Origin: Dimorphilus gyrociliatus
Lineage: Eukaryota; Animalia; Annelida
Length of the DNA stretch: 64,000 bases
Assembly: GCA_904063045.1 (NCBI GenBank)
Contig: CAJFCJ010000007.1
Span: forward strand, 3,789,404 to 3,853,403
Direction of reading: 5' to 3'
A program made the translations under genes and the position numbers. The notes under the pieces are model-generated. The model saw nothing but the letters and a program-made list of their open reading frames with translations. It was not told where the DNA came from and searched no databases. Every line of letters begins with the position of its first letter. Position 1 is the first letter of the stretch. Below are positions 1 through 64,000 of the stretch, in pieces.

Positions 1-843
1 TTTCCACTTAATTGCTAAATAGTCCATCGAATATTCTATAAAAAGAAGCTATTTAATAATAATCAAATTTTGTTATATATATCTATATATATAGCATATT
101 TATATATACTGCTGATGTATATATAGACATAAAATATATATAAATATATATTTTACTATTTTTAGATCACAATAAAAATCTCTTCCGAGGGGGTTGTTAT
201 GTAATTTATTGCATAATAAATCTAAAAGCAATTAATTAAAGTACGTGTATTTGGATCGTTTTGAAGTTCACTTTGCTTTTTTTAAATCGTAAATGTTTTA
301 GTAAATAGAAATGAAATATAGGTAAATCTGTGGGTATTAATTGTATCTCGTGACAATCATAATATGGGGTAATGCAAAAATACATCAAAAGATGGCACTG
401 TTAAATTGTTACCTTACAAGAAAATGCTATTATGGGAGCTTGCTTAGCGCGCTTTTTATTGGATGTCTATCTGTCTGTCTGTTTTTTTTTACATGTGCAT
501 ATAAATACAATATATACATATACAAGTATACATATAGTATACTTTATACATAGATTACACATTAACCGATATCGTACAACTAACCTATTTCTTAGGAAAA
601 GACAAGGACTTGTCTTAACTGTAAATTTAACATAAAAAAAATGAAATTTTAGATGTGTTTGATCAGCTGCCAAATGTAAGTACATTCTGATTTTAAAATC
701 TATAGAATTTGACCATAATTTATTATAAATAACATAAAAAACGTTACATATTTTTGATCTACGGAGGTTAACTACAATCTTTATATTTCCTCTTTTTTTT
801 TGATCATAATAAACAGACAGTAAATAGTATAAAATATTCAATA

Positions 844-853
844 CAGATGGCGC
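844..853 (+). promoter_or_regulatory. CTCF-like core motif CAGATGGCGC
   Basis: Exact match to YAGRKGGCRS, ~360 nt beyond the EME1 stop. Confidence 0.45.
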
Positions 854-1211
854 TTTAATTTTTCCTATTGTATTCATTTACCTTGCCCACTTCAAGGCCA
901 TTGAACTAATAAAAAACTGGAAAACTGTTCGATGACGTTTAAAAACCATTACATGACCTTAATACAACGCATGTTGGGAATTTCGAGAAAAAAAATTAAG
1001 GGTTATCTATATTTAGAGATATCTATGTCGTCAATGATAATAATTTGCGTAGGACGAGGCCTATCTGTAAATAATTTATTCCCTTATGTTAAGGAAACGT
1101 CACGCAATAATTCATAGGACCTTGGCGAGCCTTATTCAATATATTATAATGATAAAAAATAGAAAATAAGAATAATCATTAAACTAAGTAACTTACCTGA
1201 AAATAATAAAT

Positions 1212-2547
1212 CTATTGGACTATAATATTATCCGATTGAGATGTTATAAACGTATGCAGTTTTTTAGATAGCTCCTTTCCAACTTTTCGACTCGTAGATA
1301 CTAAGCCAGCTCCCCTTCTCACTTCGATATTTTGCAATAAATGCTGCGCCTCAGTAATAGGTACGCGTTCATATGCCTGATTACATTAATTAAGTGCAAC
1401 CAGATTATACGGATTAGTAGCGAGCAAAAAACAAAAAATTACCTGTAGTAGATTGGATGGCGTTGGATAGTGTGAGACTATGGCGTTGGCTACGTCCGTA
1501 CTGACGTTTTTAAACTGTTGCAATTGATTCTTCCAAATGTGAGAAACTCCAGAGCCGTCATCGGCTACGCGTAAGCTTCCGCTACTCTCTGCATGAAATG
1601 AAAAGTTAGACTCCATCCGTTGCTTTCTATAAATTAAAAAAAATATATCTTAGCAAGTATTGAGTTTAAACAAATCTAGTGTTTACTTAAAAGGGTACTC
1701 AGCGATGGCTTTTGCATAATGAGCTATTGCTGTTGCAATATCGGCGTCTTTTTCGAAAAACCGAAATATAACGTTAAATTTTATTTGAATTTCGATTAAA
1801 GCTTGATCGATTTCGTTTTTGGTTACTTGAAATGTTGAATTATACTCATTTTTTCGATTTCCTTGACACTTGGCTTTATAAGCTTTGTTTTCTTTTCGAC
1901 GTTGATCTCTATAAATAGAACAAAATAATTGAGGGCGTGTTTACGAGGCTTTTGTATCTATTTATAAACCTGTAATGATCGTCTAAGCCTTTTACAAATA
2001 CTGTTAGCTGTCGATGACGAGTTATTTCGTTTAGATACAATATTCTGCGACTTAAATTACATTGTGGGGAGCCTTCTATGGGTTTATTATTGGCACTAAC
2101 GCAATTTAAAAATTCTTCTAGACTCATTAAGTATAGTGCATTTTTTTCCAACTGTTCGCTTAGATCTGTATCCAATTTCCCATCTATTTGTTTTAGACTC
2201 GATATTTGACGTACGAATGTAATTAAGCCTGCTATCGGTTGCTCCTGAATGTCGTACTTAATCGATTGTTTTGTCAAAGAATCAAGAATTCCAGGACCGT
2301 ATGATAATTTAATGACTGATGGCTCAATTAAAGCTGTTAGCAATTTCTGGCATTCTCCAGGCTTTGTCTGTTTCCTTACTTCTCTTTCATACTGTCTCTT
2401 TAGTTGGTCTTGTTGTTTTTTTAATTTTTTCTCTTCTCTTTCTTTTTTTTTCGCTTCTTTGACTGTATCTAATTTGTATTTCCTATTCCTATCATTCTCC
2501 AACGAATCATTATCCATATAAATATTTTTCTCGTCTAATACGGACAT
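1212..2547 (-). CDS. EME1: Crossover junction endonuclease regulatory subunit EME1/Mms4, multi-exon
   Basis: ORF 1909-2547 has a basic coiled coil then KPGECQK. ORF 1386-1616 gives SGSLRV..DGSG...WKNQLQQFKNVSTDVANAIVSHYPTP. Hand-spliced last exon AYERVPITEAQHLLQNIEVRRGAG..STSRKVGKELSKKLHTF ends at TAG 1214-1212. These match remembered EME1 C-terminal motifs. Confidence 0.85.
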
Positions 2548-2847
2548 TTTTGAAACTTTTACCCGGTAAATAGTTTTAAAACGGAAGTTGTTCTACTGAT
2601 CTGGTTTTAAATCCTCTTCCGGTAACACTATAAATAGGAGGGGGGAATATGTATGCGGTCTATGCCTAGCAATATCTTCCTGTCTGCTAATATTTATAAA
2701 ATTAACTGATTATTTCGCTGATATCATCAATTTTCAATTATTTACGGCTGATATTTGAAATTGGATAAAAAATTTCATAATTCCATGTTATCATCAAAAA
2801 CTAACAATTAGTATTTATTTATCCGAGATCGTGATCTATCAAAAATA

Positions 2848-4892
2848 ATGTCCAAGTATCAGTTAAAATCCTTAGAAGACGGCAAAATTTTCGATCTACC
2901 GTCGTCAGAAATAATTATTGGACGTGGAGCTTTCTTAGAGGTGCAAATAGATAACACTCTATAATTTTAATAGAGTAAATTCCCTAATTACGTTTACTTC
3001 CAGGTATCAAACAAGAAAGTATCTAGGAGTCATGCATCATTTGTCGTCAAGGACGATAAATTAATTCTTAAGGCCGTTTGTATTATTTTTTTAAATCATG
3101 TTTAGCAATGATTAAAAAGATAAGTTTTTCTTATAGTTGCATGCAAATCCCTGCTTTATTCGACCAAATGGGGCTAAGTCGAAACAAAAAACCTTGAAAA
3201 AGGATCAGACAGAGATTCTCCACCAATCTGATGTCGTATGCTTATTACCCAACGACGAATTGATGTATGAGGTGGTTCACATTAAGCCGGAAAAAGACAG
3301 TCAAGGTTATTTTAAGTAAATTTATACATAATTTCACCTTAACATATGGTAGCTGACATAAGTTGATTTAAGTAGTTTCTGCAATCAGCAATCTATTTAT
3401 ATTTCCAAGAATAAGCTGTGTTAATGAATATTTTACTTTAATTAGGGCTTAAATGAATTTTATTGACGTTAGTTAAAAAAAACCTCTAGAAACGCAAGAG
3501 GAAAGTCCACCCACACCTACAGAAGAATTTTTAAACGAAATTAGAAATGATGAAGTTGAGAAAGAAAAGCGTGACCTACTTCCTAGTAAAGTTGTAAAAG
3601 AGAAAAAAATAGAAGAAGATTTGCCTCTTCCAGTAGATAGAAAGAGAAAATTACCTAAATGGATGATGAACACATCTACAATCTCAACTGCAACAGTAAC
3701 ATCTCCTTCAAAGATTCCCACTCCCAGAGTTGGTTAGTAAAATATTTTTTTCTATTTATAATTGATAAGAGTAACATGGATAAAATTCTCATAATCTTAC
3801 AGCCGACAATGCTAATGGTTCACCTGTGAAGAAAACACGAATTAACCTTTCTGATGGAAAGGAAAAAACACCTGTAAAAGTTGAAAAGAAAAAAGTAAGG
3901 ATATTATTTGATTTTTTGATAATAATTAAATTTATTTCATATAAATGAACGGCCGCAGAGAATGAAACGAATAAGTATATCAGACGAAGAGGAAGAAAAG
4001 CAAGTAAAAATAGAGAAAAAAGTCCCTAAAAGAAACGTTGTAATATTATTTAATTAGATAAATTGTTAACTTCTAATATCATTTGTATGATTACGATCTA
4101 TTTCTAGAAAAAAAAAAGAATCAGCATTTCAGATGAGGAAGACGATGAGGATATTGATAATGACGATGATGATGAAGAGGACGAAGTCATTCCAAAGAAA
4201 GTAATAATAGAAAGAAAGAGAAAGGGATTATTATTAAAATTTCGTGATTTTTTATCTAGAGAACTAGAACAAGAAATACTAGAAAGGCAAAAACTGTAAG
4301 TATCTCGGATGAAGATAATGACGTCGATGATGATGATGAAGGAGAAAAAGATGAAATTGTGGATAAAAAGAAAAAAGAAAAAAACAATAAAAGAAAGAAA
4401 TGTAGATTTGGCAAGAAATGTTACAGGTATCGTAAAACTAATTACAATTAAATTAAATTTGATCTAAGCAAGTTATGCTAAAAACAGAAAAAACCCTACG
4501 CACTTCAAAGAGTTCTGCCATCCGGGAGATGAAACTTTTGATGAAAAAGAGGAAGAGCTCGATGAAGAAACGCTGCTTCGAAAGATCAGGCAACGAAATG
4601 CCAAAAAAAGTAAAAATAGGAAGTTATTAATGTTAATAGAAAGTTTTAATTTTGGAATTTTTCTTTAGAAACTAAGACTGTTCTGGCTGGCGAGTCGGAT
4701 GATAGTGATCTTCCCAATACATATGATTATAATGATAGTTTTATAAATGATGACGGTTCGTCAGTGGACTACGATGATTCATCGAGCTACGGTGGAAGTG
4801 ATGATGACGATTGGGATCCAGATGATGGAAATGATGATATAGGGGAACTAGTCGGTGATGCGAAGAAATATCTCAGAAATCGTAAATTATAA
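2848..4892 (+). CDS. APLF: Aprataxin and PNK-like factor (FHA, Ku-binding motif, PBZ zinc finger, acidic tail), multi-exon
   Basis: N-terminal FHA (IIIGRGAFLE|VSNKKVSRSHA...LHANPCF). Ku-binding motif RKRKLPKWMM at 3639-3668. PBZ C-x5-C-x6-H-x5-H (CRFGKKCYR|KNPTHFKEFCHP). Acidic C-terminus DLPNTYDYNDSFINDD...ELVGDAKKYLRNRKL*. Confidence 0.85.
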
Positions 4893-5337
4893 ATGCTCTT
4901 TCGTTTTTGTTACAAAAAAAGTGGTTTAGAATTATTCATTTTCACTCATTTAATGACCTGATCTCATTTCAAGATAGATATATAGATAGACAGATATAGA
5001 GAAAGCTAACAACAGAGGGAGATTGAGAGAGAGAGAAAGAGAGAGCGAGAGAGCGAGAAAACTAGAGACTATAGTCCATTTACCTAATGAACAGATAAAA
5101 ACAGAGGAAAGTAAATAGTATGGATGGTCTATTTTGAGTTATATTCGATTTTATATATCTTGTGTTTTGTTCTTTTTGAAGTCTTTACATTAATATTAAA
5201 AGGTGTATTCACTCACAAAAAATTACCACATATATAAGAAAAAATAGAAAACCAAAGTATTTGATTTTCAACACTGAGTATAAGTTCCTTCAGATCGTTA
5301 CGTATACCTTACTAGTATAATGACTATTATCTTTTCT

Positions 5338-8069
5338 TCAAGCTTTAATTTCCGAGTTAGATACTCGGGGACTTCTACCTCTCTTTTTGCACAATCCATT
5401 AAGTGTTATCATTATGGTTGGTAGGAAAAGTAGTCCATGTAATAAACCGAATAGCATAACTAAAAGCATTGTTTTAAAAAACACTCGGAATATATAGACA
5501 TTTGTTGCTGCCATTCCCATGAGTCCTAAGATTGTAGAAAGACCCCCAAGCAGAACTGGAAAAGCAATTTTTTCAAATGCGTGTTGCATCTTCTCCAAAT
5601 TTGTTTCTCCTGACGATTTCACAAAAGCGTATGAGGTATGAGCCGTAAAATCAACCGAAAATCCTATGCACATAACCAGGTTAATCATCGATATTGTGTC
5701 AATATTCACAGACCAAAATGCCATGAAACCAATAACTCCAGCACAAATCGATGCAATAGAAAGGGTAACCCATATAATTGTGAATACATCGGGAATTAGT
5801 ACTAAGGAAATTACAAGCATGGTCGCGGTTGCTATACCAATGTTCTGCAGGGTGTTAGGTAGTACAGCTACATATTGTTCTATAATTGGATATAAAGCGG
5901 CAAAAGAGAACATTTTCAGTTTGGCATTTTCAGTTATTTTTCTGGCATCTTTCATTAATTCAACTTGAGTAGTGCTTGGCCCAGAGTCTTTGGTTGTAAC
6001 CCAAAATCTTGAAGCGAGTATTCTTTTGTTGCTAAATGCAATATCTAAATTATAAGCTCGGTAGGCTGGTTGGTTTAAAAATTGATTCTTCAACACATTA
6101 TATAATGCGTCTTGTGAATTTATGACAATATTATGCTTAGTTTTAAATCGTTCAAAATCAAGTAGCCAATCATTTCCTAAATATTCATCATGAACATTTT
6201 CTAAATTCTTCAGATTCTGTCTTACGTTATTTATTTCCTTAATATTATTCAAATTCAAGTAGTCAATTTCCTCTTCTATGGCTATACTTACACTATAGAA
6301 ATACTTTTTAAAGTATCGATTTTGTTCTGCGTAATACGAAATAACGTATGAATTATCTGGGGCTAATCTAGATAGTTCCATTCCAAGATCCACTCTTGTA
6401 CACCCGTAAATTGTTCCTCCCAGGTAGGCTATATATAGAATTAATGTATTGATTCGTACAAAGGGATGGTTAATGAATGGCGCAAATTTAGTCTTAAAAA
6501 ACTCAGAGGCAAAATGAGGTTTGTTGTCAATTGCAAACTTTTCATTATTGTCGATCTGAGAATCCCTCTCAGCTTGCGATATTCCTCCCTTACAAAATAT
6601 ACTATAGGATGTTGATTTTTCCTGTTCAATGCATTCAGATTTAGATAGTACTGGACGTAGCGTTAGGAAGTGCCCATTTTTTTCCTCCCGTCTACCTTCA
6701 TACACCATAAAACCAGCAAAAAAGGTTATCTGATATATAAAGTCAAATAAAAGGACAACTGCTAAATAGCCGCAGAAGATTTGAACACTTCTAAACGAAC
6801 TTATTGTTCCAATTGTTATGGCAAGAACGTCAGTCAGAGTCTGCGAAAATAGTAAATTAGCGTCTGAGCTTATAGTAGTAGAGTTTACCGTTATTGTAAT
6901 AGATACGCCTCCTTCTTCGAATGTAGATTTTAGTCTTTCGCTGGTACTTTTTTTCTGATCTGTTGTTCTCCAGGCAGCAATTAAAACAAACATATCATCG
7001 CAACCAATACCTGAGATAAATATATCTCAAATAGTGGATTTTATAAAGATAACGTATATATCTTACTTATAGCTAAGAAAGGGCAAGTTAAAACAAGATC
7101 GATAAATTTAACTCCAATCCAACACATCAGACCAAAGCCAGTTACAATAGCAAGACCAGACGAAGCAACGCCGGCGAGGGCTAAGAATGGCTTACTCCTA
7201 ACTGAATCACCGTACCATATTTGTGTTATAATCGAGAAACTTATAAGTAAAGTAAAAAGAATTGAAAATTTGCTGACTACAGCAGTGGCCGATCTACTTA
7301 GTTCATCTTCAATTGTATTCGATGTAACTTTGTGTAAAATTAAATCAGGATGATTTATTCCGTCAACGTTATCTAGGAAACTCGCTAACCAGGCGTCACA
7401 ATTACAATCTTCAGAATTAGATACGAAAAATCTCAACTCAATAGCTTCTATTTTTGTAATTTGTCTATTGTTGTTTGTTGTTACTCCACCTATTTCTGGT
7501 GAAAGGTTGATATTGACAGAGTCGTTGCCTCCGCCTATATCTAATTCGTAAATTGGATAGGTTATAGGAAATTTATTGACATTAGAGGAATCATCGTCAA
7601 GAATAGCAGTTAAAAATGAGTTTTGCATGCAGTCTCCATTCCTTTCTTCACAAACATCATCATAACTAGTCTTACCATCTTTGGTTTTGAAGGCTCTAAC
7701 TTGCTTATTGATTTTCATAATGTATTCAATGTTTTGTCTAGTATACAGATTGTCTCTGTTTTTATGATTTATTATTAACCCTGCATAGCTGCCCAAATAT
7801 GTTGCTCGTAATGAATCATAAACGCTGTCTGCTTGTGGAAACAATTTCCCTATCTTGTCTCTTTCCGTTTTGGCTAAACTGTTTTGAGGTGTATACAAAT
7901 ACTCGCTATCTGACTCCTTCTCAAGCCTATACAATCCAGCTCCGCAAATACCGGTGATAACAAGCGGTACCAAGATAAATGGCAGTGTGTAGTTGCTTAC
8001 CAAAACAGCATATTTTCTAAATAATTTTGATAAAGCTCTTTCAGCAATATCATGTCTACAGGTAGTCAT
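5338..8069 (-). CDS. PTCHD3: Patched domain-containing protein 3-like (RND/sterol-sensing domain), 2 coding exons, ~891 aa
   Basis: ORFs 7041-8069 and 5338-6993 join through a 56-nt GT-AG intron (7011-7066), giving FLAI-S-IGCDDMFVLIAAW. Second motif MCIGFSVDFTAH. The joined CDS is 2676 nt, in frame. Confidence 0.88.
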
Positions 8070-9576
8070 TTTTCATAAATCTATAAGGGAAATACGAGGG
8101 CCTCTTAATAAGTATATTAATCATTAATTTTGCTAATATCCACTGATAAGAAAGAACAATAATTACTAGTAATAAATCTTCTGTCTTTAAAAATAACTAC
8201 AGTATATATAAATATAAAAAGCATGTTTAAAATCTATAAAATGATATTAAAATAAAAGCTTTCTAGGATTATTAGTAAAACCTCAAAATATACATTGGAA
8301 TAAGTCTTATATTTGCTATTGCATTAATTGTTTTTTCAATAAACCTTACAAAATCTATTTTGTAATTTATTCTAAAACATAGACTTCTTACCTTTTTTTA
8401 GGTTGGTTATTATTTCAAATAGTGCACCCTTTTTTATATAATGTTCATCTTTCAAATGACCAGATTATTCCAATACTTAGACGTTGTCACCTAGTAAACT
8501 AATTCAGTTTATTGATGAAAGCTGTCAGGTAAATAGTTTAGTAGGTGCGGGGTCGGTCGTGTATGTAGTTGAATATTTTTAAATGCTAGTGCCAGCTACT
8601 AATACCTCATAATATTATTTATACTACATAGAAACAAACTATTGATTATTGCTTGGGATTTTCTTTCTATTACAAATATGCATGTTATCGTATATATTTT
8701 TAGTTTTTGTGAAAGAATAGATCTTTCTCAAAAGTTGAATGATCTATATTTATATATTACTACGCGCAAATCAATCATTTTTTTCAACTTTACTAACAGG
8801 CTTTAAAAAAATCTGCGTTATGCTATTATTTTGCAATACAACGAAATATGCTTCGCCCTTAACTCGAACGATGTCCATATTTTAAATTTCATATATTTTA
8901 AAGTCACAAGTAAATGCTAAAGTGAAATCGAAATCAATCGCTTTTCATTAATTAAATTCAATGATAATCGTCTCACGAAAACTGTTCAAGAAAATTTTGT
9001 AAAGCATCGGAGTAAGATTTGTAATCTTGCTGGAGGTTCGGCAATTAGGGATATATATATATATATACTGTATATATGGTTTAGGAAAGAATGCAATACA
9101 AGTTTCTGAAAGATTTGAACGTGATTTGTAATAAAATTGTATTTTAATGTGTAAATTTAAAGTTTAATTTTTTGCAGTAATCAGCTCCGATCCACATCTT
9201 GAAAATTTACAATTTGCACAATATAATGCAAATGTGAATAATTGTAAAGATAATATTCTGCTAAATTACCTACTAATGTAATTACCCTCTGGGCCCCTAG
9301 GAACATTGATGATGAAAATTTCAAAACAATAAAGATTCCTCATACATCAGCAAATTGTATTATTGTACAAAAATAAAACTTATTCTTGTTTAACTTATTC
9401 ATTGTTTGTAATTTGTCTACTTATGAATAAATTGGTTGCTTAAGAAAATAATTATAATTGCAAATATTTTAATTGCTAGAGGGTACATTATAGCAATTAT
9501 ATTCATTAAGTATTGGCGCTGTACAAAAAACAAAAACGTTTCTCCTGCGTTTTACGATGTCCTAAATATTCCTAAA

Positions 9577-11100
9577 ATGGCGGAATCCGTGAGTAAAGAA
9601 GAGTATTTAAAACGTTATTTAGCTGGTGGGCCTGATGATAAGAAAAAAAAAAGGAGAAAGAAAGTTGGGGTGAAAGAAGCGACAATGAAAATTGTGGATA
9701 ATACTCTTTCAGTGGATAAATTTGTTGGCAGAGAGGATGAACATGAAGACGAAGTAGTTGCGTTAGAAGAAACTCCTCAAATTGTTGCTGTAATAGATGA
9801 TCGTCCGGAAGACGTCAAGCTTGAAGAAAGAATAAAGAGTGGAAAATGGCGTCGATTAACTGATCAGGCTACTAATAGTTTTGTGAAAGTTGAACCAAAT
9901 CAAAGCCCAAAAATTAAAGAAGAACCAAGATCCCCATCCAATCAATTATCTTCAGATAACACCAGCTCAAATATAAGAATAAAGGAAGAACCAGTAACCC
10001 CTCCCAGACACACAGAAACTAGTTTAGGACAACGCAGAAGATCACAAAGTAATGATTCCAGCAAGAGAGTCAAGCGCACACGACGTGACAGTGACTCCGA
10101 TCAGTCTCTTCCAAGACGAAGATATGATTCTGATAGTGATAATTCACCTCGAGCAGCTCGAAAGAGGTATGATAGTGATAGTGATAACGATCAGTCTCCT
10201 CCAAGAAGAGGTAACAATAAAGATTTATCACCTGTCCGCTCTGGACGAAAAAGGCACGACAGTGATCAGTCTCCTCCACGACGAGGAAGAAACGAAGACT
10301 CATCGCATACCCGTTCTGAACGAAACAGATATGACAGCGATAGTGATCAATCCCCTGCTCGTAGGCGCAAAAGAAATAATGAAGATGACATATCGCCTCC
10401 TCGTTCAAAGAGGAAAAGAGATGTGAATGAGGACAGTGATAATTCTCCACCCCGAAGAAGAAATCAACAAACTAAAATGACAAAGACATTAGCAGGCACA
10501 AAAGCTGGTTTATCATCTGCAAAGGATGTACGAATGGAATTGGATGATCTTCGAAAGCGAGAAACTGCAGCATTCAATGTTGCTGATGAAAATATTTTAG
10601 GAAAAAATGCAAAAACAGTATTCAGGGATAAAGAGGGAAAGAAACGAAATTTAGCAAAAGAAAATGAAAAAGACGACGCTAAGAAGAAGTTAGAAGAAGA
10701 ATTAAAGAAGAAATATTCTTTATGGAATAAGGGATTAGTGCAACAACAAAGACATGATAACAACATTAAAGATGCCATTCATGAATCGAAAAAAGAATTT
10801 GCAAGACATAAGAATGATGCAGATTTAGAAGAATACCTTAAATCACAAGACAGAGAGGGTGACCCAATGTTAAAGTTTATAAAAAAGAAGAAAGAAAAAA
10901 CACGTATAAAGAACAAAGAACCTGTTCGTCCAAAGTATAATGGTCCCCCACCTCCAATAAATCGTTTCGGCATACAACCTGGGTACAGATGGGATGGTCT
11001 TGATAGATCTAATGGATTTGAAAATGAATTATTCAATAAAGCAAATGCCAGGGAAGCCAACGAAGAGATAGGATATAGATGGGCAACTGAAGATATGTAA
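9577..11100 (+). CDS. BUD13: BUD13 homolog (RES complex splicing factor), intronless
   Basis: Starts MAESVSKEEYLKRYL (ATG 9577, codon 48 of the listed ORF). C-terminal PPPINRFGIQPGYRWDGLDRSNGFE...YRWATEDM is typical of Bud13. Confidence 0.95.
   Translation: MAESVSKEEYLKRYLAGGPDDKKKKRRKKVGVKEATMKIVDNTLSVDKFVGREDEHEDEVVALEETPQIVAVIDDRPEDVKLEERIKSGKWRRLTDQATNSFVKVEPNQSPKIKEEPRSPSNQLSSDNTSSNIRIKEEPVTPPRHTETSLGQRRRSQSNDSSKRVKRTRRDSDSDQSLPRRRYDSDSDNSPRAARKRYDSDSDNDQSPPRRGNNKDLSPVRSGRKRHDSDQSPPRRGRNEDSSHTRSERNRYDSDSDQSPARRRKRNNEDDISPPRSKRKRDVNEDSDNSPPRRRNQQTKMTKTLAGTKAGLSSAKDVRMELDDLRKRETAAFNVADENILGKNAKTVFRDKEGKKRNLAKENEKDDAKKKLEEELKKKYSLWNKGLVQQQRHDNNIKDAIHESKKEFARHKNDADLEEYLKSQDREGDPMLKFIKKKKEKTRIKNKEPVRPKYNGPPPPINRFGIQPGYRWDGLDRSNGFENELFNKANAREANEEIGYRWATEDM
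10081..10460 (+). repeat. Degenerate coding repeats R-[YH]-D-S-D-x-S-P-x-R-R inside BUD13
   Basis: About 7 units in the translation, e.g. RRDSDSDQSLPRRR, RYDSDSDNSPR, RHDSDQSPPRR. Such repeats are a known Bud13 feature. Confidence 0.85.
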
Positions 11101-11205
11101 ATTCATTTACTAATGAATGACAGATGAAATGATTAGAAATATAGAATTACTCTTACTGTTATTGTGTTTTAATACAACTTGGTAAATGTTGAGAATCTTT
11201 TTTCA

Positions 11206-11213
11206 TGACGTCA
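11206..11213. promoter_or_regulatory. Palindromic CRE (TGACGTCA) upstream of SLC35B4
   Basis: Perfect 8-mer 100 nt before the SLC35B4 ATG, next to TAGAGGGCGT (one mismatch from the CTCF core) at 11225. Confidence 0.4.
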
Positions 11214-11312
11214 ATATAACATTATAGAGGGCGTTGTAATACAGTTGAATACGTCGACTTAAATAGCATGTTCGACTTGTCCTAAAAGGTTTCAGATCAC
11301 TAACATTCAATC

Positions 11313-12587
11313 ATGTCTCCTCTTTGGGCAATTATATTTGTCTTTGTCGGATGCTGCAGCAACGTAGTTTTCCTGGAGTTGTTAGCAAGGTAAACATAAT
11401 ATGTAAACTTAATTCTACATTACTGTTATATCGCTCGGCATGCTTCAAATAGGGAAAAACCAGGCTGTGGAAATATTGTTACATTTGCGCAATTCTTTCT
11501 AATTTTCCTCGAAGGATTGATTTTTACATCAAAGTTTGGAACTGTGAAACCAGTTATACCCATAAAGTATGAGTCCTTTTTTTCTGTTTCAAAATTTTAC
11601 ATAATCTTTAAAATTTTACAGAGTTTATATAAAAATAGTTTCTTTGTTTGGAGTTGTTCAAATCGTTAATAATTTGGCGTTAAAGTATGATATACCAATG
11701 CCATTACATATGATATTTAGGGCTGTAAGTTTCAAGATACTTTTTGCAATCACTTTTTATTATTATAATCTATTTTAGGGTTCTTTATTAGCCAATATGA
11801 TTCTAGGAGTTTTGATTATGGGAAAATCGTACAAAATAGGCAAATATCTTTCAGTTCTCCTTATTACTGTTGGAATAGTTTTGTGCACTATAATGTCTGC
11901 TTCGAATATCCACGAAACTAAATCAGGCGACGTCTTTACAATGGGAATTGGTATTTGTCTCTTAATATTTGCATTGGCCATGTCAGCTCTTATGGGCTTG
12001 TACCAAGAGAAAATATATAAAACTCACGGAAAGCATCCACGAGAAGCTCTATTCTTTAATGTAAATAATTTACGATTATCTATTTCTATACGAATTAATA
12101 TAACCATCATTTTACAGCATGCTCTACCACTGCCGCTATTTCTTTTCTTCTATAATGATATAGTGTATCATTTTAAAGAATTTAGTGAATCAGGTAAACT
12201 TATAACATTCTTCTATCATTTATATAAGTAATATATAAGTTCTTATTAATTTTTTCTTTTATTACAGCACCTATAACGTTACCAGGTGTCAACTATGGAG
12301 TCCCTTGTTTATTGCTCTTCTTACTAGGAAACGCTGTTACGCAATATATTTGTATTAATAATGTTTTTGTATTAACTACTGAATGTTCATCTTTGACAGT
12401 CACTTTAGTTGTTACTCTGCGTAAATTTGTGTCTCTGATATTTTCCATTTTCTACTTTAAGAATCCTTTCACATTTTATCATTGGATTGGAACGGCCTGT
12501 GTTTTTTCTGGAACTCTAATTTTTACAGAAGCTTTCCCAATGATCTACAATAAGCTGAAATCGAGCAAAAAAGACAAGACCAATTAA
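11313..12587 (+). CDS. SLC35B4: UDP-xylose/UDP-GlcNAc transporter, multi-exon
   Basis: MSPLWAIIFVFVGCCSNVVFLELLA|...PGCGNIVTFAQF. Later GLYQEKIYKTHGKHPREALFF|HALPLP and VFVLTTECSSLTVTLVVTLRKFVSLIFSIFYFKNPFT. Ends KKDKTN*. Confidence 0.92.
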
Positions 12588-12837
12588 AACAGAAAGATAA
12601 TTGGACCTTCGCTATAAACTTTTGTGAAGTTGAACCTATATAATATAAAAAAAATTATGCACACTACAATGATCTTGTTAAGTCGTTCTATATAAAATAA
12701 ACTTTATTATACTGAAAAAATAAGTGTATATAAGCAACAGCTAAGTACCAAGTTGAAGAAACTGCTATCAAATTTATTAGTTGAACTCACATGACTATTT
12801 CGTAATTCTACCAGTTTATTTCAATTTCATCATAATC

Positions 12838-15557
12838 ATGTCGAATTTAGACAGAAAGACAGCTGAAGCAATAGAGCATGTTAATCAAGCCGAAAAATGG
12901 TCAGTAAAATCTTATAAATAACTTAAGCATCATAGGTGTAGGTTAACTTTGCTATTATTTAGACGGTAAGATAATATTTAATTCACAATTGTGAGCGATA
13001 TTTGGTGGTTCTATTTGCCATAATAAATTAATAAATATCCAAACCTATATTGAAATTGTTTAACACAGTTTGAAAACTGGATTACTAAAGTGGAAACCTG
13101 ATCACGAAGGCGCGTCATCAGAATACGAAAAAGCAGGTTTGTGAATAGTGTATTTTCAATCGTACGTTTAGGATCATGCAAGGAATTGAACGAATAATAT
13201 AAAAATATTAAAAGCGTAAACTAGAAACTGCAACAGGTTTAGATGGTTCATATTCGCGAATTTCATGATGTACGTTAAAGTGAACTGATCTCTTTTCCCC
13301 TTCTAGTTTAGTAGTAATGTTAGACTCCGTCTTTGATCGACTTGTTAAGAGACTTTCTGGTATACTAAACTTTCTTGGCCGCGGCTTTTCTAGGCGTCTT
13401 AAGTTTGTAGATAAATCTTGTTTAGCAGTTTCGGTTCTTGAATATATATCAGCTGGAAATTGTTTTACTGTAACATTAGATTCTTGAACAAAAGGCATTT
13501 TAAATATATTTGTCAATTCATTTGTCTGCCTTTGGCGAAAAGGTGCAGCTATACAGTAGCATGGTGTCATTGTTAATTCCATTCTTTGTAGACGGCCCTC
13601 TATAGCTTGTTGAATATTTCCGTCTGAATCCAACATTCTTAACTTAATAACAGAAGATTCTGGTCGTTCTTTTTGTTTTCGGCGTTGTTTAATTGCTGGT
13701 GGAAACTTTGAAGGTTCTTGTCTTGTGCTCCATCTACTGGTTGCCGGGGTTTGAGGATTTCGTTTAGCCAATACTGAGGGAGAGGGATACCATCGGCCAA
13801 ACCATGTATTCGAGCGGCCAGTTGTAAAAACTGTTCCCGGTTGAGGTCCATAAAAAATCTCTTGACGGCGAACCAAATCTTGGGAAACGGGACGGTGTTT
13901 ATTGGCCGCCCGAATTGATAAAACTTGAGGTAATAAAGACGTCATGGAAGGACCTGCAGGATTATTTTAAAGAAACATATTATATCATATTCTAGAAGGA
14001 GAATGCCTAATCTATCTATTGAAAGTGTTGACGAACGCTGGCTGCGACGCCAAGTGGTTGCTGTGTACAAAGAAGCTAAACGATTTCTGTATTGGCCAAA
14101 GGCGTTTACTTAGCTATTTTTCCTTTACCACACTATGTCTACTTGATATGTCGATTATTTCGCGTTTACACTGTACCCAGTTTTTTGTTATTTGATCCAT
14201 TAGCGAGAATAGCGTTTAGGTACAATTCTATGTTGAATTAATCAAACTATATTAATTAACTATTTTTATAACAGCAATAGCCTTTAGGAATGCTAAAGCT
14301 TTAGAACAAGCAGCATCGTGTTATATAAAATGCTCAGAAGAAAGAAAAAAAAACAAAGAGTTAGTACAAATTAATAATATTTCTTTTTTTTATAAAAAAA
14401 AATCCTATTTACCTTAATTCCTTAAATTTTTATTTTTCCTTTTTAAAAAAGTTATTACTTTGTAAACGTTTTTTCCTTCTTTTTAAATAATTTATTATTT
14501 ATCTATTTGTCAACTTTTTTCCGTTAAGTTCTAAAAGGTTTCTATGTTTTATTCTTTTGTAGTATGTTTCACGCCGCAAAAGCTTTAGAAGAGGCGGGAA
14601 GACTTTATAGAGATTTAAAAAATTTGGAGAAATCGGCCGATTTAGTCGAAGAAGCTTGCGGTTTATACGTTGAATATGGAAGTCCTGAGACAGGAAGAAT
14701 TGCACTTGAGAAAGTGGCAAAGTAATAAAAAAAAAAAATTCTTCTTAAAAGATAAATAAGTAAATCTTTTTTATAAACTTAATAAGTAAATCCTTTTCTA
14801 TCGTGTAGAATGTTAGAAATGAATAAACCTGAAAGAGCAATAAAGTTGTTCAAGAAAGCCTGCGACGTGGCCGAGGTTAGATACATAGGCCAAATGCTTT
14901 AATTTGGTAAATACAAGTGCCTAATTCATTAATTCACTCTTTTCAAATAGGCGCAAGATAACAATAGAGTAGCCGCTGAAATGTTGGGAAGTGCCGCTAG
15001 AAATGCAGTAAAGATAAAAAAGTAAAAGCTTAAAGTAGAACTATTGAATACTTGGATTATTTAACCTTGTGTTATTTATATAGATTCGACGAAGCGTCGT
15101 CAGCTCTAGCGCAACAAGCGACTTTTCTTGGAACTTTCGATCACCATGGGCTCTTACCCAAAGTTGCTTTCTATTCGGTTCTTGTACATATTGCTAGAGC
15201 AGACACCGTTGCTGCTGACAAAGCTCTTCAAGCATGTATGAGGGCAGATGAAGCTGTTGCCGAATCTTTAGAGGCCTGCTTGGCCCAAAAACTTCTTACA
15301 GCCTATGAAAACAGCGATTATGACTCGGCTTTGGAGGTGATTAACCACCACGAAGTTAGAAATATGGACAATGACGTAAGTCACCTCTAATTTTAAGATC
15401 AATATCATAGTAATTTGGTCTATTTCAGTACGTCATTCTATCGCGAGAAATCAAGTTTCCTGGATCATCAAAGAAAGGAGCAAGCGGAAGTAGCGGAGGA
15501 CAAGAGGCCTCTTCTATTCCGTGTGAAGAAGATGATGGCGATATCGATTTAAAATAA
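12838..15557 (+). CDS. NAPG: Gamma-soluble NSF attachment protein, multi-exon, with a 1138-nt intron 2 (13137-14274)
   Basis: MSNLDRKTAEAIEHVNQAEK|LKTGLLKWKPDHEGASSEYEKA|AIAFRNAKALEQA... and ...EVRNMDND|YVILSREIKFP...EEDDGDIDLK*. This matches the remembered gamma-SNAP sequence. Confidence 0.92.
13208..13945 (-). CDS. Uncharacterised 245-aa protein nested antisense in NAPG intron 2
   Basis: Uninterrupted 738-nt ORF with coding-like composition, inside an intron ~15-20x longer than its neighbours. An acceptor (ctgcag) lies 8 nt upstream of the ATG. C-terminal KRSVHF. Confidence 0.7.
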   Translation of the reverse strand: MTSLLPQVLSIRAANKHRPVSQDLVRRQEIFYGPQPGTVFTTGRSNTWFGRWYPSPSVLAKRNPQTPATSRWSTRQEPSKFPPAIKQRRKQKERPESSVIKLRMLDSDGNIQQAIEGRLQRMELTMTPCYCIAAPFRQRQTNELTNIFKMPFVQESNVTVKQFPADIYSRTETAKQDLSTNLRRLEKPRPRKFSIPESLLTSRSKTESNITTKLEGEKRSVHFNVHHEIREYEPSKPVAVSSLRF

Positions 15558-15697
15558 TAGCATTCCACATTCTTCCTTTACGCGCTAGTCATTATTATAA
15601 TATTGTCTAGAGAAAGAACTTTATCGTGTCACACGTCTTTATTTCTTTTTTATTTAATATACAATATTTCAACTTTATTTTCTAAATTCTGGTTTAA

Positions 15698-16981
15698 TCA
15701 GTTTTTATTTCTTTTCCTCGATCTTCTTAGTTTCACTTTCAGCTAATGGAACATCTTCGACTGCTCGAAATTTTGGAAACGATTCCCATGGGGAATTGTA
15801 CTCAAATTTTCTAAATTCTTGAGCCATTTCAACCGGCTCGGCCACAACTCTCTTAACTTCATCGTCATAACGTAGCTGAAATTGTTTATTATTTGTTTTA
15901 TAAATGTCCTATGAATCAATAAAAAGTCAATACCTCAACGTAGCCTTGAATTGGGAAATCTTTTCTGAAAGGATGACCCTCGAATCCATAATCTGTTAGG
16001 ATTCTTCTCATATCTGGATGATTGGCGAAATAGACACCATATAGATCCCATATCTGTTCGTAAGGTTTGTGAATATAGTCTAATATAATTTTTCGAATTA
16101 AATTACTCACTTCTCTTTCGTACCAATTGGCACCATTAAATACACTTACAGCACTATCCACTGGGGTTAATTCATCCGTATAAGTTTTAACCTTGATTCT
16201 TGCATTGAAACGTAGAGATAATAGCATATACACAAGTTCAAAACGGTACTGCCCTAAAAGTAAAAAAAAAAAAGTATTAGTCTAAGTATTCCGAATATTT
16301 CATAGTTTTAACTCACTGGTTGGTACATCAACTCCTGCTATATCGACAATATTTGTAAACTGGGCATTCATATGATCTTTTAAAAAGGACAGAACAGGAA
16401 CGACACCATCGGGATGTATCATAACATCTAATTCATTGCCATTTGAAACCTTTAAGATGTTTGTTTATATATAGTTATAATGAGAGTAAAAGTAATATTA
16501 TATTTCTTATTACTAACTTCAACTTTTTCCACGAATTTGGGCATGCAAGAGCCAACATATCGTCCAAACTCTTTAAGTGTTTCATGAGTTGTTATGTCTT
16601 GAGGTTTGACCGTTGCTATTTAAGTTAAAAGTTATAAAAGTAGGCAGATGGTGAATTCAATAGCAAGCTTACTTTTGCGATCTTTTGGTGCCTCTGAATA
16701 TTGTTGTCTCACGCAGGAAGTGGAAATAGTTCTATTTCCTAGATTTATAAAAGTAAAATAGTTAGTCTTCGAGTCAAGACACATTATAAACTTTTGATAT
16801 TATCGTTCAATATAAATAAGAGGAAAAAGGTGGATTCGTATTAATAATATTTAGCACTTGCATTTTTTAGTTTGACAGAGTCAGGTAATTAAATGGCATT
16901 AAATATTAAACAAGATAGACCTGCAATTCTTTGAAATAAATTCAGAGACGGTTGCCAAAATCGTCTCAAGGAGGCTGCCAT
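15698..16981 (-). CDS. NDUFS3: NADH dehydrogenase (ubiquinone) Fe-S protein 3, mitochondrial, multi-exon
   Basis: Targeting peptide [20 protein letters not shown]. Core [21 protein letters not shown]...ANWYERE|[38 protein letters not shown]|[31 protein letters not shown]. Confidence 0.95.
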
Positions 16982-18112
16982 ATTTCGTAAAAATCGAAAT
17001 GATTTCGCTCAGAATATTAATAGTGTGATGTCCATAAATATTGCATTCTATCTGATATATTTTTATCAGTGAAAAAGCCTAATATGAGATTGAAAAGAAT
17101 AGATAGTAAGGGTTTAGCTTAAGTAAAATAGCAATTAAAATCTTTGAATCCTTTTCTGAAGATTTTAAATAAGGTAACATCAGAGTGTAATCAGTTTCTT
17201 CTATCAACAGCCCCATGTAATGAATTTTTTTAAGGACCAAGTACAACTTAAAATATGACTATAACTAAAGAAATTATAACTAGATCACGAAACGCAGTAG
17301 CGATAGAAGCCGTTAAAATCAAAGAAATAGAATGAAGTTCAGTAGATTATGCAAATCTCTTTAGTAATGCTTAAAATATAATAAAAAGCTTTTCACAGCT
17401 TCTTTTCTAAAGCTTTCTATGCCTGTCAAAACAACTTTTCGCCGAAATGAATTTTTCTCTATTTGTTCTAAGATAAATACCGTATTGAGATTACCGAATG
17501 ACAGTTAATAACAGTAAATGGAGTTTACTATGAAAGTTTTTATTGTATATTAAGAATCTCCTTAAGATATTTTAATATCTGATTCTCTCTATTCATTTAT
17601 GCTTTTTATTATACTCATCTTTTCAGAAAATAAAATCTTGTCCTATTTTAACATTTAATTAACCTACTTTGATAAAACTTTACCTTTATAAATAGAAAGT
17701 ATTTATTGGAATAGTTCCAAAATACAAATTCACACACAGGAGAATGGCTACTTGATTCGTTAGAAAGCTTTATTGATACGTTAGGCAAACATAATAAACT
17801 TATTAAAAATAGTATGTCAATCAAATTTGACCAAAAATACAATGGTAAATATTATTCGATCTTTGAATGTTGTACGGAGTAAGTAATTACTTTGCAGGTT
17901 ACCTGAAGAGTAATGATATTTCTTTACTTTAGTCCACTTAATCAAATTCCTAAACTTTATACAACTACTTAAGAGCTAATATATATGACGAAGTTTGAAT
18001 ATTCTTTGTTATTTATTAGTTAAAATATATAAATTGTATTTCATTTGGAGACACAATGTACAGAAAATTAACGAATTGACAAAAAAGGCAATTAATAATC
18101 TAGAATTGTAAA

Positions 18113-18842
18113 TTATAACAAAATTCCACCGCTCGAATATTCAACTCTCTGTTAAAAGAAAGTTTTTGGATTATTATACATAAATTGTATGTTTCATTAT
18201 TATTCTTACCTCTTGAGGTTGGATAAAGGCAAGCCAATCCGATGGATGAGTTGGTAAAAGTCCCATACTGTTACATTTATAAACTGCTAAGCCTAAGCAA
18301 AGCAAATTCCCGACTATGTAAGTTGCTTTTTGCAACAATTCATTCTGGCCTTCGATCATTTTGAATGCTTTTATAAGGAGGAAAAAATTGATTGTCAATA
18401 TAATGTATACACTGTATTGAATGTACATATAAAGTAATTCGTTATTAACTGCTTACTTTGTTGTGCTCCTAGCATAGCTTGAATAGGTCTAATGAACATC
18501 ATGCCAACCATCATTATGGGAAAGATGGATATAGAATTACCAGCCATCCACATCAAAAAAACATTCATAGGTATTTGTTTGACTGGACCCAAAGCGATAT
18601 CCCATGATTTCTGAAGATGTGAACGTATTTATTGATTATCGTTGAATAACTTAAAATATTGAACAAACCTTTGCTATTAAATCAGGGTTATTTTCACGTG
18701 AACTAGAATCGGAGCCTGGCTGGCGTTCATTATAACCGAGAAGTTGCAAATCATTGGAAGATACAATAGCCTTATCTTTACGATTTAAATCAATAGCCCA
18801 TCTGTTTTTTCTTTGACCTGACTTAGTAGATGATGAACTCAT
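18113..18842 (-). CDS. EMC4: ER membrane protein complex subunit 4 (TMEM85), 4 coding exons
   Basis: RWAIDL...; [31 protein letters not shown]; [22 protein letters not shown]; last exon [11 protein letters not shown]. Confidence 0.95.
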
Positions 18843-19604
18843 TGTTATGTTATAATAAAGATGAAATAACGAAGCAAAATTATTAACGGTGAGGCAAATC
18901 GCTGCTGTAGCGTGATCCGAATAGAGTAAACGGTATAGCTAAAATATGTGTAGATTGAAAATAAAAGATAAAATACTTGCGCCATCTCTGTTTCCTCTTA
19001 CCAATGTTATTAAGTCATGCTTGTTTTAAAACTTTTAACATTTTTAAGGGTTACATCAACAAAAATATTGAAAAATATCTGAGTTAATTCAAGGTTTAAT
19101 AATTTTAATGTTGATATTCCTTTGATTTTTATATGTATCTAAATGTAAAAAAGCTTCTTTCCTTTCCAAAACAAGAGAATATATATTAATTGGGGTAGAA
19201 TTTCAAGAAAAAGCTCAATAGTATATATTTTTAATAAAAACAATAATTGTTACTTGTTAATTAATATGATTATTGACTTTGAAAGTTCAATGCTTTCAGC
19301 GTCATCCGCTAGATGGATCTTCTTGTTTAAAAAAAAAACTTTTAGCACGTAGACAATATATATATATATTTATATATATTTATAATGTATATATGTATAT
19401 ATATTTATATATTAATAAAAATTAGAAAGAATTGTCCGTATTGTGTATATATATTTAAATAACTTTCCTGATAAAAGTTATGAGCGATAATATGAGCGGT
19501 AATATAATTTGGTGCCAAAAATTATTCCTCCGCTCTCCAGTCTTGCTTGGATTCTTTTAATTATAAAAGAAATTAATTGGCTTTAAACTTTAGAATTTTG
19601 AATA

Positions 19605-20513
19605 ATGGACTTATTTGCTTTAGAAATTAGTAAGAAGATAGCAGAAGTTTGCAGAATGAAATTACCAAGAAGTGAATATTATCACGTAAATGGATTGCTC
19701 AATATACACGTTAATGGTAGAAATACTTCACTAGAAATAGATGACCATATTTTTTTTTCATCGAATTCAAATATCGAATGTGATTATGATGATCAATCAG
19801 AAAACCTTTCATTGGAAAAAGATAAAGAAAGCAATAATGAACGTGATCAAGCAAATAATGTTCCTTTTGAAGAACATTCTGAAAAAATTGAAAAAGTATG
19901 CTGACTACTATTTTCTTCTTTTTGGATAATAATATTTTTCTATTCTCATGGCTATTTATAAATATTACGATTTATTTAAGAAGTTAAAATATTGACTTTA
20001 AACTAAATTTCAGATATCCAATACCAAACGTAAAAGTTTAGGAATAGATGATAATGAGGATAAATCTGTAGATGAATTATTCAATTTTGCAACTTCAGCT
20101 CATCAAAAAACTCTGAATAAAAACAAGACGAAAGAAAAATCCAGAATAAATCTGAAAAAGAGAAAACAATCAGATGCAATAACTATGGATGGGCCTATTG
20201 TAAAGAATCTAAAACTCTCTGAGAAGGCCTCAAATGGATTACGTGTTAAAAATAAGGTTTTTGTATATTCACATTCTTTACTAATTAAAGTGTTTTTATA
20301 AGCTTAAAAGCTTCCATCCTGAAAATATTTTCATAACTTTTCAAAATAGAAATTTGATATATTTGCGATAATAAATACTTAAAGTTTTTTTAATACATAT
20401 TTCAGCTGAGAATAAAGAAGGGCTTCGTCTTTTATGGTTTTGCTAAAGGAAAATTTAAAAGAGGAAAGTTTGCAAAACGAAGAAAGAGCTATTTGCATTC
20501 AAGTACTAAATAA
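19605..20513 (+). CDS. Orphan protein A: N-terminal ~50-aa module plus acidic/basic low-complexity tail, 3 predicted exons
   Basis: Exons 19605-19895, 20014-~20256 and 20406-20513 join through phase-0 GT-AG introns and stay open (…EKIEK|ISNTKRKS…VKNK|LRIKKG…HSSTK*). Confidence 0.65.
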
Positions 20514-20810
20514 TTACTATATTCAATTAATAAACTAGAAATATTTTGTAATACATTGAAAAAAGCCTGAAAAAAGATAGATATAATAAATTTTTCTTAT
20601 ATACTTCCTCAATTGTAATAAACGATCTATCTTATGAGTATGTAAACAAAAACCAGGCATTCAATTGAGTAATGAATATTGTCTCAAAAGGGTAGTATAA
20701 AACTATTAAAAATGAAAGTGAGAAGTATAAGTTAGCAAAATTTATCTTAATTAAATAACATAAACCCTCTTTGAATATAAAAGAGAAATATATTGAATAT
20801 TTTCAAGAAG

Positions 20811-21723
20811 ATGAATATTTTTTTTAAAGATTTATCGAAGGAAATTCAATCTCTATGTTTAAGACGATTTGAAAATGAAAGCTATGTCTTCGTTTGCGGT
20901 GAATTAAAAGTGTTCCTATCAGATGGAAGTTATAATTCATTTCATATAAACGAACATATTTTTAACGTAAAGCCTATAGACTCTGAGTGTAATGTGAAGG
21001 ATATTAATATTGACATAAGATATTCATCTGAAGATGAGCAAGTTAACAAAATTTGCGATAAAGTAGAAAAAGTGAAGTTAGACAGTAAAATGAATATATC
21101 CGTTGAAAGTGATAAAATAACAGAAAAGACTGAAAAGGAAAATCCGATAACTGAAGCAAATACAGATTTTAATGACGGTAACAAAGATGCAGCCATTGTT
21201 CATAAAACCATAAAAAAATCATTCGCAAAAAAAAGGGTAAAAAATTTCTTTAAATCATGTAAAAAATATAACGGTCTTTTTTTGCTCACTTAGAGTAACA
21301 ACGATATCATTGATGAAGAAATTGAGGTTAAGAGGTGCAAAAAAAATGCAAATCCTATTTTACACGATCATGCGAAGAACGAGGACGCTACACACTCGAA
21401 TAATATGAATCAGAATAATAAAAATGGAACGATAGAGGACATTAACACGATCTATAAAACAGAGGAGAGCCCATACCAAGAGGTTATTTTTGTAATAGTA
21501 ATAATCCAATAATACTGACAATAATCATTATTGAATAGTCAAAACATAGAATAGCAGATTGATTAACTAGTTTAAATAATTAGTTCCTTTTTAATTCTTA
21601 AGGATAGTTATTGTAGTAGAGTTTTTTGAAATAGTGAACAAGTTTTTATTCCAACAGCAAAAATTAGAAATCGATAAGTCATCTGGAAAAAACCTGGTTA
21701 AACAAAGAGCCTCCAGGAAATAA
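20811..21723 (+). CDS. Orphan protein B, paralogue of A, 3 predicted exons
   Basis: ATG at 20811. Phase-0 introns join …FAKKR|SNNDIIDEE…SPYQE|QKLEIDK…ASRK*. The N-terminus aligns with orphan A. The last exon is less certain. Confidence 0.62.
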
Positions 21724-24700
21724 AAAAAAAGCACTAAAATTGGAGAAACTCACACCCTGGTACCTTTTATTATGTAAATTAATAAACTTAGTAACATTAT
21801 GTAAATAAATGACTTATTTTAGTTTGTTTTGCGCACTGCCAGCGTAATTCGACAAGGGTTAGCCTTAGGTATCCGGGGTAAGGAAAAATGTCTATGGCGG
21901 CAATTTTAATCCCTTTATCTTATTAACTCATACTACGGTTATTTACATACGTATAGTATATTCATAAGATTATAGGTTTTTATCATATGTATAGTAAAAT
22001 TTAATCGTTCTTTTATTAGATAGAGAAATTAAACGTATAAACAAAAACAATTAACAGTAAGAAGATGTGAAATACAGCATATATAAGAATACCAGTAGAT
22101 GGATCTACTATCGATATTAAAAAATATATTTAGCTAATATATCTCCCAATACTAATAATAATTCTAATAATAAGAAAACTCGTTCATTATAGAAAACCTC
22201 CCAATTACGTTGTCAAGGCAGACAATGGAATGAAAATGTCGACTATTCTAGTTTTATTACAAAGTCATTGAATATATTTTTTATTCTTTAATATTATAAA
22301 TAAATCAAAAAAAAAATTTTTTTTGAATTCTAACTTCATGAGAATCATAAATTGTTTTAATTAAATAAATAAAAGTTATACAACGGTAAATATATGCTGA
22401 GCCGAAATTAAAAACGACCTGATAATCGGGTAGGCGCCTAATGTTTGAAATAGATAGAATATCAACAAATATTTTATAGTAATGAATGTCTATTCAATTT
22501 CTCTCCCACTCTCCCTTCTCATCATCCTCATCCTTTTACACAAATATATATATATATATATATATACTGCATATATTACTTCTCTCTCTGTCTCTTTCAT
22601 TCATTCTCCTTCCCGTATTCTTTTTGATATATATATATATATAATCCCTCTTTATTCTATACATTTCATATTTATTTATTTATATAAATGTTTAATCTTT
22701 AGCTGAAAAAGAGAGATCAATTAATCAGTTAAAAAAATTGATAGCTCTTTCTAACAAAATATTGTTTCGAAAGTCGGCTCTTTAATATTTATTGCATTGT
22801 ATCGTGCGATCAGTTTTGACCTTGTTTAATTGATTGATTTACCAGACAATATTGATTTTTTAATTAGGAATCACCTTTGAAGATCATCAACTTAGTGTTC
22901 AAGGTCATTTGATTTTTTTTTTCTCTATTACCCAACAAATTCATTAAATAAGTCTTTATTAAATGGAAGATATCAATATTTAAAATGAAGTATAGCTAAT
23001 ATATAGTTCAAAACCATATATTCCATTTTATGAAAAAGTATGAAAAGTTTCCCTCTTTTTATCTCGTTTTCCAATTCACGAGCGATTTCAATAGATTATT
23101 AATTATAGATTTAAGAGGCAATCTTATTCAACCACGTTCATGCAATCTGTGTGGGCGTTTCTTTTTCTTTATATATAGTATTATTATATTTAACTGTCTT
23201 CTTTTTCTTAAAATGAATTTATTTTTTTTTAAAGTTCAAGGCTAACCAATAAATCTATGTCTCTCTTTCTCTCTCTCCTTTTTTTATGTGACTTTTGTTT
23301 CTTTATTTCTTTTATTTATTAGCTTTAAAAAAACTCTAAAAAGATCAATATAGTCCAGTGACAAACTGTGTAATTTTATTAATGACTGTTTTCCAGGTAA
23401 TAGATCGGACGTTGAAGCGTTCCACTTCAGCAGAAAAACTAAAATTGATATATATTGTATGTACAACATAAAAGTGCATATATACAGATCACAGTATTGA
23501 TATATATTGGTAGTTAACAAGAGCTTAACGCTAAAGATCATCTGCTCCCAAAGATTACGTAATTAACCGAAAATATAATGAACTTTCTTTTTGTTTTTAT
23601 TCAAAAGTTTTAAGAGACGATTGCTCTTGTTAAGAGACGAATCAATAAGATTTAAAAGAATTTCATGAATAGTTCGATTCATTCAAAAAAATATTTTATT
23701 TTATTCCTACTTAAGCCTAGTGAAAAAGAAAGAAGAGAAACGTATCTTCCGAAATCTTTCCGTTTTTTTTTCACTTTTCTTATTAAGTTTGGCCGATTAA
23801 ATTAAAGATAATTCTTACTCTATTGAAAAAATAAACTAAATGGTGCTTGAACGAATAGTAGCTGAATAATATAAAAATGTTTCAAAGTGATAGAGAGAGG
23901 GGGGAGGGGGGGGGAGTGAGAAAGCTAATAGATTTAGATAGAAATGATCTAAATGAGATACAAAGATTTTTATTACCCAATTCTCAAAAACTGCTCAATT
24001 ACTTTCACATATTTTTTATTTTACGAATTCTATCTTTATTATAGCTTTTTTATTAATTATAATGAGAGAATAGATTACTGTTTAAGCCTATAATACAGTG
24101 GTATTAAAATTCATCCGTTTTTAATCCATTATAGACTATTAATTGGACAATTGGAAAATAGTGGCAGATCTCTTAATGAGGTCTTAATTAATATCTTTTT
24201 CTTGTTTAATAGTACAAATTATAAGAATATGTTAGTTTTCTGCATTAAACTCACTACCTATTCATTTTACTCTTTTTCTCTATCTGTAATATTACTTTTT
24301 CTTATTTTATTCACCTTTACTGTCATTCATACTCATCCTTCTTTCTGTTAAATACTCTTTTTCTTAGGCCACGTGACTTTCTTACTTCCATGAAATTTTG
24401 ATGACCTTTGAGCATTAGGGCTACGATGATTTTTTCATTCAAGGAAAAACATAAACAATATTGATCTAGACGGTGTTCAGTTGCAACAGTGACTCAGCAA
24501 TAAGCCTCCCACAAAACTAGGCCTAATATTCTCAGCTGGGGGCGGCCAGATTAAAGGCTTAAATCTGCCGTTCTATTGACAGATCACGCTAGTTCGCAAC
24601 CATCTACGGAAGAAACTCGTTCTAGTAAAAAGAGAATAAGAATAGAAAAGAAAAGAGGAAAACTAAGAGAAAGACAAACAGAATTTAAGAATCGTAAGGT

Positions 24701-25112
24701 ATATCTATTTCATTAAAATTATTAATTTTTAGTTTAACTTAATAAATATTTACTGTCTGTGTTAATAAGAAAGAAAAAGAATTATATAATAATATCTATT
24801 TATATATACAAATACACTTTCTATCCGTCTTTACCCCTATATAGGCTGAATGTCTTATTTTATAGATTACAATTTAGCTTTAACAAACGTTTCGGTGATT
24901 TTTCATAATGGGAAGATTGAAATTGAATAATAAGCCTATACAGTTCAACTTTTGAGAAAGATGAATTGTATTTATATTTATAGGTTTTTATATATACTTT
25001 ATGTATAGTATTTTCTATAAAATCTCTTGCTAGAATAAGATCTAGCAGCTAATTTGAAAAAGGTGCTAGTAGTATAAATTGGGTGGGGTTAAGTCCCCAC
25101 TCCCATTTCCTC

Positions 25113-25116
<4 letters not shown>

Positions 25117-25151
<35 letters not shown>
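25117..25151. repeat. (TC)17 microsatellite
   Basis: Direct reading of the sequence. Confidence 0.95.
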
Positions 25152-25153
<2 letters not shown>

Positions 25154-25482
25154 ACATTTCTCCTAGAAATGTCCTTTTAATTCTCAATATAAAGTTTATA
25201 TAAGAATTAAGATGTAGTTTTAATTATGTAGACAAACTACTCTATATTAATAGTGGATTTATTCTTTATATTAATTAAATTAGTTAAGTAGCTGTTTTTA
25301 CATTTGAAATAAATTAATTCAATTAACATAATCAGGTGTAATTAGATATTATCAATTTATTTCTATTGATTAGTTCAGATAATTGACATCAATCTAAAAA
25401 TAATATATTAAGATCCTATTCGATAATTAATGTTACTAATTATTATATATGATGACAACGAAAGTAACAAAAGGCACTGAAA

Positions 25483-25490
<8 letters not shown>

Positions 25491-25513
<23 letters not shown>
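25491..25513. repeat. (AG)11 microsatellite within a purine-rich tract
   Basis: Direct reading of the sequence. Confidence 0.9.
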
Positions 25514-25958
25514 ATGGGAAATAGACGCGTACACGAAAAAATGAGATAGGGATAGACAGAGAAAGAGAAAAAAATGATACAGATCACTAAGAGATTGTTA
25601 GATGGGGTTGAATAAATGAAGACAACAAAAAGAATGGGAACAAGAGAAAGAGATAGGGGAGGGGGAGGGCGACGGGTAAAGTGACAGTGAAAGAGAGTGG
25701 GAAGACGACACAATATGTAAAAACGAGAGAATGAGAGATGGTAGGTTAGTATAGGTTACTTATCAAAGCCCTATATATGAACAGTCTTATGCAATTATGC
25801 AAAATGAGAACGTGAGAAGGCGGTGTTGATTTATGCAAATCGGAGAATCGCGAAATAATCTTATATATATAGTCTGATAAGAAGTTTAGTCAACATTTGG
25901 AATTTTTCTCTCAAGTGGAGACAGACATGCTCGACAGATCGATCTACAAGAACGATTG

Positions 25959-28192
25959 ATGACCGATCGACGATTGACAACGGTTATCTGCCCGCTGTTT
26001 GTTTTTCTTATCAGTTCGGCGCCGATTCGCGAACAGCAGGACGAGGCGCTGGTAAGTAACGCTTTTGAATAATTTAAAACGTGTAACGTCACTTTTTTTC
26101 TCTATTATACATGACATTAACCGTTTGTCTAAATGTTTAATATCTTTTTTTTTTGTACTTGAATTTGTCAATTCTCTTCCTGCCCTCCTTTTCTTTCTGC
26201 CAGAGATTTTCTTTTCTGTTTTCTTTCTACCTCTCTGTTCAATTTTAAATATTTAACTTTGCTCTAATCTTCAATAGAATTACCTTCAAAAATACGGCTA
26301 TCTTACTCAATCGAACCACCTCGATATCAAATCCGAAACGTTCAAAAATGCACTAAAAAGCTACCAGAGAAGATATCATATTCATTCAAAAGACGGCATT
26401 ATCGATGACGAAACTCTAAAGAAAATAAGGGAGAAAAGATGCGGTGACAGCGATGAGGATATGGAGACGGAAGACGAGGTGAAAGACCTTGTTTCCAGGT
26501 CTAAAAGGTCGAGCATGGGTAACGGTTCTATTAAACCCGGTCAAAAAGTCTTTTATAATAGAAAGATTATTAAGTGGAGGTATGTGACAAAGAGCAAGTA
26601 CATATCAGAATACATCGTCAGATTCGCGATAAATAACGCTCTAAGGTTATGGGCGGAAGTTACACCATTAACTTTCCGTGAAGATACTCGTTCGGATATT
26701 AGGAATATTGATATTGAGATCAGTTTTGGAAAAGGTATATATTTTTTTGTACTATGATTGTTGTTCTGTTTGCTTTATGCTTATAATCCGGCTTGGTGTG
26801 TACTTAAGACTGTTTTGATTGCTTTTTGACGAAACACTACCTGGAGAGTGAGAGAGACCTAAGAGGCAAAAGAAAAAAGAAAATAAACTAATATCTGTCT
26901 TTATTTCTTTGCTCCTTGATTAAAAGGGAAATAAACTATTTACTAAGAAAATATCGTAGAATTAAAATGGGAACATATTCTCTCCAATGATTATTACATT
27001 AATGATAGGTACTATAGGGTGAAAAAATTGAGAAATGTATTAATTCATTAACTAATTAATGAATCCCTTGTCTCTTTGTTTTTGTTTTGCTTGTAGTAGT
27101 TATTAAGCGATTACAACTAATATACGAATGTTGATAGGTAAACATGGTGCGTGTCCCATTCGTTTTGATGGGCATGGCCAAGCTATTGCTCATTCTTGGC
27201 ATGGAGCGGCTGTTCACTTAGACGATGACGAGATGTATTCCTATCCGGCGAGGCGAGATTCACTAGACCTTGTAAAAGTTTTATTACACGAATTTGGTCA
27301 TGTATTAGGTCTACGACATACAGCACATTCCGATTCCATAATGTACGCTATTTATCTTAATCCTTTTGAAGGCTATGTTGAGTTACATAAGTTAGATAGA
27401 CAAGCTGTACAAAATATTCATGGAGTTTGCAAAGGTCGATTTGATGAAGTATTTGATTGGATAAGGCCATTATTGTCTGGTTCTATTGTATATAATACTT
27501 TCTTTACAAGAAATACTGTAACCTGGTTGTATGAGAATAGTGCCTATCGGACGAGGTACGGAGATCCCCTTAAAATCAGCAAACAATGGAGAGGTCTACC
27601 CCAGGATTTTAAAATAGACGCCTATATTCAGACGTATCCTGGATACCTTAAATCAAAAGTTTACTTTATCTCTGGTTATAAAGTTTATAGATATGATAGT
27701 TTAGGAATGAAGATTGAGAATGGTTATCCTAAATTAATATCGCAAGTTTTCCAAGGCATAACAAATGATAAGATTGATGCTGGATATTTTGACCCTAGAG
27801 ATAGGAATATCTATCTGATTAGGGGCTCTAAGGTAGTATTTACATTTATGAAGCAGAACGGACGTATATTGAAATTATACAATCAAATTCTCTTTGGTTT
27901 TTTATAGGTCTTCAAGCTAAAACCAAACTCTTCCGGAGCATCTCTCATTTCAACAAACTCTTTTGAATCTCAATTCCCTATCGATAGATCTCACTTTGAA
28001 ACGAGAAAGCGACCTCTAACGGCACCAATAGATTCTATTTATTACTCTCAATATCATTCTTCAATTTTCATATTTAAGGATGAAAGCGTTTATAAGATAG
28101 CATCTTTCAATTATCGTTCTGTATTTGTATACAATTTAATACGAATCTACGACAACTGGTACAACAAATGGAATGACATTTGTGAAGTTTAA
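25959..28192 (+). CDS. MMP21: Matrix metalloproteinase-21-like, multi-exon
   Basis: Signal peptide MTDRRLTTVICPLFVFLISSA. Prodomain YLQKYGYL...KRCGDSD, furin site RSKR, WAEVTPLTFRED, HEFGHVLGLRH and Met-turn SIMYA. MMP21-type GVCKGRFDEVFDWIR and WLYENSAYRTRYGDP. C-terminus WNDICEV*. Confidence 0.9.
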
Positions 28193-28639
28193 AAAAGAAA
28201 CCTACTGCAAAAGACATAAAAACCAAAAAAACAAAAAAGAGAGAAAACTGCATTAAATGTACAATTTATTGCTGATTTCTTTCTTTTTAATTATTTATAT
28301 TAAACGTATATAGAACGTCGATTGTAACAAAGGGAAGAAATAATAAGAAATTCAATACTTTTATGCAAATTAGCACATTCTTAAAATTTTATAAATAGTA
28401 AATTATTTTTCCAAAAAAAGCTTTTATAAATTATTCTTTTTCTATTTATAGAAAGAAAATTTACATTATAGAAATATCAATGTATTCAAGAATTCCTTAT
28501 ATACTGCATATATATAGTCTACGTTCTATTGAAGTATTTAATATTTATAATTTATTCATGTATTCATATTTCCAACGAGCACCTTAATTTTGTGTTAATT
28601 TTTAACTTAATTTATTTGTTTTATTAATTTATGAATATT

Positions 28640-28673
<34 letters not shown>

Positions 28674-29115
28674 TCTAACGCACGGTTCACACCAGAAGTT
28701 TTATTTTATGTAGTCCTATCTATATATTTTAGTTTATTTTCTTTGTTTATACCTTCAGCTTCTCATAGCTTCTTTTTTGTTTTTTTTTTGAATAAAAAAA
28801 TTAATTAGTTAATTAATTAATTAGTACAAATAGATAATTTTTTTTAAAAAAAAAATGTAAACGATTTTTTTTAACTTATGAAAAACTGATTTTTTATTTG
28901 ATGTTCTTTTTTTTTCTTCTTTTGTTTTTTTAAAAAAAAAAAAAAAGAAATTCAAAAATTTTTTTCTTTGATAAAAGAAAATAAATAAAGAATTCACAGT
29001 TTGAGTTTATTTAATTAGTATGTTACTGTTTGTTTGTATCTTTAAGAAATACTCTAACAAAAGAGAGTAAGGAGTGAATATCTTTTCATTTTCTTTTACT
29101 AAGTGATTTTACGCC

Positions 29116-29118
<3 letters not shown>

Positions 29119-29170
<52 letters not shown>
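29119..29170. repeat. (AT)26 microsatellite
   Basis: Direct reading; the longest of many AT runs in the window. Confidence 0.95.
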
Positions 29171-29175
<5 letters not shown>

Positions 29176-29560
29176 AATACATAAATGGTATTCTTATTCA
29201 TTAGTTAAAGTGCCGAGTTTAAGGAGGGGTGTGGTAAAAACTAGAATAGATTAAGAAGCCTGTAAATGACTAACAACTATGACTAATTTTGAATATTTGA
29301 AAGAAGAATCAGACAATCTATAGAAGTGAATTTATATATATATATATATATATATGTTTTGTATATATAACGCATGAATATATACAATATAAATATATAT
29401 ATATATATATAAATTTCATATATATATATATAGATAAATTGATATTTAAATATGGCCTCTTTATTAAATTGTTCCTTTTTCCTTTTAAAAAACTTATAAA
29501 ATATTAAGAAAGTATACTTAAACTTATTGAAATATAAAAAATCAATTATTGAACGACAAT

Positions 29561-31288
29561 ATGAATGAATTAAATAAAGAAGGAAATGATAACAAAAGGC
29601 TAATGATTAAAGATAATTTAAGATCTTTAGTTGGTTCTTGGTGCGGATGTTCATTCAAATTTATCGAAACTTATTGCTTGTGGGCGGGAATGATAGTATT
29701 GGTATGTCGATTTATTTATTAATTTTGTATATCATATAAAATAGTTAAAGGAATATAGACGACATCTATAACGAGTCTTCAAGTTTGTCTCATCGACTTG
29801 GCCGAGTTAGCAAGCAAATCTATAACAGATATGGCCACAATTTACCTATTTAGGGGAATTGGTGTTATTATAGGATTAGTTATATGGGGTTACGTGTTAA
29901 AGTTTATTCATTCGTTGTGCGTACTGTCACTGGGCCTATTTATTGTTGGGTTAGTCAATTGTATAATACCATGGATTCGTAATTTTATAGGTATGACAGT
30001 AATTTTTATTATTCAAGGATTCAGTATTTGTTCAATATCTATAAGTAAGCAATTAGATTTCAACTCAAACTCTATATTTAAATATATATATATAGTATAT
30101 ATTTTAGATACTGTTTATATATTTACATAGTAATATATAACCTAACGTTTATTTTTTTATGGTTACCTAAGCTACCAACACTCGAATAATTCAAATTTGG
30201 GAAGAAAAAGCCGGACCATATCTTCAATTTTTACACTCAATATTTCCGCTTACCGGAATATTTGTACCTTTATTTATTCAACCATTCTTATCAACAACTA
30301 ATTTAAATACTAATTCATCTTTGAATAATTTAAATATTACAACTAATTCACTAAATATTCATAATAATTCAACTAGAATTCATGTACCTTTTATATCTAT
30401 TGGAATATTTTCAATAACTTTATCAATTGTTTGTCTAATTTGCATAGTTAAACATTCTTGCTCTTTCTTCATCCTAGAAGCTAATGATACTGAAATTAAC
30501 GATATTACAGAGAACAAACAACTATTAAAAGTTGTCAATTAATATTCATTTTAAATATTAATTATAAGTTACGCATATTAAATAGTATTTTAATTGATAA
30601 CTTTTTATAAAACAAATAGTATAAAATAGTAATTTATCTCATTTTTATGTTTACAACATTCTTCCATTCGGGGAGGGAGCAAATCATTCTTCAGTTGATA
30701 ATGCCCTATCTAGTTATGAGGCACGAATGGACCAAATTGGACGCGTCCAAAGTAGTTATGTCTATATTTATTATCTATTTCACTATAAGATTTATATCGA
30801 TATTCTTCATTGGAAAAGTTGAAATTAAACATTATTTGTATTTTAATGTCTTATCCGGGCTTTTCTCCGTTATCTTCCTCTTATTCACCGATAATTCCAA
30901 TAGAATATTAATATGGATAGCAGTTGGGTTTTGTGCTATATCTACTTCTTCAACCTTTACAGTTATGTTACTTTGGTCTAGGACCTATGTAAGAATCAAT
31001 AGCATTTTTACATCTATATTTACGATTGGTACTAATTTGGGTTTTGCATCCATTGTTCCGCTAACAACCCATCTGTTTGAGAATTTTAGTGATAAATGGT
31101 TTTCTTATATGGTTAATATATGTTTCCTCTTGTGGACAATTGGTATTGGCTGTATATTTTACTTTGGTAATGAGGTACAATACGATAATCCAGAAATTCC
31201 CATACATTGTAGTAGTCAAAACGATGTTTGCATTAGTCGGCATTGTTCCTTTAAAAGTAATAATATTCAAGAGTCTCTAAATGTATAA
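29561..31288 (+). CDS. Divergent MFS transporter (MFSD4/sodium-dependent glucose transporter 1-like), ~4 exons
   Basis: Hydrophobic ORFs 29798-30130, 30321-30542 and 30647-31288 plus a first exon at 29561 can be spliced in frame. Motifs LIDLA, IWEEKAGPYLQFLHSIF..G....P.FIQPFL and TSIFTIGTNLGFASIVP. Confidence 0.72.
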
Positions 31289-31574
31289 ATTCTGTTGTAA
31301 TTCATTTAAATAAGATCAAATGTTAATGAATTCATAATAACATTCTACTTATGTTTGCAATTATTGATAGTAAAAAGCATAGCTTCCTACCAATTTAAAA
31401 AAGAATTGTTTATAAGATATGGAACAAATAGATGACAAAGTAACTCCTCTTTAGCAATGCTATCACTCAACTTTCTCGCTTGTTTTTTGTTTTAAATAAA
31501 ATAATATATAATATAGATTTATTTTACTATAGTAGACAAAAAAACGAAAATATTATATAACGTCCATAGTTTTT

Positions 31575-34500
31575 TTAGGAAAACTTTATTAATCGCTGTA
31601 GTCTACGAACCATCGCTGAGATAAATCCAATACGAGTTTTACTTTCAGCATACGCCTATTAAAATGGTTTGTTTTTTTAATTATTAGCGTCATTGTTTGA
31701 AGTTAATTTTTTTGTTATAGGATTTGTAAATATCTCTTACCTTTTCTACATTCATAATTTTATGGAATAATAAATCGTCTAAACATGTTTGAACATCGGA
31801 TTTCAATTGTTTTAATTGAGAACTTGACAATCTTTCAACTTCGATAGTATCTTCGAAATTTTGGAAAGAGTCAGACATAACTGAGGTTGAATCTAAAAAG
31901 ACAAATATTTTTTTATTTATATTATATTTATATAAAGAATCACTAAACATGAAGGATTTTAGAGCATTACCTTGTAGCTTTCTTATTCTTCCTTGGTTGA
32001 AAGCGGATGTGACAGTTTGTTTTGGCTGTACAGTAGCTAAATAGTAATCAAGATGTTTCCACACCACCAGTAAAGAATTTTCTATAATATTCGCCAAAAT
32101 AGCCGCTTGTTGTTCATCTATCTTTACAAGATTTTCCAGTTTGGAGGCGGCTGCTTCGTATCTTTGCTCAGCAGATACTGCAGAGTCACTTAGTTCTCTT
32201 AATTCTTCACTAGACAATTCGCTTACACGTCCACATTTTCTTTCGCTATTTCTCTTTCTGTCTAAAACTGTAAGCAATTGAGTTGTTCGCTCCTTCAGAC
32301 TTCTCACCACTAAGCCAAGTTCAGGAGCTTTCTTTCCGCTTTCGAGTAATTGACTTGTAACACTTGATCCTCCAACAGCATCCGTTAAACTTGGAGTTAA
32401 TACGATATATTCGCATGATAGTCCCCTGCAAAGAGTCATAACATTCGCAGCTATTCTCAATCTTAGGCAATCTTTTATGCAACATTTTGGGGTTTCTTTC
32501 GATGAACAAATACCAGCTAACAATAGTAAAACGAGCTGTTGAAGTCTCTTAGCGTGGTTAACGGATACGGGATTGATAGTTTCATCGATAAGTGCGTCAA
32601 CTGGAACACAGACGCATCGAGCAACAACATCTGTCACCAAACACATTTCTTTAAGTTGCTCCTCAGTTTGGGGATGAGATCTAAGAATAAATGCTATTAG
32701 ATCTGAATGAGCCAATAAAAAGTTGAGAACGTGTTGAGTGGCTAAACTGTTATTTAATCCAAGCATAGTTAATGATCCTAGACAGAGACGAAGAATTGGC
32801 ATTAGTATCCTTCTGTAGATAGCAATCGCTGTAACATTTAGCGTTCCTATATCTTCGCTATCATCTTCTTGTGGTCTAGCATCTATTAGTTCACTTTCAG
32901 CAAACTTTTCCATTATTCCAGCTTGAAGAACGCTCAATGCGCTATTGCTGTTGGTCGAGACTAATCTAATCAACAATGCCATTTGGGATTCGTATACGTA
33001 TAGCGCTTTCAATCCAAATGCTCCGACTGATTTCGGCGCGAGTAGATCAGCAAGATCGTCAACATTTATAACTTCGACAAGATGATTTACAAATCCATTT
33101 GTTGATAGGAAAGATAAGCAAACAGAGGTTCGATCCAAGATTAAAATCTCGTCTAGTATAGATAAAGCCAAGAGCTTGCATACTCTATGACCGTCACAGG
33201 CATCGGATGAAATTGTATGAAGTAAATTTTCAGCATTTTCATTGAACAACAGAATGAAATCTCTTGAAAAACTTCTCCATTGTCTATCAGCAACTTGTAC
33301 TAAATGCAAAAGTGATCCATATATGTTAGCCCGAATAATTTGCTTTGAAGTTCTTGTCTTTACAAACTTTCGTATCAAAAGAGAGGTAATATTTAAAAGA
33401 GATGGTATGAATGTATCTGATTTTGCTTCCTTAACAAATGCATGACGAATAATTGATGTAAGTACTAGGCATGTTGCCGAAACCGGACCGTTTAGTTTTG
33501 CATCACAAATCTCACTCTTTCTTAATAGTGTTTCCAGCATTTCAATAGAGGTCTCATGTCGGGTGAAACTTGACCACATTTCATCTGGACAAGAAGTCAT
33601 TAGTACCTCTACTATCTGTTGCCAAGCACTTAAAAGTGCCATTCGAGCACTTAACCACTCATGCTTATCGTTTCTTCTCTTCAAATATTTGTGAATCTCA
33701 GTTGCTTCCATAGTGGCATCAGCTTGTCGACTTTTATCCACGGTCCTGAGTAAACCATCTTGGAGTGTACTTAAATCAATTATGGATGTGTCGTCATCAA
33801 TTGTTTCGCGATTCTTTATAACTTCTTCAACGACTGTTTTATCCAAAACTCGAATGTGAGGAACATCGTCATCCAGCAGAATGTTTTCACTATTCATTTC
33901 TATTTCATCGAGAATTGCCAATAGTTTTCTCTTCTTACTGCCAACAATGGACTGATGGAAGGAGGTTTCATCAAAATTTTGAATTGTATGACGCAATAGT
34001 TCGTTAATTAACTCAGTTAAATGGGATCTATGTTCGTTGGCTGATAAGATTCTCATTTCTAGAGCAATCATTCTCATAAGCCAAGCCTCGCACTTAAGAA
34101 CTTCCTTCACGCTGTCATTTGGTTTTGGAAACGGAAGGCATTGTAATTGCCTGTTGAAGAAGTCATGGTTTAACCTCAAAAATCTTGTAGTTGGTGTACA
34201 AGTATCCATATTCGTACATAATTCATACATAAACTCATAATACATGCAAGCCAAATTTGGTCTGGTGGAAAACAAGATAGCTTCATTAGCAACTTCTTCT
34301 TCAAGTTTCATAACCAAGGAATGCAAGCATGTTCGAATTGAACCTCTAATACCAGCCTGCTCGATGTTACTCTTTGAAACGCCATTCTGAATATCAAAAT
34401 CCAATAGGAGTTGAGTTAAGTTTGGTGTTGGAGATCGTACAGTATTCAGCAACAAATTCATTAAACTACTTTGAGCAGCAGTCATCATTTCACCTTCGTC

Positions 34501-37420
34501 TTCCTCTGGTTCTTTCCATTCAATACAGGCATCTTCTTCGAGGATACGAACAAATGCACTTTGTAATTTCCTCCTATTGATATTATCAGATTGAAGATTT
34601 CGAACAAGATCAGAATGAACGTTATGATATTTGCAAAGAAGCGTCAAGACGTTAATCGCTCGTTGAGCATGTGATAACAAACTATCGCATTGAGGTATGA
34701 TTCTGCATATAACAAGCAGATAATCAGCTTTTCCAGTCTTTGGATTTACACCCAATAAAAGCTGATCTAACCTATCCATTAAAATAGATGATTGAGAATT
34801 ACGGTAACTCTGTATTACGTCATCTTGAACTCCAAGAACATATTCAATAACTTTTAATGCTTTGAGCAAAGCATCTTCGAGACAAGTAGTTTTTCTAAAT
34901 TCGTGCCTGTCCAAAATTGTGACTGCTTCGTATAGCAATTGCATAACGCTACGAAACAAGCTTGAATCTCTCAGCATATGAACAGTCAACTGAACACTAG
35001 GATGTTCATCGCTTACTTTAACTAAATCTGTTGGTTTTAAGGCAGTTAAGAACTGTCTTAAAACGTCCATTGCTTCTTCACAAATCTCCCATCTCTCGTT
35101 AGCATCAGCATATGCTCGATTATGAACATGTTGTAAGACATCCTGTCTTAAATATGTTGCATATGCTGCTAAATCACGATCATTTGGTAGTTGATGGGAA
35201 GATAGCGCACTTAACAATTTTAAGAAAGCTTTTGTTAAAGGATATTTTTCATTGCGACTTTCAGCCTGGCCCAATTCTTGTTTTATATGAGTTAATACTT
35301 GAAAATGCGATAATCCTATCCATATAACATTTGCCATATCGGGTTCAAAACACAAGCACGAAATAGTTCGAACAATCCTCGCCTTCAATGGTAATGGGAC
35401 ACTGCATCCAACTAAAGCCAGCATTACATGTACTGGAGTTGCACCTGGCCCAGAGCAATACTGTAGGAGTAATTGCGAACTCTTCGCTCCAGCAAATCTC
35501 CATAATACAGCCAATAAATCCAGTACTGCTTCTAAGCCTTCCAACTCTTGGCCTGAAATGGTTCTTGATCCAATTGGTGTTGAACGTTGTTGAAATCGTG
35601 CATCAGGTGTATGAAGTGCCCGCCAATATTGTTCAAAAGTTGCAAAGAAGTGTGAAAATGATACGCCAGACCCTCTAACAGCTGTCCCATTAGACTCAAG
35701 GAGGAAACAGGCTTGTTCAGCACAATTTGGACCTGTCGCTAAACCTGTTAGCATTTTTACATAATTTATATACATTGTTGAGGGAAGCATATCGCCAGAG
35801 AGCTTCACAAACTTCATTAAACTTTGGTGTTTGTGATGAGAACATTCCTTTTCATCCGGATCTTGAATCCAGAAATGCTTTGCTAATTCTTGCTTTAGGG
35901 GATCTTTTCCATAGATTGCTGCTAAAAGACTCATTAACTGTTCAAAATGCCTAGGTAAATCATTTGGCGGCTGAGCACCCTGAGCCAATTGGCTGGCAGC
36001 CATCCTCGCACTCTCATCTCCAACATTTCGTAGTTCTTTGATTTTCAGTGGAAATAAGGATATAGCATTCGTTAGAAGATTATGTACATGTCGAACATAG
36101 AAACCGTTGGATAGAGTGTGAAAGCGTTCATTTTCAACAACAGCTTTATGTAGAAATTCAAAGGCGTCGGCGTAGATCCCAATGTCTAGAACATTCTCGT
36201 CTTCCTCACAAATATCATGGCTTACATACTCGGACAAAGTTCTCAGAGCTACAGCCCAGGCTAACTGTATAATAGCTCGGATTTTACAATTTTCCCATTT
36301 ACTGGTCATAATTAGATTGTGAATCGTTCGTAAGTAGCTCTGGTTATCAATTGCGGGATGTTTTATTCCTTCTTCTGATGGTTTTGGATCAAGAGACGTA
36401 AGTAAAGCCATTAGAATTGTCATTTCCGTAACATCTAATTTCTGGGATTGGCATTTGAGACCTTTTAAAAAATTAATTATTACTGTTGTATCTTCCAATT
36501 CCAATGGTTGTTGAATGGCTAAACTGAATAAAATCTCGGCTAAGCATAACTTTATCGACCTAAATAAAGAAATAATTCTATGCCTATGACCAGCATCCCC
36601 AAGAGCTCTTTCTTTTTCTAATTTAGCCAACTCTTTTTCTTCATCCATCTCAGATATATTTTGAATAATTTTTCTAACAAGTCCATTGTCGATCAACTTT
36701 TGAATGTAATTAGTTACTGTAGTAGTTAGATTGGCCTCTAGACCAGGAAGGGCCCAAGTTCTTCCAGAGCGTGCGCATGCTAGTTCCTTAACACCTTTAA
36801 CCAAGCAAAATCGGCTAGTATAGTACAATTCAACAGCAACAAGGCCCCGAGGTTGCTCAGGATGATAAGAAATTTCAGATTCAGCTGCAGCGAGCAATTC
36901 AACACTTCGGGTTTCTTTTAATTTGAAAAGGTCGCTTATTATTAAAGCCTCTCGTATGAAATCTTCTGTAAAATATTGTTTAGATGGTCTTCCCTTGACT
37001 GTTAAGCCATCCGAGTGACTTTTTTCCACAGTTTGCCTTTCTATTGGATTCGGGGCTGGGTTCTCCAGTAGATTTAAAAGATCAGCATCAAGCTGATGCA
37101 GGCTAGCTTCCAGCGTTCTGAGGGCATCAAAGGATTGGCCGCGCGTAGTGATAGCATATTCAACGGTCCTTAAGAAATCTTTGTATGAAGTCCAAATCTG
37201 ATAACCTGAAATAGTATCAATCAGCGTTACCCGGCTTTCTAAATTTGCGTGAAACTCTAATATCGCTCAAAGTTGAGCAGAAAGCTTTTTTTTTATGGTT
37301 TTAAGCCTAAATTTTTCATATTACTACCATCTAACATTACAGGGAGAGATGCAAAAGAGAAAAGGGATAAATATGTATAAAAAGTGGTAATCTATAAAAC
37401 CTACCAAGATCTATCGACAT
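31575..37420 (-). CDS. NUP205: Nuclear pore complex protein Nup205, 4 coding exons
   Basis: MSIDL|GYQIWTSYKDF...; EALIISDLFKLKETRSVELLAAAE...PRGLVAVELYY; last exon AYAESKTRIGFISAMVRRLQRLIKFS*. Predicted exons 37405-37420, 31971-37205, ~31741-31892 and 31575-~31656. Confidence 0.95.
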
Positions 37421-37564
37421 TTCGTGCACCGGAAGTTGCCAATAGTTTTACCGGTTTTCTCGTATTCGGAAAATTACCCGTTTCCGTAATTCTCGTTTTT
37501 TAGTACAACCACTATGCGGTAAAATTTGAAAATATAGGCTCCAATTTTAAGAATCATTGATACC
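37421..37564. promoter_or_regulatory. Bidirectional promoter NUP205/CENPL with ETS site CCGGAAGT (37429-37436)
   Basis: Only 144 nt separate the two divergent ATGs; the gap is CpG-containing and has several CCGG/CGGAA words. Confidence 0.6.
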
Positions 37565-39188
37565 ATGAGATCTGTACGAACAACTTATAAACGTCATCGA
37601 ACTGATCCTGGCGAAGAGCCAACTTCGGCGAACGACAGAGAGGGTAAGATACGCATATTGTAAGAAAAAAACTAGGAATTCCTTATGGTCTAATATCGTC
37701 CGTGTTTATATTGGCATCTGCGGATTGTTATTATTTTTAAAAAATACCTTGTTAAAACTAATATGTTAAGATTATTTTTTTCGGAATAATATGCAATAAC
37801 AACTTTAAAAATCATAAAATTCTTTTTAATAGATTCGTTAAAGTTCACATGGCGAGTGTACAGATCTACGCCTCTGTATCACTTTTTTTTGGAAGATTTC
37901 AACAGGTATTCAGGATCGTTGACTACGTTCTTAAAACTCGTAAGAAAATTTTTAAAGTGTTAAACAAAAAATTATATTTTATTTCTTACAAAAGGAGACA
38001 CAAAAGAGCACTGAAGAAGCTAACGAGGATAGTTCGGTTATCGATGAGGCTCAATTTAGTCGTTTATTAGGCTTTAAGATCTTAAAAGGTTAGATTAGTA
38101 ATAAATACATTATTAAAAACTTCATGGTTGAATGTAAATGGTTGCTTTTACAGATGATGAAGATGCATTCCGTATCATAGTCAAAGGACAGAATGGTCGG
38201 TTGAACATAACAATCAAAACTATTTAATAAACTTAGAACAAATTTAAAATGTTGATCATTAACAGAGAAAGAAAATAAAATATTATTAGAAGTTATATTC
38301 TCATCTCTGAATGATCATTTCCTTCCAAGACATTTAAAAACACAGTTCGCTTATTATCCCTTGGTACTTGTGAAAGGTTTAGTATGGGCTAGAGAACAGT
38401 TTATCTCATGGTTTCAGGTAAGACCTATTTAAACGACACATCTGATGAATTGTAGTTTATTTATTTTTTCGGTTGACCTAAAACAGGCGGCATTTGACTG
38501 CACTATCAGAGCTCAGCACATTTCACCGTATAATTTATCGTGTCTATTGGCTTTACTTGGAAGTGAAGAGCCAGGTTCTATTTTTAAAACTATACATAAT
38601 AAAATAATCTGTATAAAAACTTCATTTGCAGAACTAAAACGATTAAAGACTAAGCCTATTATGCTAAGTTATGAATTTCCCTCAAAAAACGTCAAAGAAA
38701 TTCCATTAGAATTTGACAGGCAAACTTTTCTTAATCTATTTAAAACGTAATTATTTTGTTAAATTAATATTTCATCTTATAATATCACCTTATTTTTTTG
38801 CTCTATCTTTTAGCGCTATAAAAGAAAATAAAGAGGAAATTACGCGGCAAGATGTAGGCAGATTGATGAAGATTATTCACGAATTTTTTGAAGATAATAT
38901 CAACATTCGTTTAACCGTAAGTTATATTAGTATCATTCGTGATATATCCTTATATACCTTATATATTTTTAATATATAGAGGCTAATGCTATCAAAAATA
39001 TCACTACCTGGTATAATGATATCATCGGATGGAAGATTAAAGGTATATAATAAATATACTCAAGACTAATAATATCATAGAGTTTTTTTTAACAGTTGTT
39101 TGAAGAAAGTATGATCCTCCCAGTTCTAAAGTTTATTAGTGATATTATTACAGACGAATTTAAGAAATTTAGGTTAAATAGATATTGA
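37565..39188 (+). CDS. CENPL: Centromere protein L (CCAN), multi-exon
   Basis: Hand-spliced TWRVYRSTPLYHF; QFSRLLGFKILKDDEDAFRI; FAYYPLVLVKG…SWFQ|AAFDC…ISPYNLSCL; EITRQDVGRLMKIIHEFFEDNINIRLT. These parallel remembered human CENP-L motifs (QWTLYSLTPLYKF, FTCLPLFLANG, WFQKTFDC, EVTQEEV…HFKIHLS). Confidence 0.8.
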
Positions 39189-39469
39189 GTATGAAGTAAT
39201 AACTCTTTATCATTTTGCCATAGATTTTTAAAACGACCTTTTATATTCCATAACATTTGTTTATCTTGTCTTTTTTAGTCTTACAAACGAAATTATCGAG
39301 CCTCAAGGATTGTCTTTTTGTTATTTATTATCTAAATCTCTTTGGCAGTTCCTGACTCTAAAAATATATCAATTTTTTTTATCAATTCACTGTTTTGTTA
39401 TTTCAAAAAAAAGAGCATCAATAGAAACTTTTAAAAACTATTTATCCCATGAGCTTTGCATAGGGGAAT

Positions 39470-41090
39470 ATGTCGAGAATTTCTCCAACATATCTAAATT
39501 CTAGTCCTCTTATTGACGATAGTAGAGGTTCGAATTTTAATAGTTTTTTCATACAAACAACCGAAATTGAAAAGAAAGTGGATAGAGCACGTTTTGATAA
39601 AGATTTTCACGAATTTATAAAAACTGTAACCGAGAGTTCATCATTTAATACTATAATTATAACAATAATAATAGTTAATTCGATTATTTTGGGTTGTGAA
39701 ACAAAAATAGAATGGAGAGACGATTATAACTATTTCTTTCAATTATTAGATGAGATTTTTACAGGTAATACGACTAAATGTGTAGGAGTTAAATGGTCTA
39801 TTTTAGGATTATATTTCTATACAGTATATTTATAAATTAATGATTAAAAGGTATCTATGCTATTGAATTTCTTCTAAAATTGTATGCAGAACCTAAAAAT
39901 TATTGGCAAAGCTATTATAATTTGTTCGATTTTGCTGTTCTCTTTATTAGCTATTTTGAAATAGTTATTGTTGGTTTTCTTGCTCATAAAACTACTGTAA
40001 ACATTGAAGGTTTAAAGATACTTAGAGCCTTTAGAACTTTAAGAACTTTACGAACAGTATCTTTCATCAAAGGACTTCAAGTACTAGTAAGAGCTTTGGT
40101 AGATACTATTAAAAGATGGTTAATTAATATTATACTGTTACTACTTTTGTTAATGTATATTTTTGGCATAATGGGCTATTACTTATTCGGTACTGGCGAG
40201 GGTTCTGATAAGGAACATTGGGGTTCGATATCAAAGGCGATGATGTCGCTATTCACATACGTTAGCGTTGATGGTTGGACAGATATTCAAGAATCAATGG
40301 ATAAGAAGGGATATAAATTTAGCAGACTCTTTACAATCTCTTTTATATTTATAGGTAATTTTATTTTTACTAATGTCTTTATTGGCGTCATTATAATGAG
40401 CATCAATCAATCTACTGAGGTATACAAGGTAATAATAATAATCATGATAATAAAAATAGAGTTGTCGCCATGTATATTATAACTGCAACATATGTAGTAT
40501 ATGTATATATTTGTGATTCTTTTGTACTTTTCTACTTAGAAAAAACAATTAACTGAAAGAAAGGCTATTGTACAACATAGGAAACAAGAGCTGATGCATA
40601 GGCAATTTAGAAAATATCAGCAAATTCTTGAAAGAAAAAAAAAGGGAAAATTTAAAAATGTTGAAGAGTTTATTGAAAATTTTGGTCGTACTCTTTCACA
40701 CAACGCATCTGTATTCACTGCTGATAAATGCGGCAATAAATTATGGCTTGAGATATTCCTTGTAAGTTTAGGTCTATTGGACGATACCATGCACGGCCTG
40801 CAGCAATTGTACTTTGAGATGGCGTCAGTGCTCTCTTCAGAATACGAGAATAGACTAAGAAGGGGATTGAAAGTTGAAAATGTAAAAGTTAGGCCTAATT
40901 GCGAAAGATCAGGAGTAGTTTGTTTCTTTTTACTTTATTGCTTTTTTCCTAATTACATAGTTATATATTTGTGCTATGTTTATAGGAACAAAATGAAGAG
41001 GTTAGGCTAAAAAAAATAATTAAAGCCTATGATTTTCATGAAACTAAAAGGCTGCATACAAACACAAAATCGATATCGAAAGAAGATTAA
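39470..41090 (+). CDS. CATSPER3: Cation channel sperm-associated protein 3-like (6-TM), 3-4 exons; 3' end is 41010 if the last predicted intron is not used
   Basis: LYAEPKNYWQSYYNLFDF; LLLLLMYIFGIMGYYLFG…HWGSI; pore FTYVSVDGWTDIQ; FSRLFTISFI; C-terminal coiled coil ENFGRTLSH…DDTMHGLQQLYFEMASVL. These parallel remembered CatSper3 motifs (TVDGWTDLQ, ENFKKTLSH, QELYYEIVHVL). Confidence 0.85.
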
Positions 41091-41184
41091 AAGTTTATTA
41101 ATTATGCTTTTTGCTTTCTCTTTCTTCATCCTGTCCATTGTCCTCTATTTTAAAAGCCTAAAGAAAGATTTTTACCAAGTGAAA

Positions 41185-41194
41185 GCGCCATCTG
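41185..41194 (-). promoter_or_regulatory. CTCF-like core motif CAGATGGCGC
   Basis: Exact core match in the gap between the convergent CATSPER3 and VPS11 ends. Confidence 0.45.
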
Positions 41195-41547
41195 CCTCCA
41201 GACATTTCTTTATTAGAAAGAAAATTGAATAAAAAATAAGATTATCACCTGTAGACTAATTAAGAACTTTGTTAAATATTTTTAAATTTAAAACTTCTAA
41301 GTTAATTGAATAAAATGAAAAATGAGGAATTTATGATAACAGGGATAATTCTTAATGAATAATCCATTGCGAAATCCTTGGCAATAATATACAAATATAG
41401 CTACATAAATATCAATATTTAGATTGCCTTATTTTTTATATTTTCTCTATTATCTATGAAAAAATGTATTGGTCAAAGTTAATAATAAAATTAGGTCAAT
41501 AAAATAAATAATGTCACTAGAAGTCCATAATAAGCCTATGTCTTCGT

Positions 41548-44500
41548 TCAACTTGGATTAGGATTCTATAATAAGTCAGGGAAAAGAGTAACAAAGTAAG
41601 CATTAAGAGCTTTTGACCATATTTTTTTATATTACTCACCTGACTAAATACTCCTTTACCAAAGTAATCTGCAACGACTGTAAAACCGTCTTTAGCTCTT
41701 TCGAGCTGAAAAGGTAAAAAAAAGCATTAGTCATTAGTAATCTTTTACACAACGTATTTATATGATATTTTATGTATATTTATGTATTCAATTTATTTAT
41801 TTATATGAGAGAAGAAAGAGTAATGTGTACCTCTTGCTTAAATTTATTATACAAGTCTTTTCCATCTCTTTCTTGAGCAGCCAACATTTGAAGAAATTTT
41901 CTGAAATTAATTAACAGATGTGACTTTAAAACAAGTTATGAAAAAAAGTAATAGCTAACTGATTATCTGCTAAGCAAACTGGACATTCGTTTCCCTCATT
42001 CGAACCCGCGTAACTTTCAAAGCAGTGCTCATGAAAAGAATGCTGGCATAAGAAGTGGACGGTTGGCAAATCTAATGGATGACTACATGCACTACATTTC
42101 TCAGATTGAAATATTCTAGCCGAAGTTGATAAACTTTCAATATCGCCTCTCATTTTTGCCGTTTCTTCTCCGTATTGTTTAATTAGTCTCTCATCCTCGT
42201 TAATCTCCTCTTTTTCTTTTTGCAATCTTTTCACAATATAATCTTTTACGACCGACAGTGTAGCATTAGAATTATGAGCTAAAGTCTGGATAACCAATAA
42301 TGGGGGCAATAGATTATGAATATCGATGTGAGCTAAGACTTCTTTCATATGCATGCGACAGCTATCCTCTTCTCCTTTTGCTAAGAAAGCTAGTGCCTGG
42401 ACCCAAACACCTGGATCTTCCTTTCTATTTAAAGAGAAATTAATAAATTATAGAATCGTTTCTACTGCTTCTGTTCTAAATAAGTACCCAAATTTTTTAC
42501 AAGTATCAATAATCTGAGAATATTCTTTATTTTCCATATGATGTCTGACCACCTGTTGATAGCTGTACGAATATTAATAAATTAATTTATTTAATTATTG
42601 CGTTTATGAAAATCAACAAAAGATAATTACAATCCAGCCTTTTCGTAAAGAAAGAGTATTCCGGCCTTAAAATTGTTCATTTGGCAAAGAACCAAAGCAT
42701 GATGTATATCATATTTCGACTATTTTGGAAAAGTATATTAATTAGCTACTCCATTGATAACTAATATGTACAGGTAAGATAAAGAAAAGAGAGACAAGAA
42801 TAAAAATAGATGTAATCTTACATTTTCACAATGCAATAGCTCCAATATCTTCCGTTCCTTATCAATTTTCGCCTATTTTATGACATTTATTAGTTGACTT
42901 TTTGTTCTATATATAGTAATTGAAAACAAACCCCTAGATCATTTTCATGAACGTATTCTTGCAATCTCAATTCTAACAGTGTCCCATAAACTAATGAAGA
43001 ACACGCTTGCACATTTATCTAATGCAAAAATAAATAGGCAAAAAATGCATTATTTATTTAGTTATATATGAATTTTAATTGATAAAACAAAAATTCCTAT
43101 CCTTACCATATGCTGTAAGAAATCAATTAAGCGGCCGGCATCGTCCACAAATATGTGAATAAATTCATCTGGTAGGGCCTTTACTATACCAGTAACTTCT
43201 AGACCTCTCTCATCTTTTATCAGCGGTTCATCAATTGGCTTATAGTCAGTACATAGCCTTTTTAAAAGCGTAGTGGTTTGCTCTGGAACATTTTTTAAGA
43301 GGATTTTGCCATAATCTTTCATTGTTGTTAAAGCGTCGTCAAATTGCAGCCTTCCCAAATAATCTAAAGCACTTTTATAATCTTTTACATCTTCTAACAA
43401 AGTTTTTAAATAGAGGTTATGGCGTTTATGGCGAAGAGCAATTTTTAAAGCGTGTTTAAAGTAACCAGCTTGTCTACAGACTTTTATAGCTGTTTCCACA
43501 TCAAAATTATCATCGTGTTCCTATTTTCAATGAATTAATTTAATGAAGATATTAATTAAAAAAAATAATTGAAATAACGTACTTCTATGAATTTATCTAA
43601 ACCGGAATGGTCTGGTAAACGAGTATAACAGTTAAGTAATAGCGTTGTATGATCATTATTAGCTAATTTTCTAGCGTGTAGTTCCTCAATATAGGCAGTG
43701 AGATTATGTATTCTTGATGAATCTAGGAACTATATGTATACATCTTAATATATATCAGTCTATACATTATATACATACTTAATATATTAAGTATTATATT
43801 ATGTATGTACATAGTATATTATAGATACATATACTTTATTTATAATCTATCAAAAACGTTTCTTTACCTTTCGAATTACGTACGAAGCTTCCAATCTACC
43901 AATAGTTTTCAAGTATTGATTCATTGCATTGTCATAGTCTCCTTGTCTTAAGATTAGAATTAATTAATAATCTATTATTTATATTAATAAATATATGTAC
44001 CGATATAAGTTATCTCCATATTGCCTATATATATCAACTATTCCATCGTGATCATAATTTTGATTCTCTGCTATCCTGTAAAAGAAAAATAGAAAAAGTT
44101 TAATTAACTAAATATAATAAGTAGTATTAGTAAATCTAAGAATATATCATAATCTATATTAAAGTCCATAGAGGATATATTAGAGTAGAGTACATAATAA
44201 AAATCTATATTTACTGTATGGCCAGCTCGTAACGAGTTTTTCTAAATAGTATATCTAGCTTTGTTTGAGTGTCTTTCTCCTCAATTTGGTTTATCTATAA
44301 CAAAATGAGAAAATTGTTAATAGAAAATATTCTTCTTTCTTCATATCCTTAGTGCAAAACGTTTTAGATAAAAATTTTGAGTAGGATTACCTTGTTATCT
44401 ATACCGCAAAATGCGTATAGGGAACCCCATTCGGCCACTAAACCAGAAACTTTTGGTAGAGGGAACGTAAACGCTATTAACTTATTCTCTATATCGTAAA

Positions 44501-46543
44501 TCGATATTGTACTCATGTCACTGCCCTTGGACGACCTATATATTTCAGCAATTAAATAATTGCCTTTAATTATTCATATTAAAAATTAGTGAAAGAAAAC
44601 ATACGCTGCCTCAGAAACTATAACTATATAATTTCTAAATGAATAAATCAGTTGTTTGTTAGCCTGTACGGCAATACATGGTCCTCTTTCTTTCGTTTCG
44701 TAGAAGTAAAGTGCCTCAGGTCTAGCTACGACTAATCTGGGTGCATTGCCTTCGGTGTAATGTAGAGTCATACATTTTGGCTGACATGAAAAACGAAAAT
44801 TTATCATATGATATATCGAAAATATAGGTTAATATATCTTACAGCACATCCTTGTTGATCAAGAATAACTGGCACATCACATTTTTCTTTTATTCCAATT
44901 GCAATAGATATCACGTGATATTCGGTTGTAACAAACAGTACTGCATCGTTTTGAGTATTACAAAACTCTAAACCAGTGATAGCATGAACATCTTCGTAAA
45001 TCGTACGTTGTTTGGAATGTCGTTCTCTAGTTACATCTCCCCTGTATAATAGAATTTGTCCAGTTTCAAAACCAAAAGCCATATAAGATAGACTGTCATG
45101 AACAGCCAAACATGTCACCTGTTGAAAATATAATATCTTAATATTTATAACTAAGTAGGGATAAATTTTTAGCAGACCTTCTTGACTTGTTGATCTAATA
45201 GTAAGGGAAAGCTTCTGCAAACGAACCTATTACGGTCTTTATCGAGCTTATCTAAATCCCATACTTTAACAATCGGCACTCTATCTTCCTCTTCATCTTC
45301 CTATGAACAAAATAGAAGATACGCTCTTACAATTTGTTTTTTTTTCTAACAGTTTTTATTACCCCGATAGAAACAAGGATGCTATATTTCTTCAAATGGA
45401 ATAAGTGAGAAACAGTACGATTGTAGGCCTTTACTGATGAAATTTCCAATGATCTTGTAATGAAGTGTATACTCCCTCGATCACCTCCAACTATTATTTG
45501 ACTTCTTCCACTGGTGCATGCAGTAACGTTTTCTTCCTGTCAAAAATGAGGGAAGCAATGAATTTAAAATTGCTTGAAAAGCAAAAATCTTGACGATTTC
45601 TTGGGAAAGGATCTTCTATTTCCTCTTAGAAGCCAGAAGTATTACTCTTATCAGCAGGGAAACCTTCTTAATTCTTTTATTTGACTAATTAATTATCTAC
45701 AGTTATTTGTGTAGAGTTTACAAAACTTTGCATTTTCTTTACAAAGAAACTCTAGGTGGAGGAGAATGGATTCAAAATATACAAAGACAAAATTGTACCT
45801 TTAAGGAATCAAAGGGCCTGCTGTCTGTAGTTTTAGCGACTTCACAATCGAAGAAAGAGAATACAGACCACTGAAAAAAACCAAATTAAATTAGGGCAGG
45901 TAAAATTATCCATTTCCTGTCATTTAAGTGAACCTTTATCGTTTCTAAGAAAGTAAATTAACGTAAAATCTCCAATGAATTCTCATGATTTTATTACAAA
46001 TTTAATTATTAGTTCCGTTTTTGGTACTGATTAGCACTATCTTTGAAAATTCTGAATGCGTTTAGCAGCTTTCTCAAAGCAACTTTAAAAGGGGTTCTGT
46101 ACTATTTGATAGAGTCATTATACCGGAGATCTTTCGCATAAAATTCTATTTATTTATTTATTAAGGAAAATCATGTTCCACAAATAATTGCATTATTAGT
46201 TTTTTTCATGTTTTAGTTAAAATTTATAAGGTACATCTCACTGATCAAAATGACTTCGTATAATTTAAGGCGGAAACATTAGAATAATAATCTTTAGCTT
46301 AATTTACAATTTATCTTAAACTTATATTTAAGGGAAAACTAGCATCCTAGAAGGGGAGTAACGCAGTATCCCCTTTTATCACTCAAATATATATATTGTT
46401 CTTGTATCGATTTAAAGGAATTTTTCCATTTTATTAACATTTACACAAAGTAAATAGAATTCTTTTTAAAATATCAGAAATACTTTTAATTAACATGTAA
46501 TCAGACAAAATTTTATAAGGATACATACTTGAAGAAAAGCCAT
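41548..46543 (-). CDS. VPS11: Vacuolar protein sorting 11 (CORVET/HOPS), many small exons
   Basis: MAFLQ|WSVFSFFD; KQYLKTIGRLEASYVIRK|FLDSSRIHNLTAYIEELH; PPLLVIQTLAHNS; RING KCSACSHPLDLPTVHFLCQHSFHEHCF…ECPVC; FTVVADYFGKGVF. Confidence 0.95.
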
Positions 46544-46709
46544 AATAATAAATGCAAAAAAAATTCTTTAATTAATTAGGCTACTAAAAAACTTGAAATA
46601 TCTATATCTATTTAAATGTAAAATTGAATATTTAACACAGAAAATATTTATTTTACGACAATTCGCTGTTTTCGAGAATATTTCTGGTGATTACTAAATC
46701 TCGAACGAA

Positions 46710-48869
46710 ATGGCCTCGGTAAGCTTTTTTACTTATTAATTAATCTAAATTTAATTACTCAGCAACCCTGTTTATATTATTTGGCACTTGTCGATGAATC
46801 GACATAAAAATCTGTAATTTTTCAATGCTAATGATTAGAGAATTTAGTATAACACATTTTCTTGAGCGATAATATGTTAATATCGGTTTATTTAAAAACG
46901 TTCACAGGACGTTCAAAAGCATTCTGTTCACACATTGGTGTTTCGATCACTAAAAAGAACCCACGAAATGTTTCTCTCAGAAGAAGGAAATCCGGTTCCT
47001 CGTGAACCTAAAAGGTAAGCATGATCGTTGAATAAATTTGATAAACTTTACATCCTTTACCGTAAAAACTTGTGGCTTTTAAATAATCGTGCTCATCTCT
47101 AGTTTCATGTTTTTATTAGCGTTTACACTTAATAATTCATCTGTCATTTTAGCGATGAATTACGATTAGCATGCAAAGTACACGATGAATATGGCTCGGT
47201 AAAGGAAACAGTCGAACAAAAACAAAAACGAAATTTACAGAAGAAAGGAACTCTTGCAATAGAAGCACCAGAAATGGGTAATGAAATAATTCATTTTTCT
47301 AGTAACGTTTCTAAATTTAACCTCTGTTCTAAATTGCAGTTGACTCTACTCCTGTTGAAGAAGCAAAAGAGGAAGTTCTAAAGTATGCTTGTGTTCATTA
47401 GCTATGTATTCATTATTAGTAAAAAATTTTCTTTCTTTAGGGAAATCCCGACATCCTCTGCCACTGAAAAAACCAATCCACCACCGGGAAAGGTAAGCTT
47501 TCATATTTATCAAAGACATCTAGCTAAATATATAAAATGTTGATTATCGAATTCCTTAATTATAAACCAATAATCACCTTTTTATAGCAATTGATTACGA
47601 TTGGTGGTGAGAAAATGCTTGTACCCAAACGAGCCCCTACAATGCCTAAACCCTCGTGGCATTCGCCGTGGAAATTGTGTCGAGTACTTAGCGGTCACGT
47701 TGGTTGGGTTCGCTGCGTGGCATTCGAACCTGGAAATGAATGGTTTGCAACTGGAAGTGCCGACCGAGTCATTAAAATATGGGATCTAGCCTCGGGCCAA
47801 TTGAAGTTATCTCTGACTGGTCATATTTCAGCAGGTAAGCAATTATATGAAATATATTAGTTAGTGTAAGCTATGTACTGTATATATACATAATATATAG
47901 ATATATAGTGTCTAAAGCAAACATATGATAAATATACTTTTATTTACACTACCTGGTCATAGTTTGCGCGATAAAATATCTTTAAGTACTATAGTTTTAA
48001 CTAAATTGCGTATTGTATTAATTAGATATTTGCTTTAAACTTATGGAAATAATTATGTATGTCTTTCAGTCAGAGGATTGGCAGTTTCTTCACGACACCC
48101 CTATATGTTTTCTTGTGGGGAAGATAAACAAGTTAAATGCTGGGATTTGGAACACAATAAGGTCATTAGGCACTATCACGGGCATCTTTCTGCTGTCTAT
48201 GCTCTAGACGTACATCCAACATTAGATATCCTTGTATCATCCGGTCGAGATTCCACAGTTAGAGTTTGGGATATGAGAACTAAAGCCCAAATACACGGCT
48301 TAGCCGGTCATACAAATACGGTAGCAGACGTAAAATGTCAAGCTCCAGATCCTCAAATTATCAGCGGTAGTCATGATTCTACTATAAGATTATGGGATAT
48401 AGTTGCTGGAAAAACTCGGGTTACGCTAACAAATCATAAGAAATCCGTTAGATCTCTAGTTTTACATCCCAGACAATTCGCCTTTGCGTCAGCATCACCT
48501 GATAATATAAAGCTGTGGAAATTCCCGGATGGAAACTTTCTACAAAATATAAGTGGACACAATTCCATTGTTAATACGCTCGCTCTAAATGAAGAAAATG
48601 TATTAGTTTCCGGAGGAGATAACGGCTCACTGTTTTTCTTTGATTGGAAAACTGGATACAACTTTCAAAGACTACAAACTCAAATACAACCTGGAAGCAT
48701 TGATTCAGAAGCGGGAATTTACGGTAGTTCATTCGATAAGAGCGGATCAAGACTTGTAACATGTGAAGCAGATAAGACTATTAAAATCTATAAGGAAGAT
48801 GATGAAGCTACAGAGGAGACTCACCCTATCAACTGGAGACCAGATATAATAAAGAAAAGGAAATTTTAG
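46710..48869 (+). CDS. PLRG1: Pleiotropic regulator 1 (Prp46, WD40), multi-exon
   Basis: MAS|[22 protein letters not shown]; [40 protein letters not shown]; ends [18 protein letters not shown]. Confidence 0.97.
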
Positions 48870-49100
48870 AACTCTTTGAAGGATTTATTTCTCTTCTTTT
48901 AATTATGATAAAACGTGTAATTACGTCGTAATAAGCTTTTTTATTGGTTTTTTTTCTCTTTTCTGTTACAGTTGTATTACACTTTCTAAACAAGATGCAA
49001 ACGAATAAGAAAAAAAAATTGACCTTTTATTCACTTTAACAAACTGAAAAAAGTATACCATCTCAAGGTTATAGTATCTCGATTTATCGGAAAAAAGCCA

Positions 49101-49110
49101 TAGGTGGCGC
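49101..49110 (+). promoter_or_regulatory. CTCF-like core motif TAGGTGGCGC
   Basis: Exact core match in the gap between the convergent PLRG1 and SBK1 ends. Confidence 0.45.
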
Positions 49111-49844
49111 TGTCTTCTTTACAAATCGGGTTTGTCAGAGAAGACAAAAAATGCATTCTATATCTTTCTTTTTGATGTGAAATGAATCCAACGAAGAAAT
49201 TCTTTTTTTTTTCATTATTTAATCAAAGGATACAACCTTTGAAAACTGACATGAAATTATGACTACAGCTTTGAAAAGCTAGAATGTATATAAAACGTTA
49301 CATATATAGTACAATGTATATTTGTACATATTACGTCACAGAATAGCTATTATAGACTAGAACATATCAGTTTATCGCTTTCATCATCACTTTATAAAAG
49401 TGCATTATTGCCGTAATTATCTAATATTTAGGAATATAGAAAAATATCTGTTAAAGATGTCGTATATTTTGAATTAATCCCACTTTTCAAGTATAGTAAC
49501 CATTATAAGCTGTATAATAACGATGCAATAATAAGATACTCTATATATTTCTATATATTCTCTATGTCAAGATCGTGTTGTATATTAAATTAAAGTACTA
49601 ACTTAAACCTAACAGAATATAAATCAATTATAAGAGAATCATATATAACAAATAATGTAGAAACCAGTTTTCTATTCATTTTGAAAGGACAAATCTCTTC
49701 TTAAATTTCGGTTTTTTACTTATATTCTAAATTATTTTCTTTACAAAAGTTTATAAATAAATAAAACATTATATAATAGTTAAGTTCATCCAATCAGATT
49801 CTTAGTTGAAATAGCAAAAGAGTGAGTGTATTCATACATGTATA

Positions 49845-49864
49845 AGAGAGAGAGAGAGAGAGAG
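49845..49864. repeat. (AG)10 microsatellite
   Basis: Direct reading of the sequence. Confidence 0.9.
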
Positions 49865-50615
49865 GGAGCTTAAGCGAAAACGAGAGCAAGTTTGACGTAA
49901 GCCGAAAGATCTTACTCATATTTGCCCTATCAACAGAGATTTCTTTTTTACGGTGTGATGAATTAATAAATCCTTGGACTTTTATTCATCATTTTACCTG
50001 ACTAGATGATACTTAACACCTTCTGTATTCTATAAATATCATAAATAAGTTGTATATATATACAGTATATATAAACCTGTATATACAGTATATTATCTTT
50101 ATGTAAAATATGGTGAATACATGTATATAAATAGTTTCTTCTATATATTATATATTAAAGAAAGAGAATAAAGCAAGAGGGAAAACTCTCTCTTCAAAGA
50201 CCTCCATACACTCAATTATTATTATTATTGTTCTTTATAATAAATCGTGTAGGCTTAAGAAATTATTACTTAAAATACACATACAATATACAGTATATAT
50301 ATATATATATTAATATATTGTATGCGTATAATATATACTAATATTTCTATATATTTATAATAATTAAATATATAAGAATCGGAGATTTTGAAAATGTTTA
50401 TATATATATTTACTGTATTTATAACTATTTACAAAGTTCTCTTGTTAACCGATAAAAAGACGGCAGTAATTAGAAAAGTTGTTTTTTTTTTGTCTTTTTT
50501 TTTTCATAGTCTTAAAATTCATTCGATATGCTTTTTCTCTTCAGCTGGTTCTTCAATTATATAATATTGTAGATATTAAAATACTATCCTGTATGTATTG
50601 ATATCTGATGTTTTG

Positions 50616-51590
50616 TTATGTTGAGCCCAACCAATTTGAGACTCTTTGTTCTTTTGCCGATTTTGAAACATCTGATTCTATAGATTGGAGAACTACTTCG
50701 ATTGGTTCTTCTCGATGGTGTACCCATTTATCGTCTAAATATTTATAAATTTCCCGTATTGATGATCTTTTCTGGCATTTTGGCTCTAGGAGACGTCGGA
50801 ACATTCTTAGTGCTCTTGATTCGAACCTATTCCATTGTGATGGCAATTTGTTGGTCTTTCTTTGTTGATATTGAGCCCATTCTCTGTAGAAAACGTCAGA
50901 ATAGTGGGCTAATTCCCATGGAAAGTTACCGGTTATGGCACAAAATAGCAAGACTCCGAACGCCCAAACGTCTGCGGATGAATCGACGACATAGCGTTCG
51001 CCTTTAATAGCTTCTGCTATTTCTGGTGGCGTATATGGAATTCCGTTTGACACTTTTCTTACCCATGTCGAACTGCGTCTTGTCATACCAAAGTCGACAA
51101 GTTTAAACTTTTGGAAAGACTGGAAGACTAGAACGTTCTCAGGTTTTACATCTCTATGTGCTAGACGTTTGCTGTGCATGAACTCGAGAGCTGAACCAAT
51201 TTGTTTTCCGACTAGTTTAACAACTTCTTCCCGGAAACCTTTTTGCGGTTCGATCGCTTCGAAGAGGTCACCTTCTGGGGCGTATTCTTGAGCGAATACA
51301 AATGAACTATCAGTTTGAAAGGCAACGTCGAATGTTTTCAGGATGTTACTGTGAGGCGACAAATAATAGCTATACTGAAATTCCCTGGAAAAGTCCTTTA
51401 ACTTTGTCGTCTTCTTTGGCAATATTTTTAACGCAACTGACGTAGATGTTCTTTTGCAGTTTGCCAAAACGACTCTTCCATATGTTCCACATCCCAAATG
51501 CTGTAGAACGGTATAACGCTCTTCTAAACTACAATTGTCCAAAGATTCGCATATAGAGGAGCGAGGCGAACAATCCGGGCTGACTTTCAT
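50616..51590 (-). CDS. SBK1: Serine/threonine kinase SBK1-like (SH3-binding kinase / meng-po family), single coding exon
   Basis: GCGTYG, VALK, TKLKDFSREFQYSYYLSPH.NI, FVFAQEYAPEGDLF, HRDVKPENVLVF, DFG, GIPYTPPE, TGNFPWE. Confidence 0.87.
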   Translation of the reverse strand: MKVSPDCSPRSSICESLDNCSLEERYTVLQHLGCGTYGRVVLANCKRTSTSVALKILPKKTTKLKDFSREFQYSYYLSPHSNILKTFDVAFQTDSSFVFAQEYAPEGDLFEAIEPQKGFREEVVKLVGKQIGSALEFMHSKRLAHRDVKPENVLVFQSFQKFKLVDFGMTRRSSTWVRKVSNGIPYTPPEIAEAIKGERYVVDSSADVWAFGVLLFCAITGNFPWELAHYSDVFYREWAQYQQRKTNKLPSQWNRFESRALRMFRRLLEPKCQKRSSIREIYKYLDDKWVHHREEPIEVVLQSIESDVSKSAKEQRVSNWLGST

Positions 51591-54500
51591 CTCTAAAATG
51601 CCTGGTGAATGACGTCAGTAATAGCGGCGCCAATGTTGGGTCTAGGCCTACTATCTCTGACGGCAGCGCGTTGCAGATTTTTCAGTAGATAATTTGAAAA
51701 TCGATCTAGCAAATCTTTTTTCACTTTGAAACATCTGAGAATATTATTTAAAATTATTTTTCTTCGATTTTCGTCCATTTTGAATTTTTCAGGAAAAATG
51801 AAGATATATTCTGTAACAATAATAAAAAACAACCATAGGGGGAAAAGTAGAGACAAAGAAATCTGTTTTTACGGATAAATAGAATTGAAAAAAAGAAAAA
51901 GAGAAAAGAAGAAAAATGAAAACTAATGAGAGATAGAAAGATAAAGATATAGAGAACAGTAGGGAAACAGCCGGGAAAGGAAAGATTGAAAGATAGACGG
52001 ACTGATAGATGGATAAAGAAAGATAGAGAAATGAAAAAAAAATAATGTTAGTTTTTAACTGTTGCTCTATTGCAGTATTTTTGCAGTATCAGGTTTATCT
52101 CTATATAATCGACTATAAGTAAAGAGAAAATTTAAAGATTATAGATATATAGACGTTTGAGGTCAATAACTGATTTTGTTTTCCTACATATCAAAAGAAG
52201 ATCAAACACCTGCTGTGTAATTTACACTACAAATTCTATAGTATTCACCTACCTTTTATAATTAATAATCATTTATTATATTACAAAGTGATACGAAGGA
52301 ATTTTCTTTTTTTTTACAAATTTCTGTCATTTAATACATCTTTACTTAGGATTCGAATATATATATATACTATATATACAGATTAATGATTATATCCGTT
52401 ATCGTGGGGATTATCCTTAAATATCTATAATTTGACCAGTTCCTTACTCAAAACTTCAAAATTTACAGTTAGAAAAATTAGGTTAAGCTGTTATTTAACT
52501 TTTTTCCCTTCGAACAAAAAAGAGAAGAAAGAAGGAAAAAAAATAGACACGTGAGCAGAATGTAATTCTATATATATATATATATATGATATTTCAAAGT
52601 CTTAGAGAAAAGGATTTAGTAAGGTGAAGATTTCTCTGGCAATAACGAAAGAAAAAGACAAATTATTTCGGTTGTTTGTACCAGTTGATTTTCGTTAGCG
52701 GCTAACTATTTGCGCAAAAATACTGTATACACCAGAACATTAGACTAAGGCGTTTATAAGTTAACTGTTTTTATTTTTATGCCAAAGTGCCAAAAGTTTT
52801 GCTAATTGTAAAGGAATAAAAAAGAAAAAAAAAGAGGGGGAGGCGAAGGGGAAGAAAAGTAGAGCAGATAGGGGGGAGGAGATAGAGAGAGAGAAACGAA
52901 CTGATTACAGACAGGATAGAGAAAGAAACTGTAGGGTTAGAGATGAGGAATAGGAAAGAAATGATCTTTCAACCCATTTCCCTGGTTTAACCTTCTGCTA
53001 CCCTCTCCTTTAAAGAGGTCAACATCCGCTTTACCCTCTTCATTCCCGCTAGGTATGTACGTCCACTATCGAGTTTGTCTTACTTTTATACAAACTGATA
53101 ATCAATCGAGTATGCTTGTCTATTTTCTAGGCTAATCCTAACTGGAAACATATAGTCAATCCTCTTTCCACAATACTCAATAATTATTTTTTTATATAAA
53201 ACAAAATAAAAAAGTTCCACAGTTAATAACAGTAAAATCTAAAGAAGTATTGAAAAAGGAATAAAGTGACTTTATATAGTTCTATAGTTCACTGAATTCT
53301 ATAAATCAATTATACAGGCGCCGGAAGTAATGAATACAGGTAAGTTACTGATTGTTCTCTTTTTATATTTCTGGAAAATCTTTTATAATCATTTCATAAT
53401 TTATATTCTTTGTATTTATGAAAGATATTATGTATTTGGAACATAACCTACATATAGTTGCTAAATTTAGTATCATACTTCAATAAATTCAGTATGTATA
53501 CATGTTTTTTTTTTCTTTTCCAGATAAATCTGTTGTAAGAAGGAAGTAGTTACCTCTTTTCTAACTTTACATTATAATTTTCACTTATTAAAGTTTAATA
53601 TTTCCCACGTTGAGAATTAAACCTAATAATAGGAAAGTTGAGTATTTAAACAACTTTTTTGTATTAATTAGTGTCATGATTTGTCCATTCTCTATTAAAA
53701 TGAAAAGTTTGCTAGTTTCTTTTTATAGAAAATAGTATGTAAAAATAGTGCTTTTCTTTCAAATATTTATAACTATAATATGTTGATGATTTATAAGTAA
53801 AGATATGGGAGAGGTGATGAGAGAGGGAAGGAGAAGAACCGTAATTACAAAGCTTTATTTGCTCAGCTACTTAATTTTGTAAGGAGATAATCAATAATTC
53901 GCCTGTAGATTACCAAAAGCATCGTGAGACAAGGGGATTGATTTAAACTACAAATTTTCAATTAAAAATTGTTTATTTTGCTAAGAAAGAGTAACATATG
54001 ATTGATATTTACTACCGTGTTAACATTTCTCAAAAAGGACAACGGTATTTTAATATTCTTAGTGTTTGTTTTCCTTTATATTTATTGTCCTTATTCCCAA
54101 ATGATAAAAAGATTAAACGATTCTGTTTATTAATTATGTAAAAACCGATTAGTCAAGTATTAATACGAAAATTAATTCTTGGAAAATCTCTCTTCGACTG
54201 TTCGTGATAAGCATTTAATGGCTATTGTAAGAAATTTTTTAAAGAAACTCGTAAACTTAGTACTTTTTTTCTTTATTCTACACCTGTATTAAATAAAGAA
54301 CCTTCAAGTATTTAAATCGATTAAGAGAGTTATATACCTATTTATTACAAACAAATAAATCAATAGTAAATCTTTCGATTTTCTTTCTTCAAAATTTTCC
54401 GCTTATTCGGCAGTTTTTCTATTTATAGAAAGCGTCTCAATCAATTTCCCTTCACGAGCATCGATTTTTTCCCCTGCGTCATATAAGTGCCTGGTAGTTA

Positions 54501-54771
54501 TTTTATGCGTATATTTAGATATAGCTATCACGTGATGTCATGTCGTCTTGCATGTACAATTTGAAACTATTAGCCTCTTAAACTAAAAAATTAATCTATT
54601 TTTCACTGATGCCGACAATTATGAGCAAAAAAGTACTAAGAAGTGTAATGCAAATAAGCCTAGACTATGCAGCTCTGATTTTAACCAGAGTAATCTTATC
54701 ACGTCATTTTAGAGTGTTTTGTTAATTTATTCGACATTATACTAAAATAAATCAGTATCGCCCTCTTTTGT

Positions 54772-56328
54772 TTAAAGATGAAACTTTCTTCTACTGGTAT
54801 CCATTTCGTGTCTCTGTTAAAGGGAAATTTAATTACTTTAATATAGAGATTGGTATAAAATTCAATTTCCAGACCTTATGAACCCATTCGTATTCTCCAT
54901 ATTTGGAATCGAATGTTCCTTTTTGTAAAGACCGTAACTTGAGGGTAAATCGAGGTCCCAATTCGTGAAGGCCAACTTTTTTCTGGTTGCGAAATTGATA
55001 ACGATGGTGACGAAAAAATATATAATCCCGCTGATTGTGAAATGTCGCAACTCTTCTCCCATGAAATTGCGGGTCATGAGGAAAGATTGCGGCCAACATT
55101 CTTCCTATTGTATGACCAAGGCGGGTATTAAAGTTATTAAGTATAACTTCCGGCTGATGATAGGTTGTTTTTCCAACTCTCTATTTTTAACAAAAAATTA
55201 CTTTTATTAGTTTATAATTATATTTATATATTTGTTTATCAATACAGTGTAAATATAGAATGTATCCAGTATATATATATATTATATATAAATATATATG
55301 AATACAAATCAGATAATACGTGACTTGGTGATGGATTAAAAATAGAAATGTAATAACATTTGTCCAATTTTATAGGATCACGGCTATGTTTTATGGACAA
55401 TGTATTTACTAATGGAAGATGCAGTAATTTCACTTGGAAGAAAAACTGTCAAACAAGCAAAATGTGTTGGATAAACTGCTTTTCTATTATTACCTTTATT
55501 TCTTTGGGCAAAATAACGTTAGACAAACGGAAATGAGCTGTCGGGCCGTCAGGTAGGTGACTTAAAACCAGTCCATCTATAAATAAATACGGTAATGGAA
55601 AGAGAATATTAAACAAAATGTATACAATACTTGGTATTTTCCTGTCATCATTTACGACAATTAGGTCTGTGAAGTCTTTAGCTTTCATTTGCTTTATTAC
55701 TTTCTTTAAATCTAATCCTCTTCTATAATAGTAGAAAGAATTGGGAATAATGTCTTTTAAACGTTGACAAAACAGGTAGCTCCTCTGAAAAAGTCGGAAA
55801 TTGTTGTTCATTTATGTTTCATAATAAGTCATTTTGCTACTCTTACCATCCTAGGTCTATCAGAAGTTGTTATCAAAACTTTAGGCGCTGATTCTCTATT
55901 AAAATAAGAGGCTAGTTCGTCTGTTGTTTCATCAGCAATAACTTCTTCATCTTCCAAATTAACCATGGTTTCATCGGGTACTCTCATGTTTTCAATTGTT
56001 TTAGGAATTTGTTTTTCTACCTATCATCAATGAATCAATGAACCTTTCTGACTATGAATATGTATATTCTTACCTCTTTTCCTGATTTTTTTGCCTCTCT
56101 CTTCTTTTTTTGCCTTTCTTTCAATTTCATCTGAAAGTATTAAAAGTGAAAAAATTAAATAACTTTGTTAATATATTAAAGAAACTCAAGATTTTAGCAA
56201 AAAAAAACCTTCGTTTTCTCCCTTTTCAACTTCTTGAAATGTTCCCTTCGTCGGAACTTGTTTTTGATCCTAAAATCAGTGGATACTTCTTCTGAATTTT
56301 CCATGCTTTCCTTGGTGGAGTCCGCCAT
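54772..56328 (-). CDS. RPF1: Ribosome production factor 1 (Brix domain), multi-exon
   Basis: MADSTK…; [11 protein letters not shown]; [16 protein letters not shown]; [20 protein letters not shown]…[14 protein letters not shown]…[30 protein letters not shown]|[13 protein letters not shown]. Confidence 0.93.
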
Positions 56329-56637
56329 CTTGGTTAGTATTAAATGACGGGTGCATCGGTGAATTGAATATTGGAGTGGGCGATATTGAAGAAAAAAGAG
56401 TGTTTTATATATCCGTATTAAACTATACATCCGTATTTTAGGTAAACTAGAAAAAAGTTTGCGAAATATTAGACTCTGCATTGAAAGTATGATAATAATC
56501 ACTTTCTTCTTTTTGAAGAAAATGAAAATAAAACCATTCATTAAGTTTTTTTTTGGTGATTAAAACAGAATTTTAATTGATTACAAAATGTATTAATATA
56601 TAAAGTAAATGTATGTATAAATATATACATATATACA

Positions 56638-56673
<36 letters not shown>

Positions 56674-56853
56674 TATCAATTACTCAATTACTTATGTATT
56701 TGAACATTAAAAAAGAGAATAGTATTGATAACAAAACGAATTATAAATACATATAATTTGTTCAAAAAAAATTATTTATATTTGTATTAAACATTAAACT
56801 ACTTTATAGACTTATTGTAACAACAAAAAATAACCTATTTTATAAATGGAATA

Positions 56854-59800
56854 TTATTTCCAAGCTCTTGAAAGAGCTTTCCTTGAGGAAAATTTTTGCG
56901 TTACGACAGATACAACAATCATTCCCGTGACAACGGCACTAATAAAAAAATAGTCAAAATCTTCTTTTAATACATCGTACATTTTCGATGGCATGAGACG
57001 AGTATAGAATAAATCTGGAGAGTAACAATATTATAATAATATTTTCAATTAATTCTTCAAGATAAGGCTATTCAATTTACCTAGACCATAGGTGAGAACA
57101 AGTGACGTTGATTCCAATCCTGCTGGTGCAGTGTGAATTCCTTTAACTCTATATACTGACTGATTATAATTAACCATCGCTTCGAATAGCTTTGGTAATT
57201 CTGGGATATAGGGGAGAACGCCTTCTTCTCTAAAAGATGAAATAATGTTACATTTATTGCAATAATATTATTACTATAGATGTGTTTAAAATTTTACGAA
57301 CTGTGACTCCGCCGTTGGGACTAAGGGTCGTCTAGGATCTAGAAGCATCTTTGGTAAAGCTAAAATCGATCCAGTTGGTAAAGCCACTAAATTAGGAATA
57401 AAAAAGGATGAGTTAATACTAAAGCAATAAAAAGTTAATAAATTATTTATATTGTATATATTAATATACACTTATATAAACATACTTATAACTTCTTTGT
57501 TAGTAATACCCTTCTCGGTAACTGTCACTGCCATTGCAGATACGTGACCAGAAAATATATAAGCTTGAGTCATAAACATAGGCTGATAATTCACGGAGAA
57601 TGAGCTAAACGCCGTTGCATTGTTTTGTTCTTTACCCTCAAAAATTTCAACAACTGCAACTTCGCTTCTTTTTTGTCTATTTTTCACCGAATAATAAACA
57701 TACTAAAAATAGAAAACAATTTTAATATTAACATTGTAATACGTGGAATAAAATTGAAAATATTTACAGCTATCCAATTTTCAGAATGAACTATTTGTAC
57801 AGGGCCCAAAGCGCTTTTGTGCGTTGTAGAATAAACGACGTTCCCAGTTACTCCATCAATTAGATATACTGATATAAAAGCTGTTGAAAGAGATAGATAA
57901 ATCTAATGAGAATCGGAAACTTATTAGAAGAGGAGAATTTAAGTTCAGTTTTACATTTTCCCTGTTGATCAACTCCTGAGGTAGTTACGGCAAATAAATT
58001 TGGGTTTAAGTACTTGTACATAACACTTCTGTCTCCCAAAACAACTCCTTGAGAATGAACGTGTTCTAGAAAAGAGACAGTAAACATGTAGGAAAAAGGT
58101 ATTTCCTGATATCTTAAATAGTAATTTGTACCGATTGATCTCTTTGCGACTATGTTTGTTATATTCTGCTCGTTTTTCATCAGATCAACTCTCCATGATG
58201 GAGCAGCAACTAAATACTGAAAAAAGACATTTGCAATTAAACTTCAGTAGAATAAAGTAAGATAACATTAAAATCGAAATATTGACAAATTTAAATTAAA
58301 TTTGATATCCTTGTTTAATTAAAACTCTTTATTATACTTACGCTATCTTCTTGCATAATAACATATCCATTTAGTATATTGGTAGTGGTATCAACCGTAT
58401 ATGTGAATAAGTTATTGGCATGTTCTTTCACAACATTTTTTCCTTCCGTTGGGTAAACGTGTACCTGTTTATGATAAATGAAGCGTTTAAAACACATTAA
58501 TAGGTTCACTTTAAAAATCTGTTACCATTTTCGAACTGTCAATTATTACTAATGGTGCAATGTAGTCTTCCTGGACAAATTGAAGTTGAGTAATTTGAAT
58601 TGGTACGTAGTTCATAAGAACACCATCGTTCGATCCTTGAATTTCACCAGTAATCGGATTGAAAGTCATAAATATAGACTGAGCTTTTGTCTGTAAGAGA
58701 AAACAGAAAAGGTAATCATATTAGTGTAATGCTAAAAGTGAATATGCATTGATATGAGAAGAATAGGACTAATCAATATATTTTGAGATTCAAAAAAGTC
58801 TCATTGATGTAAACTTACAGCATGTCTTGCCACAACAGTAGCCACAGGAGGATGGGGAAAATGAGCCGTTGTCCTTTGAATATATAATGGAAGAGCTATT
58901 TTCCCAGAGTGGTCAAAAACTTCAGCATTTGTTATACTAATTTGCCATAATATTTGACCGCTTAAATTATCAATACCAAATAGCTAAAAAATTGACGAAA
59001 AGAATATTAAGTTATTATAATAATGACATATATTCTATACAGTATATATATGTATATTATGTTCGAATGTACTACCTTCATGGAAGCTGTAGTTGCTACA
59101 ATCATTTTATGTAAGTTAAAGTCATCTCTTGTCAAATAATCAGGATCGTTTATTAATTCAGCTCTTCCGGAATTTGATCCACTAGTTTTAGACAATTTTG
59201 CTGATATATGAAGAATCCAAGTCTATAGAAAGCAAACAAATAAGTTTATTTTTGGAATGGTATATGTAAATATAGAAACTTAATTATAAATACTACAATT
59301 CGAAATGGTACTTACGCCAAATTGATGTAACTGGGTAATTAACCTTTTCACAAACATACTAGCCAGATTATCTGAAAGAAATCACATAAGTCATTAAAAT
59401 AATACTTTGTCTGCAAAATATTACACAACAATTAAAGTTTTAAAAGAATGAACAAAATTCAAGTCATTTTTCGAGGGAGAAAAATTACATCTAAAATTTT
59501 TTCCTTAAAAAAAAAACAAGCTATTCAAAATACAAACTATACTAAAAAAGACATACAATTAGTAAGATTTTCTTACTACCAGATAACATGCACGATTGAA
59601 CAGTGAAAAAATGACATCTTAATTGAAACAAAACTTCGTGAAGTTATAACAAAGAAATTTACCATTTAAACTTGTTGAAAATACAGCTGTCAATATTATA
59701 GACATAAAATATAGTTATACAGTATATATTAAATATATATATATATATACATATAATTCTTTATATACAAAAATATATAAAAACCTAATTCAATTGTTTA

Positions 59801-62002
59801 CATAGTTATTCAATATTAAAGATCAGCTTATTAAGAAAATTTTTATACTTACATCCTGAACTGCCAAATTCATCTTCCATTTCAGCTTGAATTTGAGACA
59901 CTGGCAAATCAACCATTTCGACAGAGAGTATATTTGACAGAGCTTCCTCCCTCGTCCATGTTATTCCTCCTTCATAACAAAAATACAGTTTTAATATAAA
60001 ATAAGGAAAATCTTAATTATGATGAAAAAATTAATAATTGTTATCTTAGATATTCTACATAAATCAGGGACTAGTTTCCATATTATTAGTATTCATTATG
60101 CAGCTTATCTGAGTGATCAACTATCAAATACTTCGATTTGATAACGATAAGAAAAGATCAATGATGTATCTTAAATAAAACTAACCATTCTTAATGAACA
60201 TTGACAGAGAGAGATCATCAGAAATAATAAAAACTCGCACAGAAGTGGTGCCATCTTTTTTCTTAAACGCTAATACTCTGAGTTCATTTGGATATTTTCT
60301 ATACGATGGCCATATGTCACTCATTTGTAAGCTAGTTATTTCATTTCCAGTTTCATATTCAAAAAATCTTATTTTTATTTCTTGATTTTCAACGGTTGCA
60401 GTGGCAATAATTAGCTCGTTGTTAAGTTTGGTGATGGAAGTAGCAACAATCTATAATATTTTAATAGTGTATCTTTATAGATTTTTTCTATTACATTAAT
60501 TTAATTAATAATTACATTATCGGAATAAAATAATTCTTTTGTTTTGTCTCCGTCAATCTTTATTAAAGCCATACCAGAGCCTGAACTTTTCTTAAAACCG
60601 AATAAGCTACCTAGACTCTCTCTTGTTTCAAATAATGCATTTAGGTTTTTTGAACATGTAGAAGCCTATAAAGAAAGTTAACTTGAATAGTTCTGCCTTT
60701 AATTCAGAGGTTTAAAAACTTACAGATAGAACTATTTCCTTATAGGAATGGGGTTTAGCAGCGTTTAATAAGTATAATCGGGATTTTTCACTTTCTAAGC
60801 AGACTACATTAGTTGTAACGGTAATACATCTGAAATAATTGTTCGATTTGTCAAGAACTTTAATACAAGCTGGCATATAAAAACTCTTACTCTAGGCTGT
60901 CTGTTTTCATCCAAGGGTTTTTAATTGTATTCTCAGCTACGCGACTACCATCAGTACTATAAGAAATAACATCAGTATCTCCTGAGCTAGGAATTCTCAA
61001 TACAGTCACAGAAGAATCCGTATTTATGAGCTTTTGAAATTTGCTCTTGAGGCTGCAAGTTATTTTCTATTACAGATTTTTAATATAAATAACAATGAAA
61101 TTGACTTACGGTGTTAAAGTTTTCGTCCATTGAACTCTTCCTGTGGAAGTGTCTACAGACCAAACACGATTATTGGCAAGAACTGCCACTTTTTCTGAAA
61201 GTTAATTTATTAAATTATGAGAGAATAAGGATAACTTAGTAAGTATACTACTTACCACTTCTTCCACCATAAATAACACCAGTGGCTCTATAGATGGAAA
61301 AAAGGGTAATAAACGTAAATTTTTTTATAAAATTACATAAATATTAATAACTTACGTTCCTTCAGGTTCACTTTGTAAATTCACTTCCCATAATAGAAAT
61401 CCTTGATTTATAGTGAATGCCCTAACAAATTTGCCACCCCCAGATATAGCAACGACAGCTTTTTGGATTAAATTTATTTTAAACAATGTATATACTGTAT
61501 AAGCAGACGATAATCTATACCTGTTTCTAGATGTAGTACCGTGTCCAAACGATCATCGTTCTCTAGAATCTGACGCCAAGCTAAAATAAAATATTAAAAA
61601 TTAATGATATATGGTTAGTATTTTTTTAAAAGTTTGAAAATCGTTCAATATAGTTTATACGAGTTAATACTAATTATTTATATAAGAAAACGTGGTCAGA
61701 TAAATAACTTTGATAAAATGATTCACAGTAACTTACATAATTCTCCATTTTTCACTGTTAAGGCGGCTATAACATTTTCTTCACTTCCAACAATCACTTT
61801 TTTACCAAACTGACCTGCCTGGTTGAACGCTGCAAATTGGACCTTGCCTATGTACTGCTGTCGCCTGCAAGCGGCCAATACAACGTAAAAATGTAAACGC
61901 TAAACAATTAAATAACAAATACCAGTCGAATTTTCCTACTTGATCTTCGTACAAACAATGAACTGTACACAGAACGGTTAGATATATAAAAAAGACACGC
62001 AT
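56854..62002 (-). CDS. EMC1: ER membrane protein complex subunit 1, many small exons
   Basis: Signal peptide then LYEDQVGKFDW|RQQYIG (ATG 62002; the listed ORF opens at a GTG). TRDDFNLHKMIV; VLGDRSVMYKYLNPNL; MLLDPRRP; C-terminus KALSRAWK*. Confidence 0.95.
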
Positions 62003-62343
62003 CTTCACTATTTATCACTCTAAAAGTAAAATATTTAGAATGACTGAGCAATACGGGTATATAAACTATACCAGTTTTCGCAAGAAGCTCGTAGCTCGTT
62101 GAGGCCGTGAGCTGACTACTTTTTTAAAATAACTAATGCAGTTTTGACTTATAGTTTGCGTTATAATAATAAATATGATGTATTTTCTATTGTCTTACAT
62201 ATGTCTAACAAACAATGAGGTTCATGTACAAAGCATATAGCTTAATTTCAGTGTGATGTAAATTTTACTACAAAGAGGGTACATTAAATTGTTTATGATA
62301 CAAATTCAATAGAATAAAACAAAAAATTCGGAAAGTTGACATT

Positions 62344-63555
62344 TTATTTTAAAATACTCAATTTTTCCTTCAACATTAGTTGAGTCTTCGTTAAGTTTGC
62401 CAAATATACTACCATCAACAAATCTTTCATATTAGAATTGACAATTGTATCAAACTCTTCAGCGCTTAACTTTGGTACGCTGTTAATTAATTCTAATAAA
62501 CTTCTGCCTACTTTTGGGTTTGCCTCTAATTCTTTTTTAGTAACTTTATCAACATAGTCCTCAACTTTTTCTAACATGGTCTCAATCTGCTCCGAAGCCT
62601 TGGCTACTTGTTCCATATCGCTACGAACCGAAACGACTTTACGTGGTAGACTCTTCGCTTGGGAAATAGTGTGAAAAGCAACTCTTTCAGCATCTTGGGC
62701 AACAATGTCAATATCTAAAGGCGTAAATATAACACCTTGAGCTTTGCCAGATATTCCAACAGCAGATCCAATGTAGCCTTGAATGTTCATTCTGTTATTC
62801 TTTAGAGATGTGTCTACTGTTATATGTATCGGTTGTTTACACTCCAAAGAGTAATATTCGTGAATTAAACGGGAATGGGCAGTAACTTCATTTCCAGTTG
62901 AGTACCTATAACACAATGCAATCAAAATTCAGCTATATAGTAAATAACAGACTAGTTACCATCCAACAACAGTTTCCCAAGGGGTTACTCGTTTATATAA
63001 ATCAAACATTCCTTTAGCATATTCAATATCAACTGCAACCTATAAATATTTAACATAAATTAAAACGAGGAAATGTGGTAAATTATGAAATTAGGAAGTA
63101 AAGAATATAGCAAGTATTGAAGTTTCCCTCAACCCATATTCCTTGTATGAAATATTTCCTATCTATTAAAACATATGTATATCTATATGTATTGCAGGAA
63201 GCATATTAATACTGTGTCTAAGTTTATTTCTAAGATAAATATTAAACATCATTCATATTTTGATTTACTATACCTCATCAGCTGATTCATTGTGAGGAAC
63301 TGTAAAACAATTTGTAATTTCTACCACATTCTTGTCAACGATTCCTGTAATAGTTTAATGAGTGATAAATGAGTAGCATGCCGCCGAAAGTATGTTGGAT
63401 AAAATATTTGGAAATAACATAAATTCAATTATAATAGTAATATTACCTAAGAGTGTTCCGATTACCCTCTTTGGGTCTTCACTTCTACGTTCATAAGAAT
63501 CTACGATATTGAATAAAACCAGAGGATGAACCTTTACTTCCAGTGCAGAAGCCAT
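62344..63555 (-). CDS. EIF3F: Eukaryotic translation initiation factor 3 subunit F (MPN), multi-exon
   Basis: [18 protein letters not shown]…RVIGTLLG; [14 protein letters not shown]; WY|STG; [16 protein letters not shown]. Confidence 0.95.
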
Positions 63556-63819
63556 CTTGTAGAAATTTTACGTGAGAGGTGGAAAAATATTAACTGGTAA
63601 TATTTGGCTATTTCGTTACCAGGTTATCGCCACGTGATGAATGTTTTGGGAGAAGCTTGTTCAGCTTTAGTGCACTGAAGTAATTTAAACATATAATTGA
63701 AATATTATATTCTAATAATTTTTTGCTTTCACATAAAGTATGAAACTAACTAACTGATCATTAAGATGAAATACGCATGAAAGCAAAGATTTGATTCAAA
63801 TTCTAATTGCATCAGAAAG

Positions 63820-64000
63820 ATGGATATCCTTGATTCGACAATTGATGAAGTTGCATTGGAGGGCTTAGATGGTAACACTTTACTGTTAATTAATAATTAT
63901 CAGCCTTTAGGTGAAATTTTCAATTTTTGCACAGGCATAACAATACCATCTCTCTGGATACGCTTGGAAAATCGACGTCCTCCTCTTCAATTCACTCTAG
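63820..64000 (+). CDS. GTF3C1: General transcription factor IIIC subunit 1, 5' part only (runs off the window)
   Basis: MDILDSTIDEVALEGLD|GITIPSLWIRLENRRPP matches the remembered TFIIIC220 N-terminus (DEVALEGLDG…LWSRL). Confidence 0.85.
   Translation, partial: MDILDSTIDEVALEGLDGNTLLLINNYQPLGEIFNFCTGITIPSLWIRLENRRPPLQFTL

Follow-up and report, generated by a model that had tools for sequence, protein, structure and literature searches.

The closest described system is the CatSper channel of mammalian sperm. According to the structure of the mouse CatSpermasome and to physiological work in mammals, sea urchins and ascidians, four different 6-TM subunits, CatSper1 to CatSper4, combine into one calcium-selective pore, with each subunit giving one Asp of a DDDD filter, and beta, gamma and delta/epsilon build an extracellular canopy. 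A further partner, zeta, is specific to mammals. In these animals the channel sits in the sperm flagellum and opens on depolarisation and intracellular alkalinisation, and the Ca2+ that enters sets the flagellar beat. Where we speak below of a DDDD pore, a flagellar site, gating or a role of Ca2+ in an annelid, we do so by analogy with these animals.

That protostomes lack CatSper is the view of 2008. Romero and Nishigaki reported in 2019 that CatSper is found in Brachiopoda and in some arthropods and not in Mollusca, with annelids unmentioned in the text (PMC6660944), and a CatSper3 of the barnacle Amphibalanus has been named by NCBI. For annelids, a 2026 paper tabulates a CatSper1 of Lamellibrachia satsuma (PMC13674862), and the GO term "CatSper complex" was found to be enriched among male-biased genes in Platynereis (PMC11195272). 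Our literature search found no paper on the annelid CatSper complement as such. A preliminary description of the locus studied here, made from the DNA sequence, had expected a retained and possibly undescribed CatSper system if the host was a spiralian or annelid. This holds for the annelid complement, of which we found no account, but not for protostome CatSper as a whole, which is already on record for brachiopods, arthropods and annelids.

Dwarf males of the annelid Dimorphilus gyrociliatus inseminate females before hatching. They measure 50 micrometres and consist of a few hundred cells, and the genome is represented by a haploid assembly of about 78 Mb in about 350 scaffolds with a strong GC bias; the genome paper makes no mention of CatSper (PMC7854359). 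We analysed a stretch of 64,000 nucleotides from this assembly (contig CAJFCJ010000007.1, positions 3789404-3853403; hereafter the window), in which positions 39470-41090 (+) hold a CatSper3 gene of four exons with GT-AG introns, comprising 1311 nt and 436 codons closed by a single terminal stop. The open reading frames 39470-39835, 39880-40482 and 40594-41010 (+) are joined through three canonical GT-AG introns of 86, 120 and 104 nt, and an in-frame stop lies two codons 5' of the ATG.

Exon 1 (39470-39764) contains the start codon, the cytoplasmic N-terminus, S1 (39641-39697) and the beginning of S2, and it ends at a GT donor at 39765. Intron 1 (39765-39850, 86 nt, phase 1) is followed by exon 2 (39851-40419), which carries S2 to S6 and thereby the voltage sensor and the pore. 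Intron 2 (40420-40539, 120 nt) and intron 3 (40882-40985, 104 nt) enclose exon 3 (40540-40881), which encodes the C-terminal domain, and a probable exon 4 (40986-41090) adds a variable tail and the stop codon, its frame being open up to this single stop. AT content is higher in the introns than in the exons, with a GC content of 0.22 in intron 1 compared to 0.27-0.35 in the exons. The splice junctions are predictions from sequence and conservation, and exon 4 is the least certain part of the model, as it is only weakly conserved in a close relative (43% over 28 amino acids). All searches, alignments and structure predictions with the model were carried out exon by exon.

Exon 2 matches Pfam Ion_trans with an E-value of 3.4e-35, which corresponds to the fold of a single-repeat 6-TM voltage-gated-like channel, and hydropathy places S1 in exon 1 and S3, S5 and S6 in exon 2. 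The S4 voltage-sensor helix (40015-40059, +) shows five basic residues, K-R-R-R-R, at every third position, a pattern that is also present in CatSper3 proteins from other phyla. The selectivity filter SVDGW is encoded exactly at 40264-40278 (+); it fits the motif [T/S]xDxW, contributes one Asp, and reads SADGW in the close relative. The first filter residue (40264-40266) is Ser in the window and in the relative, in contrast to T[V/A]DGW in all ten of the other named CatSper3 proteins that were compared.

Against all PDB chains, exon 3 gave a single match, to residues 284-382 of mouse CatSper3 (E = 1.4e-7). It also aligns with the CatSper3 C-termini of a coral, a sponge, the barnacle and protists, six positions (K, Q, L, W, F and E) being the same in all of them, and AlphaFold2 predicted it to be all-helical, with helices at residues 2-34, 41-51 and 67-107 and a mean pLDDT of 71. 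We conclude from the alignment and the helical prediction that a CatSper3-type helical C-terminal domain is present; these helices may form a coiled coil, as the preliminary description put it. Its other observations on the protein, an intact 6-TM channel gene with a single-Asp filter SVDGW and a C-terminus of the CatSper3 type, agree with the open four-exon frame, the Ion_trans match, the hydropathy profile and the exon 3 match described here.

Compared with mammalian CatSper3 (mouse, 7EEB chain C; human, 9UBW chain C), the D. gyrociliatus protein shares the single 6-TM repeat, the xxDGW filter, the charged S4 and the homologous helical C-terminal domain, and it is likewise accompanied by CatSper1, CatSper2, CatSper4, beta, gamma and delta/epsilon. 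The lengths are similar, with 436 codons in our model and 395 residues in the mouse protein. The two differ in the first filter position, which is Ser instead of Thr in D. gyrociliatus, and in the last ~35 residues of the model, which form an unrelated tail. Over S2-S6, identity to the CatSper3 proteins of Antedon, Amphibalanus, Montipora, Oscarella and Chara is 47-58%, and to that of Thecamonas 43%. The S4 pattern, the DGWT pore core and an alignable C-terminal domain are common to these invertebrate and protist proteins, whereas their filters read T[V/A]DGW in all six genera and S[V/A]DGW is confined to the window and its close relative.

The window exon was compared exhaustively by HMMER with 1.84 billion cluster representatives, which gave 7457 matches. 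We looked up 30 of the top single-repeat clusters, among which all 16 named ones were CatSper3 or had CatSper3 proteins among their members, the remainder being unnamed protist or metagenome proteins. The named CatSper3 clusters included Antedon, Oscarella, Montipora, Amphibalanus, Chara, Thecamonas, Oopsacas and JGI records. In a maximum likelihood tree, the window exon paired with the relative assembled from Logan data (support 100/99), and this pair fell within a bilaterian CatSper3 group together with a crinoid and the barnacle (96/93). The bilaterian group in turn lay inside the CatSper3 clade (92/99), which was separate from the CatSper4 clade (99/99); the tree contained no reference CatSper1 or CatSper2, and paralogues of these two types were classed by their best PDB match only.

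The relative was recovered from four Logan assemblies (SRR23372216, SRR23372228, SRR23372229 and SRR23372231), in which its exon 2 has 83% amino acid identity to that of the window. One Logan contig of 15.8 kb keeps the gene order of the window, NUP205 (-), CatSper3 (+) and VPS11 (-). All four CatSper3 exons were found in the relative, with identities of 65, 83, 74.5 and 43% for exons 1 to 4. Nei-Gojobori estimates between the two gave dN/dS values of 0.056 (exon 2) and 0.10 (exon 3) at synonymous sites near saturation (pS 0.68, pN 0.11), and neither frame is interrupted by a stop. Therefore, CatSper3 is under purifying selection in both lineages.

Partner subunits were searched in the same genome, which encodes four alpha-subunit genes, CatSper1 to CatSper4, each with an Asp-type filter. 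CatSper4 (C20:~1.172 Mb) reached 142.7 bits to mouse CatSper4, with its C-terminal region included, and a word search with a piece of it retrieved CatSper4-like proteins of Lytechinus at 41-42% identity. CatSper2 (C1:~118-119 kb) likewise reached 142.7 bits, here to human CatSper2, and has a TLDQW pore. CatSper1 (C19:~1.2254-1.2269 Mb, -) has a TLDDW pore. It was not singled out by single-protein searches with pieces of CatSper3, CatSper2 and CatSper4 and surfaced only when a three-sequence profile was combined with a scan for the pore motif. Its S1-S3 exon scored 56.9 bits to human and 55.4 bits to mouse CatSper1, with the next match at 36.8, and CatSper1 also ranked first for the pore exon. 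The CatSper1 N-terminus that precedes S1 (C19:~1226.3-1226.9 kb, -) has about 100 residues with very few His. Short, His-poor CatSper1 N-termini have been reported for cold-fertilising invertebrates (PMC13674862), and D. gyrociliatus CatSper1 fits this description.

The auxiliary subunits beta, gamma and delta/epsilon were detected by their C-terminal domains alone. For CatSper beta (C14:946.8-947.6 kb), two exons passed the cut-off of PF15149, and CatSper gamma (C9:2168.8-2169.3 kb) matched PF22846 with 83.9 bits. PF22850 was over the cut-off at two delta/epsilon loci (C2:1687748-1688350 and C19:2151365-2152026). The models for the beta-propellers of delta and gamma and for the Ig-like domain of gamma (PF15020, PF15064 and PF22851) had no exon-level match in the genome. 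Since delta is regarded as a subunit that was added later, in vertebrates, the second delta/epsilon copy may be a lineage-specific duplicate. Additionally, an NHE-domain match at C6:2720433-2721569 (+) and a weak cNMP-binding match that lies 1.65 kb further downstream on that strand together span C6:2720433-2723496, with no voltage-sensor match between the two. This locus may represent the sperm Na+/H+ exchanger SLC9C1, and we treat it as a candidate and a lead only.

A four-repeat channel, three repeats of which carry SLEGW, SKDGW and TGDNW as pore motifs, is also encoded at C19:2778504-2787586 (-). It fits the EEDD of Cav3 T-type channels and was the strongest match to the CatSper profile outside CatSper.

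We considered whether the window gene could be some other single-repeat voltage-gated-like channel, either BacNav-like or a split Cav or Nav repeat. Cav3 repeats and the bacterial channels NavAb and NaChBac share the voltage-gated-like fold and the P-loop architecture with it, and in the search of exon 2 against PDB the Cav3 entries, at about 156 bits, even scored above CatSper3. These Cav3 totals are, however, sums over four repeats, of which the best single one reached 50.6 bits, as compared to single-domain scores of 136.5 bits for human and 135.2 bits for mouse CatSper3. Bacterial Nav channels did not exceed 76 bits, both groups are without the CatSper3 C-terminal domain, and Cav3 is a four-repeat EEDD channel that D. 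gyrociliatus encodes separately (C19:2778-2787 kb). By per-domain PDB scores, named clusters and the tree, the exon is nearer to CatSper3 than to CatSper1, CatSper2, CatSper4, Cav, Nav or BacNav, and a channel from outside CatSper is extremely improbable. We are highly confident that the gene is an intact CatSper3 orthologue of D. gyrociliatus, one of four CatSper pore subunits, as the preliminary description had named it. An orthologue could still be the orphan relic of a complex that was otherwise lost, decaying or idle. Partial CatSper sets do exist, with two alpha subunits in a butterfly and fragments in birds. In D. gyrociliatus, however, the reading frame is unbroken, and the comparison with a relative whose synonymous sites are nearly saturated gives a dN/dS of 0.06-0.10. 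The genome also encodes CatSper1, CatSper2, CatSper4, beta, gamma and two delta/epsilon subunits. A relic is hardly credible against this evidence, and the retained CatSper system that had been suspected if the host were an annelid is borne out.

A true CatSper3 orthologue might also be used in motile somatic cilia, such as those of the ciliary bands or the protonephridia, instead of or in addition to sperm. Unicellular flagellates and Chara have CatSper3 orthologues too, so that the ancestral role would have been flagellar and not strictly a sperm function. The complex is, however, sperm-restricted in the animals studied so far (PMC2572835, PMC6660944), and it is among male-biased genes that the "CatSper complex" term is enriched in the annelid Platynereis (PMC11195272). 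We regard a use in somatic cilia as unlikely, albeit less so than a relic or a channel of another family. As a sperm channel, D. gyrociliatus CatSper3 would assemble with its partners into a complex, would be expressed in sperm, and would be gated and calcium-selective in the way described for the animals named above.

We see in this gene an ordinary representative of a known family; annelid CatSper is on record but has received little discussion. As the genome also encodes the remaining pore subunits and the principal auxiliary ones, we regard the annotation as sound and the system as a known one, and no new mechanism is revealed. Further, we lean towards the view that this annelid keeps a complete and selectively maintained complex, consisting of CatSper1 to CatSper4, beta, gamma, two delta/epsilon subunits and probably the exchanger, with a lineage-specific replacement of Thr by Ser in the CatSper3 filter. 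If true, a full CatSper system would here be described explicitly for the first time in a spiralian annelid, in a very compact genome that is suited to genetics. The older picture of protostomes without CatSper is corrected by this gene. The genes of the whole core complex have been kept in D. gyrociliatus, whose male is extremely reduced and whose genome measures 78 Mb, and CatSper3 is under purifying selection. This makes it possible to use annelids to compare the conservation of sperm Ca2+ signalling between external and internal fertilisers.

The two genes that flank CatSper3 were also inspected. NUP205 (31690-37029, -) consists of one uninterrupted open reading frame of 1779 codons with a Pfam Nup192 match of 480 bits. 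It is 92% identical to its counterpart in the Logan relative and only about 31% identical to that of any other animal, the best named matches being Lingula, a bivalve, amphioxus and a nemertean, all at about 31%. A NUP205 tree placed the lineage beside the arthropods on a branch of 1.7 substitutions and with a warning for compositional bias; we read this position as a long-branch artefact of a very long and compositionally odd branch. NUP205 taken by itself shows that the host is a bilaterian and that it falls outside those deuterostome clades that were sampled, and the placement among annelids comes from the identity of the organism and not from this sequence. On the other side, VPS11 (41926-45220, -) is convergent with CatSper3 and was recognised by its RING, clathrin-repeat and N-terminal propeller exons.
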